In this document: in pieces, positions 1-64,000 of the stretch
Position numbering within the stretch: the stretch's first letter is position 1
Layout: each line of letters begins with the position of its first letter
Assembly (NCBI GenBank): GCA_963664825.1
Contig: OY761614.1
Location: 2,880,001 to 2,944,000 of the forward strand
Reading direction: 5' to 3'
DNA length: 64,000 nt
Origin: an uncultured Holophaga sp.
GTDB lineage: Bacteria; Acidobacteriota; Holophagae; Holophagales; Holophagaceae
Program-made: the position numbers and the translations under genes
Notes under the pieces: model-generated
What the model was told of the DNA's origin: nothing
Database searches by the model: none
Seen by the model: the letters and a program-made list of their open reading frames with translations, nothing else

Positions 1-1
1 G

Positions 2-373
2 GAAGCCGAACTGGAGGCCTGGAATCCCCGGATCTACGGGGTCTACGGGGATTTCTCGAAGCTACTCCAGAATCTCGCCCTCCATGGATTCGGTGGGCCG
101 ACGCCCTCCACCAAGTTGAAACTGCGTTCTTGGATGGAGGCTGAATGCTTCCAATTGGAGATCCTGGACGAGGGTGGGCCGATCCCGCCGACGGAACTGG
201 AAGGCGCCTTCGAACCCTTCAATGAACTGCATCAGCAGGCCGTCATCGGGATCCGCAGCCCGGGACCCTCCCTGCCTCTCTGCAAACAGCTGCTGGCGGC
301 CTACCACGGCCAGATCGAGATCCGCAATGAAGGGGAGGGCACGGCGGTGCATGTGTCCTTCCCGCTGAGGTAG
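2..373 (+). CDS. HATPase_c-type C-terminal domain (sensor kinase-like), 5' partial
   Basis: Frame is open from position 2; DEGGPIP..F.PF and SLPLCKQLLAAYHGQIEI..GEGT.V.V.FP resemble degenerate G1/F/G2 boxes. Confidence 0.65.
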   Translation, partial: EAELEAWNPRIYGVYGDFSKLLQNLALHGFGGPTPSTKLKLRSWMEAECFQLEILDEGGPIPPTELEGAFEPFNELHQQAVIGIRSPGPSLPLCKQLLAAYHGQIEIRNEGEGTAVHVSFPLR

Positions 374-375
374 GC

Positions 376-1011
376 TCAGAGGATTTCCACGAGCCCCCAC
401 TGCCGCCCCTCCGTGTCCCCCCGGCGGTAGCTGAAGAGCAGTTCGGGTTCGCAGAGGGTGCACTTCAACACAGAACCGTCGTTGGCGGCATCCAGCCCCA
501 GATCCAGGGCCTGGGCGCGCAGGAAGCCATGCAGATCGAAATGGAACTTGCCCGGTGCCGTGGGCTCGGCCAGGGCCTCGCTCCAGGCGGGATCCCGGCG
601 GGCGGCCTCGAGGACCTCCGGGCCCACCTCGAAGTGGCACCTGCGGATGCCAGGTCCCAGGGCCCAGACGAGATCCTGGGGATGTCCTCCCTGGGCGATG
701 AACAGGGCGACGCCCCTGCGCAGGATCCCCGCCACGGCTCCTCGCCAGCCCGCGTGCAGGGCGGCCACCCAGGGGCCGCCGCTAAGGCCCGCCAGCAGCA
801 CGGGCACGCAATCGGCCACGCGTACGCCGATGGGCATTCCTGGTTGTCGGGTCCAGAGCCCGTCCCCCGCTTGGACAGCCCCTGTCGCGGCATGGATCTC
901 GCATCCGTGGATCTGGCGGAGACGCACGGGAGGCAGGCATTCGGGGCCATCCAGGCGCGTCGTGAAGCCCCAGTGGAGGGGAAAGGGGGGCGGGACGGTG
1001 GGGATGAGCAT
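376..1011 (-). CDS. pgeF: Purine nucleoside phosphorylase / laccase-domain protein (YfiH/PgeF family)
   Basis: QIHG, ADCVPVLL, HAGWRG, GPGI..CHFEVG, CT.C...FSYRR motifs. Confidence 0.9.
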   Translation of the reverse strand: MLIPTVPPPFPLHWGFTTRLDGPECLPPVRLRQIHGCEIHAATGAVQAGDGLWTRQPGMPIGVRVADCVPVLLAGLSGGPWVAALHAGWRGAVAGILRRGVALFIAQGGHPQDLVWALGPGIRRCHFEVGPEVLEAARRDPAWSEALAEPTAPGKFHFDLHGFLRAQALDLGLDAANDGSVLKCTLCEPELLFSYRRGDTEGRQWGLVEIL

Positions 1012-1015
1012 CGTC

Positions 1016-1951
1016 CTACCTGGGCCACATCAGGCAGAGCAGGCTGAGATCGGTGATGGCCCAGGCTCCCAGGGCCCAGTACATCCCCGCCTCGTGCTGC
1101 TGGGGGCTCCGGCTTCGCCAGTGGGCCAGCCAGGGGACGAGGACGCCGGACCAGCATCCCAAGGAAGGCAGTAAGCCGATCAGGAGCCATCCGCGAGAGG
1201 CCGCGAAGGCCCAGAGTCCCCAGGCGAAACAGGCGTGGGCTGCGGCCATGAGTAGGATCGCCAGGGCCAGGCTGCGGGTCTCCCCCAGTTGGATGACCAG
1301 CGTGCGGTCTCCCCGGGCACGGTCTTCTTCGATTTGGTAGATCTGGGTCAGGGGATAGAGGGCGCCGAAGAGGAAGGCGAAACCGATCGCCACGGCCCAG
1401 AAGGCCGGTGTCACGGGGCGGCCCGTGAGGCCCCAGCCCGCCAGCGGCGTGAGCAGGCCGAAGCCCAGGCCATTGATCAGGAGATCCCAGCCGGCCCGCG
1501 CCTTGAGACGAATGGGGGGCATGGAGTAGAGGAAGGCCATGATCACACAGAGCCCGTTGCTCCAGGCGAAGACCGGCGGCAGCAGGAAGCCCGAGGCCAG
1601 GCTGAGGAGGAGCATGGTGGCCGAGACCTGGAAGAGATACTTGGGCGGTTTGGGGGGTTGCCGGAGGTAGCCGATATCGCCGTCATCCTGATCGAAGGCG
1701 CTATTGATGGCCAGCGTGCCCCCGTTCATGAGGACCACGAAGATGCCCCAGCCCAGGAAGACCCGGCCCATGGATACCTTGACTCCCACGGCCAGGAGGG
1801 TGCCGAGCAGAAAATGGGCCGTCATGATGGGCCACTGCATCGGTCGGAGGTGGAGGAGGTAGGCCATCAGGGTCGGCCCCAGGAGCCCTTCGCAGGCCTG
1901 GCGCAGGCGGGAGGGCGTGGCCTTGGGGTCAGAGGAGGGTGGCTTGTTCAT
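1016..1951 (-). CDS. UbiA-family prenyltransferase
   Basis: Multi-TM; NSAFDQDDGD, YSMPPIRLK and QIEEDRARGDRTL motifs. Confidence 0.85.
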   Translation of the reverse strand: MNKPPSSDPKATPSRLRQACEGLLGPTLMAYLLHLRPMQWPIMTAHFLLGTLLAVGVKVSMGRVFLGWGIFVVLMNGGTLAINSAFDQDDGDIGYLRQPPKPPKYLFQVSATMLLLSLASGFLLPPVFAWSNGLCVIMAFLYSMPPIRLKARAGWDLLINGLGFGLLTPLAGWGLTGRPVTPAFWAVAIGFAFLFGALYPLTQIYQIEEDRARGDRTLVIQLGETRSLALAILLMAAAHACFAWGLWAFAASRGWLLIGLLPSLGCWSGVLVPWLAHWRSRSPQQHEAGMYWALGAWAITDLSLLCLMWPR

Positions 1952-2718
1952 GCGATCCCCTCGTGCCGCAGGGGGCGCACCTTGGCTGCCTCGTCACGCT
2001 TCGGCTCCACGAGAGCCTCCATCGCCGCACTCAGCAACGGAATGCTGAAGTTCGTATCCACGCACATGCCGTGGGGCAGCTGGAGCGGAATGGCGTAGAC
2101 GGGGACTTCGGGGAGCTTGATGAGGCCCTTCACCAGGCGATCCGGGCAGCTCACCGCCAGGATGAGATCGGGATGGAACTCCCGGGCCTCCCGGTAGGCC
2201 TTGTGGCTGCGGTTGGAGATCCGGACGTCCCAGCGGCCCAGCAGGCTGGCCTGGAGGTAGTCTCCCACCGGGCAGAGGCCGCATTGATGGCAGTTGGAGA
2301 GTCCGTCCAGGATCTGGGCCTTGCAGCGGGCCATCTGGATGCAATGGGGCAGGAGGATCAGGGCCTGTCGGGCCGGGCGCGTCCTGAAGGCCTCTCGGAC
2401 CTGGAGGTTGTTCCAGGCGCAGAAGGCTTGGATCCATGCCCCCTCTTGGCCGAACAGGCGGGCCGCCGGGCGCAGGGCCCTCACCCAGAGACCGTCCCAG
2501 CGGATGATGGCCCGGCGGCTCTTCAGGTAGGCATCCCCGGTCTTGAAGGTGGGTCCCACTTCGGCCAGGCAGGCGACCACCAAGAGCAAGACCCAACCCC
2601 GGCTGCCCTGATGTACCAGCGCGGTGATGAGGCCCGCCAGGGCTAACCCGAGCGGAATTCCGCGCCGGACGATGAGGAAGGGCCAGGTGCGCTCTGGAGG
2701 GAGAGGATGGGATTTCAT
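1948..2718 (-). CDS. DUF116-family membrane-anchored Cys-rich protein
   Basis: N-terminal TMs; LLPHC, CHQCGLC, AVSC.DRL, C.DT motifs. Confidence 0.8.
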   Translation of the reverse strand: MKSHPLPPERTWPFLIVRRGIPLGLALAGLITALVHQGSRGWVLLLVVACLAEVGPTFKTGDAYLKSRRAIIRWDGLWVRALRPAARLFGQEGAWIQAFCAWNNLQVREAFRTRPARQALILLPHCIQMARCKAQILDGLSNCHQCGLCPVGDYLQASLLGRWDVRISNRSHKAYREAREFHPDLILAVSCPDRLVKGLIKLPEVPVYAIPLQLPHGMCVDTNFSIPLLSAAMEALVEPKRDEAAKVRPLRHEGIA

Positions 2719-2765
2719 GGAAACCTAGTGGGAGCTCCGGGTGCGCCGCGAATGGGAGTGTGGGT

Positions 2766-4232
2766 TCACTTGCCTACTCCGACCAAACCCACGAGTTTTT
2801 TAAGGTCATCATCCTTCCAGCGGATGCCGCCCCCGACGAAGAAGGTGCGGAGATCCTTGTTCCCGAGGTCCTGGCCCCCGGCCTGAACGTAGACACCCTT
2901 CCAGAGCTGGTAGCTGGTGGTGGCACGGTAGCGGGGATTGGGCTTGTCGTCCCGCTTGGAGAAATCGTAGGCCAGGCCGCCGATGCGGAAGCGGTCGTTC
3001 AGGAAGCGCAGCTCGGCTCCGGCGCCGCCCTTGCCATCGATGATGCCCGCGTGGATGACGAAGTGCTCGCCCAGGCGCTTCATGAATTCGGCCGAGAGGG
3101 TGAAGACCTGTTCGGAAGTGGCGGTGTAGACCTTCTGCACGGCGTCCTTCGGGAGCCCGGTGAGGGGATCGATCTGGGTGAGGGTGCGCGTGCTCTCGGA
3201 GAGCTTCCCGTCGGGGGTCGAGCTCAGGCCCACGGAATACCAGTAGTCCTTGCGGGGGGCGATCTCGATGCCCAGGCCCACTTGGCTATCGCCCCGGCTG
3301 GTCCAGCGCGCGCCGCCCATATCGAGGCGCAGCTCCATGTTCTTCATGCCGCCCAGCATCTCGTTGACGTTATCCACGGCGGTGTTGAGCTTCAAGATCG
3401 TGGTGTCGTCGTTGAGCAGCTTGCCGATGGTGCCTTCGCCCTTGTTCATCTTATCGGTGATGGAGCGGATGTTCTCGGAGGTGGACTGGAAGCCCTGGGC
3501 CAGCTTGCGCACATCGCCCATGAGGCCCTTCAGCTCGGGCTTGTTCTGGTCGACCATTCCGTTGAGGTTCTTGCCCAGATCCTCGAATTGCTTGGCGATC
3601 TTGGGCAGGCGGTCCCGCATCTCACTGGTGATGGTCTCCACGTTGGCCATGGTGTTATTGATGGCGGCGTGGTTTTCCTGGGACATGGACCTGAATTCGG
3701 CGGTAAGGACTCTGATGTTATCGACGATCTCGTCGAGCTTCTGGCGGCCATTCTCCCCGCCGATGGACTGGTTCAGGGCGTAGGTGATGCCCTTCACATC
3801 CGTGCCGATGGAACCCAGGGTCTCCATGAGGTTATCCAGGCTCACGCCGGTCTTGCTGGGGATGGTGCTGCCCGAGGGGAGGGCGCCCTGGGTGGGCTTG
3901 CCGGGATCCAGGTCGAGATACTTCTCGCCCAGGATGCCGATGCTATTGAGGGAGGCCATGGCGCCCCGGTTCACGGCGATCTTCTCATCAACGGTGAAGA
4001 CGATGATGGCGTGGCCATTCTCGATGGCGATTTCCTTCACCGTCCCCACCTTGACCCCCGCGATGAGCACGTGGCCCTGGACGTTGAGGCCAGCCACCTG
4101 GGCAAACTCCGTGCGGAAGGTGCGCTCGGCGGGTTTGCCGAAGACCTCCAGTTTCTCGGTGCGCATGATGAGCACGCCCAGGATCAAAATGGTCCCGATG
4201 AAGAAGGCGCCGACTTTGCTTTCGAGTTTCAT
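2766..4232 (-). CDS. mlaD: MlaD/MCE-family lipid transport protein
   Basis: ESKVGAF TM, GL....V...GVKVG.V, GILGEKYLDL, long helical region and beta-rich C-terminus. Confidence 0.88.
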   Translation of the reverse strand: MKLESKVGAFFIGTILILGVLIMRTEKLEVFGKPAERTFRTEFAQVAGLNVQGHVLIAGVKVGTVKEIAIENGHAIIVFTVDEKIAVNRGAMASLNSIGILGEKYLDLDPGKPTQGALPSGSTIPSKTGVSLDNLMETLGSIGTDVKGITYALNQSIGGENGRQKLDEIVDNIRVLTAEFRSMSQENHAAINNTMANVETITSEMRDRLPKIAKQFEDLGKNLNGMVDQNKPELKGLMGDVRKLAQGFQSTSENIRSITDKMNKGEGTIGKLLNDDTTILKLNTAVDNVNEMLGGMKNMELRLDMGGARWTSRGDSQVGLGIEIAPRKDYWYSVGLSSTPDGKLSESTRTLTQIDPLTGLPKDAVQKVYTATSEQVFTLSAEFMKRLGEHFVIHAGIIDGKGGAGAELRFLNDRFRIGGLAYDFSKRDDKPNPRYRATTSYQLWKGVYVQAGGQDLGNKDLRTFFVGGGIRWKDDDLKKLVGLVGVGK

Positions 4233-4249
4233 GGGATATCCGGAGAAGG

Positions 4250-5077
4250 TCAGTCGATGTGGACAGGATGGTAGACGGATCGATCCAGGGCCCGCCGAGG
4301 AGGGGGCGGATCCTGGAGGAAGGGCCCGTCGGCATCCCCGCGGAGGAACTGCTGGATGACGGGATGGGGGTTCACCTTGAAGGCTGCCGGGGGCTCACAG
4401 GCCAGGCATTCGCCGCGAAAGATCAAGGCGATGCGGTCCGCGATCTCGAAGGCGCTCTTCAGGTCGTGGGTGACGGTGATGCTGGTGACGCCCATCTCGG
4501 CCTTCAGGTCCAGGATGATGCGTCCGATCACATCGGTCATCACGGGATCCAGGCCCGTGGTGGGTTCGTCGAAGAGGAGAATCCTGGGCTTGAGGGCGAT
4601 GGCCCGGGCGAAGCCCACCCGGCGTTTCATGCCGCCGGAGAGCTCGGAAGGCTTGAGCTTATTGGTGCCCTTGAGACCCACCATGTTCAGGCATTCGTCC
4701 ACGCGATCGGCGATCTCGGCCTTGGTCATGGGCGCGTGGCGCTTCAGGGCAAATCCCACGTTCTCTTCTACCGTCATGGAGTCAAATAGGGCCGCCATCT
4801 GGAAGCACATGCCGATCTTCTTGCGCACCTCGAAGAGCTCTTCCCGATCGAGCTGCTGGATGATCTTGCCCTCCACGGCCACGTGTCCCGCGTCCGGCGT
4901 CAGAAGGCCCATGATATTGCGCAGGAGCACGGTCTTGCCCGTGCCCGAACCGCCCATCACGCAGAGGCTCTCGCCTTCCTGGACCTGGAGGTTGACGTTG
5001 GACAGCACAACCTTGGGGCCGAAGGCCTTGGAGAGATTGACCACATCGATGACGGGTTCCATGGATATGTTTCCCAT
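4250..5077 (-). CDS. mlaF: MlaF-like ABC ATPase
   Basis: GGSGTGKT, LSGGMKRRV, LLFDEPTTGLDP; start at 5077 (overlaps mlaE stop) or 5062, not 5455. Confidence 0.9.
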   Translation of the reverse strand: MGNISMEPVIDVVNLSKAFGPKVVLSNVNLQVQEGESLCVMGGSGTGKTVLLRNIMGLLTPDAGHVAVEGKIIQQLDREELFEVRKKIGMCFQMAALFDSMTVEENVGFALKRHAPMTKAEIADRVDECLNMVGLKGTNKLKPSELSGGMKRRVGFARAIALKPRILLFDEPTTGLDPVMTDVIGRIILDLKAEMGVTSITVTHDLKSAFEIADRIALIFRGECLACEPPAAFKVNPHPVIQQFLRGDADGPFLQDPPPPRRALDRSVYHPVHID

Positions 5078-5853
5078 CAGACGAGGAGCAGCTTGGTGAG
5101 GAAAAAGTCCGCGATGAGGATCCAGAGGCTGCTGGTCACCACGCTGCTGGTGGGAGCGTTGCCCACGCCCTCGGCGCCGCCCTGGGCCCGGTAGCCGCGC
5201 CAGCATCCCACCAGCGCGATGATGATGCCGAAGACGAAGGCCTTGTAGACGGCGATGCGGATATCCCGGAAGGCCAGGAGCTTGTAGAAGTCGTTGGCAT
5301 AGACGTAGGCGCTCTGGCCTTCGGCGCCCACCAGCAGCAGGTAGCCGCCCCAATAGCCCACATAGATGCTGAGACCCACCAGCAGGGGCAGCATGATCGC
5401 GGAGGCCAGGAGCCGGGGCACGAAGAGGTAATGCACGGGATCGGTGGCCAGGCATTCCAGGGCGTCGATCTGTTCGGTCACCTGCATGGTGCCTAATTCG
5501 GCGGCCATGGCGCTGCCCACCCGGCCCGCCATCATGAGGCCGGAGATGACCGGCGCCAGCTCGCGCACGATGGCTAGGCCATTGACCTGGGCGGCGAGGC
5601 CTTCGGCCTGGAACTGCTTGAAGCCGTAGGCCAGCTGCACGGCAAACACCATGCTGACCGCCAGGGACGTCAGCAGGATCACAGGGATGCTATTGACGCC
5701 CACGGCCTGGAACTGATGCATCAGGTTGGCCCCATCGAAGGGGCGCTTGAAGATGGCGCGGAAGGCCCGCCCCGAAACCACCGCGAAGTCCCCGGCTTGG
5801 TCGAGGGACCGGAGAACGGGGGCGCCGAGGCGTTCGAGTAGCGAATTGAGCAT
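5077..5853 (-). CDS. mlaE: MlaE-family ABC permease
   Basis: VRELAPV, AGRVGSAMAAELGTMQVTEQIDALE motif. Confidence 0.92.
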   Translation of the reverse strand: MLNSLLERLGAPVLRSLDQAGDFAVVSGRAFRAIFKRPFDGANLMHQFQAVGVNSIPVILLTSLAVSMVFAVQLAYGFKQFQAEGLAAQVNGLAIVRELAPVISGLMMAGRVGSAMAAELGTMQVTEQIDALECLATDPVHYLFVPRLLASAIMLPLLVGLSIYVGYWGGYLLLVGAEGQSAYVYANDFYKLLAFRDIRIAVYKAFVFGIIIALVGCWRGYRAQGGAEGVGNAPTSSVVTSSLWILIADFFLTKLLLV

Positions 5854-5887
5854 GGGGCTTCCGGGAAGGGGACTGCAAAGGGTTAGG

Positions 5888-7279
5888 TTAACTCATCCCG
5901 GCCTTCAGCCGATCCCTCAATCGTTGGGCGGTGCCCTCCTTGGTGACCTGGGGGCTGCGGGAAAGGGCGAGGGCATCGGCGGGTACATCCCGGGTGATGG
6001 TGCTGCCCGCGCCGATGAGGCAGCCGTCGCCCAGCTGCACCGGGGCGACGAGCTGGCAGTCCGAACCCACGAAGACGTCCCGGCCGATGAGGCTGCGGTG
6101 CTTGTGGAACCCGTCGTAGTTGCATGTGATGAAGCCCGCGCCGATATTGCTGCGCTCACCCACCTCACAATCGCCCAGGTAGCTCAGGTGGTTGGCCTTG
6201 GCCCCTGCGTGCAGATGGGCCTTCTTGGTTTCTACGAAATTGCCCATGTGGACGCGTTCATCTAGCACGGTGCCCTCCCGGAGATGGGCGAAGGGGCCGA
6301 CTTTGGCGTGGGCGCCGATGACGGCATCCTGGCCGATGCAGCAGGGGCGTATCTCCGCTCCCTCGCCGATGCGGCAATCCCGGAAGACGCAGCCCTGGCC
6401 GATGCGAGCGCCTTCTTCCACCGTGACTCGCCCCTCGAGGCGCAGGTTGGGCTCCAGCAGCACATCCCGGGCCAGCTCCACCCGGGGCCCCACAATCGTC
6501 GTCTCGGGATCCAGGAAGGTGACGCCTGCTTCCATCCACTGGTCATTGATGCGGCCCCGGGCCAGCCTCTGGAGCTGGGCCTGGTCCACCCTGGAATTCA
6601 TGCCCAGGAGTTCCGAGGGATCGCAGAGCTCCACCCGCAGGGGCACCCTGGAGGCCACGGTCATGATGGCGTCGGTGAGGTAGAACTCCCCTTGGGCGTT
6701 CTGGTTGGAAAGGCCCGCGAGCGCCGGTTCCAGCTCGGCCCAAGGCAGTGCGTAGGCGCCGCCATTCACCCGGCGGATGGCCAGGATCTCGAGGGAGGCG
6801 TCCTTCTGTTCCACCAGCCCCCGGAGGGTGCCGTCGGCATTTTGGATCACGCGGCCGTAGCCTGTGGGGTCCTGCAGGTCCATGGCCAGGAGGGCCGCCT
6901 CCTGGGCCGCGAGACGGGCGACGCTCTCCCTGCTCAGGAGGGGGACATCGCCATAGAGGATGACGACGCCCGTGGGGGCGAGGCGCTCCAGGGCGGGGAC
7001 GGCCTGTTGCACGGCGTGACCGGTGCCGAGAGGTTCACCCTGATCCACCGTCTGGACGGGACAGGGGAGCAGGCCCTGCTTCTTCCACTCGGCCAGGGCG
7101 GCCTCGATGCGGTCCTTGCCATGGTGCAGCACCAGGATGGCCGAGGAGACCTGAGGAGGCAGGGATCTCAGGACCCATAGCAGGGCCGGATCGCCGAGCA
7201 CCGGATGAAGGACCTTCGGCAGGGTCGATTTCATGCGTGTGCCCAGGCCTGCGGCGAGAATCACAGCGACTGTCGACAT
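5888..7279 (-). CDS. glmU: Bifunctional UDP-GlcNAc pyrophosphorylase / glucosamine-1-P acetyltransferase
   Basis: LAAGLGTRMKS..PKVLH, GNFVETKK, HLSYLGD, CNYDG, hexapeptide repeats; AAGGAGG RBS. Confidence 0.97.
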   Translation of the reverse strand: MSTVAVILAAGLGTRMKSTLPKVLHPVLGDPALLWVLRSLPPQVSSAILVLHHGKDRIEAALAEWKKQGLLPCPVQTVDQGEPLGTGHAVQQAVPALERLAPTGVVILYGDVPLLSRESVARLAAQEAALLAMDLQDPTGYGRVIQNADGTLRGLVEQKDASLEILAIRRVNGGAYALPWAELEPALAGLSNQNAQGEFYLTDAIMTVASRVPLRVELCDPSELLGMNSRVDQAQLQRLARGRINDQWMEAGVTFLDPETTIVGPRVELARDVLLEPNLRLEGRVTVEEGARIGQGCVFRDCRIGEGAEIRPCCIGQDAVIGAHAKVGPFAHLREGTVLDERVHMGNFVETKKAHLHAGAKANHLSYLGDCEVGERSNIGAGFITCNYDGFHKHRSLIGRDVFVGSDCQLVAPVQLGDGCLIGAGSTITRDVPADALALSRSPQVTKEGTAQRLRDRLKAGMS

Positions 7280-7312
7280 GGAACCTCCTTAACCGGCTTT
7301 TCAGCTGCCATG

Positions 7313-7410
7313 AAAGAGGGGACCGCCCGCTCGCTAAAGCTCGCTCTGCGTCCCCCCTTTGACCCCCACGTGGTGTCCAGGCGAAGCCCGGACACCACGT
7401 CTGTGTGGGG
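7313..7410. repeat. Two adjacent intergenic stem-loops
   Basis: AAAGAGGGGA/TCCCCCCTTT (7313-7360) and ACGTGGTGTCC/GGACACCACGT (7368-7400). Confidence 0.6.
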
Positions 7411-7415
7411 CCAGA

Positions 7416-8702
7416 TCATCGGGTCGCCCCGGGCTCGGTCACCTCGGCCTGCCAGGGCTCCTGCCGGGCTCGTCCAGCCAGGCGCACGGCCAGGGCCGTG
7501 GCCTCGAGGAAGTTGGTGGGATCGGCGACCCAGAGACCAGCCTTGTCGAAGGCTGTGCCGTGGTCCGGGGAGGTGCGAATGAAGGGCAGGCCCAGGGTCA
7601 GGTTGACGGCCCGGGTGGGTTCCAGGACCTTCAAGGGGATCAGCCCCTGGTCGTGGTAGAGGGCGATCACCAGATCGAATTCCCCCCGGGCGGCCCTCTG
7701 GAATAGGGTGTCGGCGGGGAGGGGGCCGAAGAAACGGGGCGAAGGGTGGCTGGGGGCGGGCTCAATCCCCGGACCCAGGGAGACCACTTCCAGATTCCTC
7801 TGGGCGCGCAGCACGGAAGACCTCGGCTGGGCTTTGGTCGGGAAGACCTCCCAGCCCTCGGGTACAGGACCGGGGGCGAAGGGAGAGGCCAGGTCCGCGA
7901 AGGGCCCGGGCCCTCCGAAATCCAGGAAGGAGGCTTCAGCCATGGTGACGGCTTCCCCGAGCATGACCTCTTCCCCGCCGAAGGCGCCGCCTTCGCCCCC
8001 ATGGGGGTTCAGGGCACAGAGGGCGACCCGGAGATCGAGCTTGCCGGTGAGTTGGATGAACCGGTCCGCCGCGAAGGAGAGGGTCTCGGCCACTGCTTCG
8101 GTGTCGAGACCTTCGACCACCGAACGCAGGCTCTGATGGACGGTGTGCAGTACCACCGAGAGGCTCGGGCTCACGAAGGCCATGCGCGTGATGGGCGATC
8201 CGGAGAGCGCCTGGAGATATTCCGTGTGGCCCGGGATATCGTAGCCCGCCTCGTGGGCGGCGCGCTTCGAGAGTGGCAGGGTCACAAGGGCATCGGCTTT
8301 TCCCGCCATGACCAGGCCCGCCCCGATGCGCACGGCCTCCACCGCGCAGCGTCCCGATTCCGGCGAACCCTGGCCGAGGCGCAGTTGCCCGGCTTGGATC
8401 TCCGGCGTGGGGTCAATCCAATGGGCGGAACCTCCCAGGGTCTGCTCCGAATCCTCCCATCGGGGCTGGGCATTGGTCTGAAAGAGGTGTTCCTGAACCC
8501 CGGCAAGCCCGGAGCCCGGTGCGGGATCCTCCAGGAAACGCCAGAAGACGGGGCCCTGGGGGAGCAGGTCCATGCCGGCCCGGGCCCCCACGATCACGAC
8601 CTCTGCCCAGCGATTGATGGCCTGAAGGGTGCGCGCCAGGATCTCCGGCCCGATCCCGCAGGGATCTCCAAGGGTGATGACGATGCAGGGGCGGCTTTTC
8701 AT
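7416..8702 (-). CDS. pdxA: 4-hydroxythreonine-4-phosphate dehydrogenase family
   Basis: GDPCGIGPEI, GHTEYL, LNPHGGE, YHDQGLIPLK, IRTSPDHGTAFD. Confidence 0.9.
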   Translation of the reverse strand: MKSRPCIVITLGDPCGIGPEILARTLQAINRWAEVVIVGARAGMDLLPQGPVFWRFLEDPAPGSGLAGVQEHLFQTNAQPRWEDSEQTLGGSAHWIDPTPEIQAGQLRLGQGSPESGRCAVEAVRIGAGLVMAGKADALVTLPLSKRAAHEAGYDIPGHTEYLQALSGSPITRMAFVSPSLSVVLHTVHQSLRSVVEGLDTEAVAETLSFAADRFIQLTGKLDLRVALCALNPHGGEGGAFGGEEVMLGEAVTMAEASFLDFGGPGPFADLASPFAPGPVPEGWEVFPTKAQPRSSVLRAQRNLEVVSLGPGIEPAPSHPSPRFFGPLPADTLFQRAARGEFDLVIALYHDQGLIPLKVLEPTRAVNLTLGLPFIRTSPDHGTAFDKAGLWVADPTNFLEATALAVRLAGRARQEPWQAEVTEPGATR

Positions 8703-8734
8703 AGCTTAGCCAGAGTAGCAGCCCCTTTCCCTCA

Positions 8735-9217
8735 TCAATCGAAGAGAGGCAGATCCACTTCCGGTGAGGCGGCTTCATCCTTCTTGCCCACGCGACTCCG
8801 GCGGATGCGGGGCTCCTCATCCTGCTTATAAATATATTTAATATTATGTTTGGGCAAGAGGAGGTTGGGCTCCTTCACACGATTGACCTTGAGGCAGTGC
8901 TTGTCGTACCACTCGATGACGCCGCGGATCTTCTCATCGTTCTGGAGGACGATGACCATGGGCGTCTTGGACTGCATCTGCTTCAGATAATAGAAACTCT
9001 CGGCATTGGTCTGTTCCGGGGGCGCGATCTTGCGCCGGGGGCTGCCCATGCCCTGGGGCACGCTGGCGGCGTTCGGGTCGGCATTCCGGCCGCTCTGGGT
9101 GAGTTCCCCGGCGGACTGGGTGACGGACGGTTGTTCCTGGGGGACGGGGGGCTTGGGGTTGCGCCCCAACTGCTCCTTGATCTCCCCGAAATTCGGACGG
9201 ATGAGCTTGCGATTCAT
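8735..9217 (-). CDS. Hfq/Sm-like RNA-binding protein with N- and C-terminal extensions
   Basis: KTPMVIVLQNDEKIRGVIEWYDKHCLKV...LLLPKHNIKYI matches Sm1/Sm2 (Hfq YKHAI-like). Confidence 0.75.
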   Translation of the reverse strand: MNRKLIRPNFGEIKEQLGRNPKPPVPQEQPSVTQSAGELTQSGRNADPNAASVPQGMGSPRRKIAPPEQTNAESFYYLKQMQSKTPMVIVLQNDEKIRGVIEWYDKHCLKVNRVKEPNLLLPKHNIKYIYKQDEEPRIRRSRVGKKDEAASPEVDLPLFD

Positions 9218-9346
9218 GGAGGATCCTGGTCTGGCAAAGCACGAAGGCGGCCCCTGGCCTGAGTGGCGCGAACTGCCTCGGGACTGCGCTGAAGTATGGA
9301 AAAGGTGCCAGCTTCCCCCGACCTTCGCAAGGCTTTCCGTGGAAAT

Positions 9347-11041
9347 TCAGCTTCTTGAATCCATTTCCGGGGGAGGCGGGAGGACCGGGATGCGCAGGCG
9401 GATGGTGGTGCCCCGCTGGGGTTGGCTATCGACGGCGATATCCCAGCCCATTCTCGAGACGAATTGGAAGGCGATGCTCATTCCCAGTCCCGTGCCTTCA
9501 TCGAAGCCGCTGGAAAAGGGCAGGAAGATGGTCCGCAGCTGTTCGGGCCCCATGCCGCAGCCATTATCCGAGATCTCTCCGATCACCCAGGCCTGTTCCT
9601 GGCGGAAATCCAATCTGAGGACGGGGGCGGTCTGGGTCTGGAGGGCCTTGCGGGCGTTGCTCAGCAGATTGCCGAAGACCTGATGGGCGCAGACGGGATC
9701 TCCCTGGATCCAGAGTTGGGGGAGCCCCTCGATGTGGAGGGGGAGCGCCTCGTTCCGGGGGTCGATCTCGAAGCTGGCCCTCATCTCATCGACCAGGGCG
9801 GGTAGCCACAGGGGCTGGAGCCGGACGGGTCGGGGCTTGCTGAAATCCAGGAAGCCCGAGACCAGATCGTTCACCCGCTCCGATTCCCGGCGCAGGATGC
9901 CCAGCACCCGCGCCATCATGGGAGGGGGCTGCTCCCCCTGCTTCAGGATCTGGACGCAGCCCATGATCGAGGCGAGGGGGTTTCGCAGTTCGTGGGCCAG
10001 TTCCGAGGACAGCTCACCGACGGCGGCGAGGCGCTCGCTCAGGCGGGTCCTCTCCTCCAGGGCCTTCAGCTCGGTGAGATCCTGGAAGAGCAGGAGGTGA
10101 CCCGTCTGGACGCCTCCGGCATCCCGCAGGGGGGCGACATTGCCCCCCACGATGCGGGGCTCGCCCGCAGGGGAGGTGAATCCGCGTTCGAAGCGCTGTT
10201 CCTTGGGCAGGTTCCCGTGCAGGGTGAGATCGACGATATCGAGCTGGTCGAATTCGGTCCCGGGCACGAGCTCCCGCTGGAGGATCAGTTCGGCCGCAGG
10301 GTTGGCCGAGGTGATTCTCCCCTCCAGGTCCGTGGTGATGAGGCCCGAGAACATCGATTCGAACACGCGACGATAGAGATTGGAGAGGGCATCGACGGTG
10401 GCTTCGGACTGGGAGAGGGTGCGGCGTAGGGTCTCGAGGTGCTTCCGGATGAGCACCACCACCAGGGTGGCCGAGAAGATCTGAAGCGAGGCGAATCCGA
10501 GGATGAAGGTGCGCTGGGCCGCTTCCGGATCCAGATCGGGACCCGAGTGGCCGAAGGGAGGTAGGGCGCCCGAGGTGAAGAGCAATACCGTCGCGATGTG
10601 GGCGAGGGCGGAGATGACACCGACGCCTACGATCTCCGGGATCTGGAGATAGAACGCCGAGGCCAGCACCGGGAAGATATAGACGGTGGCGAAGCGCTCC
10701 TGGTCCACCCCCTGGAAGGAAATGATGAAGGCCACCAGCAGGATATCGAGCAGGAGATTGAAGCGGATCCATCCGAGGCTGGGTGTGGCGAAAGGCTGTT
10801 TCTGGAGGCGGATGGATCTCGAGACCTCCCAGGCGCTCTCGGCGAAGAAACATGCGAGGCCGACGAGATAGAGTGCCTCTCCCACGGGTGGGCGTGCCGG
10901 GTCCAAGGGCAGTGCCAAGTGCAGGACTGCAAGCCCGAAGGCGGTGGCAAAGCGGAAGGCCAGAGGCAGGAAAGGGGCCCCGGAAACCGCTGCGGCCCGG
11001 GGCACTGGAAGTTCGGAATGCATGGAACCAGGATGCCCCAA
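9347..11041 (-). CDS. Membrane PAS sensor histidine kinase (PilS-like)
   Basis: N-terminal TMs, PAS, LAHELRNPL H-box, NLLSNA, DNGCG, GTGLGM. Confidence 0.88.
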   Translation of the reverse strand: MGHPGSMHSELPVPRAAAVSGAPFLPLAFRFATAFGLAVLHLALPLDPARPPVGEALYLVGLACFFAESAWEVSRSIRLQKQPFATPSLGWIRFNLLLDILLVAFIISFQGVDQERFATVYIFPVLASAFYLQIPEIVGVGVISALAHIATVLLFTSGALPPFGHSGPDLDPEAAQRTFILGFASLQIFSATLVVVLIRKHLETLRRTLSQSEATVDALSNLYRRVFESMFSGLITTDLEGRITSANPAAELILQRELVPGTEFDQLDIVDLTLHGNLPKEQRFERGFTSPAGEPRIVGGNVAPLRDAGGVQTGHLLLFQDLTELKALEERTRLSERLAAVGELSSELAHELRNPLASIMGCVQILKQGEQPPPMMARVLGILRRESERVNDLVSGFLDFSKPRPVRLQPLWLPALVDEMRASFEIDPRNEALPLHIEGLPQLWIQGDPVCAHQVFGNLLSNARKALQTQTAPVLRLDFRQEQAWVIGEISDNGCGMGPEQLRTIFLPFSSGFDEGTGLGMSIAFQFVSRMGWDIAVDSQPQRGTTIRLRIPVLPPPPEMDSRS

Positions 11042-11115
11042 GCGCCGATCCTGTCCAGCTTTGGTCCCCTCGAGAAGGGGGGGGCAAGGCGGTGGCCCAG
11101 GGTGGAAATCGGGGC

Positions 11116-11143
11116 TTGACGCCTTCCTGTTCGATGGTAATAT
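11116..11143 (+). promoter_or_regulatory. sigma70-type promoter of tRNA-Gly/Cys pair
   Basis: TTGACG-16 bp-TAATAT with extended -10 TG, 11 bp before the tRNA. Confidence 0.7.
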
Positions 11144-11154
11144 CTAATTTCCAC

Positions 11155-11229
<75 letters not shown>

Positions 11230-11272
11230 AACACTGAGCCGCTTTACGCGGCTCATGTTATTTTTAAAGCAC

Positions 11273-11347
11273 GGCGCCGTAGCCAAGTGGTAAGGCAGCA
11301 GACTGCAAATCTGCTATTCCTCGGTTCGATTCCGAGCGGCGCCTCCA
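11273..11347 (+). tRNA. tRNA-Cys(GCA), island integration site
   Basis: GCAGA-CT-GCA-AA-TCTGC anticodon arm, GGTTCGATTCC, CCA end. Confidence 0.97.
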
Positions 11348-11362
11348 ATCAAATCAGCATTT

Positions 11363-11389
11363 AGGGCCACCCGTTCGGGTGGCCCTTTT
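11363..11389 (+). terminator. Intrinsic terminator after tRNA-Cys
   Basis: AGGGCCACCC-GTTC-GGGTGGCCCT followed by TTT. Confidence 0.8.
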
Positions 11390-11449
11390 CTATCCGGTAC
11401 ACCACTAGGTACACCGTACATAGGTGAAGGTGATGCGGCGTAGTGCGGA

Positions 11450-13196
11450 TTCCTTCGCCACTTCATCGTCTTCGAGGACGATGGCAAGGGGACTCCCATC
11501 AAGAAGTTGGCGGGCTACCACCAGTTCCACGCCGTGAACCGCGCCCTGGAGGAGACCGCCCGTGCGGCACAGGAGGGCGGCGACCGGCGCGTGGGGGTGG
11601 TGTGGCACACCCAGGGGTCGGGCAAGAGCCTGACCATGGCCTTCTACGCGGGACGCCTGATCCTCGAAGTCACTGCTGGCATCGCGGAACCTCTTGGCCA
11701 GAGCCTCCCGGCGGGGCTTATTCCGGATGTGGAGCTGCCATTCCGTTTCCGGGGCAGACCCGGTCATGACCACCTTCAAGGCGCCCTTGTCGTCGTCCTT
11801 GTGGTGCCATTCTGGGGGCAGCTTCACCAGCTCGTCGTAGAGCCCCACACAAATCCGGCGACTCATGCAGACGATCATGGCCTTGCCACTCAGGGCCTCT
11901 TGGCGAGCGTCGAAGTGGGCCAGAAGATCCTTGGCGATGAGGCCCAGACGCTTCGGAGTGCCCACCAGTGCTTCAAGCGCGACCCACTTGGTCTTCAGCC
12001 GCTCCTTGGTGCTGTCCTCCTCACCTTCCGTGACCTCCTCGAACTCCGCATCCAGCTTGGGCCGCTCCTCCTCGTCCAGCTCCAGCTGGGCCAAGCGGCT
12101 CTCGTAGTAGATGGGAACCGTGGCGCCATCCTCCACCGCCCGCTGGATGTCGTAGACGCTGATGTAGTCGCCAAACACGCTTCGGGTGGCGACCTACACC
12201 CAGAGCGGCGGCAAGGGCAGGCCCACCTTGGACATCAACGAAGCGCTCTCGGTCTTCCTGCGGGAGCACGATACGTGCTGCGAGTTCTTCCGGGGCTTTC
12301 ACTGGGGGCTCTGGAAGGACGGCACTCCAGGCCAGCGGTTGGCACTGCTGCCGCCCGCCCAGGAACACATCCTGGCCCAGACGGATGGGAAGGTCCGGTT
12401 CGCCAACGCGGTGCTGGCTCTCTCCAAGGCCTTCGCTCTCGCTTGCAGCCATGAGGAAGCCAAGGATCTCCGGGTGGATCTGGCCTTCTTCCAGGCCGTG
12501 AGGGCTGCTCTCGTGAAATCGGGCGGTGGCGGTGGAAAGACCGAGGAGGAGCTGGAACACGCGATCCGACAGCTGGTGTCCAAGGCCGTATCTCCTCGTG
12601 AGGTGGTGGATATCTTCCAGGCCGCAGGACTCCAGAAGCCGAACATCTCCGTCCTCTCCGACGAGTTCCTGGCCGAGGTAAAAGGCCTGAAGCACAAGAA
12701 CCTGGCCCTGGAGCTGCTGCGCAAGCTCCTGAACGAAGAGATCAAGGTCCGCGGGAAGAAGAACGTGGTGCAGGCCCGTTCGTTCGGGGACCTGCTGGAG
12801 CGCAGCCTCAAGGCCTACCAGAACCGGGCCATCGAGGCCGCCCAGGTGATTGAGGAGCTGATCGACCTGGCCAAGCAGCTTCGGGCTGCCCATCAGCGCG
12901 GCGAGGAGCTAGGGCTCACCGAGGACGAGCTGGCCTTCTACGACGCCCTGGAGACCAACGACAGCGCCGTGAAGGTGCTGGGGGACGAGACGCTCCGCCT
13001 GATCGCCCGGGAGCTGTTGAAGGCTGTGAAGGCGAACGTGAACATCGACTGGACCGTGAAGGAGAGCGCCCGAGCCAAGCTCCGATCCATCGTAAAGCGC
13101 ATCCTGCGCCGCCACGGGTATCCGCCAGACAAGCAGGAGAAGGCGACCTTCACCGTGCTGGAGCAGGCAGAAGCGATCGCTGGCAACGGTGACTAG
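11450..13196. pseudogene. hsdR: Type I restriction endonuclease subunit R, three fragments with the middle one inverted
   Basis: +11450-11668 ([19 protein letters not shown]); -11666-12187 ([25 protein letters not shown]); +12188-13196 (C-terminal region, IDW..KESARAK..YGYPPD-like); DEAH and motif V/VI regions absent. Confidence 0.88.
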
Positions 13197-13232
13197 CATT
13201 GCAATTCCATTTGGAATTTGATGGTTCGGCTT

Positions 13233-14753
13233 GTATGCGTTCAGGCTCTTTCGCGAGTCGGATGAGCCATTAGGTTGTACTTTGCGTTCCGATCGGTCAG
13301 TCTTTGGGGAATGAGCGAGAACGAGCGGCGACTGATCTCCGAGAACGAGGCCTTGAAGGCGGCCGTGGAGCAGCTTCTCGCGCGGGTTGCAGATCTGGAA
13401 GCCAGGCTCAACCAGAACTCGGGCAACAGCTCGAAGCCGCCCAGTTCGGATGCAGGACGAAAGCGTAAGCCACCTGCGGCGCCCAGCGGACGGAGGCGTG
13501 GTGGCCAGCCAGGGCACGAGGGGAAGACGCGTGAGTTGGCGCCACCCGAGGCGGTCGACGAGGTGCAGGAGGTGGATCCCGAGGCCTGCGAACGCTGCGG
13601 GGAGTCGCTGGAAGCAGCGCCTCGGCGGGACGCCATCATCCGCCAGTTCTGCGAGTCGCCGGCCTTCAAGGCTCTGATCCTGGAGCTTCGGCAGTGGTCC
13701 AAGGCCTGCCCGCGATGTGGCCATGTCACCCGTGCAGCGGCGCCTGCGGGGACGCCGAAAGGGGCCTTCGGTCCGCGGCTCCAGGCACTCACAGGGGTGC
13801 TCTCGGGGCGATTCCGCATGACCAAGTGGGAGATCGTCGTCATGCACCGCTCCGTGTTCGGTGTGCGCATGTCGCTGGGCTCTGTTGCGGCCTGCTGCAA
13901 GGCGGTGAGCGAGGCCGTGGCGCCGACGGCCGAGGCCATTCACGCGGAGTTGAAGGCTGCGTCCGTAGTCCATGCCGACGAGACGGGCTTCGGTCGCTGC
14001 GGCGAGAACCGGATGTGGCTGTGGGTGGCCGCGACGCGGGATGCCGAGGCCTTCCGCCTTCTCCCTGGGCGCGGGCGCGACCAGGCGAAGGATCTGCTGG
14101 GGGAGAACTTCGGCGGCGTCCTCCACCGCGACCGATGGAAGCCCTACGAAGTGATCGGGACAGCACTCCACCAGCTTTGCCACAGCCACATCCGCAGGGA
14201 CATCCAGGCGATGCTGGAAAGCCAGGGAGAGACCGGAACTCAGGGCTGCATGCTAAAGCTGGCCAGCGATCGGGCCTTCCATCTGTGGCATCAGTGGGAG
14301 CACGGCGAGATCAGCCGGGAGGCGTTGCTGGCTGGGACCAAGCCGATATGGGCCGAGATGCGGGAGCGGTTCGAGATCCTCCTCCGACATCCCGACACGA
14401 CCCGGAAGGCGCGGGGCACAGCCAAGGATCTGCTCCGACAGTGGGACCGCCTGTGGACCTACCTGGAGCACGAGAAGGCGGTGCCCACGAACAACGAGGC
14501 CGAGCGGGCGATCCGCAAGGCGGTGCTCTGGCGAAAGGTGAGCCTGGGCGTGGAGAGCGAACATGGCGCTCGGTTCGTGGAGCGGATGCTGACCCTGGCC
14601 GGGACCGCCCGGAAGCGCGGCATCGATCTGCTCGAATGGCTTGCCCTGGCCATGACCGCCAGCCTTGCCAAGGCATTCGCCCCAGCATTCCGAACCTGAT
14701 CCCCTCCGGTCACGTCATCGCCCCCGCCGTCAGCACGGGGGCTGAACGCTTAC
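13233..14753 (+). mobile_element. IS66-family element (single-ORF type)
   Basis: TIRs GTATGCGTTCAG / CTGAACGCTTAC; flanking duplication GTTCGGCTT (13224-13232, 14754-14762). Confidence 0.92.
13311..14699 (+). CDS. IS66 transposase
   Basis: NSGNSSKPPSSD, zinc ribbon, HADETG, QLCHSHIRRD, PTNNEAERAIR. Confidence 0.93.
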   Translation: MSENERRLISENEALKAAVEQLLARVADLEARLNQNSGNSSKPPSSDAGRKRKPPAAPSGRRRGGQPGHEGKTRELAPPEAVDEVQEVDPEACERCGESLEAAPRRDAIIRQFCESPAFKALILELRQWSKACPRCGHVTRAAAPAGTPKGAFGPRLQALTGVLSGRFRMTKWEIVVMHRSVFGVRMSLGSVAACCKAVSEAVAPTAEAIHAELKAASVVHADETGFGRCGENRMWLWVAATRDAEAFRLLPGRGRDQAKDLLGENFGGVLHRDRWKPYEVIGTALHQLCHSHIRRDIQAMLESQGETGTQGCMLKLASDRAFHLWHQWEHGEISREALLAGTKPIWAEMRERFEILLRHPDTTRKARGTAKDLLRQWDRLWTYLEHEKAVPTNNEAERAIRKAVLWRKVSLGVESEHGARFVERMLTLAGTARKRGIDLLEWLALAMTASLAKAFAPAFRT

Positions 14754-15130
14754 GTTCGGCTTAAGGGAAGCGTCCCCGAGGACAGCCCTTGCGTGGAGGG
14801 CGGCGAGCCCTACGCTTGCCTCCCGGCCAGGGGTGCACCCCTGGCCGGCGAGCGTAGCGGTGAGCGCCTGGGGGACCCGCTGGGGCCACGCCGCCGCTTG
14901 CGGCGGATGGGGCGGGTCGCCCAGGCGCGGGGCGAAGTCCACCCGGAGCGCAAGGGCTCCCGGAGGGGTACCTCCCTGAGGCCTGCAAAGGAAGGAATGG
15001 GACCCCGAAAAGACTCGGCCCCGATTTCAACGAACTGGTCAGAGAGGTTGGTATTGCATATCGGCGCATTGCACCTATATTGATTTCAAGCGATTGCTGG
15101 ATCCACGGTCAATCGTTCACGGATGCGCCC

Positions 15131-15781
15131 ATGCCCCGACCTATGACCCTCCCTTCTCCTTGGAACCAGCTCGCGACCAAGCTGGGGGGTGTTGCTGCAT
15201 TGGCGAAGGCTTTCGGGACCGTGCCGCGGACAGTCAATGACTGGGTACATGGCAATCGAGTGCCGCGCGGCCCGGCCTGGCTTCTGATCCAGAAGGTCTT
15301 CCGCGAACATGGGCTCCAGCCACCTGAGCGTTCCAGCTCCGTGAAAGAGCGCACTGGGATAGATCCGAAGCGCTTCTTGGAAGAAGTGGCTGCTGGTCTT
15401 TCGGAGTATCGCGCCGTGTTCGAATCCCGAGCGGGTGATGCCCCTCCGTTTGCAGCCCAAATCCGGGTTTCGGATGCCCTCGCCCGCGCCGAGGCAGCGG
15501 GGATCGCTATTGAGAGGGCTGCCTATGCCGCGGCACTCTCCCTGACTCAGGAAGGGGAAGGGGAGGCTATCCAGGAGGCGCAATCACGATGTAAAGCGCT
15601 TCTGGCCACTCTTGGGGAGCCAATGGATGTCCTTCTGACAAGGCTCTCTCACGAAACGGGGCCTGGCGACTCCCTTATGGCCCATGCCATCCAGAGTCTT
15701 CAGTCGCACCGAGCTGAGGCTCTGGGAGCTCTTCGCGAAGTAGGCAATCAGCTAATTCCTGGGCGACGCGGTGCTGATTGA
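15131..15781 (+). CDS. Cro-like HTH protein with C-terminal extension
   Basis: LGGVAALAKAFGTVPRTVNDWVHGNRVP helix-turn-helix pattern. Confidence 0.55.
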   Translation: MPRPMTLPSPWNQLATKLGGVAALAKAFGTVPRTVNDWVHGNRVPRGPAWLLIQKVFREHGLQPPERSSSVKERTGIDPKRFLEEVAAGLSEYRAVFESRAGDAPPFAAQIRVSDALARAEAAGIAIERAAYAAALSLTQEGEGEAIQEAQSRCKALLATLGEPMDVLLTRLSHETGPGDSLMAHAIQSLQSHRAEALGALREVGNQLIPGRRGAD

Positions 15782-15843
15782 CCCTTCCATCCGCATTAAC
15801 CTCCTTCCAATTCTCTCTTCCATGGCCTTCTCGGATCGTCCCC

Positions 15844-16137
15844 ATGCGCCTGGTCTGCCTCTTCGACACCCACGGTCTTCATTACTTCATCACCATTCCA
15901 GAGGGTGATCTCTTGATCCATGCCGGCGACTCATGCAATGCGGGCTCTGAAGGGGAGGTGCGCAAGTTCGCCAAGTGGCTCAGGCATCCTCCTCACCGCC
16001 GGAAGGTGGTCATCGCGGGCAACCACGACTGGTTCTTTCAGAGACGGCCCCTGCGCGCTAGGGCCTACCTGGAGCCTGAGGCGATCTACCTGCAGGACTC
16101 GGGATGCGAGATCGGTGGAGTGAGGCTCTGGGGATCG
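15844..16137 (+). pseudogene. Calcineurin-like metallophosphoesterase, C-terminally truncated
   Basis: DTHG, IHAGD, IAGNHD motifs; breaks after LWGS into IS66 sequence. Confidence 0.8.
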
Positions 16138-16393
16138 TCATCCTCAAGCGGATCTTTCAGCGGCTGCCCAGCGTCGAAGGGAAACGGTTCTTCGAGCGCC
16201 TCCTCAGCTTGGGCGCCACAGCCAGAATTCGAGGCGTGGCCTACTACGACTGGCTGCTCAAGGCCCTCCGCGCCGCCAAGCTGGTCCAGCCGCTGCCGGC
16301 CCTCGAACCCGCCTGACGCCGCCTCCTGAAGACCTGCAGCAGCCTGGACAGGTCGGCCTACGGCCTACATGCACCCGGGGGGTGAATCGATAC
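16135..16393 (+). mobile_element. IS66 3'-end remnant (paralogue of 26199-27826)
   Basis: Encodes VILKRIFQRLPS..GKRFFERLLSLG..LPALEPA* as in 26290-27717; ends in TIR GGGGGTGAATCGATAC. Confidence 0.88.
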
Positions 16394-16401
16394 AGAGAAT
16401 T

Positions 16402-16433
16402 GGTCAGCGTGTGATGTAGATCACACGCTGACC
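16402..16433. promoter_or_regulatory. 14-bp inverted repeat containing a CRP/FNR-family-like TGTGA-N6-TCACA site
   Basis: GGTCAGCGTGTGAT-GTAG-ATCACACGCTGACC, ~110 bp upstream of rhs. Confidence 0.55.
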
Positions 16434-16541
16434 GTCGTGAGAATTTTTATTTGGAACCAGTCGGGGGAGGGCATTTAAACTGATTATTGTAAATCGAGTG
16501 GCGCTGAAAAATGCTAGCGTCAGCAATTATATATTAATGGG

Positions 16542-19500
16542 ATGATTATGCGTCGTGCTCTATTTGCTCTCTGTCTTTCTCTAAGCGAATTAGGAACAGG
16601 ATCTCTGGTAGCTCAGAGCTATCACAACTCGTTCTCGCCGGTGAATTACGACAGATCAAGGGGCCCAAGCGTTCTTAAAGGGGGTGTTGATGTAGATGCC
16701 GCTACCGGCGCTGTTTCTGTCGAGATTCCACTGGGCCCTGGCATAGGTGCACGAGGCGCACAATTTTGTCCCACCATTCGGGGGCGACATGCCGTCTATC
16801 AAGAACAAGCAAGGATAGGCCCATCCGCTGGGAATATTCACTATTTACCTAGTGGCTGTTTTGGGATAGCCCCAGGAAGCCTTCGCCTATCTGGAGGGTA
16901 TTATTTTGGAAGCTATGATGGACCACAAGGAGAATCTGAACATTTTGGTGTGATTAATGATAAAATTACCGATACACAATTAATTCTACAAAATTTTGGG
17001 TATTCAAATGGAACAGTTGTTTCTAAGCCTACCCAAACTGGAGACTCTAAGGGTAGACCTGGATACAGGCCAAGCGATGGACTTGCCGTTACTGACTCAG
17101 GTGCGCTTGTCATTCCACTGAGCCATCCTACGGAATTTCCTCCGCTCCAATTGACTGCACCCGTTGTGGAGGGGTATTCCCAAGCAATGTATAGCATTCC
17201 GCAACGTATATTGGTTGTAAAAGGGGATATTGGTTATGAATATGTATTTTCAAATCAGGCATGGTATATCCCTGTTGAAATGGATGATAGTGCGATTGTA
17301 GCAAACGTTCGCGCAACTGAAACAAATGTTTTTCTGCGGTGGGCTAGTGATAAAACTCCAATCGAATTTCCGCAATTGGTGTCTTTTGATAATTCCTTTT
17401 TGGCGTGGCGCGTTAATATATATCGTCCAGACCTGCTTAATGTTGCAATAGATCAAATTCAATATTCGTTAAGCCGTATTCTAAACAGGTTTGGTGAATA
17501 CATCCAATTTGATTATGGCACAAGATCAACTGGGCTTGATTATATGGCTGAATGGTTTCGGGATGGAAAATCGACAAACATAAAAATAAAACAAGAATAT
17601 ATTTCTCAAACGAGCGGTTCAAATTGGTGGGATACTCAGTATCAGGTGCGTCTGTCTTATGAAGGAGTTGAACATACAAGCTATTTGATAAACTTGGGGT
17701 TACAGAACTCATCTGCGGAAATTCGAACGGAAAAGTGGTGGGATAACATTTGGCATGGGTTTATTCCTTTGGGACGGTCTACGGCTGAGTCTGTATCTAC
17801 AATTGCGCCGATGATTAATAATAAAATTATAAGCGTTGTGCCGGAGTCTGCGCCTTCTGAAGCTATCGAATTCACATGGGAGTATCTGCCTATTAGTGAT
17901 GAGCTACGCACTGTGCCAGTGCGTCTTACAAAGGTCACTTCACCCGGTCGAGAAGTAAGCCTTTCTTGGGAAGCTTATGAATACATGCCGACAATGATGG
18001 GTGATTTTGGGTGGTGGATATTTACCAATTCGTACATAAAAGACCCCCTTGGTGCTCCAAAAATATATTATGCATTTGGTGTAAAACAATTAGATGATAA
18101 AGATACCGGAAATGGTCAAGTGCGAACAACCTCATTTATTCGTAAAGTACCTACCCCTGATTGGACGTGTAAAAGTCTATGGAAAACTACCGATTTTTAT
18201 GCGGTTGTGATCTACCCTGATCACTCTAAAACAATGTACCGTTACCTAGACGCTAAGGAGCTAACGGTACCTGCAGGGGCTCCACCTGCAGAGGGCTGTA
18301 TCCGGGCGACTGCTTTCTGGAAGAACTTCCCAATGGAGGAGCGCCATTACGGATCGCTTACGTCATGGGAATCAGATATTTCAAAGACTCCCAATAATTG
18401 TAGCGCTCAGACTGTGATATTAAGGGACAGGCTGACTCTTATATCGCCTGGAAATCCTAGCGGGATATATTCCGGCAGCAGTCAAGTCATTCCTACTCGC
18501 GTGCGAGAGCTGGATCTGTTGAATCAAAGGCTGACATCAAGTGAACTTGTAAATTGGTCTTCGACGTCCCTTGGTTGGAGGCAGCAGCGAAAATTGACTT
18601 ATATGGGAAATGGCATTCCAGATCTAACTATCGACATTTCTAGCCTTGAAGACAAAAAAGCACAACCAGCTGATCGTAATCCATTGGTGCAATGCGTAAT
18701 TGATATGGAATATAGCACGAATCTATCGCTTTGGTGGTTGGCTCGAAACATTTGGAAGCAAAGTACGATGGTGATGGATGCGACTGGCAGTACTACTAGT
18801 CCATCTGGGTTCTTGATAGCAAATAGCACAAAGACATTAGATGATCTAAATAGGGTTACGCAGGCTCAAACAGGAGCATCCTTCTTGATGTCGACCGTAT
18901 TCTCTTATGATGATCGTAAAGCGTTGCCTCAAAGCGCAATACTTCGGTCTAGTCAATCTTTTCCTCTGCTATTTAGTGGGAATATTGGATCAAAATTTGA
19001 TTACGATCAGTCATATGGATTTTTATCGACAATTCACCCATCTCTTTCAACTGCAAACCTGACGGTCAGTCAGGTCAGTGATGCTGCGAATCGTCCCACA
19101 AGCCAGGTTGGAATGGATAGCTTGTCAACGGGCATTAAATGGGATCCACTGGGGCGCCTCAATCTGATTACCCCTCCGGGTGGGGATGAGTCAACCTCAT
19201 ACACTCCTGATCCTGACGGTCTTGGGGTTGTGATTGAGAGAGGAGTAGAAAAAACGCAATTGCGATATAATGCCTATGGAGAATTGGTTCTCGAGAGAAA
19301 ATTTGATGCAGCACATGGAGTTATACACCGGGCGCTCGGATATGATTTGGCTGGTAGGAAAATCTGGGAAACTACATGGCGCAAGGGGAGTGGTGATGAG
19401 TTTGGTTGGAATAAGCCACTAGCTCCAGATGATGAGGAAACCCTTCCTTGGACCGAAGCGACTAACGAATGTGCCTCATTCGATGTTCGAATTGTAAATG

Positions 19501-22220
19501 GCCAAGAAACATATGTTTGCACAAGCTATTTGACGGTAGATCACCCATATTCAGTCAGTTATGTAAATAGCACTCATACATTTTATGATGAATTTGGTCG
19601 AGTGATTCTCACTGTAGATCCGAATGGATCTGCCACAAAAATTGATTATAGTTTTCTTGTAAAAACTGTTACCACGGGCCTTCACTGGGATGGTGCAAAT
19701 GCAAACCCCACCCCGGCAACGGCTCGAACGATATTTCTGCAGGACGCTAATGGGCGTCTCGTTAAAGTCGTAAATGCTCTGGATCAAGTGACTGAATACT
19801 TTTACGATGGCGCAGGTAGAATTACTGAAGTCCGACAGTACCCTACATCCTCTTGGAATGGTTCTATGTGTGTGGGGACTGGAACCCCACAGAGACGGTT
19901 TTGGGTATACAATGGTATAGGTTGGCTGGTGGTGTTGGATCAACCCGAAAGTGGAGTGACCTACTACACATCCTTTACCGTGCAGGGGAAACCCACTGAA
20001 ACTATCTATGGTCTCCCTTGTGGTTGGCGTCCTTCCGACTTGAATGTTCGTGACAGCAGCGCCTTTAGCAGAGTGGGCGCAAAAGCCATAAATGTGCAAT
20101 ATGACGATATGGGAAGGACCAAAAGCACACAATCGAGTGATGGTACCGTTGATCAAGCGAACGAATATGGAGCCCCTGGCGTTGTTGCGGCACAAAACGT
20201 TGGAAAACTGGTGAGGATTACCACTAGGCAGGGTTTTGAAAAGACATTAGATTATGATCCTGGAACTGGTCGACTTTCAGCTTTAAGACAAAAAATGGAC
20301 GGATTGCCGCCATTTGAACAATCAATAGGGTACGATACCTATGGGCGAGTTGCCTTACGAATATATCCAGACCAAAAACAGCAAAGGATTCAGTATGACA
20401 ATGCCAAAGGGATCCCAAGCAATGCATATTTTAATTCCAACCAATTAGCAACCTTTTGCTGCGATGATGTTTGGTTATTGCATGCGTTATCTTTTGCAAA
20501 TGGGGCTACATCAACTTTTTTATACGACCGAGATCAAGTTCGACTGGCTAGTCTGAAACAGGAGGTGCCTGGGTCCCTTTTAAAAACTTGGAAATATAAT
20601 TATAACGATGCCGGGCAACTTGGTACTGATGGCGAAAATTGGTACACACATGACCAACTTGGTCGGCTAACTCTGGCATATGTTCGTGATCTATCGGGCA
20701 TCACTTGCCAAGGGGTTCGCCAAGAATTTGCATATGACTCATTCGGAAATCGTCTGAGTGCTGCCACCTGTTTGGTCAGTAATTGGGAGGCTGGGGCACC
20801 CCCCCCAAGTGCGCTAGTCAAGGGAGTGCTTCCGAATGCTCTGACAGCCCTTAATTTCTCGTTCAATAGGTCCGATGCTGCCTTAGCCCGAAATCGGCTT
20901 CCCACAGCTGGGGTCAATGGGGCAGGCACAGGCGCGCTGTACGATACTTTGGGAAATCTGCAGTGTGTCAATACCATTCCCGGGGCTGTGGAAAGTCAGG
21001 TAGCATTCACCTACGATGCTTTAAGCCGAGTTGTGACCCAAAGCTATGGGTCAAATAGTTCTCGCAAAACTGAGGCCTACCTCTATGATGACGAAGGGCT
21101 GCGGATCAAGGTTCTCGAGTCCACTGGGAAAATTCGCTATAACATCTACAACGAAGCCCGCCAGCTCATCGCCCAGTACGAGAAGACGCCCTCCGGTCCC
21201 CTGACCTGGAAGAAGGACATCGTCTACGTCGGCACCAAGGAAATCGCCGAAGTTTCCTCCGACGGCAAGACCAGCGTCACCCTCTGCGATCACCTGGGCA
21301 GCCCCCGCTATAGCTGGGACGGCACAACGCTGACCGAGCAGAAGTTCTTACCGTTTGGTGAGCCGCTAGCCAGCCCGACCGCATCGGCGAAGTTCGCCAA
21401 GGGCTTCACTAACCACGAACAGACGGACGCATCTGGCCTGATCTACATGCAGGCTCGGTTCTATCTGCCTGCCTATGGGCGCTTCGCCAGCCCAGATCCG
21501 GCGCGGGATCAGCACTTTGAGAACACCCAAAGCTGGAACATCTACTCCTACGTCTGCAACAACCCCGTGATGATGACTGACCCCACCGGGATGTTTAGCT
21601 TCAAAGACGCTTGGGACTACACCAAAGACGTCGGAAGATCTTTGGTCGGCGAAGCAAAAGGGGTTGCTGCGGTTGGCGTAGGGATCGCTAAGGCCGTTGC
21701 CCATCCAGTGGACACTGCAAAGGCTCTCGGCAATGCGGCGGCTCATCCCATCGCGACTGCAAAGGCCGTTGGCAACGCGGTTTCGAGTGCTGTAGCCAAT
21801 GCCAATACACCCGAGCAGGCTGGGAAACTGGTTGGGAACGCCCTGGCCAATGCTTTCCTAGTGGCAGCTCCATTTGCCAGTGCCGCAGGTGGTGCTGGAG
21901 AGGTGGCTAATGCCGCAGCGATAACGGAACGCGCTGGGGCGACATCGGGACTTGAGGCCGCTGTCGGAGAAACCAGGGTCACGCGCTGGATGGGGGAAGC
22001 AGAGTCTGTAGCCATGAAGGACAGCGGGAACCTCCAGTTTGGCGCTGGCGGGAGATCCTACGTCACCGACCTTGGAGCCCCCCAACCGGGTGGGACTGGA
22101 CCAGTCCAGGTTAATTTCAATGTTCCAACCCAAAGTTTGCAACCGGCTGGCAATCAAGGCTGGTATCAGATTCTGGATGCAAAGCGCCCTCCGGTTACCG
22201 GCATTGAGGTGGTAAAGTGA
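16542..22220 (+). CDS. Rhs/YD-repeat polymorphic toxin with N-terminal signal peptide and ART-like C-terminal toxin
   Basis: YD repeats, DHLGSPR, GFTNHEQ..SGLIYMQARFY..GRF.SPDP..NNP....DPTG core. Confidence 0.93.
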   Translation: MIMRRALFALCLSLSELGTGSLVAQSYHNSFSPVNYDRSRGPSVLKGGVDVDAATGAVSVEIPLGPGIGARGAQFCPTIRGRHAVYQEQARIGPSAGNIHYLPSGCFGIAPGSLRLSGGYYFGSYDGPQGESEHFGVINDKITDTQLILQNFGYSNGTVVSKPTQTGDSKGRPGYRPSDGLAVTDSGALVIPLSHPTEFPPLQLTAPVVEGYSQAMYSIPQRILVVKGDIGYEYVFSNQAWYIPVEMDDSAIVANVRATETNVFLRWASDKTPIEFPQLVSFDNSFLAWRVNIYRPDLLNVAIDQIQYSLSRILNRFGEYIQFDYGTRSTGLDYMAEWFRDGKSTNIKIKQEYISQTSGSNWWDTQYQVRLSYEGVEHTSYLINLGLQNSSAEIRTEKWWDNIWHGFIPLGRSTAESVSTIAPMINNKIISVVPESAPSEAIEFTWEYLPISDELRTVPVRLTKVTSPGREVSLSWEAYEYMPTMMGDFGWWIFTNSYIKDPLGAPKIYYAFGVKQLDDKDTGNGQVRTTSFIRKVPTPDWTCKSLWKTTDFYAVVIYPDHSKTMYRYLDAKELTVPAGAPPAEGCIRATAFWKNFPMEERHYGSLTSWESDISKTPNNCSAQTVILRDRLTLISPGNPSGIYSGSSQVIPTRVRELDLLNQRLTSSELVNWSSTSLGWRQQRKLTYMGNGIPDLTIDISSLEDKKAQPADRNPLVQCVIDMEYSTNLSLWWLARNIWKQSTMVMDATGSTTSPSGFLIANSTKTLDDLNRVTQAQTGASFLMSTVFSYDDRKALPQSAILRSSQSFPLLFSGNIGSKFDYDQSYGFLSTIHPSLSTANLTVSQVSDAANRPTSQVGMDSLSTGIKWDPLGRLNLITPPGGDESTSYTPDPDGLGVVIERGVEKTQLRYNAYGELVLERKFDAAHGVIHRALGYDLAGRKIWETTWRKGSGDEFGWNKPLAPDDEETLPWTEATNECASFDVRIVNGQETYVCTSYLTVDHPYSVSYVNSTHTFYDEFGRVILTVDPNGSATKIDYSFLVKTVTTGLHWDGANANPTPATARTIFLQDANGRLVKVVNALDQVTEYFYDGAGRITEVRQYPTSSWNGSMCVGTGTPQRRFWVYNGIGWLVVLDQPESGVTYYTSFTVQGKPTETIYGLPCGWRPSDLNVRDSSAFSRVGAKAINVQYDDMGRTKSTQSSDGTVDQANEYGAPGVVAAQNVGKLVRITTRQGFEKTLDYDPGTGRLSALRQKMDGLPPFEQSIGYDTYGRVALRIYPDQKQQRIQYDNAKGIPSNAYFNSNQLATFCCDDVWLLHALSFANGATSTFLYDRDQVRLASLKQEVPGSLLKTWKYNYNDAGQLGTDGENWYTHDQLGRLTLAYVRDLSGITCQGVRQEFAYDSFGNRLSAATCLVSNWEAGAPPPSALVKGVLPNALTALNFSFNRSDAALARNRLPTAGVNGAGTGALYDTLGNLQCVNTIPGAVESQVAFTYDALSRVVTQSYGSNSSRKTEAYLYDDEGLRIKVLESTGKIRYNIYNEARQLIAQYEKTPSGPLTWKKDIVYVGTKEIAEVSSDGKTSVTLCDHLGSPRYSWDGTTLTEQKFLPFGEPLASPTASAKFAKGFTNHEQTDASGLIYMQARFYLPAYGRFASPDPARDQHFENTQSWNIYSYVCNNPVMMTDPTGMFSFKDAWDYTKDVGRSLVGEAKGVAAVGVGIAKAVAHPVDTAKALGNAAAHPIATAKAVGNAVSSAVANANTPEQAGKLVGNALANAFLVAAPFASAAGGAGEVANAAAITERAGATSGLEAAVGETRVTRWMGEAESVAMKDSGNLQFGAGGRSYVTDLGAPQPGGTGPVQVNFNVPTQSLQPAGNQGWYQILDAKRPPVTGIEVVK

Positions 22221-22612
22221 TGGAAAATCATTCTTTATACGCTATCGGCTGTAATGCCATTGACTTCGATGCCTGTAAGGCTGTGGCCGAAGAAGAGTGT
22301 GGTCCAGTCGAAGTTCAATCAAATCGAATTTTTATTAAAACAAGCAGCGGCAGCATTCAGATGGAGATGTGCACGAACGACATGTTCAAAGATGAGGTCA
22401 TTGTTATTTCTGTGAATGAAGTGCTGCAAGACCTTGTGGGGCAGGCGTGGGGAATCCTGATTGGTCTTTTTGTCCAATTTGATACGCCTGTTTGGATATC
22501 TACCTACAATCGGCAATACCTTGAAAAGTATGGGGATGTTGTGGACCTAGAAATCAACGAAACTAGTGGCTTTTTAATGAGTCCTGGTTCCTTCGACAAA
22601 ATGATTTCATAG
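22217..22612 (+). CDS. Putative cytoplasmic immunity protein
   Basis: Small acidic AT-rich ORF translationally coupled to the rhs stop. Confidence 0.7.
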   Translation: MMENHSLYAIGCNAIDFDACKAVAEEECGPVEVQSNRIFIKTSSGSIQMEMCTNDMFKDEVIVISVNEVLQDLVGQAWGILIGLFVQFDTPVWISTYNRQYLEKYGDVVDLEINETSGFLMSPGSFDKMIS

Positions 22613-22718
22613 GTCTAGGCGGTAGGTGACCATTGTTCTTTCGCAAGAAGAAGCTCCCCGAGATCGTCATCCTGCCTGCGGGGTTCAGGGTCAATGACAC
22701 CGTGATCAGCAGTTTCTC

Positions 22719-23483
22719 CTCATCCCGGTGCGGCAGTGGTTCAGTTGGCTGGTCAAGCAGGGGCACCTCCCGTTCAGCCCGGCGGCGGAGCTGGAGCTGC
22801 CCAAGGTGGTGCGCAGGCTGCCCAAGGCCATCCTGTCCGCCCAGGAGGCCGAGGCGGTGCTGGCGATGCCCAACGTGGCCACGGCGGTGGGGCTGCGGGA
22901 CCGGGCGATCCTGGAGACGTTCTACTCCACGGGCATCCGGCGGACGGAGCTGACTAAGCTGGCCATCCAGGACGTGGACCGGGAGCGCGGGACGCTGTTC
23001 ATCCGTGAGGGCAAGGGCAAGAGGGACCGCATGATCCCCATCGGCGAGCGGGCGTTGGCGTGGATCGCCGCCTACCGCGACCGGGCGAGGCCCGAACTGG
23101 TGGGGCTCCAGGACGACGGCACGTTGTTCCTGAACAACCTGGGCAGGCCGCTGAAGCCGTTCCACCTGACCATCCTGGCCGGGCTCTACGTGAAGAAGTC
23201 CGGCATCGGCAAGGAGGGTGCCTGCCACCTGTTCCGCCACACGATGGCCACGCTGATGCTGGAGAACGGCGCGGACACCCGCTACATCCAGGCCATGCTC
23301 GGCCACGCCAGCCTGGAGACCACGCAGATCTACACGAAGGTGAGCATCCGGGCGCTGAAGGCCATCCACACGGCCACGCACCCCGGCAGGATGCCGGAGG
23401 CCGCCCGGAAGTGGTTGGAGAAGGAGCCCGACCCGACCGCCGCAGACCTGCTGGTCCGGCTCGGCCAGGAAGACCCGGAATGA
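22719..23483 (+). pseudogene. XerC/D-like tyrosine recombinase, N-terminally truncated
   Basis: RDRAILETFYSTGIRR, GKGKRDR, HLFRH, LGHA, TQIYT; in-frame stop at 22695 so the N-terminal domain is largely missing. Confidence 0.85.
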
Positions 23484-23758
23484 AGGCGGAGCAGGTCATC
23501 GACGGCATCCCCGTGAACCCCGTGCTGCCGGTGGCGTTCTACGACACCCCCAACGAGGCCAGGCCCGCCAGCCAGGACGAGTGGTGGGACCGGCCCTACG
23601 TCATCACGGTGCCCAACGAGCACTGGCCCCAGGGCGTCCGGTTCGACACCTACTGCCTGGACGGCGGAGCCTGGGACCGGCCCACGGCCTGGGGCAAGTT
23701 CGGGACGTTGGAGGAGGCCATCGCCTGCGCCAAGACCGGCCCGGCCTGGCGGCGCTGA
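23480..23758 (+). CDS. Small Trp-rich hypothetical protein
   Basis: ATGA overlap with recombinase stop; GC3-biased codons; CLDGGAWDRPT.WG motif. Confidence 0.65.
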   Translation: MKAEQVIDGIPVNPVLPVAFYDTPNEARPASQDEWWDRPYVITVPNEHWPQGVRFDTYCLDGGAWDRPTAWGKFGTLEEAIACAKTGPAWRR

Positions 23759-23864
23759 GGCCCGTGGGGGAGCGAGGGGTGGTCGAGCGATTTATTACGG
23801 GAGGGACCCACAAGACCCTGGGATAGTTGTGAATACCTGGACGTTCCAACTTGAGGGAGACCGC

Positions 23865-24446
23865 ATGGGCCTCGTGGTGAGCAGCTTAAGTCATGTCCCT
23901 TTGAACGCCGACCGGGATTACTTCATCTACCTCCTACGTGGGGGCTGGAATAGCGCCCTGGACCAGGTGCTGGAGTCGCATTTCATGCGTTTCGCTCAGG
24001 AAGCAAGCGAGACCAGGTCCGCCGTCATCGCCGGGCTGCATGGCAGTCACTTCGGCAACGACGTGTTCTCGTGGCACCACATCAACGGCGAGGACGGCGA
24101 GGCGGCACTGCCCGCAATCCTGCTGACGACGGTTCACCCGAAATACTTCGAGCACGAAGGCGATCCCTTCTGGAGGACCAATGCGCAGAAGGACTACATG
24201 CAGTTGATCCCGTTGAAGAAGTGGGCCAACTCTGCGGATGACGTCATCACCCTGGTTCAGAGGATCTTTTCGGACATCAAGGAGCACAAGGAGCTGCGGG
24301 ACTTCACGGTCGTCAAGGAGATCCGGAGAGCGGGGGGGACGGCGCTCATGGATGGCGTGGTCCTCCAGCCCAACTTCCTCGGCCTGGGCGCTGACCTGAA
24401 GAAGTTAGCAAAGGCGGTTCGGGGCAAAGGGGCGGCGAAGAAGTAG
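23865..24446 (+). CDS. Hypothetical protein
   Basis: GAGGGAG RBS, coding-like codon bias, globular composition. Confidence 0.7.
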   Translation: MGLVVSSLSHVPLNADRDYFIYLLRGGWNSALDQVLESHFMRFAQEASETRSAVIAGLHGSHFGNDVFSWHHINGEDGEAALPAILLTTVHPKYFEHEGDPFWRTNAQKDYMQLIPLKKWANSADDVITLVQRIFSDIKEHKELRDFTVVKEIRRAGGTALMDGVVLQPNFLGLGADLKKLAKAVRGKGAAKK

Positions 24447-24634
24447 CCTCTCTGTGGTGCCGAAGGCAGGGACCAGATCGGCGGCGGGGTAGGCGGGCCG
24501 AGATCCGGGGAAGCAGTGAATGGTTGGGGAGGTTACCCTGATGGGGTGCCTCCCCATCTCGATGTTTTTCCTTTAGCCGCTCTCCCTGGCCGCCGGTCCC
24601 CGGTAGGCCGTCAGGGCTGTGGTGGCGGGAAAGT

Positions 24635-24683
24635 CGCGTCAGGGGGTCTCCGGGGCTACAATGGGTTCAGTTCATTGAAAAGC
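24635..24683 (+). repeat. Conserved pre-cassette motif, copy 1
   Basis: CGCGTCAGGGGGTCTC-N24-TTGAAAAGC; same layout at 28074-28122. Confidence 0.8.
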
Positions 24684-24740
24684 CCCGTGCCACAAGGGAA
24701 AGTGCCCTCTCGTAGGCGGGAGTTGCATAGGGGCACCCAC

Positions 24741-25505
24741 ATGCAGGCTCGCTTCTATCTGCCGATATATGGGCGGTTTGCATCTCCAGATCCGGCGAGA
24801 GATCAGCACTTCGAAGACACGCAGAGCTGGAACATCTACAGCTATGTGCAGAACAACCCGGTGATGAGCATTGACCCCACTGGGATGGTTGATAACCCTT
24901 TCCAGGAACAATTGACTAGATCTAGAATTGTTGATGGAAAACAATCATCAGAGACGATTTCAATCAAAGGTCATAATTTAGATGCTTTGGGCATAAAGGT
25001 GTATGAAACGGTCGGTAAACCTGGTAGTTTTAGTGATGGTGTTTTGTCTGCTGGGCGTGGCGATGTTTCATTCGCACTGGATGCAAAAGGCTCATTTAGT
25101 CAGAATGGATCACCATCATTCACGGGGAGCTTAGATAAGCTTGTAGCTTGGGATCAACAGCTGTCAGGCAAAAAATTCGATGCGGCTATTGGATGCACGC
25201 TGAGTGCATCGGCTGATGTGGCTACACTTGGGCTCGCTGGGTCTGCGGAAAGGGGTCTGGCTGGCGCCTTTAAATGGGTAGCGGGGTTGTTCGCGCCAAA
25301 GGTGCAAAATCCAATCGGCATTGCTAATACGGTCAACGGGGTAGCCACAGGGGACAAATCGACTCCCGGAAAGGCTTTACTGTCAACGGCAATGTCCATT
25401 GCGCCAATTGTTGGAACCCTTAAGGGGGTTTCTGATGCAGACAAACTAAACAACCATGGGGTCGAATTAGTGAAAGAAAAACCAAAAAACATCAAAGAAC
25501 AGTGA
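24741..25505 (+). CDS. Orphan Rhs core tip + C-terminal toxin of unknown type
   Basis: Begins MQARFY..DPTG (144-bp block homologous to 21447-21590), then unrelated Gly/Ala-rich CT. Confidence 0.85.
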   Translation: MQARFYLPIYGRFASPDPARDQHFEDTQSWNIYSYVQNNPVMSIDPTGMVDNPFQEQLTRSRIVDGKQSSETISIKGHNLDALGIKVYETVGKPGSFSDGVLSAGRGDVSFALDAKGSFSQNGSPSFTGSLDKLVAWDQQLSGKKFDAAIGCTLSASADVATLGLAGSAERGLAGAFKWVAGLFAPKVQNPIGIANTVNGVATGDKSTPGKALLSTAMSIAPIVGTLKGVSDADKLNNHGVELVKEKPKNIKEQ

Positions 25506-25577
25506 TTACGTGCCATTTTTCCGAAAATGTTAAAACGAAAAATAAGCAATCAGTTATGAACGCGGAGAGAAATTCCA

Positions 25578-26060
25578 ATGAATATTGAGCTTGATGTTGG
25601 AGAATTTGTTGTTTCAAAAATTCGCAAACGACCATTGTTCTTATTTTTTGGACTACTATTCAATCGCATTGCTCCTGGTTTTTTGTTGTTCCCAATGTTG
25701 ATTTATTCGATGGTGCGCCCAAAGGAAATGGTATCTGCCATTTCGTCTGAAAATTCCTGGCTTATTGTGTTATTTTTTTTGATAGTTGCGTTGGGGATTG
25801 TTGGTCAGTCAATTATTGTGTATGATTTTTTCACAAAAACTATCGCTATAACCAATCAAAGAGTGTTGATAATAAAGCAAAAATCAATTGTTTCGTATGA
25901 ATTTAGTAAAATATTGTCGCATGAATCGCGTGACGGCTTCTTTGCATCCGCGCTTACATTAAAATTCGATGACCAAAATATTGTTGTACTAGATTATTTG
26001 GACCCTTCGAGTGTGGGTGAATTTGAATCCGAATTATTAAAATGTAAAACAACAAAGTAA
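25578..26060 (+). CDS. Putative membrane immunity protein (2 TM + PH-like domain)
   Basis: Follows the orphan CT; GGAGAG RBS; two hydrophobic segments then AITNQRVLI. Confidence 0.65.
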   Translation: MNIELDVGEFVVSKIRKRPLFLFFGLLFNRIAPGFLLFPMLIYSMVRPKEMVSAISSENSWLIVLFFLIVALGIVGQSIIVYDFFTKTIAITNQRVLIIKQKSIVSYEFSKILSHESRDGFFASALTLKFDDQNIVVLDYLDPSSVGEFESELLKCKTTK

Positions 26061-26122
26061 TTTCCTAGTGTTTATCATGAACACTAAAATTTCTCTGGTC
26101 GTCAACTCCAAATAATCGACTG

Positions 26123-26190
26123 TCCCTCGCCAAGTCTCGATCCATGCCGATTACACGTTCCAACCCACAGCAAGCTAACACCACGCCCCT
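26123..26190 (+). repeat. Conserved post-immunity tail, copy 1
   Basis: TCCCTCGCCA...CGTTCCAACCCACAGCAAGCTAAC; second copy at 29359-29418. Confidence 0.8.
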
Positions 26191-26198
26191 CCTTCGGG

Positions 26199-27826
26199 GT
26201 ATCGATTCACCCCCTTTGTCCCAGCGACCGCGTAAGCCGGTGGCAGCCACCCGTGATGGGCTGGTGATGTACCGCTTGTCCTGTCAGCCTCAGGCCGGTT
26301 CCAGTGCCGGTAGGGGCTGATTCGATTGGGCAGCGTGGAGGGCCTTGAGCAGCCAGTCGAAGTAGGGGACGCCGCGAATGCGGGCGGTGGTGCCCAGGCT
26401 CAGGAGCCGTTCGAAGAATCGCTTTCCGTCCGCGCTGGGCAGCCGCTGGAAGATCCGCTTGAGGATCACGAGGGGGCGCAGGGCGCGTTCGGCGGCGTTG
26501 TTGGTGGGTTCCACGCCTTCGACCTTCAGGAACACCCAGAGCTTGTCCCATTTTCGGAGGAGGTCCCTCCCGAGGTTCCGAGCGGCCCTGTGATCCATCG
26601 TGCTGGCCTGGATCAGGCCGCGTTTGAGCCGCGCCAGATTGAGGGCGGTGCAGGCCCGCAGATCCTTGCGGCTGATCTCGTTGGCCCGGAAGGCGTGCCA
26701 CAGCGCAAAGACCTCCTCCTGCTCGGTCAGGAGGCGCTTCCCCAGCGCGGCCACCTCGGGCTTCGCGGATTCGCTGAGGGCGATGAACTCCCTGCGCAAA
26801 TGGGCCCAGCAGAACTGGCGAACGGCAGATTTCAAGGCGTTGTAGGCGCCGTACCGGTCCGTTCCGATGACGCCACTGAAATCCTCGGGAAGCATCGCGG
26901 TCAGGGCCCTCGCCCCACGGGTGTCGCTGAAGTGGAAGAGGGCCGTGCGGGCGGAAAGGGCCACCCAAATCCAGTCCCGATCCTTCCGCCCAAAGCCGGT
27001 CTCGTCGAGGTTGAGCACGTCCGCCGTACGGATCTGCTGGGAGAGGTCCTCCCAGGCGGGCAGCAGATGGTTCCCGAGGGCCACGCCGCTCTCATGCAGC
27101 CAACCGCGTGAGACCGCTACGCCCGTCACCTCCAAGAGGAAACGTTGGAGCGGCGTCAGGCTCATGCGGCCCTCCGTGCGTAGATAGGCCGCCGCAGCCT
27201 GGAGGCGCGGGCCGATCCCGCCGGGCGCGGCCTCCGGTGGCAGCGAAGCCCGGACTTTTCGCTGGCAATGCGGGCAGATGCCCTCCTCCAGCGCGTAAGC
27301 GATGACTTCTGTGAGTCGCTGAGCCAGATCCACCACCCGGTGCAGGCGCGTCCCGGTGATGGCCCCTGAAGGAACCTCGCCGCGGCAGTGGGGGCAGCAG
27401 GCGAGGGGCACCGCCACGGTCCGATCCTCGCTGCCCTCCGGCAACATCACCCGAGCGGACCCCTTCCGTCCCGGTTGGCCGCCGCGCTTGCGCCCCGTGG
27501 GCGGCATCGGTGGTTTGGGCGGTGCTGCGGGCCCGTCCGAGCTGGGAGGCTTGCTGCTGTTGCGACTGTCTTTCCCGAGCCGCTCCTGGAGGGACTCCAG
27601 CAGCTTCTCCAGACGTTCCATCGTCTCCCGCAGGCGAGTCATTTCCGCACGCAGTTCCCCGTTCTCGGCAGCCAGCGCCAGATAACGCGGATCAGTCAGA
27701 ACGGGATCAAGCTCCATCCTTTAGAATCTGACTGGTTTGAGACCGAAGTACAAGTAAATTATTCACTTGCAGTGATTCCCCCCCCCTCAATCACGAGTTG
27801 AACCTGAAGGGGGGGTGAATCGATAC
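26199..27826 (-). mobile_element. IS66-family element (single-ORF type)
   Basis: 16-bp TIR GTATCGATTCACCCCC; 8-bp TSD CCTTCGGG (26191-26198, 27827-27834). Confidence 0.94.
26290..27717 (-). CDS. IS66 transposase
   Basis: DSRNSSKPPSSD, LDETG, QFCWAHLRR, PTNNAAERALR. Confidence 0.93.
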   Translation of the reverse strand: MELDPVLTDPRYLALAAENGELRAEMTRLRETMERLEKLLESLQERLGKDSRNSSKPPSSDGPAAPPKPPMPPTGRKRGGQPGRKGSARVMLPEGSEDRTVAVPLACCPHCRGEVPSGAITGTRLHRVVDLAQRLTEVIAYALEEGICPHCQRKVRASLPPEAAPGGIGPRLQAAAAYLRTEGRMSLTPLQRFLLEVTGVAVSRGWLHESGVALGNHLLPAWEDLSQQIRTADVLNLDETGFGRKDRDWIWVALSARTALFHFSDTRGARALTAMLPEDFSGVIGTDRYGAYNALKSAVRQFCWAHLRREFIALSESAKPEVAALGKRLLTEQEEVFALWHAFRANEISRKDLRACTALNLARLKRGLIQASTMDHRAARNLGRDLLRKWDKLWVFLKVEGVEPTNNAAERALRPLVILKRIFQRLPSADGKRFFERLLSLGTTARIRGVPYFDWLLKALHAAQSNQPLPALEPA

Positions 27827-27951
27827 CCTTCGGGAGGGGTGCTGCTATACGCCGTAGAACGCTCTAGGATGTGCCTGGCGTGCTGTGGGCATGGTTGGTG
27901 ACCTGAGCTGCTGCCGTGTGTCCTGGGTGCAGAGGAGCGCGGGGGGTAGTC

Positions 27952-28001
27952 GGTCGGGGCTTGGTCGGGCATCGGTCGGGGTCCGGTCGGTAGGTGGTCG
28001 G
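27952..28001 (+). repeat. Five GGTCGG hexamers at exact 11-bp period
   Basis: Starts at 27952, 27963, 27974, 27985, 27996. Confidence 0.85.
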
Positions 28002-28073
28002 GCTTGCTGATTCCCTGCAGAGGCAATAGTGGCGCGTGGATGCCTGCTGGGATCGCTTCCACGCGTCTGGAGC

Positions 28074-28122
28074 CGCGTCAGGGGGTCTCGCTGCTACCCT
28101 GGGATCACGATCTTTGAAAAGC
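28074..28122 (+). repeat. Conserved pre-cassette motif, copy 2
   Basis: CGCGTCAGGGGGTCTC-N24-TTGAAAAGC as at 24635-24683. Confidence 0.8.
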
Positions 28123-28178
28123 ACCATCCCGTCTAAGTTTGCTGCCATTTGAGCGCAGAACCGCAGCAGGGCTGCCTT

Positions 28179-28898
28179 ATGCAGGCTCGCTTCTACCTCC
28201 CCATGTGGGGCAGGTTCGCCTCACCCGACCCGGCGCGGGATCAACACTTTGAGGAAACGCAGAGCTGGAATATTTACAGCTATGTAAGAAATAACCCGGT
28301 GATGATGACGGACCCCACAGGGGAGTACGCCAAAATCACGGTGGAAGGTAAAAATATGACAGTTGTAATTCCTGTATCCTTTGGCGGTGCTGCTTCCGCT
28401 GAGCGGATTATGGCATTTACAAGGGGCATTGAATCTCTAAGTGGTAAGGTCGGCGACATGAATGTGAGTTTCAGAGTTGATACTTCAGCTGACCCAGAAG
28501 CAAATACAACAAATCAGGTCAACTTCAAAGAAGGTAAGGGCACATCAAACGTTGAGCCAAGGGGTGGAAAAATGGTCGCCACTCTATACGCTGGCACTGA
28601 ATCAAATAGCGAAAAACTTGCAGCTGTATCTGGACACGAAGGAGTGCATCTTGCTGGGGCACTGGATGCCTATAAGGTCGTTGACGGCAAAGTTGTATTA
28701 AATCGGGACTCCGGTGGGAAAGATAGGCTTGGCAATCCAGATACACGGAAAAAGACGGATGTAATGTTTGATCCAGCGAAAGGCAAGGTATCAAAGGATG
28801 ATGTAAAGCAAATGCAAAATTCTGATCTTCAAAAGCTATTCAAAAAAGAAAATCCAAATGGGCTTCCAGTCCCAAATAATGATGTTGAGAGGAAATGA
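28179..28898 (+). CDS. Orphan Rhs core tip + HExxH metallopeptidase-like toxin
   Basis: MQARFY..DPTG tip; GHEGVHLAGALDAY zincin-like motif. Confidence 0.82.
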   Translation: MQARFYLPMWGRFASPDPARDQHFEETQSWNIYSYVRNNPVMMTDPTGEYAKITVEGKNMTVVIPVSFGGAASAERIMAFTRGIESLSGKVGDMNVSFRVDTSADPEANTTNQVNFKEGKGTSNVEPRGGKMVATLYAGTESNSEKLAAVSGHEGVHLAGALDAYKVVDGKVVLNRDSGGKDRLGNPDTRKKTDVMFDPAKGKVSKDDVKQMQNSDLQKLFKKENPNGLPVPNNDVERK

Positions 28899-28899
28899 A

Positions 28900-29331
28900 A
28901 TGAAAACCATGGCGTTTCTGTTCGTTTTGATGACATCGTTGCTTGTGGCAGCTCCCACCCCACAAAGCGATAAAATAGTTGCATCTGGTCTTGAAATAGC
29001 TGTTGGTGGAGAAATGCAAATACGAGAAAGTCGCGAACAGCATGGCGAGGTATATAATTTCCAAATCCTTCTAAAAAAAGGGCGTTTGATTGGGCGGGGG
29101 TGCATCGCCTATCGGATTGATGATCCAGTCGCAAAGGGCTTCCAAACAAGAACGACCGTACATAACGGCATTGTTTGGAAATACGCAATTACTGGGAATA
29201 CCATCTCATGCGTTGGTAAGCTCTCCAACTCGCAAGAAGCTCCATCCATCTCGCTTTATGTAAAACATGCTCCATATATCCGGAATCCTGAATCAATGTT
29301 TAAGGCAATCGCTATAAAGAAGGTTGAATAG
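28900..29331 (+). CDS. Putative exported immunity protein
   Basis: Starts 1 bp after toxin stop; signal peptide MKTMAFLFVLMTSLLVA-A. Confidence 0.7.
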   Translation: MKTMAFLFVLMTSLLVAAPTPQSDKIVASGLEIAVGGEMQIRESREQHGEVYNFQILLKKGRLIGRGCIAYRIDDPVAKGFQTRTTVHNGIVWKYAITGNTISCVGKLSNSQEAPSISLYVKHAPYIRNPESMFKAIAIKKVE

Positions 29332-29358
29332 GTTGCTGAAAGGATTCGAGGACTGTTA

Positions 29359-29418
29359 TCCCTCGCCATCTCTCAATCCTACCGTTCCAACCCACGGCAA
29401 GCTAACGTTCCACCCCTC
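29359..29418 (+). repeat. Conserved post-immunity tail, copy 2
   Basis: TCCCTCGCCA...CGTTCCAACCCACGGCAAGCTAAC (23/24 identical to 26156-26179). Confidence 0.8.
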
Positions 29419-29472
29419 ACAAAGCCTAAACCTCGAATCGAGAGCCTAGAGAATGTATTGCCCTGCTTGTAA

Positions 29473-30183
29473 TCACCCGATGCCCGTGATACGGGCACCA
29501 CGGATGTTGAGGGTTGCGATAACGCCACGAACCTTCAGCTCCTCGAGGAATTGAGGGAAGGGCCGGACGTGTGGATGGGCTTGCGCGGCTGTGATGGCCT
29601 CATCGATTACGGCGCGAAACTGTTGTTTTTTGGTGGGAGCTCTGGTTCGCTCCGCAAGGGCACGCTCTTTCCCGCGGAGGCGAGTTGTGTCCAGGGCCTT
29701 CCGCTGATGAGTCCTCCCACTTCGGGTCGGGCTCGGCACGGGCTCGAGGCCGAACTGTTCCTCAATGATTCGGAGCGCGCTTTCGACCTTCCGGAAATCT
29801 CGAAGATGCTCACGGGCAATGCTCCCGTCGGCTCGAACTCGAGTAGCGACGATGTGGACGTGCTCGTGGGGGCGGTCGTGGTGCTGGACCACGGCGTAAC
29901 TGTCCCACCCCATTTCTCGAGCCACATCTGCCGCCGCCAGGAGCCAACTCTCCGCTGTGAGATGCTCACCTGGAAGCAGGGAGATAGAGAGGTGTCGGAC
30001 GGGTTTGGTGACCCGCGCCCGGAGTGCGGCGATGGTCCTAAGTTCGGCGGCCAGTTCTTCTGGGGACTCCCCTGCGAGGGTTCCCCCGAGGAGTACACCC
30101 CGAGGTTCACCGTTCTCCTTGCCTCGAAATAGGTACCGGAGGAGTGGCGCAAAATCAGTCCCCTTGATGAGCTTGCCGATCAC
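29473..30183 (-). pseudogene. MOBP-type relaxase, probably C-terminally truncated
   Basis: VIGKLIKG..F..LLRY, PVRHLSISL, HHDRPHEHVHIV..RV; ends abruptly at ITGIG. Confidence 0.8.
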
Positions 30184-30526
30184 GACGGAGCTCCTTCTGG
30201 ACGTGGAGGAGAAGAATCCGCAACGCCTGGATCTCGGTTTGGAGGCGTTCCTCACCCGGGAAGACACCGCTGTTGAGGGACCTCGCTATCTGGTTGAGGT
30301 TGCTCCCGACCCGGCCGAGCTCCTGAGCGAAGGCGCGGTCGATGTTGGGAGGCGGCACCTTTCCGAGAAGTAGGCTTCGACCGAGTGCGGAGAGGCTGAT
30401 GCCCCGAGTACGTGCAGCCGCCTGGAGCTGGATATGCTCAGTCCCTGTTAGGCGAATTGTGAGAATGACGGCGCGGCGAAGCTCTTCCGCTACGCGGTGG
30501 GGTCGAAGGGATTCGATAGTGCTCAT
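30155..30526 (-). CDS. mobC: MobC relaxosome accessory protein
   Basis: RHH-like N-terminus; ELGRVGSNLNQIARSLN motif; directly upstream of relaxase. Confidence 0.88.
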   Translation of the reverse strand: MSTIESLRPHRVAEELRRAVILTIRLTGTEHIQLQAAARTRGISLSALGRSLLLGKVPPPNIDRAFAQELGRVGSNLNQIARSLNSGVFPGEERLQTEIQALRILLLHVQKELRRDRQAHQGD

Positions 30527-30557
30527 GGATGGTTTCCTTTCCTTGCCGGAAGGCAGA

Positions 30558-30650
30558 CGGGGTTCAGGGGCATGGCCCCTGGCGAGCGGCAGACGAATAC
30601 CGAGGCGAGCGGAGCGACCCGAGGTATTCGCTCTGCCTTGCTCGCTAGTC
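30558..30650. other. Candidate oriT
   Basis: Nested inverted repeats (CAGGGGC/GCCCCTG; GCGAGC-GGCAGA-CGAATACC / GGTATTCG-TCTGCC-GCTCGC) just upstream of mobC. Confidence 0.55.
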
Positions 30651-30669
30651 GTGAACGGGTGGAGCCTGC

Positions 30670-31347
30670 CTACTGAATCGGGTTTCTGGGTTGTAACCTT
30701 CGGTCCCGACTTCCCTTCGGGAACTCGATCCACATGGACATGTGTTGTAAGCGACTGAATACAGGTGCTCCGTAGCGCAGTAATAGCGCTTCTGCATTGC
30801 AATTGGTGGTGCAGCTCGTGGGCTTGAAGTGATCGTACCGGTGGCGAATCACGCGCTCGACGAAGGCCAGACCTTTATCAGCTTCACGGCCGCCCCGCTC
30901 CTTCATTTCGGCTCCAAGGTCATCCAGAAACAGGTAGTCAACATGGAGGAAACGCTGCAGGAACCGTTCCTGGTCTGCTGCCCGCAGTGCCATGCTCTTC
31001 CATTCCGCCACGAGGTCAGGAACGCTCCGCCAAAGTAGGGGCAGCTTTGAAGATTCGATAAACTCAGGTGTGTGGGAACCGTACCGCTTTCCAAACACCA
31101 GCTTTGCAAAGGCCGCCATTGCATAGGTCTTTCCCACTCCTGTGGTGCCCACGAGAAGGACTGCATTAGGGCGGGTTTTCATAAACAAGTCCGTGAGTAA
31201 GCTCTCGATCCGTCGACGGATTTGTTCGTCCAGGTGGGATGGATTTGCATGGATCTCGGATGGCGGGATTCCTCCGCGCTCGAGAAACTCCTGGATTCGA
31301 CCTTCCCGTGAGATTTGGATTTTGGGGAACTCAAATTCCTGGTTCAT
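30670..31347 (-). CDS. DnaC/IstB-like AAA+ ATPase (helicase loader)
   Basis: GTTGVGKT, LFLDDLGAE, RY....T..TTN, FSRL. Confidence 0.85.
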   Translation of the reverse strand: MNQEFEFPKIQISREGRIQEFLERGGIPPSEIHANPSHLDEQIRRRIESLLTDLFMKTRPNAVLLVGTTGVGKTYAMAAFAKLVFGKRYGSHTPEFIESSKLPLLWRSVPDLVAEWKSMALRAADQERFLQRFLHVDYLFLDDLGAEMKERGGREADKGLAFVERVIRHRYDHFKPTSCTTNCNAEALLLRYGAPVFSRLQHMSMWIEFPKGSRDRRLQPRNPIQ

Positions 31348-31592
31348 CGCGCCCCCCTATCTCTGGTACTTGGCTTTTCACGCAGCTGATCAAGCAAGGC
31401 TTGATCAGCATCCGAAAGCCCTGAAGATTCATCCGCAGGGGCTGCTCTCACTTCTAGGTTCTGCGCCAGCAGGTTGGCGATGCTCTTTCGTTGGAAGAGC
31501 CAAGGTAGGGAAGCTCGCCATCCGTGGGGTCCATGCCCGAGATAGAACGGAATTCGAGGGATTCGGCGGATGGCCTCCTGGAGGTGATCCAT
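31344..31592 (-). pseudogene. C-terminal fragment of phage-type replication initiator
   Basis: GWRASLPWLF motif, coupled to the dnaC-like gene; no intact N-terminus. Confidence 0.45.
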
Positions 31593-31739
31593 GCCGCCGA
31601 GGCTATCTAGTCGGCCTTGCGTAACCCAAGGAACCCATATTTGACGGGGATTTACGGGAACCTATCAAGTATGCCGTACACCAGAAAGGCAGGGATGAAC
31701 GCCCGGAATCTGGTGTACGAATGAAGCCGAAACCGAAGA

Positions 31740-32146
31740 TGTACCCGCGATCTACGAAGGTGTAGGCCGGGAGCTTGCCCGTCACCCGCTCCACCTGGTC
31801 CAGTTGGCCATCCAGCGTGTGCCCGTCGTAGGGATTGCCGGGACAGGCCTGGATGCCCACCACGAAGCCTTCCCTGTGGGTCACGGCCAGGCTCACCTTG
31901 ACGCCGAACTCGTAGGGCTTGTGAGCCTTCCCCTTCGCGATGCACTCCACCTCCGGCGCCGAGAGGCTGTAGACCTTGCCTTTGGTCGTGCGCTTTTGCG
32001 TGAGGATTAGCTCCGAGAGGAGCATCGTCCCCTTGTGGGCCTGGAAGGCCGCCTCGGAGAGCTTCCGTTCCACGTCCCGCACCACGCGTCCCGCCATGGT
32101 CTTCAGGTTCTTCAGGACCTTCCTAGCGCGCTTGAACTGCTTGGCC
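31740..32146 (-). pseudogene. IS5-family transposase internal fragment
   Basis: KVYSL.APEVECIAKGKAHKPYEFGVK, GNPYDGHTL, VDRGY. Confidence 0.88.
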
Positions 32147-32186
32147 TTAGGGTGTCCACGAGACGTTTGGTGATCTTTCCGGCCAT
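32142..32186 (-). pseudogene. 15-codon stub of the island integrase (arm-binding N-terminus)
   Basis: GGAGG RBS then MAGKITKRLVDTLRP, reading inward from the right att and fused to IS5 sequence. Confidence 0.55.
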
Positions 32187-32373
32187 GGATGCCTCCATGG
32201 CCATGATAGCTCGGGTGCCTATTTGGGGAACACCACTGGGTACACCGATTGAATGCTTTTCGAGGGGTAATCCAAGCGGCCTGGTTCGGTTGTAAATATC
32301 ATAAGTATTGAAAAATAAAGATAATATGCGGTGTTATGCGACCTGGTTCGGTGTAGTTCGGTGCGATGAAAAA

Positions 32374-32422
32374 AGACTGCAAATCTGCTATTCCTCGGTT
32401 CGATTCCGAGCGGCGCCTCCAA
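32374..32422 (+). repeat. Right att site: duplicated 3' portion of tRNA-Cys
   Basis: Identical to 11300-11348; lacks the 5' acceptor strand and D arm. Confidence 0.95.
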
Positions 32423-32444
32423 AAATCAGTCGCTTCAATAAATT

Positions 32445-32469
32445 AGGCCACTCCTGAGAGTGGCCTTTT
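32445..32469 (+). terminator. Intrinsic terminator (probable original tRNA-Cys terminator)
   Basis: AGGCCACTC-CTGA-GAGTGGCCT-TTT. Confidence 0.78.
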
Positions 32470-32514
32470 GTTTGCCCGGAAGGCGGCCCTTCGAGTCGGC
32501 GTCTGTGCGGGGTT

Positions 32515-33552
32515 TCAAGTTCGAGCTGAGAGGTGGTCCAACCGTTCCCTCACATAGTCCAGCAGGTCTTCGGCCCCCAGGACCCGCTGCTCGGCGACCC
32601 AGAGGGGGATGCCCAGTTCCAGGCCCGGGGGCAGCTTCACGGCATCCTTCTCCGTGCAGACAAGCCCCTCCGCTCCCAGGGATCGGGCCTCCTGGGCCAG
32701 GGCACGCAGGCTGGCTTCGCCGATCACCTGATGATCCCGGAAGCTGCGGTAGCCCACCCAGGAGAGGCCCGCGATGATGAGGTCGGCATAGAAGGCCTCC
32801 GGGTGTCCCAGGGCGCAGAAGGCGAACAGAGGGCCTGGATGCCCCCCGGGGAGGGGCCTCTGTTCCCCCTTCGGGAAGGAACGGAGGGCGAGAATGGCGA
32901 AGTCCACCCAGAAGACGGGCCCGCCGGAGCCGAAGCGTTCCCACCAGGCGAGGATTTCCGCGCGGGGGGCCCGGCTTCCCCGGGTGACCACCAGGGCGCT
33001 GGCGCGCCGGGCGGATTCCATGGGCTCGCGCAGATCGCCCGCGGGCAGCATCTTCCCATTCCCCCAGCGCCGCACGCCATCCAGGAGCAGCAGATCGAGA
33101 TCCCGTTTGAGGGCTCTGTGCTGGAATCCATCGTCCAGCAGCAGCACCCGGGGCCGTGGTTCCTGGGAGAGGGCACGCAGGCCCGCCGCGACGCGCTTCC
33201 GCCCGACGACCACCCGGCCGGGACCCAGGCGCTGGGCCATCATAAGGGGTTCGTCTCCCGTCAGGGCCGGGTCCGAGTCGGGCCGCACATCCATGGGATC
33301 GAATTCCCGGTGACCGCCATAGCCCCGGGAGAGGATCGCGTTGCTCCAGCCCTGCTCCTGGAGCTTTTCCGCGAGGTGAAGGGTGATGGGCGTCTTCCCG
33401 GTCCCGCCGCTGGAGAGGTTCCCGATGGAAAGGACGGGCATAGGCAACCCGGTGGAGCGCTCCGGATGGAGGTCGAAGGCGCGGTTGCGAGTTCGGACCA
33501 CGGCCCCGTAGAGGGGCGACAGGGGAGCGAGAACCCAGCGGAGGAGGCGCAT
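32515..33552 (-). CDS. lpxK: Tetraacyldisaccharide 4'-kinase
   Basis: IGNLSSGGTGKTP, LSRGYG, GDEP, LDDGFQH, CTEKDAVK. Confidence 0.95.
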   Translation of the reverse strand: MRLLRWVLAPLSPLYGAVVRTRNRAFDLHPERSTGLPMPVLSIGNLSSGGTGKTPITLHLAEKLQEQGWSNAILSRGYGGHREFDPMDVRPDSDPALTGDEPLMMAQRLGPGRVVVGRKRVAAGLRALSQEPRPRVLLLDDGFQHRALKRDLDLLLLDGVRRWGNGKMLPAGDLREPMESARRASALVVTRGSRAPRAEILAWWERFGSGGPVFWVDFAILALRSFPKGEQRPLPGGHPGPLFAFCALGHPEAFYADLIIAGLSWVGYRSFRDHQVIGEASLRALAQEARSLGAEGLVCTEKDAVKLPPGLELGIPLWVAEQRVLGAEDLLDYVRERLDHLSART

Positions 33553-33677
33553 CCTCCGAGGATAGCCCGGGGGAGGGAAGCGGTGTTCCCCTTCGGCCGG
33601 GGAAAAGATGCGCCAACGCATCGTTTCCCCCCGCCCCAGAGCAGGGTATCTTAGTGCTTAGATTTGGATTCCCCCCC

Positions 33678-34397
33678 ATGACGGATTCGAGCTTTATCGA
33701 ACAGAGCAAGCTTCGCTTCAACGAGGGCGAAGTGGTGTACCACAAGGGGGAGATGGCTCAGCAGATGTACATCCTCCTCTCGGGCAAGATCCGGCTTTAT
33801 GTGGGGTTCGAACCCGTGGGCGATTGGAGCGAGGAACTCACCAAGGGGGACTTCTTCGGCGAAGGCAGCCTCCTGGAGCCCATTCCCCGTGGCAATACAG
33901 CTGTGGCCCTGGAGGATACGGAACTCATCGCGATCTCCCGGGGCACCTTCCTGCGAATGATCCGGCAGAACCCGGAAGTCTCCGTGAAGATGATGCAGCG
34001 TCTGGCCCAGCGGAACCGGGAGCTGGGGAGCCGGGTGGATGCCGAGGGGGGGCGCCGCGGCCGCTCGGCCCAGACCAATGCCTGCCTGGTGTCGGTGATC
34101 TCCGGTAAGAAGTACGCCATCACCTCCCACGGCGCCCTGGTGGGCCGCTTCGATCCCAATACGGGGATCCACCCCGATATCGATCTCACCGACGAGGACC
34201 CCCAGCTGAGCGTCAGTCGGCGCCATGCTCGGGTCCTCTGCGAACACAGCCGCTACTTCTTGGTCGAAGAACACGGCGTGGCCAATGGCACCTACATCAA
34301 GGGGGACCGCCTGGCCCCGGGTGACGCCCGGGAACTGAAGCCCGGCGATCGCGTGGGTTTCGGCATGGTGGTGCTCTTCTTCGAGAAGCCCAGCTGA
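33678..34397 (+). CDS. cNMP-binding domain + FHA domain protein
   Basis: GDFFGEGSLL...PRGNTAVA then VGR..., VSRRHA, NGTYI. Confidence 0.85.
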   Translation: MTDSSFIEQSKLRFNEGEVVYHKGEMAQQMYILLSGKIRLYVGFEPVGDWSEELTKGDFFGEGSLLEPIPRGNTAVALEDTELIAISRGTFLRMIRQNPEVSVKMMQRLAQRNRELGSRVDAEGGRRGRSAQTNACLVSVISGKKYAITSHGALVGRFDPNTGIHPDIDLTDEDPQLSVSRRHARVLCEHSRYFLVEEHGVANGTYIKGDRLAPGDARELKPGDRVGFGMVVLFFEKPS

Positions 34398-34472
34398 ACG
34401 GCAGATCCGGCCCGCTGGTGCCGGGGGCTGAAAGGCCTAAGCTGGCTCAGAGCAGATTCCAGGGGAGGTGTC

Positions 34473-34700
34473 ATGTCCACGATGCATATCGAGACTTGGC
34501 GGGATGAACATGGTGTCACCTGGGAACTGGTGCAGTTCAGCCTCGACGAGGTGGGCGGCTCCTGCATCATCCGCGAGGGCCTCTCCAGCCTGGACGTGGC
34601 CGATGGCGATGCCCGGGAAGGGGTGGAGATCATCGCCCGTTTCGGTGATCTCGAGGATGCGCGGGACTACCTCTACTCCGAGGGCTTCGAACCCATGTGA
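34473..34700 (+). CDS. Small acidic hypothetical protein
   Basis: GGAGGT RBS, GC3-biased codons. Confidence 0.65.
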   Translation: MSTMHIETWRDEHGVTWELVQFSLDEVGGSCIIREGLSSLDVADGDAREGVEIIARFGDLEDARDYLYSEGFEPM

Positions 34701-34852
34701 ACCCGGGTCCCGGCGGGCCTACGGGGTGGTCTGAGACGTTCCAGGGGGAGCCTTGGGGCTGGAACCTAGGGGCTCCTTCCGGTGAGGCGGCCCCCTACCG
34801 GAGGTCTACCCAGAACTGCGGCCTCTCCCTGTATTCACCGCAGGTCCGTGTT

Positions 34853-34878
34853 TCAATGTATTCTAAAAAAGATATCGA
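34853..34878. promoter_or_regulatory. ModE-box-like imperfect inverted repeat
   Basis: CAATGTAT-N8-AGATATCG versus CGNTATAT-N8-ATATANCG, in the AT-rich patch upstream of the operon. Confidence 0.4.
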
Positions 34879-34956
34879 CATGAGGAAGCCTTTGCCCTAA
34901 AAGCCTTCGGCGCTTTGGCCCTCACCTCTGGGGAGTCTTCGTGAGGATAGGACGCT

Positions 34957-35553
34957 ATGACTGAGTTGCCGGATGAATCCTGTCCCACGCGACGCCAAGG
35001 CTTCGGCACGGCCCAGGTGGTCTTGCTCGCCACCATGGTGGCCCTGGACTTCGCCTTTGGGTGGGTGGCCAAGCCCCTTGTGCACGCCCTGGGTCTGGGC
35101 AGCTTCCTCAAGGTGGAGATGATCCCCCCCGTGATGTTGATGCTGCTCACCCGGCTCACCCTGGACCGCTTCGGCGTGCTGATCGCCTACAACGGAGCCT
35201 GGGCCCTGGCCTGCATGGTGCTGATGCCCGGCGCCGTGCTCCCTGGGCCCCTGAAGCTGGTGCCCCTCCTGCTCCAGGGGTTCTTCCTGGACGCGGTCTT
35301 CAGCGGGTGCCGTCGGTGGGGGGGCGGGAGGGTCGTGGTCGCGGCCATCCTGGGCGGATTGGCGGGAAGCCTCTGCCTGGGAGCCCTCCGGGTCCTCCTG
35401 GGGATGCCCTGGGCCAAGTCCACCCAGGTCTACCTCGGCTTCCAGCTCCTGGGCAGCGTGGTGGTTCACGCGGTGGCGGCCTTGCTCGTGCTGGTGGTCT
35501 GGCGCCGGGTGCGGGAGCATCAGGCCTTGCAATGGATCAGGGTGGAACCTTGA
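34957..35553 (+). CDS. Putative ECF transporter S component
   Basis: 198 aa, ~6 hydrophobic helices, first gene before EcfA/EcfT. Confidence 0.7.
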   Translation: MTELPDESCPTRRQGFGTAQVVLLATMVALDFAFGWVAKPLVHALGLGSFLKVEMIPPVMLMLLTRLTLDRFGVLIAYNGAWALACMVLMPGAVLPGPLKLVPLLLQGFFLDAVFSGCRRWGGGRVVVAAILGGLAGSLCLGALRVLLGMPWAKSTQVYLGFQLLGSVVVHAVAALLVLVVWRRVREHQALQWIRVEP

Positions 35554-36866
35554 TCGAGGCCGCAGGCCTGCGGTACCAGGCTCAGGGCAGTGGCGCGAGG
35601 CTTCTGAGGGACATCGATCTCAAGGTGGCCCGGGGGGAGCGCATCGGTCTGGTGGGCCCCTCCGGCTCGGGCAAGACCACCCTGGGCTACCACCTCTGCG
35701 GCGTGCATGCCCTGGCCCTGGGGGGACGCTCCTCCGGGAGCCTCCGCCTGGACGGGCAGGAGGCCATTCGGGGCGGTCCCAGGGGCTTCGGTGGCATGGT
35801 GCTCCAGAACCCTGAAACCCAGATATTTTGCCGGAAGGTCGAGGAAGAAGTGGCCCTGGCCCTGCCTTCAGGATCGGGCGAAGCCGAACTCTCAGCGGTC
35901 CTTAGACGGACGGGCCTCCTGTCCCACCGGCGCTCGGAGGTCTCCGCCCTCTCCCTGGGATGGAAGCAGCGGCTCTCCATCGCGGGTATGTTGGCCATGG
36001 CCCCTCGCGTCCTGGTCCTGGACGAGCCCACCAATTTCTTGGATGCCGGGGCCTCCGACGCGCTCTTCCAGCTCCTGGGGGATCTAGGGGCCACGACGGT
36101 GATCGTGGCCGATCACGACGAGGGACGCCTTGTGGGTTGGGCGGATCGGATGCTCCGGGTGGAGGAGGGCGCCCTGGTCCAGGATGTGCCGACGGCGGCA
36201 TACCGCTGTTCACCCCCCCTCGCGCCCAGGACTTCCCTCGCCAGTCCCGGCGGCCTGCTCCTGGAGATGCAGGAACTGGATTTTGCCTACAGGCGCCATC
36301 ATCCGGTGCTGGAGCATTTCTCCCTAGAATTGCGCGAGGGGGAGGCCATCGCCCTCCTGGGGTCCAATGGATCGGGCAAGACCACCCTCCTGCGCCTAGC
36401 CAAGGGACTCCTCAAACCCGCCTCCGGGACCCTGCGCGCCACCTCCGGGGAGCCTCTCATGAAGGCGGTGGGCCTGGTGTTCCAGAACCCCGAGGAGGGC
36501 CTCTTCGCCTCCAGCGTGGAAGCCGAATGCGCCTTCCTGCCCGCCAATCTGGGCCTGGAGCGCCCCCGGGAGAGGGCCCGGGAGATCCTGGAACGCTTCG
36601 GCATGGGCGATATGGCGCAGCGGGCGCCCTTCACCCTGAGCTATGGGGAGAAGCGCCGGGTGAGTCTGGCCTCGGTCCTGAGCGGCGGCGCGCGCATCCT
36701 GTGTCTGGACGAACCCACGGTGGGCCTGGACCGGGGCAACCTGGAAGGCCTGGCCGCCATGCTGCGGGAGCACACGGCCCAGGGCGGGGGTGTGATATTC
36801 GCAACTCACGATCCGGCCTTTGCCGCCGCCGTGGCCACGCGCACCGTGCATCTGGGAGGCGCATGA
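35550..36866 (+). CDS. ECF transporter fused double ATPase (EcfA-A')
   Basis: Two Walker A (GPSGSGKT, GSNGSGKT), two Q-loops (QNPE), LSLGWKQR/LSYGEKRR, two LDEPT; TTG start overlapping upstream stop. Confidence 0.9.
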   Translation: MIEAAGLRYQAQGSGARLLRDIDLKVARGERIGLVGPSGSGKTTLGYHLCGVHALALGGRSSGSLRLDGQEAIRGGPRGFGGMVLQNPETQIFCRKVEEEVALALPSGSGEAELSAVLRRTGLLSHRRSEVSALSLGWKQRLSIAGMLAMAPRVLVLDEPTNFLDAGASDALFQLLGDLGATTVIVADHDEGRLVGWADRMLRVEEGALVQDVPTAAYRCSPPLAPRTSLASPGGLLLEMQELDFAYRRHHPVLEHFSLELREGEAIALLGSNGSGKTTLLRLAKGLLKPASGTLRATSGEPLMKAVGLVFQNPEEGLFASSVEAECAFLPANLGLERPRERAREILERFGMGDMAQRAPFTLSYGEKRRVSLASVLSGGARILCLDEPTVGLDRGNLEGLAAMLREHTAQGGGVIFATHDPAFAAAVATRTVHLGGA

Positions 36867-37477
36867 AGAGGCGACTCCCCACGGCGGTCCGCATGGTCCT
36901 CTTCCTGTTGGTGAGCCTGGCCCTCTCCCTCGTGCAGAGCCCCTGGCTTCTCTATGGGGGGGCCGCGCTGCTGGTGGCCCTGGCATTCAGACAGAGCATG
37001 TCCAAAAGCATGGTCCGGGCCCTGGCCTGGGTCACCCTCCTGCCCCTGCCTTGGATGGCCCTGCTCTTCATCCTGGCGGGCCGGGAGGCCACGGGCGCAT
37101 GGCTTCCGGGAGTCTGGTGGGGGCTCTTCAAGCTGGCACCCTACGCTACGCGCATCGGTAGCCTGATGCTGGCCAATCTCCTCTTCCTCCAGGCCACGCC
37201 CCTGCCCGAATTGATGGGGGTCCTGGGGCGGCTACCCATTCCCCCTTCCGCGGCCCTCATGATGGCCACCCTCGTTCGCTTCCTGCCCACGTCCCTCCAG
37301 GAGGTCCGCCGGGTGGTGGAGGCCCAGCAGTGCCGGGGCCTGGAGCGGTGGAGGCTCCTGACCCCCTCGGGCCTCCTCTCCCTGGCCGTGCCCCTCTTTC
37401 TGGCCCAGGTCCAGAGAGCCCACGACCTGGCCATCTCTCTGGAAATCCGAGGCTACGCCTCGTCTCAGCGCCCTTGA
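36863..37477 (+). CDS. ECF transporter T component (CbiQ/EcfT family)
   Basis: TM helices; RFLP, AQQCRG and LEIRG coupling-helix motifs. Confidence 0.88.
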   Translation: MKRRLPTAVRMVLFLLVSLALSLVQSPWLLYGGAALLVALAFRQSMSKSMVRALAWVTLLPLPWMALLFILAGREATGAWLPGVWWGLFKLAPYATRIGSLMLANLLFLQATPLPELMGVLGRLPIPPSAALMMATLVRFLPTSLQEVRRVVEAQQCRGLERWRLLTPSGLLSLAVPLFLAQVQRAHDLAISLEIRGYASSQRP

Positions 37478-37487
37478 AGGAGTCCCC

Positions 37488-38273
37488 ATGATCCCACCCC
37501 TCTTGGCGGAGGTCCTCTCCACCGTGCCCGACGATGGGCAGGTGGTGGAGGATATCCACGTCTACTCCAACTGGGTGCTCAGCCGGGCCCGCCGCCCGGC
37601 CCTCAGCACCGTATTCCACGGCATGCCCGGGTTGGAGAGCCCCCAGCACTGCCGGACTTGGATGGGCGACCGGTTGAACCTGCCGGCCAAGGCCGTGGCC
37701 GCCGATGCCTTGGGCAGCGGCAGCGCCCTGGAGATGGCCCTGGGCATGTCGCTCCTGGGGGCCACCCTGCCTCTGCCGGAGGATCTCTTCGAGGGCAACG
37801 CCATCGACGTGTGCGCCCACCTGGCCAGGAAGCTGCGGACGGTCTTCATCGGCCACTTCGTGGAAGGGGAACAGTGGCGGGCCGCGGGCTGGCCCGTGGA
37901 TATCGTGGAACTCTTCCCCCGACCCGGGGATATCCCCTGGGAGGAGAGCCACGAGGTGCTGGCCAGGGCCGAGCTCGTGCTCATCACCGGGCTCACCCTC
38001 ATCAACGGCACCTTTCACGAGGTGGTGCGCCGGAGTCCGAAGGCCCTGCGGGCCCTCCTGGGGCCTACGGTGCCCCCCAGCCCGGTCTTTTTCGGCCACG
38101 GCATCCATCTGGCGGGCTCCACCCTCGTGGAGGATCTGGAAGGCACCATCCGCTACTGCCGCCTGGGGGGCGGAGGGATCGCCCAGGCGCCGGGGGGGCT
38201 CTTCCGGAAGGTCAACCTCGCGCATTCGGATTTCAGGAAGGAGGCCGCCCATGTGGCTCGGACGACTGCATGA
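37488..38273 (+). CDS. DUF364 Rossmann-like domain protein
   Basis: FIGHF, LVLITGLTLINGT, LLGPTVP.SPVFF motifs. Confidence 0.8.
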   Translation: MIPPLLAEVLSTVPDDGQVVEDIHVYSNWVLSRARRPALSTVFHGMPGLESPQHCRTWMGDRLNLPAKAVAADALGSGSALEMALGMSLLGATLPLPEDLFEGNAIDVCAHLARKLRTVFIGHFVEGEQWRAAGWPVDIVELFPRPGDIPWEESHEVLARAELVLITGLTLINGTFHEVVRRSPKALRALLGPTVPPSPVFFGHGIHLAGSTLVEDLEGTIRYCRLGGGGIAQAPGGLFRKVNLAHSDFRKEAAHVARTTA

Positions 38274-39063
38274 ATGGGCCAGCCAGGGCATGGCCTGCGC
38301 CCTGGTCACCATTGTGGAAGCTGAAGGCAGCACCCCCCGGGGCCCCGGCTCCAAGATGGCCGTGAGCGCCAGCGGCGAGATTGCCGGTTCCGTGGGGGGC
38401 GGCGCCGTGGAGCACCACTGCGTTCAGGCCGCCAAGGAAGTGATGGAATCAGGCCTCCCCAGGCTCCTCCGCTTCGTCATGGACGGCACGGAATGGACTG
38501 TGGAGGGCGATTCGAAGGATTTCGGGGCCTGCGGAGGGGCCGTCTCCGTGTTCATCGAGCCCATCCTGCCTCCGGTGGAGCTGGTGGCCTTCGGGGCGGG
38601 GCACGTGGCGGAGAGCCTGGGCCGCCTCTGCGCCGCCCTCGGCATGCCCTTCCGGGTCTACGACGATCGGCCGGAATTCCCCACGCCGGAGCGATTTCCC
38701 CAGGCCCGGGAGAGGGTCGTCGGATCCTATGAAGAACTTTCCAGGCACATCCACCTGGGTCCGGCCAGCTACTGCGTGATCCTCACCCAGGGCCATGTGC
38801 ACGACGAGACGGTGCTGGAGCAGCTCCTCCGGATCCCATCCCTGCCCTACATCGGCATGATCGGAAGCCCCATCAAGGTCCGCCATTCCTTCGCCCAGGT
38901 AAGGGGGAAGGGCGTCCCGCCGGACGCGCGGGTCTTCAGTCCCGTGGGGCTCGCCCTGGGGGGCGGCCTGCCCGGAGACATCGCCCTCTCCATCCTGGCG
39001 GAGGTGCGGATGCTCCTCTTCGGCGGCCAGGGCCGCCATCTGAGGGTTTCACCCGGGGCCTGA
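38251..39063 (+). CDS. xdhC: XdhC/CoxI-family molybdenum cofactor chaperone
   Basis: GSTPRGPGSKM, GSVGGG, ACGG, FGAGHVA, DDRPEF, YIGMIGS, SPVGL. Confidence 0.9.
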   Translation: MWLGRLHEWASQGMACALVTIVEAEGSTPRGPGSKMAVSASGEIAGSVGGGAVEHHCVQAAKEVMESGLPRLLRFVMDGTEWTVEGDSKDFGACGGAVSVFIEPILPPVELVAFGAGHVAESLGRLCAALGMPFRVYDDRPEFPTPERFPQARERVVGSYEELSRHIHLGPASYCVILTQGHVHDETVLEQLLRIPSLPYIGMIGSPIKVRHSFAQVRGKGVPPDARVFSPVGLALGGGLPGDIALSILAEVRMLLFGGQGRHLRVSPGA

Positions 39064-39122
39064 GGCTAGGCCCAGATTCCATTCATTCGAGTCGGCCCGA
39101 TGGACGGGCCCAGGAGGTTTTT

Positions 39123-41153
39123 TTGAAAACGCGTGAGATCTCGAGACTGATGCTGGTCTTGGCGGCCCTGACGGGTCCCTGCCTGAAGGCCGAAGAACCT
39201 TCAAATCCCCCCAAGGCCACCGAAGCGGCTCCCTCCAAGGACGCCAAGCAGAACACCTTCAAGCTGGGGGAGGTGACGGTCCTGGTGACCGATCGCCTGG
39301 AGGCCTCGGAGACCGTGAACCTGCGGATCGACCAAGCGCATCTCCAGGCCTTCGGCCGGAGCACCGTGGCCTCCGCCCTGGACCTGACGCCGGGCGTGAG
39401 CCTCTCCCTCAATTCCCGGAACGAACAGATGCTCTACCTGAGGGGCCTCGATTCCCGGCAGGTGGCCGTCTTCGTGGACGGCGTGCCTGTCTACGTGCCC
39501 TACGACGGCGAGATGGATTACGGGCGCTTCACCACCTTCGACCTAGCCGAAATCCAGGTGGCCAAGGGCTTCAGCTCCATCACCTTCGGTCCCAATACCC
39601 TGGGCGGCGCCATCAATCTGGTGACCCGCAAACCCACCAAGGCTTTCGAAGGGGATCTCTCCCTGGGCGCCTTTTCCGAAAAGGGCCGACAGGCCTCCTT
39701 CAATGCCGGGTCGAGGATGGGGGCCTGGTACCTCCAGGTGGGGGCCAGCACCCTCTCCATGGACGGATGGCGCATGTCTTCGGACTTCAAGCCCAATGCC
39801 CGGGAGGACGGAGATCAGCGGAACAATTCCGACGCCCTGGATCGCCGCTATTCCCTGAAGGTGGGTTTCAACCCCTCCGAGGGGAACGAATACGCGTTGG
39901 CCTGGAGCCGCCAGAAGGGCGAAAAGGGCAATCCCGTGGCCACCGCCCCGGATATCTCCCCCACCTACTGGCGCTGGCCCACCTGGGATAAGGATAGCCT
40001 CTACTTCACCTCTTCCACCGCCCTCGGCGCCCAGAGCGCGCTGAAGTCCCGGATCTACCACGACGAGTACGAGAACACCATCCAGGAGTACACCAATGGC
40101 ACCTTCACGGTGCCCAGCACCACCGGCAAGCTCAAGCCCACGGGCCAGAGCTTCTACCGGGACTTCAGCAATGGCGTGGCCCTGGAATGGGACACGCTGG
40201 CCCTGGAGGGACATCTCATCCGGGCCTCACTCCAGGCCAAGCGGGATGTGCATCGGGAGGATAACGGGCTGGCCACTTCCCGCAAGTTCTACGAGGACGA
40301 CCTGCTCTCGGGGGGCCTGGAGGATACGGTCTCCCTGGGGCGGACCCTGGACCTGGCCCTGGGGCTGGGCTATGACCAGCTCCATCCCGTGGACGCGGGC
40401 ACCTGGCATCTGCCGGATTCCAAGGGCTTCCTCCACGGCCAGGCGGCGTTCTACTGGCAGGTGGATTCCAAGATCCGGCTCCATGTCTCCATCGCCCAGA
40501 AGGACCACTTCCCGACCCTCAAGGATCGCTACTCCCTGCGCCTGGGCTCCTACATCGAGAACCCCGATCTGAAGCCCGAGCGGGCCCTCAACTGGGAGGC
40601 GGGGGCCGAAGTGCGGCCCTTCACCTGGGTGGCCCTGAGCGCCGCCCTCTTCCGCAGCGATATCCGGGATCTCATCCAGGCCCAGTCCGTGGCTGGAACG
40701 ACCTTCATGCAGAACCGCAATATCGGTAAGGTGCGCCATCAGGGCGTGGAGTTCACGGCCGAATTCACGCCCTGCGCTTGGCTCCAGGGGGGCCTGGGCT
40801 ACACCTACCTGGACCGGAAGAACCTGAGCGATCCCACGCTGGTACTCACCTCCACCCCCCGGAACCGGCTCACGGCCCACCTAAAGGTGGAGCCCGTGAC
40901 GGGCCTGCGCTTCCAGACCAAGGTGGAGAGCCAGGACGCCCTCTGGGACACCTACTCCAATCTGTCCAAACTGACCGTGAACACCCGGTTGGGGGGCTAC
41001 ACGACCCTGGCCTTCTCCGCGGGGTGGGATGTCTGCAAGGGCGTCAGCCTGGAGGGAGGCCTCTCCAATCTCCTGGATCGCAATTACCAGCTGACCACCG
41101 GCTACCCCTTGCCGGGACGCACCTGGTTCGCCAATCTCCGCTACCGCTTCTAG
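39123..41153 (+). CDS. TonB-dependent outer membrane receptor
   Basis: Signal peptide, plug (LRGLD..VFVDGVP..GGAINLVT), NPDLKPE, NLLD..Y, C-terminal YRF. Confidence 0.93.
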   Translation: MKTREISRLMLVLAALTGPCLKAEEPSNPPKATEAAPSKDAKQNTFKLGEVTVLVTDRLEASETVNLRIDQAHLQAFGRSTVASALDLTPGVSLSLNSRNEQMLYLRGLDSRQVAVFVDGVPVYVPYDGEMDYGRFTTFDLAEIQVAKGFSSITFGPNTLGGAINLVTRKPTKAFEGDLSLGAFSEKGRQASFNAGSRMGAWYLQVGASTLSMDGWRMSSDFKPNAREDGDQRNNSDALDRRYSLKVGFNPSEGNEYALAWSRQKGEKGNPVATAPDISPTYWRWPTWDKDSLYFTSSTALGAQSALKSRIYHDEYENTIQEYTNGTFTVPSTTGKLKPTGQSFYRDFSNGVALEWDTLALEGHLIRASLQAKRDVHREDNGLATSRKFYEDDLLSGGLEDTVSLGRTLDLALGLGYDQLHPVDAGTWHLPDSKGFLHGQAAFYWQVDSKIRLHVSIAQKDHFPTLKDRYSLRLGSYIENPDLKPERALNWEAGAEVRPFTWVALSAALFRSDIRDLIQAQSVAGTTFMQNRNIGKVRHQGVEFTAEFTPCAWLQGGLGYTYLDRKNLSDPTLVLTSTPRNRLTAHLKVEPVTGLRFQTKVESQDALWDTYSNLSKLTVNTRLGGYTTLAFSAGWDVCKGVSLEGGLSNLLDRNYQLTTGYPLPGRTWFANLRYRF

Positions 41154-41178
41154 AGGGCATTGCCAGCTCGCGAGCAAG

Positions 41179-41218
41179 CAACAGGGCAGCCATCCCCTTG
41201 GGTGTGGCTGCCCTGTTG
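41179..41218. terminator. Hairpin between convergent genes
   Basis: CAACAGGGCAGCCA / TGGCTGCCCTGTTG 14-bp stem. Confidence 0.6.
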
Positions 41219-41244
41219 GCGCGGGTTCTTGTGGGCAGAGGCTG

Positions 41245-43248
41245 TTAGCTGTAGCCGCCCATGAGCTTGTGGATGAAGCGGCTCACGAAGGCCCAGAGCA
41301 GGATGCAGGCGAAGAGGGCCAGGCCCGCGCACCAGATGAAGATGATCCACATGGGGGTGCCAGCCATGTTGCTGGCGATCTTGCCTGCGGCGTAGGATCC
41401 CAGGCCGCTGCCGAAGAACCAGATGCCCATCATCTGGCTGCCCAGCTGGCGGGGGGCCAGCTTGGAGACGTAGGCCAGGCCCACGGGAGAGAGACACAGC
41501 TCGCCCAGTGTGGCGAAGACATAGGTGCCGAAGAGCCAGCCCAGGGAGACCTGCATCACCTGGCCCAGTTGGGGCTGGGCCAGGCGGGCCGCCATGGACA
41601 TGACGCCTAGCGCCAGGGAGACGCAGAGGAGCCCCAGGGCGAATTTCACCGGGCTGCTGGGCCACTTGCCGCTGCGCTTGCGCCAAAGGGCGGCGAAGAC
41701 CGCCCCGAGGATCACCACCAGGGTGGGATTGGTCACCAGCACGAAGACCGGCGGGATCTCGAAGCCGCCCTTGGCCTGGAGGAGATCCGTCTTCTGTTTC
41801 TCCAGAGCCTTCTCCTTCTGGGCCACAGCGGCGAGCTTGGCCTCCGCGGCGCTCATTTGGTCCAGCACGCCCTTCATCTCCTGGGCCACCGGTGGGTTCT
41901 GGTCGGAGGTGGCCTTCATATGGGCTTCCATCGCCGGGCGCTCGCCCTGGAGGCGTTGCACTTCGGCGGCGCGCTTGGCGGCATTCTTCGGCGTGTCCTG
42001 GGCCGGTTTCAGGTCCTGGAGGGTCTGGATCTCCTTATCCAGGGTCCTGAGTTTGAGGGTGGCTTCCACCAGAGGATTATCCTGCTTGCGCAGGGCATCG
42101 AAGGTCGTCTCGAAGGCCTTCACCGCTTTATCGGCCGGGGGCAGTTCGTTGAGGCGGATCTTGGCCTGTTCGACGGCGAGGGCTTGAGCCTGGGGGTTGC
42201 CGAAGACCCGCTTGCTGTAGTCCCGGGCGAAGAGATTGAAGGTGGAACCCGCCTGCTGGAAGAGCATCCAGAAAATCAGGCTGAAGGCGATCATCAGGCC
42301 CACTACGCCGATGCGGGTCCAGTCGGAACCGGTGAGCTTCTGGTGCTCAATGGGGGTGCCGCCGGAGGTGGCTGCAACCGATGTGCGGGTCTTCACGAGG
42401 CCGCGGTTGATGAGGGCCTGGACGCCGAACATGAGGAAGATGGCCCCTCCGATGCCTGCTGCCAGCTGGACATAGGGGTTCGGATGACTGATGACCAGGA
42501 AGGCGAGGCCCACCACCACCGCCACCTGGAAGGCCACGAAGGGCAGGCCCGCGGGCCTCGGCTCCACTTCCCCCTCGGGGAGGGTGAGGTCCTGGATGAG
42601 CTTGCGGCGCAGGACGAAATTCACCAGGGAGAGCAGCATGCCGAAGCCCGTCATGCCGAAGGCCCAGGCCCAGCCATTGGGGCTATCCAGCCCCACGGCG
42701 CGCAGGAGGGACATGAAGCTGGGACTGCTGGACATCCAGCCGCAGAGGAAGACTGCGATGATGGAGCCCACGTTTATGCCCGCGTATTCGATGGTGAAGG
42801 CGGCGTCCCTTCTGGGATCGTGCTTGTCGTACATCTTGCCGACCGAGGCCGAGAGATTGGGCTTCATCAGGCAGGTGCCCACGGCGATGGCGGTGAGCGA
42901 GAAGAGCAGGGCCTGGGCGCTATGCACCTGGAGCAGGAGCTGGCCTGCGGCGATGAAGAGGCCCCCCAGGAGGATGGTGCGCTTGGCGCCGATGAAGCGA
43001 TCAGCGATCTGGCCGCCGGAGAGGGCGAAGACATAGAGGGAGAGGTAGTAGCCCGCAAATATCGCCGTGGCCCGCCCCAGATCGAGCCCCAGCCCGCCCA
43101 TGGCCGCGGAGGCCGTCATATACAGCATCAACAGGGGCCGCGTCCCATAGAACGACATGCGTTCGAAGGTCTCCGTGATGACGAGCACCCAGAGGCCCTT
43201 GGGGTGACCTTTCGGGATGTCCGTCGCTGGAACAGCGGACTGGTTCAT
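41245..43248 (-). CDS. POT/PTR-family proton-dependent peptide transporter with large helical insertion
   Basis: GHPKGL, ETFERMSFYG, IADRFIG, KPN, GELCLSPVGL. Confidence 0.92.
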   Translation of the reverse strand: MNQSAVPATDIPKGHPKGLWVLVITETFERMSFYGTRPLLMLYMTASAAMGGLGLDLGRATAIFAGYYLSLYVFALSGGQIADRFIGAKRTILLGGLFIAAGQLLLQVHSAQALLFSLTAIAVGTCLMKPNLSASVGKMYDKHDPRRDAAFTIEYAGINVGSIIAVFLCGWMSSSPSFMSLLRAVGLDSPNGWAWAFGMTGFGMLLSLVNFVLRRKLIQDLTLPEGEVEPRPAGLPFVAFQVAVVVGLAFLVISHPNPYVQLAAGIGGAIFLMFGVQALINRGLVKTRTSVAATSGGTPIEHQKLTGSDWTRIGVVGLMIAFSLIFWMLFQQAGSTFNLFARDYSKRVFGNPQAQALAVEQAKIRLNELPPADKAVKAFETTFDALRKQDNPLVEATLKLRTLDKEIQTLQDLKPAQDTPKNAAKRAAEVQRLQGERPAMEAHMKATSDQNPPVAQEMKGVLDQMSAAEAKLAAVAQKEKALEKQKTDLLQAKGGFEIPPVFVLVTNPTLVVILGAVFAALWRKRSGKWPSSPVKFALGLLCVSLALGVMSMAARLAQPQLGQVMQVSLGWLFGTYVFATLGELCLSPVGLAYVSKLAPRQLGSQMMGIWFFGSGLGSYAAGKIASNMAGTPMWIIFIWCAGLALFACILLWAFVSRFIHKLMGGYS

Positions 43249-43330
43249 AGGGGAGCCTCCTCAGGATTCGTTCTGGCCATCGTCTCGCGAGGGCCACCCC
43301 GCTGGCAATGATGGATGCCGAATTCAGGCC

Positions 43331-44740
43331 TCAGAAATGAAAGCGGGCCGAGAGGGCCAGGATCTCGATGCGGTTCTGGAAGTGGCCGCTCAGGTTGCCC
43401 CGGAAGAAATCCGGGCTGGTGGAGGTCCCGGCGCTGAGGGCGAGGGGGGCTTCCTGGATGGCGATATGGGTGTAAGCGAGATCCACCGCCAGGGTCTTGC
43501 TGAAGGTGTAACCCAGGCCCACGGAAAACCAGGTGCGGTCGCCGTCCGGGATGCGGGGGGTGCGGGTGCTATCCGGGGCGGCGCCCTGGTCGCTGGCCAG
43601 GCCTGCCCTCAGGGAGAGCGATTCCGAACACTTCCAGGTGGCCCCCAGGCTGCAAAACCAGGTATCGCGCCAGTTTTCGAGGGTGACGGAATCGGACTGG
43701 CCGGATCCGAACTTCATCCGGAGTTCCTTGAAGGCGCTCCACTCCGTGCGGGAGACCTCCCAGGCCAGGTTGAAGGCGGGGTGGAGATCGTATGAGATGC
43801 CCAGGGAGATGGAATCGGGCAGGGACACCGCCGCCGTCACGGGGCCGTCGATGAGATGGCCTCCGTTGATCACGCCGGTGAAATAAGGCGCCAGGTTCGG
43901 GGAGACGGTGGGGTATTGGTAGGTGACGGTGCCTTCCACCTTCGGCTTGGTTGCGCCGGAGTATGCGAGCCCCAGGTGGAGTGTGCGGGTGGGCTCGAAG
44001 GTCAGGCCGAGCTTATAGCCGATCACCGACGCATCGCCCTTGATCGTGGCCTTGCCATCGTAGGGGGAGGAGGTGCCGCTGGGGATGAAGGCCCCGGAAA
44101 CCGAGGCGGAGGCTAGGCCCAGGAAGGCGATCTGGCCCATATCCACCGCGTTGCTCAGCTCGGCGTCCACCTTCCGGTAGATCAGGCTCGCGCCCACAGA
44201 CAGGGTCGGATGGATCCGATAGGCGGCGTTGAGGGCCACATCCAGCGTCTGAAGATCGGATTTGAGGGCGTGGTAGCGACCGGTGAAGCTGGGATCGTAT
44301 TGGGTCACCAGTCCGAAGGGGGCGTTCACGGACAGGCCCAGCTTGAAGTCCTTCGTTACCGACCACAGGGCATAGAGGTTGGGCAGCAACGCATCGTTGG
44401 CGGCGTCCGGATGGGAGGCGGGCCCTGGGATGGTGGTCCCGCCAAAGGGCGCCAGGGTTCCGGAATAGGTGCCCCGGGTGGCCGAGGCGCCTCCCAATTC
44501 CGCCTTGGGGGCTACAGAGGTCCCGCCGATCACGAACTGGAAGCCCTCGAAGGCCGTTAGGGTGGCGGGGTTGAAGAACATGCTGCTGATATCGGTCCCC
44601 CCCGCGCTGATGCCGGCGAAGGCGCTGCCTTGGGCGCTGGGGCTCTGTTCCCGGAGCTGGAAGCCAGAGGCCAGGGCCCGGGGCGCGAGGGTGCCCGCCA
44701 CGAGAAGGGTGAGGGTGATCGTTCGGATGGGTGGGGTCAT
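43331..44740 (-). CDS. fadL: FadL/OmpP1 outer membrane transporter
   Basis: ASGFQLREQS, NPA, PFGL.T.Y, RTPRIPDGDR, C-terminal F. Confidence 0.9.
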   Translation of the reverse strand: MTPPIRTITLTLLVAGTLAPRALASGFQLREQSPSAQGSAFAGISAGGTDISSMFFNPATLTAFEGFQFVIGGTSVAPKAELGGASATRGTYSGTLAPFGGTTIPGPASHPDAANDALLPNLYALWSVTKDFKLGLSVNAPFGLVTQYDPSFTGRYHALKSDLQTLDVALNAAYRIHPTLSVGASLIYRKVDAELSNAVDMGQIAFLGLASASVSGAFIPSGTSSPYDGKATIKGDASVIGYKLGLTFEPTRTLHLGLAYSGATKPKVEGTVTYQYPTVSPNLAPYFTGVINGGHLIDGPVTAAVSLPDSISLGISYDLHPAFNLAWEVSRTEWSAFKELRMKFGSGQSDSVTLENWRDTWFCSLGATWKCSESLSLRAGLASDQGAAPDSTRTPRIPDGDRTWFSVGLGYTFSKTLAVDLAYTHIAIQEAPLALSAGTSTSPDFFRGNLSGHFQNRIEILALSARFHF

Positions 44741-44900
44741 GTCTGGAGCACTCCGATCCCGGTTCGCCGGGGCTGGGAATGAACCAGACTAGGGAAGGGT
44801 ATGGAATGTTGACAATGACAAACAATCGGCGAGATCAGCTAATGGTGACCATGGATAACGCGGGTATGAACATGTTGAGAAAAAAAAGATATGCCCGAAA

Positions 44901-45659
44901 TCAGTCTTTCCCGAGCAGTTCCTTCAGCCGGCCGTACCCGCTCTTGCTCACCGGCAGGCGCGTGCCGTCGATTAGGACGGCGATCCAGCTCTCGGTCTCG
45001 CTCTGTTCCAGGCGGGCCAGGCGGTCCGTCTGGATGATGAAGCTGCGGTGGATGCGCAGGAAGCGTTTGGGATCCAGGCGGGATTCGAGACTTGCCAGGG
45101 TCTGCTGCTTGAGATGGCCCTTCTCGGGGGTCTTCAGGAGCACGTAGTCGTCCTGGGCCTGGATGTAGTCCAGCTTGGAGAGGGGGATGAGGGTCACCTT
45201 GGTGCCGTCCCGCACCACGATGCGGTCCAGGGGCCAATCGCTCTTGGCGGTGCTGGAGAGATCGGTGGCCTGGACCCGGGTGGGCTCCCCCGAGCCCAGC
45301 CGGATCTTGGCCCGCTGGAGGGCCTCCTCGAAGCGCTCCAGGCCGAAGGGCTTGAGGAGGTAGTCCACGGCGTGGACCTCGAAGGCCTTGAGGGCATGCT
45401 GGTCGTAGGCCGTCACGAAGATGACCGTGGGCTGGGGATCCAGCAGCTCGAGGACCTCGAAGCCGTCTAATTTAGGCATCTGGATATCCAGGAACATCAG
45501 GTCCGGCTTGAGCTCGGTGGCCATTTTTACGGCGTCGAAGCCGTTGGAACTTTCGGCCAGGATCTGCACTTCGGGATGGCTGGCCAGGTGTTCCCTCAGG
45601 ACGGCCCGGGCCAGGTCCTCGTCATCGACGATGAGGGCTGTGAAGGTGCGTTCGCTCAT
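44901..45659 (-). CDS. LytTR-family response regulator
   Basis: IVDDE, FLDIQMP, FVTAY, DYLLKP, FLRIHRS. Confidence 0.93.
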   Translation of the reverse strand: MSERTFTALIVDDEDLARAVLREHLASHPEVQILAESSNGFDAVKMATELKPDLMFLDIQMPKLDGFEVLELLDPQPTVIFVTAYDQHALKAFEVHAVDYLLKPFGLERFEEALQRAKIRLGSGEPTRVQATDLSSTAKSDWPLDRIVVRDGTKVTLIPLSKLDYIQAQDDYVLLKTPEKGHLKQQTLASLESRLDPKRFLRIHRSFIIQTDRLARLEQSETESWIAVLIDGTRLPVSKSGYGRLKELLGKD

Positions 45660-46726
45660 GGTTCTACCTCGCCTGAATGCCGGGGGAAGGTCAGCACCAC
45701 CTCGTGACGCCCCTCCCGGATCTTCGCTTCGAAAAAGGTCTGGCTGCCGTATCGCCCCTGGAGCCGCTGCTTCACCTGCTTGAGCCCCAGCCCCAGGCCC
45801 TGGGGCTGTTCGGCATCGGCGTCCATGGGATTTCCCACATGGATCTCCACGAAGGCGCCGTGGGCCAGGGCGGAGATGTGGATCGTGCCCCCCTCGGGGA
45901 TCTGGGCGATGCCATGTTTGATGGCGTTTTCCACCAGGGGCTGGAGGAGCAGGGTGGGGATCTCGACGTCCTCGAGGGCAGGGGACAGATCCCATTGGAT
46001 CCTGAGGTGCTCTCCGAAGCGGATCTGCTCGATGGCCAGGTAGTTCCTGACGAGGTCCAGTTCATCCGAGAGCCTCACCGTGGCGCGCTCTCCCAGGCGG
46101 AGGCTCTTGCGGAGGAAATCCGCCAGCAGCACGCACATCTCCCGGGCGCGCTTGGCGTCCAGGCTCGTGAGGGCGCTGATGGAGTTCAGGCTGTTGAAGA
46201 GAAAGTGCGGATTGAGTTGGGCGCGCAGAGCCTTCAGTTCGGCCTCCCGGGCCAGGACCCGCAGTTCCTGTTCCATGCGCTCGGCCTCCTGGCGCTGTTC
46301 GAGTGTCATCAGAAGGTAGTGCAGGGCCACGGTGAGGAGGTAGAGGATGCAGCCCGTGGTCCCGGCCACCAGCAGGTTCAGAAGGCTCATCTCCCCATAG
46401 GGGGCCAGGGCCGGATAGCCCCGTCCCAGCTGCTTGAGGACCTCCAGCATCAGGATGGACCAGAGGGCGCCCATGGCCAGGGAGGCCGCCATCCAAGTGG
46501 TCACCAGCGTGCGAGTCTCCGTGGTGGCGATGGGGAGCGTGCGGCACAGGAAAAACGAAGAGAGGAAGAGGCCCGCGGCGGTGTAGGCGCCCACCAGGCC
46601 AACGATGATCGCGGCGGGCAGGGGGGCGTGCTTGACCGCGGCCTGGGCCGCCAAGAGCGCCGCAATGGGGACCCACCCCAGGAGGTAGGTCCCCAGTCGG
46701 GCCCGGCTTCTTAAGACTGGATGCAT
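45656..46726 (-). CDS. LytS/YehU-type sensor histidine kinase
   Basis: LRAQLNPHFLFNSLN, QPLVENAIKHG. Confidence 0.92.
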   Translation of the reverse strand: MHPVLRSRARLGTYLLGWVPIAALLAAQAAVKHAPLPAAIIVGLVGAYTAAGLFLSSFFLCRTLPIATTETRTLVTTWMAASLAMGALWSILMLEVLKQLGRGYPALAPYGEMSLLNLLVAGTTGCILYLLTVALHYLLMTLEQRQEAERMEQELRVLAREAELKALRAQLNPHFLFNSLNSISALTSLDAKRAREMCVLLADFLRKSLRLGERATVRLSDELDLVRNYLAIEQIRFGEHLRIQWDLSPALEDVEIPTLLLQPLVENAIKHGIAQIPEGGTIHISALAHGAFVEIHVGNPMDADAEQPQGLGLGLKQVKQRLQGRYGSQTFFEAKIREGRHEVVLTFPRHSGEVEP

Positions 46727-46727
46727 C

Positions 46728-47441
46728 TCAGTGCCGGATCTCGATGCCCCCGAAGAGCACGAGCCCCGTGATGACGAGCCGGGGACGGGCTTCTCCGCCC
46801 TGGGGCAGGGGGGCGGTCTTGTCATTGACGCCGCCGAAAATGGCCGTGGCCTGCACCAGCACTTCCCAGCCCTCGGGCACCTTGATATCGCCGCCGCCGA
46901 ACATCACGAAGGTATCGAGCCGGGCGGAGCTGCCCTCGATCATGGCCTGGCGGAGATCCACCTCGAAGCTGCCGAAGATGGAGGTGAGTTCTCCCCCCCG
47001 GAAGGCCTGGGACTGGGGGCGGTGCTTGAAGGCGCTGAGGATGGCGTTGCCCCGCAGGAAGCCTTCGCTCTGCTGCAATTCCTCCGGCACCCGCCTGTGC
47101 TGCTTGAGGGCCCTGAGCACGATGAAGATGCCGACGCCCGTGAGGAGCATGGGGCCGATGAGATCCCCCACGCTGCGATCCCACACCGTCTTGAGGAGGA
47201 GCATGAGGCCGATGCCCGTGAGCAGGTAGCCGCTCACGCAGGTGCCCTGGCAGGCCCGCAGCTTGAGGAGGCCCACCGCCACCAGAATCAGGGGCCAGAA
47301 CTTGAAGACCATATGGCCGTAATAGAAATTGAGATCGAAGTTGTCCAGGAGGAGGCCCAGGCCGAATATGACGATGGCGATGCCGACGACCAGGGCGGGG
47401 GTGACGAAGCGGCCAGGGTGGGATTCAGTTTCGGGGTTCAT
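46728..47441 (-). CDS. LiaF-like membrane protein
   Basis: N-terminal TMs with FWPLIL; C-terminal IFG..EVDLR..FGG.DI.VP.GW repeats. Confidence 0.8.
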   Translation of the reverse strand: MNPETESHPGRFVTPALVVGIAIVIFGLGLLLDNFDLNFYYGHMVFKFWPLILVAVGLLKLRACQGTCVSGYLLTGIGLMLLLKTVWDRSVGDLIGPMLLTGVGIFIVLRALKQHRRVPEELQQSEGFLRGNAILSAFKHRPQSQAFRGGELTSIFGSFEVDLRQAMIEGSSARLDTFVMFGGGDIKVPEGWEVLVQATAIFGGVNDKTAPLPQGGEARPRLVITGLVLFGGIEIRH

Positions 47442-47839
47442 GAGGGCCTCTCGTTGGAATCCTGACAGAAAGATTCGGGAGCCTGGATGGGTTCGGTCTT
47501 GGGGGCTGGCCACAGGGCCCGGAGCGTGAGCACGAGGCCCATCCAGACAACGCCCAGGGGCCACCATTTCTCCAGCAGGTATTCCTTCTCCAGGCATCCC
47601 AGTTGGAGCATCAGGCCCACCAGGACCAGGACGTGTCCTCCCGTGGCGCGCAGGAAACCCCGGCTGAAGATCCGCTCTAGGCCCAGCACGACCAGGGCCA
47701 GGGGCCAGAATCGCAGGCTGTGGCTGGCGTCCAGGATGCCCAGGTTGTGCAGCAGGAAAGCCGCTCCGAAAACCATGCAGAGGATTCCCAGCACCAATTT
47801 GGCGGTGAAGCGGGAATCGCATTCCGATCGTGCGTGCAT
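47438..47839 (-). CDS. LiaF/LiaI-like small membrane protein
   Basis: Four TM with two (F/W)WPL motifs; coupled to the downstream gene. Confidence 0.7.
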   Translation of the reverse strand: MHARSECDSRFTAKLVLGILCMVFGAAFLLHNLGILDASHSLRFWPLALVVLGLERIFSRGFLRATGGHVLVLVGLMLQLGCLEKEYLLEKWWPLGVVWMGLVLTLRALWPAPKTEPIQAPESFCQDSNERPS

Positions 47840-47892
47840 CGTGTGCCTCCTGAACCAAGCTACGGGGCTGGATGCGCGGCGGCCATCCCCAT

Positions 47893-47923
47893 TCGGCGAA
47901 TGGCGGAGAGGGATCGGCGAACG
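47893..47923 (-). promoter_or_regulatory. Putative LytTR binding site
   Basis: Direct repeats CGTTCGCCGA / CATTCGCCGA (minus strand) with 21-bp period upstream of the operon. Confidence 0.6.
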
Positions 47924-47963
47924 AAGGGGGATCCTGCGGTTTCGAGTTCTGGGTAAGCAGATT

Positions 47964-48054
47964 CACCACGGAGGCACGGAGCCCACGGAGAAAAGCAGAT
48001 GGATAAATGCGCGGCTGCCAAGCTTCTCTCCGTGTCCTTTGTGTCTCCGTGTTG
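47964..48054. repeat. REP-like long imperfect palindrome
   Basis: CACCACGGAGGCACGGAGCCCACGGAGAAAAGC ... GCTTCTCTCCGTGTCCTTTGTGTCTCCGTGTTG. Confidence 0.7.
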
Positions 48055-48083
48055 GGTTTCAGTTTTTTGACGCTCAAGGGGGA

Positions 48084-48692
48084 TCATTCCCAGATGACCA
48101 TGCCCCCCCGGCTGCGCTCGCGCCAGGCGTGTTCCAGGGCGCTGGCGCGTTCCGGGGGGATCCGGAAGTGGAGGGTGGAGAGGCTGCCCTGGAAATCCTG
48201 GCCCAGGATCTCCGAATCGGGAAAGGCTCCCAGCACCTGGAAGGGCAGATGGGCCTGGGCGGCGCCGACCTGGATGGATCCGGCGCATAGGATGCGGATC
48301 GGCTCCAGCAGCCCCTGGGCATGGGCCTCCCCCAGGGCTCCCTGGACGCCTTCGGTGTAGGCGCGCACCAGGCCTCCCGTACCCAGTTTGGTGCCTCCGA
48401 ACCAGCGGATGCACACGGCCAGGAGATCGGTGAGATCTCCCCCCTCCAGCACCTTGAGCATGGGGCCCCCGGCCGTGCCCGAAGGCTCCCCGTCGTCATC
48501 GGCCCCTTGGCCGCGCAGGGGAGCCCCCTCCCGCCAGGCCGAGCAGTGGTGGGTGGCGTCGAAATCGCGCTTGCGGAGCCCCGTGAGCAGGGTGCTTCGC
48601 GCTTCAGGGGTTTCGGCGGGATGCAACTCGGTCAGGAAGACCGAAGCCTTCTCCCGGAACTTGAAGCTGCAGGGCGCAATCAGGCGGCGCAT
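48084..48692 (-). CDS. yigZ: IMPACT/YigZ-family protein
   Basis: DATHHCSAW, DDDGEPSGTAG.PML, RWFGGTKLGTGGLVRAY. Confidence 0.9.
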   Translation of the reverse strand: MRRLIAPCSFKFREKASVFLTELHPAETPEARSTLLTGLRKRDFDATHHCSAWREGAPLRGQGADDDGEPSGTAGGPMLKVLEGGDLTDLLAVCIRWFGGTKLGTGGLVRAYTEGVQGALGEAHAQGLLEPIRILCAGSIQVGAAQAHLPFQVLGAFPDSEILGQDFQGSLSTLHFRIPPERASALEHAWRERSRGGMVIWE

Positions 48693-48821
48693 CCTCTCAG
48701 CCTGCCACACAATGGCGCGACCCACATCACGCGAGTCCAGCCCTTCCCAGGGCTGGGGCGCCTTGCAAATTCCGGGCATTGGGAGTGTGATTGGGCCGAT
48801 CCCCTTTCGATGGAGGCGGCC

Positions 48822-49739
48822 ATGGCTACGGCACGTGTGAAGGAAATCCTCTCCTGGTATGCGTCGGAAAATCCGGGCGTGAAGGCCAACCTGGCGCGTC
48901 TCATGAATGCAGGGCGCCTGGCGGGCACGGGAAAGCTCGTAATCCTGCCGGTGGACCAGGGTTTCGAGCATGGTCCGGCCCGCAGCTTCGCCCCCAATCC
49001 CCCGGCCTACGATCCGCGCTATCACGTGGAACTGGCCCTGGAAGCGGGCTGCAACGCGTACGCAGCGCCCCTGGGCTTCCTGGAGGCCATCGCGTCGGAC
49101 TACGCGGGAGAGATCCCCCTCATCCTCAAGCTCAATAATTCGGATTCCCTGAGCAAGATCGAACCCTGCGGCGCGGTGACGGCCAGCGTGGAGGACGCGC
49201 TGCGGCTGGGATGCACGGCCATCGGCTACACGATCTATCCGGGCTCCAGCGACCGCAATGGGATGTACGAGGCGCTGCGGGAGCTGATCCTGGAGGCCAA
49301 GGCCGTGGGCCTGCCCACCATCGTCTGGTCCTATCCCCGGGGCGCGGGTCTTGCCAAGGAGGGGGAGACCGCCGCCGATGTCTCGGCCTACGCCGCCCAG
49401 ATCGCCTGCCAGCTGGGGGCCCACATCGTGAAGGTGAAGCCCCCCAAGGCCAACCTGTATACCCCAGAGGCCGCGAAGGTCTACGAGAAGTGCCAATTGC
49501 CCACCGGGACCCTGAGGGAGCGCGTGGCCGAGGTGCTGCGCAGCGCCTTCAATGGTCGGCGCATCGTGATCTTCAGCGGCGGCGAGGCCAAGGGCACAGA
49601 GGAGGTCTTGGCTGAAGTCCGAGAAATCGCCGCGGGCGGAGCCTTCGGCAGCATCATGGGCCGCAACGCCTTCCAGCGACCGAAGGCCGAGGCGCTCGAA
49701 CTGCTGCGCGCGGTCATGGAGATCCACGCCAAGGCTTGA
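48822..49739 (+). CDS. fbaB: Class I fructose-bisphosphate aldolase
   Basis: ILPVDQGFEHGP, WSYPRG, GSIMGRNAFQR; GGAGG RBS. Confidence 0.92.
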   Translation: MATARVKEILSWYASENPGVKANLARLMNAGRLAGTGKLVILPVDQGFEHGPARSFAPNPPAYDPRYHVELALEAGCNAYAAPLGFLEAIASDYAGEIPLILKLNNSDSLSKIEPCGAVTASVEDALRLGCTAIGYTIYPGSSDRNGMYEALRELILEAKAVGLPTIVWSYPRGAGLAKEGETAADVSAYAAQIACQLGAHIVKVKPPKANLYTPEAAKVYEKCQLPTGTLRERVAEVLRSAFNGRRIVIFSGGEAKGTEEVLAEVREIAAGGAFGSIMGRNAFQRPKAEALELLRAVMEIHAKA

Positions 49740-49765
49740 CCCGACAAGGCCGCTATCCTGGTTCC

Positions 49766-50392
49766 ATGAGCGAACGCAAGGCACCTCTCTGTCTGAGCCG
49801 CTGGGATTTCGCGGGCGCTGGAGCGCTGATGGCGCTCCTGGCGGCCTGGGGGATGCTCAAGGGACGCCTCCCCTCGCGTGTGCCCACCCATTTTGATATC
49901 GCGGGAAGGGCCAACGGGTGGATGGACCGCGGCAGCCTGCCCTGGCTGGTCTTCGGTCTGCCCATCGGGATCTGGCTCCTGTTCTGGTTGATGGACCTAG
50001 CCATGGCTGGGGCCGATGATCGAACTGCGGCGAAGATGGCCGCGATGCGACCGGCTCGGGGCTTGATGACCCTTGGGGTGGCGGGACTGAGTCTGGCCAT
50101 GCTGCTCATCCCCCTTCAAGGTCTCTGGATCCTCTGGGTGGCCCTCGCCTTCCTCTTCCTCTGCCTGGGCGTGGGCATCTGGGAAAGCGTCCTCTCCAGC
50201 CGCCGCCTGGGGCCCCAGCCTGATGACGAATACTACGTCTGGGGGCTCTTCTACGTGAACCCCCGGGACGAGCGGATCTGGATCCCCAAGCGCATCGGCA
50301 TCGGCTGGACGCTAAACTTCGGGAGGCCCGCGGGCTGGCTCATGCTGGCCCTGCTCCTGGCGCCGCTCCTCCTGCTCCTGGCCCTGCGCTAG
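49766..50392 (+). CDS. DUF1648/DUF5808 membrane protein
   Basis: LP.RVPTHFD..G.ANGW; GLFYVNPRD..IWIPKR.GIGWTLNF. Confidence 0.8.
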   Translation: MSERKAPLCLSRWDFAGAGALMALLAAWGMLKGRLPSRVPTHFDIAGRANGWMDRGSLPWLVFGLPIGIWLLFWLMDLAMAGADDRTAAKMAAMRPARGLMTLGVAGLSLAMLLIPLQGLWILWVALAFLFLCLGVGIWESVLSSRRLGPQPDDEYYVWGLFYVNPRDERIWIPKRIGIGWTLNFGRPAGWLMLALLLAPLLLLLALR

Positions 50393-50396
50393 TCCC

Positions 50397-52202
50397 ATGC
50401 CTCCCCGCTCCAATGCCGAGTTCTCCCCCCTCCTGAAGCGGAAGCTTGCCGATCTCCCCACCCGGCCGGGGGTCTATCTCTACCGGGATAGGGAAGGGAA
50501 CCTCCTCTACGTGGGCAAGGCCAAGGTGCTGCGCAACCGGGTGAAGAGCTACTTCCAGAACAAGCACCAGGACGCCAAGACCCGGCGCCTGGTGGCGCGC
50601 ATCTGGGACCTGGAGTTCATCGTCTGCGAGACGGAGCTGGAGGCCCTGGTCCTCGAGAACAACCTCATCAAGGAACACTTCCCCCCCTTTAATATCCTGC
50701 TGCGGGACGACAAGACCTACCCCTACGTGAAGCTCACCTGGAAGGACGCCTTCCCCCAGGTCTTCGTGACCCGGCGGGTGGTGAAGGACGGGTCGCTGTA
50801 CTTTGGCCCCTTCTTTCCCGCCTCTACCGCCTACCGCACGGTGGAATTGGTCTACCGCTTCTTCCAACTCCGGGATTGCGATCTGGTCATCGATGGCCAG
50901 CGGAGCAGGGCCTGCATGAAGTACCAGCTCCACCGCTGCACGGCCCCCTGCATCGGCGTCATCCAGGCCGAGGCCTATGGCGAACAGGCCCGGGAGGCGC
51001 GGCTCTTCCTGGAGGGCAAGCGGGACGAGCTGAAGAACCGCCTGGAAGCGGCCATGTGGAAGGCTTCCGAGCACAGCGCCTTCGAACAGGCGGCCCATCA
51101 CCGGGACGCCCTCCAACAGCTGGATGCCTGGTTCACCCGCCAGAAGGCCGCCACCGTGGACCAGGAGGATACGGATCTCTACGGATCGGCGGTGCTGGAT
51201 GGCAGGGCCTGCGTCCACCGGCTCGTGATGCGGGAGGGGCGCATGGTGGGCCGGAAGGAATACATGATCGAGGATGTGGAGGCCGTGGATGGGGCTGTGC
51301 TCGCCCAGGTGCTCCAGCGGGTCTATTCGGAAGATCCCGTGCCCCTGCGCATCCTGGTGGAAGTGGAACCCGAGGATGTGGAGGTGCTGCGGGAGTGGCT
51401 GGGGGGGATGCGGGGCACGAAACCCACGATCCACGTGCCTCAGCGGGGGGAGAAGGTGGAACTCCTGGCCATGGCCCAGGAGAACGCGGGGCTGGCTCTC
51501 GAACGGAAATTCGAACCCGCCCGCCTCAACCAGGCCGTGCTGGAGGGCCTCCAGGCCTTCCTGGGGCTGGCCCAGCTGCCCCGGCGCATCGAATGCTTCG
51601 ATATCAGCCATGGACAGGGCCGCGAGGTGGTGGCCAGCTGCGTGGTCTTCACCGAAGGCGTCCCCGACAAGGGGCAGTACCGGCGCTTCAAGCTGACGAA
51701 CGAACAGAACGACGACTTCGCCAATATGCAGGAGACCGTCCAGCGCCGTTACAGGCGGCTGCGCGACGAGGGCAAGGAGCTTCCAGAACTGGTGCTCATC
51801 GATGGCGGCCTGGGCCAACTGCATGTCGTGCAGGAGGTGCTGCACGAACTGGAACTGGATCGGCTCGAGCTGGCCTCCCTGGCCAAGAAGGAGGAACTGG
51901 TCTTCCGCCCCGGTTCAAGCGAGGCCGTGCGCATTCCCAAGACCAGCCCCGTCCTCCAGCTCCTCCAGCGCATCCGCGACGAGGCCCACCGCTTCGCCAT
52001 CACCTATCACCGGAACCTGCGCGCCAAACGCACCCTCCAGACCGAACTCACGCAGATCCCCGGCATCGGCGAGGCCACGGCCCGAAAGCTGCTCCTGGCC
52101 TTCGGCAGTGTGACCGGTGTGCGGGAAGCGGAGGAGGCGGCCCTCCTTGAATCCATCGGCCCGGCCGCGGCGCGAAAGGTCATGCTCTGGCGCCAGGGCT
52201 GA
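50397..52202 (+). CDS. uvrC: Excinuclease ABC subunit C
   Basis: GIY-YIG (PGVY..YVGKAK.LR.RV.SYF), IECFDISH, LIDGG.GQ, IRDEAHRFAI, HhH. Confidence 0.97.
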   Translation: MPPRSNAEFSPLLKRKLADLPTRPGVYLYRDREGNLLYVGKAKVLRNRVKSYFQNKHQDAKTRRLVARIWDLEFIVCETELEALVLENNLIKEHFPPFNILLRDDKTYPYVKLTWKDAFPQVFVTRRVVKDGSLYFGPFFPASTAYRTVELVYRFFQLRDCDLVIDGQRSRACMKYQLHRCTAPCIGVIQAEAYGEQAREARLFLEGKRDELKNRLEAAMWKASEHSAFEQAAHHRDALQQLDAWFTRQKAATVDQEDTDLYGSAVLDGRACVHRLVMREGRMVGRKEYMIEDVEAVDGAVLAQVLQRVYSEDPVPLRILVEVEPEDVEVLREWLGGMRGTKPTIHVPQRGEKVELLAMAQENAGLALERKFEPARLNQAVLEGLQAFLGLAQLPRRIECFDISHGQGREVVASCVVFTEGVPDKGQYRRFKLTNEQNDDFANMQETVQRRYRRLRDEGKELPELVLIDGGLGQLHVVQEVLHELELDRLELASLAKKEELVFRPGSSEAVRIPKTSPVLQLLQRIRDEAHRFAITYHRNLRAKRTLQTELTQIPGIGEATARKLLLAFGSVTGVREAEEAALLESIGPAAARKVMLWRQG

Positions 52203-52226
52203 GGAATTCGGATTCGATAACCCGTA

Positions 52227-52928
52227 TTAACGCGAGGGCGTCTTCCCCTCCAGGGCCTTCAGCTCCTTCTGGGCGGCCACGCTCCCGGCCGCCGCGGCCT
52301 TCCGGTACCACTTCAGGCCTTCTTCCTGGTTTCTTTGCACGTTCAGGCCGTTGTAGTACATGACGCCGAGCATCCGCATGGCGTCCTTGTCCCCCTGCTG
52401 GGCCTTCTCGAGGTACGAGCGCAGGGCAGGGGGCACTTCGGTGGTGGCAGCCTCCTGGGGGCCGGGTTTTGCATCCGGTTCCGACTCTGGGGCCTCGGCG
52501 GTCTTGAAACCCAGGAGTTCGGGCCTCAGGAAATAGACCGTCCCCAAGCCCAGCAGCAGAACCAGGGTCGCCCAGCCCCAGAGGGGCATCCGCTTCCGCG
52601 GTGGCAGGGGCAGTTCCCCCGGGGCGATTCGCCGGGTCTGGACATCCGGATGGAGGATCTGTGTCTCGAAGAGAGGGGCAGACTCCGGAGGGGCTCCGGC
52701 CTGGATTCTCACCTCGGGGCCATTCAGGAGGGCCTGCACGGCCTCGGCGGAGGGGCCCAGGGGGCTCACGGGAATGGGCTGGGTGGGTTCATCGCTGGCG
52801 GCGGGCAGACGCTCGAACATGGGCAGCTCGGGCCTCTCCCCTTGGGTCATCTGGAGCGCATCGAGGTCATGGGTCTGTGTCGTGTCCCCGGGTTGGGATT
52901 CCGGAGGTTGGGGCAAGGGATCGGGCAT
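52227..52928 (-). CDS. Single-pass membrane protein with Sel1-like repeat
   Basis: Pro-rich N-terminus, TM, AMRMLGVMYYNG..V......KWYRKAA. Confidence 0.8.
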   Translation of the reverse strand: MPDPLPQPPESQPGDTTQTHDLDALQMTQGERPELPMFERLPAASDEPTQPIPVSPLGPSAEAVQALLNGPEVRIQAGAPPESAPLFETQILHPDVQTRRIAPGELPLPPRKRMPLWGWATLVLLLGLGTVYFLRPELLGFKTAEAPESEPDAKPGPQEAATTEVPPALRSYLEKAQQGDKDAMRMLGVMYYNGLNVQRNQEEGLKWYRKAAAAGSVAAQKELKALEGKTPSR

Positions 52929-52982
52929 GGTGGCTTCCCTGGAATGAACCCCAGCATAGCGCCGGGACCCTGGAACGGAGGA

Positions 52983-53456
52983 TCAGAAGTGGGCGCGCAG
53001 GCTCTCCAGGTAGGCGGCGGCTTCCGCTGTTTGCTCCAGCGGCGCCCAGGGAGGGCGTTCCTCGGCTCGAGGGGCGGCGTAGGGACCGGCCTTGGCCTCG
53101 AGGAAGACCGAACCGCGCTCCAGGGAAACCAGCCCGTGGAAGGTGCCGTGGGGTATGGTGAGGCCGAGGCAGCCTCCCGGGGTCAGGACCCGGGCCTCAA
53201 GGACCCCTCCCTGGGGATCGAAGATGAGGGCGCCCAGGCGGCCCCGGAGGACCAGCAGGGTCTCGTCCTTGGTGGGCTCCCCGTGGCAGTGGGGCGGGAT
53301 GTAGGAAGAGGGCTCGATGGCGATGAGGAGCCTGTGGCAGGGGTATTCCGCGTGGGGATGGAAGTTGTGGTGGGTGCGCTGACGGGCCGTGGCCCGAGCC
53401 TCATCGCTGAGGGCGTCCAACAGGGCGACATCGATGAAGGTGGCGCGGTTGTTCAA
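52983..53456 (-). CDS. WbuC-family cupin
   Basis: R.R.HHNFH, SYIPPHCH, GTFH, EAKAGPY. Confidence 0.85.
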   Translation of the reverse strand: MNNRATFIDVALLDALSDEARATARQRTHHNFHPHAEYPCHRLLIAIEPSSYIPPHCHGEPTKDETLLVLRGRLGALIFDPQGGVLEARVLTPGGCLGLTIPHGTFHGLVSLERGSVFLEAKAGPYAAPRAEERPPWAPLEQTAEAAAYLESLRAHF

Positions 53457-53640
53457 AGCTTCTCCTCTTGCTCCGAGGCCAAGGCCCTCGCTGCGATGAA
53501 GGGGGACCGCCTGCTCTCTCCAGATAGCCTACCCGGGTCCAAAACACCGGATCTAAAAGAGCTTTCCCGGTTCCGGAAGGTGATCCACTCTCCGGTTTAG
53601 CTTTCGCCAGGCGCGGTTGGGCGGTCCCCCCTGAATTGCA

Positions 53641-54420
53641 TCAGGCAGCCTGCACGCGGATCTCGCCGAAGGCTTCCGACTGCACCAGCCTCACCCGGCC
53701 CGTGCGCATGAGTTCCAGGAGGGCCAAAAAGGTGATGACGAGATCCTCCCGGGTCTGGGCCGTGGCCAGGAGTCCGCTGAAGGGGAGCCAGCGGCCATCC
53801 TGAAGATCCTTGATCACTTCGGCGATGCGCTGGTCTAGCGTCCTGGGGGCCGTGCGGACCTCGACGGCGGGGGGCGGGAGCAGCTTCTTGAGGGCTTCCC
53901 GGTAGGCGCCCAGCAGATCGAAGAGGGTGGCCTGGATGGGCTCCTCCTCCACCCGGGCGTGTTCCTGGAGATCCAGGCCCTTGGTGTAGACCACGGATTG
54001 CCATTCGCCTTCCCGCACGGCGAGTTCCTTGGTGGCCTCCTTGACGGCCTGGTAATCGAGCAGGCGCTGGACCAGTTCCTCCCGGGGATCCTGTTCCTCG
54101 CCATCCTCCGTGGGGGGCAGGGGCAGCAGCAGCCGGGACTTGATCTGGATCAGATGGGCCGCCATGGCGATGAATTCGGCGGCGACCTCCAGATTGAGTT
54201 CCTCCATGAGCAGCAGGTGATCCATGTACTGCTTGGTGACTTCTGCCATGGGCAGATCCAGGAGATCGAGCTTGTGCTCGCGGATGAGGTAGAGCAGCAG
54301 GTCCAGAGGCCCCTCGAAGGAGGCCAGGCGCAGCGAGAGATCCCGGAACTTTGTCTCGAAGCCCTTGGGGGCCTCAAAGGAAGGGCGGGTCTCGGCCGAG
54401 GAATCCTGGGGGTCGGGCAT
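53641..54420 (-). CDS. scpA: Segregation and condensation protein A
   Basis: FEGPLDLLLYLI, IKSRLLLP, TFLALLEL. Confidence 0.95.
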   Translation of the reverse strand: MPDPQDSSAETRPSFEAPKGFETKFRDLSLRLASFEGPLDLLLYLIREHKLDLLDLPMAEVTKQYMDHLLLMEELNLEVAAEFIAMAAHLIQIKSRLLLPLPPTEDGEEQDPREELVQRLLDYQAVKEATKELAVREGEWQSVVYTKGLDLQEHARVEEEPIQATLFDLLGAYREALKKLLPPPAVEVRTAPRTLDQRIAEVIKDLQDGRWLPFSGLLATAQTREDLVITFLALLELMRTGRVRLVQSEAFGEIRVQAA

Positions 54421-54981
54421 GGGTCGATTGTACCTCCTGACCCTTCATGTCCTACCTCGATTTGCCCGTCAGGTCCTCGATCTCTTGCAGTAGCTTGTCC
54501 GCCTTACCCTGGGGCAACAGGGGCAGGTTTTCGTAGAACACCCTGAACGAGGCCAAGCGCGCTCCCTGGACCGGACTGGGCAACTGGTCACTGAACTCTG
54601 CGGGCCGAGGCCCCGAGAGGGTCAGGGCCGCCGCCGACAGGAGATCCGCGGCATCAGGGTTGGCCTCGGCATTGTTCCTTCGCGCCGAGGACGTGTTGCT
54701 GGTTGCCCCCGGGGATGCGGTGCCCCTAGCTGTCCTGGATCAGTGGGTGGACTGATTGGCTTCGTATGCCTGAAACCGTAGCATTCATGGGCTTCACGGC
54801 GGTATCCCATGGGTGGCCCTATTGCTTTGTTCGGAGGATAAAAAACTGAAGCCAATGGCCGCCAAATGGCCATCTCAGTCGATTCAGATCTACCTCGATC
54901 CATGGCAGTCGTTGGGCCATGATTTGACGAAGTCTTGACGACGAAGACGATTTGACGAATCGGTTTGCCGGTATAAAACAA

Positions 54982-55009
54982 GAACCCCCCGGATTTCTCT
55001 AGGGGGTTT
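54982..55009 (-). terminator. Hairpin downstream of tRNA-Ala
   Basis: AACCCCC...GGGGGTT stem followed by T-rich tract on the minus strand. Confidence 0.6.
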
Positions 55010-55085
55010 TGGTGGAGCTGATCAGGATCGAACTGACGACCTCTGCAGTGCGATTGCAGCGCTCTCCCAACTGAGCTACAGCCCC
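55010..55085 (-). tRNA. tRNA-Ala(CGC)
   Basis: GGGGCTGTAGCTCAG...CTGCA-AT-CGC-AC-TGCAG...TTCGA...CTCCACCA; G3:U70 pair. Confidence 0.95.
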
Positions 55086-55199
55086 ATGGGAATCTCCAGT
55101 CTAGCGGGGCGTGGTCCGGCGTCAACCGATGCCTCGTGGCTCTGCGGCCATTCCCCTTGTTTTTTCGGGAGGAGGGCCCGATCCTGGGGCATGGCCAAG

Positions 55200-55742
55200 A
55201 TGGGGCGTCGGGTATCGTTTTTTTCATTCCTGCTGGCAGGGGCGGTGGGTGCCTCCGAGCCTCTTCCCCTGCCGGCCCTCGAGGCGCCCCAGGCCGGGCC
55301 TCCCCAGGCCTTCACCTGGGTCATGGTGCTCCCGGCCCGGGATTGGGGGGGCGGCGAATGGCGGACCTGGGTCGGCTCGGACCTGACATCGCGCAAGGTG
55401 GGGCGGTCCCGGCGAGGCACTCCCGGGGCCACGGTGGAAGTGGTGGAGCGCTTCTTCGATGAGCGCCAGGAGAGGATTTTGGATTTCAAGGCCACCTGGA
55501 AGCCGGTGCTGGCCCGCTCCTTTCAGCTGGGATGGCAGAGCTCGTACACCGGGGAGATGCTCTCGGAATTCATGACCATGACCGCCGCCAATCTGGGCCC
55601 CTTGAGCGTTCCCTCGGTTTGGTACAACGGTCTCATCCCCTATTGGGTCCAGCAGGGCTGGGATTCTTCCATGGGCTCCCGGGTTTCGATCACGAGTACG
55701 CCGTCGGACCGACCCATGATCCTATACCCCAAAAAACGCTGA
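55200..55742 (+). CDS. Hypothetical exported protein
   Basis: Signal-peptide-like MGRRVSFFSFLLAGAVGA; start uncertain. Confidence 0.55.
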   Translation: MGRRVSFFSFLLAGAVGASEPLPLPALEAPQAGPPQAFTWVMVLPARDWGGGEWRTWVGSDLTSRKVGRSRRGTPGATVEVVERFFDERQERILDFKATWKPVLARSFQLGWQSSYTGEMLSEFMTMTAANLGPLSVPSVWYNGLIPYWVQQGWDSSMGSRVSITSTPSDRPMILYPKKR

Positions 55743-55758
55743 TCGCCGCAAAAGGGGT

Positions 55759-56790
55759 CTACCGAAGGGCTTCCATGCAAGCCTGAAGCACCTCCGGGCC
55801 GGGTTTGACGGACTCCTGGGGCAGGAGGGCCAGGGGCGCGTCCACCAGGTGGAGGTATTCCTGCAGGGTGGGGCGATTGGGCTGGAGGCAGAGGAGGCCT
55901 GTGAGGAGTTCCCCCGCTTCCCGGGCCTCGTGGAGGGCCTTCATGGCGCCGAAGCGGTCCATGGGGTCGTAGTCCGCGTGCAGGCAGCGGAAGGTCAGGC
56001 GACTGCCATCGGGGAAGGCCACTTCCCGGGTCTCTCCGGCGGGGATCTCGATCTGCTCGAGCTCCGCGTAGGGCACGAAGCCCAACTCCTGAAGGGGAAT
56101 CTCCCTGTCCTTAGCCACCTTGTAGGATCTCGTGCTGCCCTCGTGGTTATTGAAGGTGACGCAGGGGCTGATCACGTCGATGAGGGCCGTGCCGCGATGG
56201 GCGAAGGCGGCCTTGAGGAGGATATTGAGCTGCTTGGGATTGCCGCTGAACCCCCGGGCCACGAAGCCGCAGCCCAGTTCCATGGCCAGGGTGCAGGGGT
56301 CGATGGGCGGGAACTCGTTCCGATCCCCCTTCTTGAGCAGGGAGCCGATATCGGCCGTGGCGGAGAACTGGCCCTTGGTCAGGGCATAGACGCCGTTATC
56401 CTCCAGGATGTAGACCACCGGCACGTTCCGGCGAATCATGTGCATGAACTGGCCCATGCCGATGGACATGGAATCGCCGTCGCCGCTGACGAGGAGGTTG
56501 GTGAGTTGACGGTTCGCCAGGGTGACGCCCGTGCAGATCGCCGCGGCGCGTCCATGCACGGAATTGAAGCCCCAGGCCTGGTTCAGGAAGTAGGCGGGCG
56601 TCTTGCTCGAGCAGCCGATGCCTGAGAGCTTGGCCACCCTGTGGGGCTCGATGCCCATCTCGAAGGCCGCCTGGATGATCTGAGCGGTGATGGCGTCATG
56701 GCCGCAGCCGGGGCAGAGGGTGGATTTGGCGCCCGCATAGTCCTGTTTTGTGAGGCCGAGGGCGTTGGTGATAGGGGGCATGGTGGGCAT
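55759..56790 (-). CDS. korB: 2-oxoacid:ferredoxin oxidoreductase beta subunit
   Basis: CPGCGH, SGIGCS, HGR, GDGD, NGVYALTKGQ.S. Confidence 0.93.
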   Translation of the reverse strand: MPTMPPITNALGLTKQDYAGAKSTLCPGCGHDAITAQIIQAAFEMGIEPHRVAKLSGIGCSSKTPAYFLNQAWGFNSVHGRAAAICTGVTLANRQLTNLLVSGDGDSMSIGMGQFMHMIRRNVPVVYILEDNGVYALTKGQFSATADIGSLLKKGDRNEFPPIDPCTLAMELGCGFVARGFSGNPKQLNILLKAAFAHRGTALIDVISPCVTFNNHEGSTRSYKVAKDREIPLQELGFVPYAELEQIEIPAGETREVAFPDGSRLTFRCLHADYDPMDRFGAMKALHEAREAGELLTGLLCLQPNRPTLQEYLHLVDAPLALLPQESVKPGPEVLQACMEALR

Positions 56791-56797
56791 GTGGGAC

Positions 56798-58621
56798 TCA
56801 CTTCTCGAAGGCATTGATCTGGTCGACGAGGGTCTGGGCGTGGAGGGGCGTGCTGTCGTAATGCCTCAGCTTCCGGATCTTTTGCGAGAGCTCGGGGAAG
56901 AATTCCCTCAGGAGATTGGCCATCTGGCCGTCGCGGTTCTGGTCCACCACGTAGACCACCTCCATGCGTTCCAGGAAGGTTTCGATCTCCTGGGTGAAGG
57001 GCAGGGCGCAGATGCGCAGGTAGTCCGCCGACTTGCCATGGGCTTCTGCGAGGATATCCAGGGCCTCCTGGACGGCGGGGTCGCTGGATCCGTACGCCAG
57101 GATGCCCCGCTTGGAATGGGCGCTGCGTAGGATCGGCGCGGGCACAAAGGCTCTCGCCGTATCGAACTTCCGACGCAGGCGGTCCAGGTTGGACTTCCAA
57201 TCGGCGGGCTTTTCCGAATAGAGGGCGTGACCGTTGTGGCCTGTGCCCCGGGTGAGATAGGCGCCCTTTCCCCCCGGCGTGCCCGGCAGGGTGCGCCAGC
57301 AGATGCCATCACCATCCACGTCCTGGTAACGTCCCCAGTCCTGGACTTCCTGGAGTTCGGCTTCGCTCAGCACCTTCCCCCGATCGAATTTCGCCTCCGG
57401 GTAGGTGAAGGGGCGCGAGGCCCAGTTCTGCATCCCCAGATCGAGATCGGTGACGACGAAGACCGGCGTCTGGAAACGCTCCGCCAGATCGAAGGCCTCG
57501 TAGGTGAAGCGGAAGCACTCCTCCATGTTCCCCGGGTAGAGGCAGATGTGGTAGGTGTCTCCGTGGCTGGCCTTGGCGCAGAGCTCGATATCGCCCTGGC
57601 TGGTGCGGGTGGGCAGGCCGGTGGAGGGGCCCATGCGCGTCACATCGATGAAGACGCTGGGGCATTCGGCGAAGTAGCCCAGGCCAATGCATTCCGACAT
57701 CAGGGAGAGGCCGGGCCCCGAGGTGGCGGTCATGGCGCGGGCCCCCGCCCACCCCGCGCCGATGATGGCCCCGGCGCTGGCGAGTTCGTCTTCCATCTGG
57801 ACGATGGCCACATTCATCTTGCCGGTGGTCGGATCGGTCCGGTACTGCTTCGCATATTCGGCCAGCGTCTCCACGACGCTGGAACTGGGCGTGATGGGAT
57901 ACCAGGCCACCACCGTGACGCCGGCGAACATGGCCCCCAGGGCGCAGGCTTCATTGCCATCGAGGATGATCTGGCCTTGGGTCTGGGTATCCCGGGCGAT
58001 CTTCAGGCGGTCCTGGGCTGGCAGGTGCTGGAGGGCCCAGTCGAAGCCCGCCTTGGCCGCGCCGGCGTTGAGCGCGATGGCCTTCTGCTTGCCCCCGAGC
58101 TGGTGGGCGATGGCCCGCTCCACCTCGTTCATGTCCAGGCCGAGCATCCGCGCCGCGACCCCCACGTAGATCATGTTCTTCACGAGCTTGTGGAGCTTGG
58201 GTTCCGGACAGGAGGCCGTGACCAGCTGCTGGAAGGGGACGGGGAAAAAGACCAGATCCGAGCGCAGGGCATCCAGCCTCAGGGGCTCGTCGAAGAGGCA
58301 CAGGGCGCCCGGCTCCAGCTTGGCCACATCCTCCCGGGCGGTTTCGGCGTTCATGCAGATCAGCAGGTCCACATTCGGCTTGGGGGCCGCGTAGCCTCTG
58401 GGATTGACGCGAATCTGAAACCAGGTGGGCAACCCGGCGATGTTTGACGGGAAGAGGTTCTTCCCGCTAACGGGCACGCCCATCTGGAAAATGGTGCGCA
58501 TCAGCACATTGTTGGCCGTCTGGCTGCCGGATCCGTTGATCGTGGCGATCTCGATGGAAAAATCATTCAACAGGGTTTTCCCATGGGGCATCACCCCTGG
58601 AACCTCGTGGGGGGAAGACAT
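56798..58621 (-). CDS. korA: 2-oxoacid:ferredoxin oxidoreductase alpha subunit
   Basis: YPITPSS, EDELA, TATSGPG, R.GPSTGLPT. Confidence 0.94.
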   Translation of the reverse strand: MSSPHEVPGVMPHGKTLLNDFSIEIATINGSGSQTANNVLMRTIFQMGVPVSGKNLFPSNIAGLPTWFQIRVNPRGYAAPKPNVDLLICMNAETAREDVAKLEPGALCLFDEPLRLDALRSDLVFFPVPFQQLVTASCPEPKLHKLVKNMIYVGVAARMLGLDMNEVERAIAHQLGGKQKAIALNAGAAKAGFDWALQHLPAQDRLKIARDTQTQGQIILDGNEACALGAMFAGVTVVAWYPITPSSSVVETLAEYAKQYRTDPTTGKMNVAIVQMEDELASAGAIIGAGWAGARAMTATSGPGLSLMSECIGLGYFAECPSVFIDVTRMGPSTGLPTRTSQGDIELCAKASHGDTYHICLYPGNMEECFRFTYEAFDLAERFQTPVFVVTDLDLGMQNWASRPFTYPEAKFDRGKVLSEAELQEVQDWGRYQDVDGDGICWRTLPGTPGGKGAYLTRGTGHNGHALYSEKPADWKSNLDRLRRKFDTARAFVPAPILRSAHSKRGILAYGSSDPAVQEALDILAEAHGKSADYLRICALPFTQEIETFLERMEVVYVVDQNRDGQMANLLREFFPELSQKIRKLRHYDSTPLHAQTLVDQINAFEK

Positions 58622-58761
58622 GATTCTCCTTTCGGGCGCAGCGTGAGCTGGAATCCCCAGGGACGTGAGACCTCAGCCATGGAATAAAGTATACCAAACA
58701 GGTAAGGATTTGGGGCTCGTGGGGTTTCGGGTGGCTGGCTAAAAAAAGCGAAAAAAAAGGA

Positions 58762-58790
58762 TTGACCCGTGCACCTCCGTTGCTTAATTT
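58762..58790 (+). promoter_or_regulatory. sigma70-type promoter of lexA
   Basis: TTGACC-17 bp-TAATTT, 7 bp before the ATG. Confidence 0.6.
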
Positions 58791-58797
58791 TGGATGC

Positions 58798-59436
58798 ATG
58801 AAGACCTCGAATCTCACCAAACGCCAGCTCGCCGTCCTCCAGTTCATCCGGAGCTTTCTCCAGGAGGAGGAGCGGAGTCCCACCCTCAAGGAGATCGCCG
58901 ATGGCGTGGGCTCCAGCGCCGTGAGCACGATCCACAAGCATGTCCAGCACCTTACAGAAAAGGGCTTCCTGGATCGCAGCCACGGGGCCGGCAATAACAT
59001 CGTGGTCACCGAGGATGAGGATCTTTCCCTTCCCGTGTCCAGGTATCAGGGCACGGGGCGCATGCTGCCCTTCTGCGGGGATGTGGCGGCGGGCGCGCCT
59101 CTCATCCCCGAGACCCGGGCCATCCCCATTGAAGTGCCCAATGCCATCCACCGGGATCGGGAGGAGCTCTTCGTGCTCCGGGTCCGAGGCGATTCGATGG
59201 TGGAGGATTCCATCCTGGACGGCGATCTGGTCGTGCTCCAGAGGCGCGGGGACTACCGCAACGGGGACCGGGTCGTGGTGCTCATCGATGGCGAGGATGT
59301 CACGCTCAAGGAATTCCGCCGGGATCCCGGAGGAGTCTGGCTCATCCCCCATAATCCCAATCTCGGCCCCCAGTGCTATGCCCCGGACCGGATCCAGGTG
59401 CAGGGCCTGCTCGTGGGCGTGATGCGCAGCTGCTGA
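58798..59436 (+). CDS. lexA: SOS repressor LexA
   Basis: LTKRQ..PTLKEI wHTH, VAAG cleavage site, GDSM serine, TLK lysine. Confidence 0.93.
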   Translation: MKTSNLTKRQLAVLQFIRSFLQEEERSPTLKEIADGVGSSAVSTIHKHVQHLTEKGFLDRSHGAGNNIVVTEDEDLSLPVSRYQGTGRMLPFCGDVAAGAPLIPETRAIPIEVPNAIHRDREELFVLRVRGDSMVEDSILDGDLVVLQRRGDYRNGDRVVVLIDGEDVTLKEFRRDPGGVWLIPHNPNLGPQCYAPDRIQVQGLLVGVMRSC

Positions 59437-59524
59437 ATCCACTCGAGCGGGGATTTCCTGAGATCCCCGCTGGAATGACGCACTTCCCCGCGCTACAATC
59501 CCATGACAACTGGGGAAGCCAAGG

Positions 59525-60691
59525 ATGGTCTTTTTTAACCACGCCACACGCCAAATGACGGCGAAGATCGTTTACTACGGGCCCGGTCTGTGCGGGAAAA
59601 CCACCAATCTGAATACGATCTATGGCAAGACGACCCAGAAGGCCCGGGGTGAGATGGTCTCGTTGAATACCGAGACGGATCGCACGCTCTTCTTCGATCT
59701 GCTCCCCTTGGATATCGGTGTGGTGGGAGGCTTCAAGACCAAGCTGCAGCTCTACACGGTGCCCGGCCAGGTCTTCTACAATTCCACGCGGAAACTCGTG
59801 CTCAAGGGTGTGGATGGCATCGTTTTCGTGGCCGATAGCCAGACGCCCATGCTGGATGCCAATCGAGAGAGCCTGCAGAACCTCGACGATAATCTGCGGG
59901 AACTGGGCCTGGACGTCCGCCAGATCCCCATGGTCTTCCAGTGGAACAAGCGGGATCTGCGCAATGTCGTCCCCATCGATCAGATGGAAACCGAGCTCAA
60001 TCCCCGCAGGCAGCCCAGCTTCCAGGGCATCGCCTCTGATGGGACGGGTGTCTTCGAGACCCTGAGGGGCATCACCAAGCTTGCGCTGGGGCACATCAAG
60101 GTCCATCACTTTCCCGATACGGGTGTGGATGAAGCCCCCGCCCCGCCTCCACCTCCCACCCCTCCTCCCGCGGCAGCCACACCCTCTCGCCCCGAGGTGC
60201 TCACCCTTTCGGATCTCCCTTCCGTGGGCGAATTGCTCGACGAGGCCGCCTCGGCCCCGCCTGCCGCCGCTCCCCATCCGTCTCCGTCTGCGGCTGCGGC
60301 CCCCATCACCATGGCGCCCCCCCGGCTGGCGGCCCCTCGGCTTCACGCCTCTCCCCTGAAGCCTCTCCGGCCCGCGGTGCTGCCCGTGCATCTCTCCCTT
60401 CCCAAGCCTGTGGCGCCCATGATGGTCACCCTGGCGCCGCCGGCGCTGCCTCGGCCCTGGGCCCTGGCGGCCCCCCGGCCTGCCATGGCTGCGATGTTCA
60501 GCGATCTGGCTCCCGCCGGGGCGCTCTCGGCCCTGAAGCTGGAACTGCCTTCCAGCCTGGAGGGCCCCGATCTGGAGATCACCGTCCAGGTGAGGCAGGG
60601 TGGTTATGTGGTGAGTGAAGGCACCCTTCACAAGGCTGTGCCTGGCGCGGGCAGTGTCTCCCGGTTCAGCGTCGAACTCAAGCGGAGCTGA
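59525..60691 (+). CDS. mglA: MglA-family small GTPase with Pro/Ala-rich linker and C-terminal domain
   Basis: YYGPGLCGKTTNL, DRTLFFD, TVPGQVFY, NKRD. Confidence 0.88.
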   Translation: MVFFNHATRQMTAKIVYYGPGLCGKTTNLNTIYGKTTQKARGEMVSLNTETDRTLFFDLLPLDIGVVGGFKTKLQLYTVPGQVFYNSTRKLVLKGVDGIVFVADSQTPMLDANRESLQNLDDNLRELGLDVRQIPMVFQWNKRDLRNVVPIDQMETELNPRRQPSFQGIASDGTGVFETLRGITKLALGHIKVHHFPDTGVDEAPAPPPPPTPPPAAATPSRPEVLTLSDLPSVGELLDEAASAPPAAAPHPSPSAAAAPITMAPPRLAAPRLHASPLKPLRPAVLPVHLSLPKPVAPMMVTLAPPALPRPWALAAPRPAMAAMFSDLAPAGALSALKLELPSSLEGPDLEITVQVRQGGYVVSEGTLHKAVPGAGSVSRFSVELKRS

Positions 60692-60696
60692 TCCCC

Positions 60697-61278
60697 GTGC
60701 ATCGGCCTCTCCTCCTCGTATTCCTGACCTTCACCCTTGGGGCCCAGGCGCCGCCCAGCTGGTGGAAGGCCTTGCCCAATCTGCCTCGCCTGGAATCGAC
60801 CTTCGTCCAGGAATCCGAAAGCGCCGTCTTCGGCAAGCTCCGGAAGGAAGGACGCCTTCAGCTCACGAAGGGCGGCCGCATCCGGGTGGCCTATACGGGC
60901 GGGCTGCTGGTGGTTTCCGATGGGAAGACGGTCATCCAATACGACCCCGGGGCGCGAACGGCCCAGAAACTCGATCTGCGCGTCGTCGCTTCCGAAATGC
61001 CCCTGCTGAACGTGCTGGTGGATCCCCGCGCCTTGGAGCGTGTCTATCGCGCCCAGGTGCAGCCCTCGGGGATCTTGGTGCTGGAACCCCGGAAACCGGG
61101 ACTGCCCAAGGTCGAGCTGGAGGGAAAGGGCGGATTGCTGAAGAAAATCTCCTGGGTGGATGCCACCGGGGCCCGACAGGTGCTGGAGCTGCTGGACCCC
61201 AAGGTGCCGGCCTCCATCCCCGATTCCACCTACAAATTGCGTGTCCCCGCCGGGACCCGCTGGATGGAAGCCCGGTGA
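60697..61278 (+). CDS. LolA-like periplasmic lipoprotein carrier
   Basis: Signal peptide; F.QE, G.L.L..GGR.R..Y, VSDGKT..YDP. Confidence 0.75.
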   Translation: MHRPLLLVFLTFTLGAQAPPSWWKALPNLPRLESTFVQESESAVFGKLRKEGRLQLTKGGRIRVAYTGGLLVVSDGKTVIQYDPGARTAQKLDLRVVASEMPLLNVLVDPRALERVYRAQVQPSGILVLEPRKPGLPKVELEGKGGLLKKISWVDATGARQVLELLDPKVPASIPDSTYKLRVPAGTRWMEAR

Positions 61279-61285
61279 AACGCCT

Positions 61286-61690
61286 TTAGGCCGTGACGCC
61301 CATTTCCCGCTGGATCATGGCGACGACGTCCTCGGTGTTGGTGCCGGGCTGGAAGATTTCCTTGATGCCGATGGCCTTGAGGCCGGGCACATCCTCGTCG
61401 GGGATGATGCCGCCGGCAAATACCAGCACATCGGTGGCGCCCTGGGCCTTCAGCAGGCGCATGATCTCGGGAAAGATCTGGTTGTGGGCGCCGCTGAGGA
61501 TGGAGAGGCCCAGCACCCGCACATCCTCCTGGATGGCGGCGGCGACGATCTGGGAAGGCGTCTGGCGAAGACCCGTGTAGATGACCTCCATGCCCGCATC
61601 CCGCAGCGCGCGCGCCACGACCTTGGCGCCGCGATCGTGGCCGTCCAGGCCGGGCTTGGCGATCAGCACACGGATGGGAGATGTGGACAT
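61286..61690 (-). CDS. Acyl-CoA mutase cobalamin-binding subunit
   Basis: [26 protein letters not shown]. Confidence 0.93.
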
Positions 61691-61743
61691 CGTTGCTCCA
61701 GAAGAGATGAATCAGGGACAGTCTAGCCCGCAGAGCCTGTGTT

Positions 61744-62337
61744 CTACTTCACTTCCTTGGCTTCCTTGATGAGCACGGGCGTCACGGGCACGTTCTTCAT
61801 GTCCCGGACGGTCTTGGTCTTCACGGCCTTGATCCGGTCGATGACCTCCATGCCCTGGATGACCTTGCCGAAGGCGGTGTAGCCATACCCGCTCATGGTC
61901 TTGGCCTTGAAATTGAGGTTCGGATTGTCCTGGACGTTGACGAAGAACTGGGCCGTGGCGCCAAAGGGGTTGTTCTGGGGGAGGGCCATGGCGATGGTGC
62001 CCCGCCTGTGGGTCAGGCCCTTGGCCTTGGCCAGATCGCTCTCGGGGGGGATGGGCGGGTCGGTGGGCTTCTTGGTGAGGTCGGGCAGATGGCCTCCCCC
62101 CTGGACCATGAAGGAGGGCATGACCCGGTGGAAGATGGTGCCGTTGTAGTAGCCCTTCCGCACGTATTTCAGGAAGTTGTCGACGGTTTTCGGCGCGGCC
62201 CCCGGCTCCAATTGGACCGTAAAGGCCCCCATGGAGGTCACGAACTGGACCTTCGGTTTCATGGCGTCGGCTGCGGGTTTGGGGCCAGCGGCCAGCAGGG
62301 GCAAGGCCAGGAACAAGGCAGCGAAGGCTGGGCGCAT
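61744..62337 (-). CDS. ppiA: Periplasmic cyclophilin-type PPIase
   Basis: Signal peptide; AP.TV.NF, FHRV...FMVQGG, AQFFVN, GY.AFG.V. Confidence 0.92.
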   Translation of the reverse strand: MRPAFAALFLALPLLAAGPKPAADAMKPKVQFVTSMGAFTVQLEPGAAPKTVDNFLKYVRKGYYNGTIFHRVMPSFMVQGGGHLPDLTKKPTDPPIPPESDLAKAKGLTHRRGTIAMALPQNNPFGATAQFFVNVQDNPNLNFKAKTMSGYGYTAFGKVIQGMEVIDRIKAVKTKTVRDMKNVPVTPVLIKEAKEVK

Positions 62338-62443
62338 GGGAACTCCGGGGGGATCCCCGATTATCCCCTCGATGCCCAGCCTTTGGAACCGTCTTGGGCG
62401 AGGGTGTCTGCAAACTCCCGTTTCCTGTGGCTAGAATGGAAGC

Positions 62444-62519
62444 GGCCCTATAGCTCAGCGGTCAGAGCTGGCGGCTCATAACCGCTTGGTCCTCGGTTCG
62501 AATCCGGGTGGGGCCACCA
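62444..62519 (+). tRNA. tRNA with CAT anticodon, probably tRNA-Ile2 (lysidine)
   Basis: GGCCCTA acceptor with paired 1-72, GGCGG-CT-CAT-AA-CCGCT; lacks initiator features and resembles Ile2 tRNAs. Confidence 0.88.
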
Positions 62520-62820
62520 AGTTTCATGCTGTGAGGCGCAGGATTCGAACCGAGGATCGCAGGGGCGCGCCGCAAGGATCAGCGAGGGACGCATGCGTCC
62601 CGAGCGGTGCGGCTTTAGCCGCAGATCCGGGCGCAGCCCATGCGCGGCGGGACGGAGGCTTCGAATCCGGGTGGGGCCACCAAGTTTCATGCTGTGAGGC
62701 GCAGGATTCGAACCGAGGATCGCAGGGGCGCGCCGCAAGGATCAGCGAGGGACGCATGCGTCCCGAGCGGTGCGGCTTTAGCCGCAGATCCGGGCGTAGC
62801 CTGCGTTGCGGGATGGAGGT
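62497..62820 (+). repeat. tRNA-linked tandem repeat, 2 units, 163-bp period
   Basis: 62497-62633 identical to 62660-62796; each begins with the last 23 nt of the tRNA. Confidence 0.92.
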
Positions 62821-62868
62821 GATGCTCCTTCCGCCCTTGCCCGGTTAGTCTTGGGTCTAGGAGCCTCC

Positions 62869-63654
62869 ATGCGCCTGCCGCTTTTCCAGATCGATGCCTT
62901 CAGCGATCATCCCTTCGCGGGCAATCCTGCGGCCGTGGTGATCCTGCCCCAGTGGCTTCCGGACGCGCTGATGCAGGCCATCGCGCTGGAGAATAACCTC
63001 CCCGAGACGGCCTTCCTGGTGAAAGAAACGGCGGGTTGGCGTCTCCGCTGGTTCACGCCGGAACTGGAGATGGATCTCTGCGGGCACGCCACCCTGGCCT
63101 CGGCCTTCGTGCTCTTTCACGAATTCCAGGCACCGGGGAAGAGCCTCCACTTCCATTCCCTGAGCGGGCCCTTGAGCGTGGAAAAGGATGGGGAACGTCT
63201 GGTGCTGGACTTCCCCAGCCGCCCGCCTGTTCCCTGCGAGGCGCCTCCCGGGCTCTTCGAGGCCCTGGGCATGTTGCCACGTCCCGTCGCCAAGGCCCGG
63301 GATCACTTCCTGGTTATGGATTCCCAGGCCGAGGTCCAGGCCCTGCGCCCGGATTTTGCCGCTCTCGATCAGGTGGATTCCCCCGGCGTCATCGTGACGG
63401 CCCCGGGCGATGAGATGGATTTCGTGAGCCGCTTCTTCACGCCCCAGGCGGCGATCCCGGAGGATCCCGTGACTGGCAGCGCCCACTGCACCTTGATCCC
63501 CTACTGGGCAGAGCGCCTGGGGAAGTCTCGGCTCTCCGCCCGGCAGATCAGCAGCCGGGGGGGAGACCTGGACTGCGAAATGCGAGGGGACCGGGTGCGG
63601 ATCGGGGGCCGGGCCGTGAAGGTGTTCCAGGGGGAATTCTTCCTGGCGGATTGA
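62869..63654 (+). CDS. PhzF-family isomerase
   Basis: DAF....F.GNPAAV, ETAF, DLCGHATLA, EDPVTGSAH. Confidence 0.93.
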   Translation: MRLPLFQIDAFSDHPFAGNPAAVVILPQWLPDALMQAIALENNLPETAFLVKETAGWRLRWFTPELEMDLCGHATLASAFVLFHEFQAPGKSLHFHSLSGPLSVEKDGERLVLDFPSRPPVPCEAPPGLFEALGMLPRPVAKARDHFLVMDSQAEVQALRPDFAALDQVDSPGVIVTAPGDEMDFVSRFFTPQAAIPEDPVTGSAHCTLIPYWAERLGKSRLSARQISSRGGDLDCEMRGDRVRIGGRAVKVFQGEFFLAD

Positions 63655-63696
63655 AGGGAGGCCTCGCCCCCGCCATGCTAGGAACTCGGAGGATGC

Positions 63697-64000
63697 ATGA
63701 GCCTTCTGCTCGCCGTTGATATCGGCAACACCAATATCGTCCTGGGGGTTTTCGATCTTTCGAAGGGGGCGAAGGCCCCGCTCATCCACTCCTGGCGCCT
63801 GGCCACCAGCCGCGAACGCACCATGGACGAGTACGGCCTCTCCAGCTTCGCCCTCCTGAGGCACTGCGGCATCGAACCCGAGCGGATCGAACACGTGGTG
63901 GTCTCCAGCGTGGTGCCGCCCATGCATCCTGTGCTGGAGGCCTGGGTGAAGGCCTATTTCCATCTGGATCCCTTCTGGATCGAACCGGGCATCAAGACGG
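63697..64000 (+). CDS. coaX: Type III pantothenate kinase, 3' partial
   Basis: LLAVDIGNTNIVLG, WRL.T...RT.DEY, SSVVP; GGAGG RBS. Confidence 0.92.
   Translation, partial: MSLLLAVDIGNTNIVLGVFDLSKGAKAPLIHSWRLATSRERTMDEYGLSSFALLRHCGIEPERIEHVVVSSVVPPMHPVLEAWVKAYFHLDPFWIEPGIKT

Follow-up and report, generated by a model that had tools for sequence, protein, structure and literature searches.

Probable Decayed Tandem Copies of an Integrative Element That May Rewrite the Ends of Polymorphic-Toxin Genes

The window (the whole stretch of DNA analysed, 64,000 nucleotides from an uncultured Holophaga sp.) holds, with a probability that we put at about 70%, two copies in tandem, both decayed, of an integrative element that would rewrite the ends of polymorphic-toxin genes; what is left of the backbones is an N-truncated recombinase and a 54-bp primase remnant, and the window itself is a mere fossil of the tip-swapping process. 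Among its relatives, across phyla, the NF002331 recombinase is the core of a unit composed of a toxin tip, an immunity gene, cargo, a CHC2/Toprim primase, the recombinase and a conserved right end; the "motif" repeated in the window is this right end. The recombinase would link the right end with a short core, of about 10 bases, that lies within polymorphic-toxin genes (Rhs and CdiA genes of bacteria). With each insertion the full-length gene would acquire a new, in-frame toxin tip, and its previous tip, together with the immunity gene of that tip, would come to lie downstream, behind the element. The element would excise as a circle and be replicated by its primase, this recombinase presumably performing the catalysis and the GCGTC boxes presumably being bound; in the window CT2 would be the oldest insertion, CT1 the next and CT0 the newest. 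The features of the window are the following:

16542..22220, + strand: full-length Rhs/YD protein, 1892 aa, with a TreTu_C-like C-terminal toxin, CT0 (Pfam RHS_repeat; TreTu_C, E 1.2e-9; TIGR03696)
21447..21590, + strand: core tip of the full-length rhs, opening with 11 nt that are identical in all three tips
22217..22612, + strand: putative CT0 immunity gene, assigned from its position and its overlap with the rhs stop; family searches (Pfam, NCBIfam, PADLOC) gave no match
22707..23483, + strand: tyrosine recombinase, N-terminally truncated, probably of the NF002331 (PRK01287 "XerC") mobile subfamily (NCBIfam, below the curated cut-off)
23480..23758, + strand: 92-aa ORF, element cargo, with a homologue right after the recombinase in locus L189 (71%, tblastx) and no family match
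23865..24446, + strand: 193-aa cargo ORF, from the ORF list, with no match in Pfam, NCBIfam or PADLOC
24628..24740, + strand: right end of element 1 (the "motif"), abutting the core; profile matches in more than 20 family loci and a fixed 60-65-nt spacing to the core
24741..25505, + strand: displaced tip 1, Rhs core tip plus CT1 (TIGR03696, E 4.6e-12)
25578..26060, + strand: putative immunity gene 1, a membrane protein with a bPH_3 domain (Pfam, E 1.4e-5), its role suggested by position
26121..26191, + strand: tail 1, with 29 leading nt similar to the end of an rve-type insertion sequence
26198..27826, - strand: IS66-family element, multicopy here (Pfam DDE_Tnp_IS66, NF033517; at least 17 further copies of each end)
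27951..28004, + strand: 54-bp remnant of a primase gene 3' end (81-87% to primase 3' ends in L090, L084 and L093, E ~1e-6)
28067..28178, + strand: right end of element 2 (genome blastn, profile matches, core spacing)
28179..28898, + strand: displaced tip 2, Rhs core tip plus CT2 (TIGR03696; orphan homologue in G016, 64%)
28900..29331, + strand: putative immunity gene 2; in G016 the CT2 homologue is followed by a 35% homologue of this gene
29359..29418, + strand: tail 2, similar to tail 1

The recurrence of the motif, of the 144-bp Rhs tip and of the tail, with both orphans beginning at the same codon, had been noticed in a sequence-only reading and was borne out, the alignments exceeding those of shuffled sequences (local-alignment scores of 105 for the motif region and 85 for the tail, against maxima of 83 and 70 in 500 shuffles). 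The three tips (21447-21590, 24741-24884 and 28179-28322) are pairwise 76-79% identical (110-114 of 144 nt), with longest identical runs of 14-17 nt; all of them open with ATGCAGGCTCG, upstream of which similarity ends within 2 nt, and these first 11 nt of the full-gene tip are the putative left att core; of seven adjacent tip pairs in the family, six have 11 nt or more in common from this ATG on, as against 25% of 222 cross-genome pairs. The two motif copies (24632-24686 and 28071-28125; 80% over 56 nt, E 6e-6 in the whole 3.47-Mb genome, where no third copy was found) are a little longer than the 49 bp originally given, and the right end comprises the box GTCGCGTCAGGGGG, a CTACA box, a TTGAAA box and a degenerate third box. 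The near-equal distance from motif to orphan holds as well, the motif start lying 109 and 108 nt, and the end of TTGAAA 60 and 59 nt, before the ATG in units 1 and 2, respectively. In the host genome no further copies of the element were found; another full-length rhs lies at 3.469 Mb, with neither a right end nor a recombinase, and an element-type primase is absent, the sole match being DnaG-like (28%).

The tails (26123-26191 and 29359-29418; blastn, 77% over 57 nt, E 8e-6) make up the genome's total of two copies. Their proposed role as a defined right boundary was rejected as a general one: of 12 other motif-bearing units whose sequence extends far enough, just one is followed by the tail (profile and blastn), which occurs in 4 of 132 other family genomes (weakly in two), mostly beside an rve-type transposase, which adjoins it in G002, G004 and G119; the first 29 nt of tail 1 are 97% identical to L168/L193, where the tail-like stretch lies after a tRNA-like gene (recognized by eye) and before a transposase 3' end.

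Several traits of the window had been overlooked: the recombinase lacks its N-terminal ~95 residues and with them the SAM-like domain, two cargo ORFs keep it apart from motif 1, and the spacer between the two units consists of the multicopy IS66-type element and the 54-bp primase remnant. The catalytic-domain pattern R-K-H-R-H-Y is retained and identity to an intact family homologue is 81%; the truncated protein scores 333.5 bits against NF002331 from profile position 107 (curated cut-off 371), whereas intact homologues reach 431-488 bits, and the window enzyme is, on this sequence, probably inactive. NF002331 is also the best family: the IntI model TIGR02249 (cut-off 265) gives 114 bits for an intact homologue and 93 for the window protein, and the intact homologue fails the XerC/XerD equivalog cut-offs (TIGR02224, 232 vs 335; TIGR02225, 227 vs 330). 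At E 1e-90 the family is found in 7 of 301 genomes of the phylum and in none of 14 controls. Its clades follow the target site (MQ clade, which includes the window, 100/100; SQ clade, 100/99), with the exception of one KG-site element inside the MQ clade; this pattern is not independent evidence, because kin share both recombinase and site.

A single scan matched 429 relatives. The full unit reads core-tip/CT-Imm-cargo-HTH-primase-recombinase-cargo-right end; the primase (CHC2/Toprim) lies immediately 5' of the recombinase (Phage_int_SAM/Phage_integrase) in 66 of the 72 loci with room. Among 30 loci with at least 4 kb upstream, an Rhs/CdiA-type gene precedes the unit in 20 (16 through Pfam RHS_repeat or DUF637, the remaining four through the tip profile, PT-TG or a toxin CT) and none was detected in 10. 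The claim that the motif is the left boundary of short orphans gained in strength, the right end being present at 20 of 23 short orphan tips vs 1 of 39 long-core tips, as did its tie to this Xer-like recombinase clade. In 22 of 27 family ends a GCARRC-like core is found 60–65 nt past TTGAAA (shuffle control: mean 2.0, maximum 8), the pattern having been defined post hoc and 13 of 23 matches being the same rhs codons; the distance is 48 nt in one end, and no core stands at the expected place in four (G004, G007, G098, L094). The 22 well-spaced cores fall at three different rhs positions. In Pseudomonas, Fluviicoccus and L134 a GCGTC box precedes GCAAA by 21 nt; all nine Pseudomonas ends with readable downstream sequence continue into the core and then a different CT, and in G132 two paralogous rhs genes are identical through GTCGCAA and diverge after it. 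The array of L134/G149 has four ends and no full-length toxin gene before the contig end, and some right ends precede non-tip sequence.

An attC-like or RNA structure in the right end was rejected, no consensus pair being found across 21 ends and the fold z-scores being inconsistent (from -4.7 to +2.1). The CTACA(A/C)T of the right end resembles, by eye, a sigma-70 -10 box; a sigma-70 promoter would leave the fixed 60-65-nt distance to the core at three sites unexplained, but may be a second role of the motif.

In L132 (Fluviicoccus) two 7128-bp units, 99.9% identical, stand between the full-length gene and a different CT, and their three junctions have only 18 nt in common, with one mismatch; in G737, a complete Pseudomonas genome, two 6.5-kb units, 99.4% identical, are bounded by GGTG(C/T)AAAAG, which occurs in the full cdiA too, and in L196 an identical 10-nt core is found at three junctions. 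In G737 and L196 one unit opens at the core of the orphan, not at that of the full gene. Direct repeats stand at both ends, with the target in frame, in L132 (18 nt), G737 and L196 (10 nt), G132d (11 nt) and the window (11 nt), and the full-length gene continues in frame across the core in L132, L105, L113 and G132d. In Fluviicoccus and the complete Pseudomonas genome, tandem units, full-length gene and displaced tip share only the 10–18-bp core, which is the footprint of site-specific integration. The circular Lonsdalea record NZ_CP072857.1 (11,289 bp) consists of only two such units, with recombinase, primase(s), HTH/SymE, a TA pair and two tip-CT-Imm modules, and is a candidate for the excised circle; faulty assembly may have produced both the tandem repeats and the circular record. 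A search for the empty site, with four runs mapped to L105 (contigs only), gave no excision joint, and no pair of empty and occupied sites from a single strain lineage came to light. As regards a phage satellite of the PICI/P4 kind, no capsid or terminase is annotated in three annotated loci, phage records gave no match at E 1e-60, and an IMG/VR scan returned five distant or partial matches, none of them close.

Integrons are built from IntI, attI and attC, the latter a folded single-strand hairpin at each cassette end. The family resembles them in its short, degenerate crossover core and in having the older modules further downstream, and differs in lacking IntI and the attC hairpin and in carrying the recombinase inside the repeated unit. 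The description "integron-like but without attC" stood in part: no attC-like hairpin is present and some backbone-free, core-bounded CT-Imm modules exist, but the units are probably not integron cassettes. An array in which motif and core form a fixed attI-like site, where one recombinase stacks small CT-Imm circles, would account for the backbone-free orphans that lack the motif and begin at the core immediately behind an immunity gene (three in L105, three in G016, and also in G737), for the exact core-to-core match of a CT-Imm module of L105 to contigs of other strains (three runs, two studies) and for the XerC/D-like character that the recombinase shares with IntI. We nevertheless regard it as unlikely: every window unit has its own end, the hairpin, the IntI score and a general tail are wanting, and a single integrase probably did not serve the window units as cassettes, as had been suggested, because unit 2 keeps a primase remnant before its end, so that it once had its own backbone, and intact relatives repeat whole backbones in tandem. 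Tandem remnants of related elements, the alternative that the sequence-only reading had itself offered, make the better explanation. Backbone-free orphans starting at the core (L105, G016, G737) are not explained by simple integration.

Improbable, too, is the view that primase-replicated circles integrate by host homologous recombination in the shared tip, the XerC-like enzyme only resolving multimers at the motif; the 144-bp tip is common to the window's class, classical long, variable, motif-less orphans occur in G076, and homologous recombination was used in the model of Jackson et al. 2009 and in the experiment of Koskiniemi 2014, but just 10-18 nt are shared in Fluviicoccus, Pseudomonas and the SQ class, the window tips have the low identity and short runs given above, and the orphans begin at a fixed distance from the end. 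The claim that a site-specific process fits better was upheld. A tip of 144 bp is, in the window's class, long enough to permit homologous recombination; two family pairs have identical tip runs of 38 and 41 nt. A transposon-like element without a toxin of its own, preferring core-like sites in toxin arrays whose orphans pre-existed unswapped, would fit the short, degenerate core, the G737 and L196 units that open at an orphan's core and the non-tip sequence after some ends; it is very doubtful, given that CT and Imm lie inside the repeated unit in L132, G737 and L196 and that the full-length gene is in frame at the core in L132, L105, L113 and G132d. For the integrative element, loading onto the full rhs is most likely integration at the ~10-bp core and not, as first supposed, later recombination via the 144-bp block.

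Islands that target tRNA genes restore their own target, and rAID arrays in Bacteroidales were reportedly described by Ross et al. in 2019. How new C-terminal domains are gained without loss of old immunity genes has stayed open ever since the work of Jackson et al. 2009 (PMC2935791), whose displacement model, like the proposed element, shunts the old tip downstream by a single crossover of a circular intermediate with tip and CT; circles were proposed there and no integrase was known. Steele et al. 2017 (PMC5727410) found, in Snodgrassella and Gilliamella, tyrosine recombinase genes beside Rhs loci and suspected them of moving toxin/immunity genes; the text available gives no element, att site or primase and urges further work. 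The polyimmunity loci beside XerC/D recombinases of Zhang et al. 2012 (PMC3482391) and the rAID arrays also link a Xer-like recombinase to the build-up of immunity genes; as far as these sources extend, they are immunity-only, whereas in the family a full-length carrier gene receives the tips as fusions and the recombinase is accompanied by a primase. The Xer systems beside poly-immunity arrays of Xenorhabdus/Photorhabdus (Martinkus et al. 2026, cited in bioRxiv 10.64898/2026.07.13.738213) may, from that citation, overlap with the family. The HE-PICIs of Tommasini et al. 2023 (PMC10111431), elements/satellites targeting protein-coding genes, share an integrase with a replication gene, an att core within a gene and integrase subclades that respect the site; in the parts available, they and the islands interrupt or restore their target, whereas the family would give the target gene a new toxin domain at its 3' end. 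Classical rhs orphan arrays, with long near-identical cores and variable 5' ends, are not matched by the window, with its single start codon and 76-79% identity. The unit is not described in the accessible portions of the literature searched, including Poole 2011, Smyshlyaev 2021 and PMC3486870, the text of Martinkus 2026 aside.

We lean slightly towards a broader proposal, in which cross-phylum, self-replicating primase-recombinase elements that exchange the toxin tips of Rhs, CdiA and further polymorphic-toxin genes by integrating at a core of ~10 bp are the missing machine of C-terminal displacement, re-arming the host with the toxin and immunity pair that they carry while the old immunity is kept; new cores would have evolved repeatedly, and backbone-free CT-Imm modules may move too. 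The family puts forward an enzyme, an end sequence and a crossover core as candidates, which make the acquisition of new tips directly testable in a plasmid assay. It would also explain what thousands of genes labelled "xerC" and "CHC2 zinc finger protein" do, tie the fitness of the element to the interbacterial competition of its host, and offer a small recombinase for in-frame domain fusions at a short core.

As for the toxins, CT1 had no match in Pfam, NCBIfam or PADLOC bearing on its activity, the Atlas giving weak leads only (scores below 0.9). As had been claimed, CT1 and CT2 are unrelated, each being followed by a small low-GC ORF, the putative immunity gene; in CT2, HEGVH can be read from the sequence as an HExxH-type motif.

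The layout described by the sequence-only reading, two similar units behind a full-length rhs gene, is borne out by the window sequence, while its interpretation of these units as integron-like cassettes is supported in part only. The gene in question is

16542-22220: full-length rhs, with a TreTu_C-like tip (CT0)

and it is followed by a small ORF, a tyrosine recombinase fragment and then the two units, each composed of a motif, an Rhs tip, an unrelated C-terminal toxin domain (CT1 and CT2, respectively), a small ORF and a tail. The Rhs tips are identical at 110-114 of 144 nt, with the common start ATGCAGGCTCG; motif and tail, which score above 500 shuffles, are present in exactly two copies each across the 3.47-Mb genome. 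The recombinase, related to the XerC-like subfamily NF002331, starts at position 107 of that profile and is without the SAM-like domain; an IS66-type element separates units 1 and 2, and the interval also holds a 54-bp match to the 3' terminus of a primase gene known from relatives.

In intact loci of the family, a CHC2/Toprim primase of ~1000 aa precedes the recombinase. Scanning one genome from each species yielded 429 relatives, and among the best 76 loci the primase lies directly upstream in 66 of the 72 loci with upstream room. The relatives come from Acidobacteria, Proteobacteria, Verrucomicrobia and Myxococcota, the closest being from Geothrix, Holophaga or Holophagaceae, and their distribution is patchy (7/301 genomes of the phylum at E 1e-90; 0/14 controls). 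Where at least 4 kb of upstream sequence is present, an Rhs-, CdiA- or pre-toxin-type gene lies upstream in 20 of 30 loci and was not found in the other 10; of 159 candidate ORFs downstream, 89 were scanned, and the matches obtained include CdiA-CT/CdiI, colicin D-like, deaminase and PT-VENN types.

The gene content of these elements shows some further features. Some of them have a primase lacking the CHC2 finger, with a serine recombinase/resolvase gene immediately before it (L088:12025-12876 and L090:12899-13765); an ORF of ~90 aa starting M(K/Q)W(E/Q)I(T/E/V)KII, with no Pfam match, recurs behind the recombinase in several marine Gammaproteobacteria (L102, L103, L111, L115, L120). RelE/ParE type II toxin-antitoxin pairs often lie between recombinase and right end (L114, L119, L120, L123, L195-L197), and SymE adjoins the HTH gene, as would be expected if these genes stabilise the element.

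The motif, proposed as a defined boundary of the short orphans, holds as such; its identity is that of the right end of this mobile element. Over 51 family-level stretches it precedes the ATG by 100-172 nt in 20 of 23 short orphan tips (19 detected by profile, one by eye) and accompanies only 1 of 39 long-core tips, a ratio enriched because the loci were partly found by a motif-plus-tip query. A GCARRC/GCAATC core, a pattern fixed only after inspection of the data, follows the TTGAAA box by 60-65 nt in 22 of 27 ends (shuffles: mean 2.0, maximum 8) and by 48 nt in one; it is missing at the expected place in the remaining four. A consensus fold was not found in the right ends. The spacing is kept at three separate positions of rhs:

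MQ codons: the position used in the window
EQ codons: ten residues earlier
SQ/AQ site: ~50 residues after DPxG

At the SQ site, the full gene shares 11 nt (G132d) or 10 nt (G016b) with the orphan that follows the end, and in genome G132 two paralogous rhs genes are identical as far as the core and different beyond it. In a tree of 22 recombinases, two short fragments being left out, MQ- and SQ-class enzymes fall into separate, supported clades, and one exception nests within MQ. Since kin share site labels, this pattern is only consistent with a specificity set by the enzyme.

A footprint of integration can be followed in other phyla. In a Fluviicoccus locus (L132) the unit reads core, CT_A, immunity gene, cargo, primase, recombinase and end; here the full-length gene is followed by two tandem units (99.94% identical) and then by the core and a different CT_B, and the three junctions have 18 nt in common with one mismatch. 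In a complete Pseudomonas genome (G737), two 6.5-kb units, 99.4% identical, are bounded on both sides by GGTG(C/T)AAAAG, a core which occurs in the full cdiA too; the same 10 nt recur at three junctions in L196, and three tandem units stand behind a full cdiA in L197. A query of end plus CT matched in 21 of 401 Pseudomonas genomes; end-only matches stop at the core in 15 of 17 cases, and a different CT lies beyond it in 9/9 ends with readable box and downstream sequence, the strict box pattern being present in 11 of 18 loci. A GCGTC box lies 21 nt upstream of GCAAA in Pseudomonas, Fluviicoccus and L134. The latter (G149:C9:1239011-1273344) carries four diverged tandem units whose CTs all start after MPVLAQSQ; a full-length carrier gene was not seen as far as the contig end. 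Finally, a circular record of 11,289 bp from Lonsdalea populi, which may represent either a circle after excision or a repeat that was collapsed, holds only a recombinase, one whole and one truncated primase, HTH/SymE, a toxin-antitoxin pair and two Rhs tip-CT-immunity modules; full-length rhs is absent from it.

We favour (probability about 0.7) an integrative element whose att core lies within a gene and which likely brings about an exchange of toxin tips. Layout, cores and end-to-core spacing are directly observed; most likely, the unit would excise as a circle, with its right end next to core, CT and immunity gene, presumably replicate by means of its primase, and be inserted by its own recombinase, putatively after binding at the box, into a toxin gene that has the matching core. 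This would fuse the new CT in frame to the carrier and leave the old CT with its immunity gene behind the end. At least 11 nt from the ATG are common to 6 of 7 adjacent MQ-class tip pairs, which are not independent, versus 25% of 222 cross-genome pairs, placing the crossover near the ATG. Under this insertion model CT2 would be the oldest tip of the window, CT1 the next and CT0 the newest, both backbones having been deleted since; the locus probably has no activity of its own, and no element-type primase was found elsewhere in its genome.

Some observations point in other directions. No empty-site joint was seen in four sequencing runs on L105 (contigs only), and two tip pairs of the family have identical runs of 38-41 nt, over which homologous recombination would be possible. 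The four ends without the core and the ten loci without an upstream toxin gene speak against the model too. A classical rhs orphan array in the same family (L082-L083, G076:C1:1321000-1327000), whose core fragments are long and variable and which has no element end, contrasts with the element-linked short orphans. Some orphans start at the core straight behind an immunity gene, without end or backbone, and one such CT-immunity module is identical in other strains exactly from core to core; an integron-like side activity beside element integration is therefore possible. The tail, proposed as the other cassette boundary, does not hold as a general one: though real in the window, it stands behind only 1 of 12 other motif-bearing units, and of 132 other family genomes 4 gave a match to it. 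In three genomes (G002, G004, G119) its first 29 nt are found close to the 3' end of an rve-type transposase, and in G119 they adjoin a tRNA-like gene; the tail probably represents the end or the scar of an insertion sequence, not a cassette boundary. The window's own genome holds one more full-length rhs from the clade of the window gene (L035, G000:C1:3463285-3473526), which has neither end nor recombinase; an rve-type transposase fragment lies behind it.

Searches of full texts, mostly of papers outside subscription, turned up no account of the primase-recombinase unit or of its end and core. Jackson 2009 proposed circular intermediates via homologous recombination, with no integrase known, Koskiniemi 2014 showed recombination over 522 bp at 95%, Zhang 2012 noted XerC/D genes beside polyimmunity loci, and Steele 2017 noted Rhs-associated integrases; Additional File 1 of Zhang 2012 may list such loci, and Martinkus 2026, cited for "Xer-dependent recombination systems" in Xenorhabdus and Photorhabdus, may overlap with the present unit.

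The whole rhs locus of the window is contained in an island of ~21 kb (11273-32422), delimited by tRNA-Cys (11273-11347) and by a 49-bp stretch from the 3' part of that tRNA gene, directly repeated (11300, 32374). The island's cargo includes type I restriction fragments, IS66 copies and genes for a relaxase, MobC and an IstB-like ATPase (29473-31347); among the window ORFs, no intact integrase for the island stood out. Just upstream of the rhs start lies an IS66-type stub (16135-16393), with a 32-bp near-perfect palindrome (16402-16433) behind it. In another genome (L031-L032, G016:C1:484000-497500), Rhs is broken into two ORFs, its C-terminal part being duplicated and inverted amid several IS copies.
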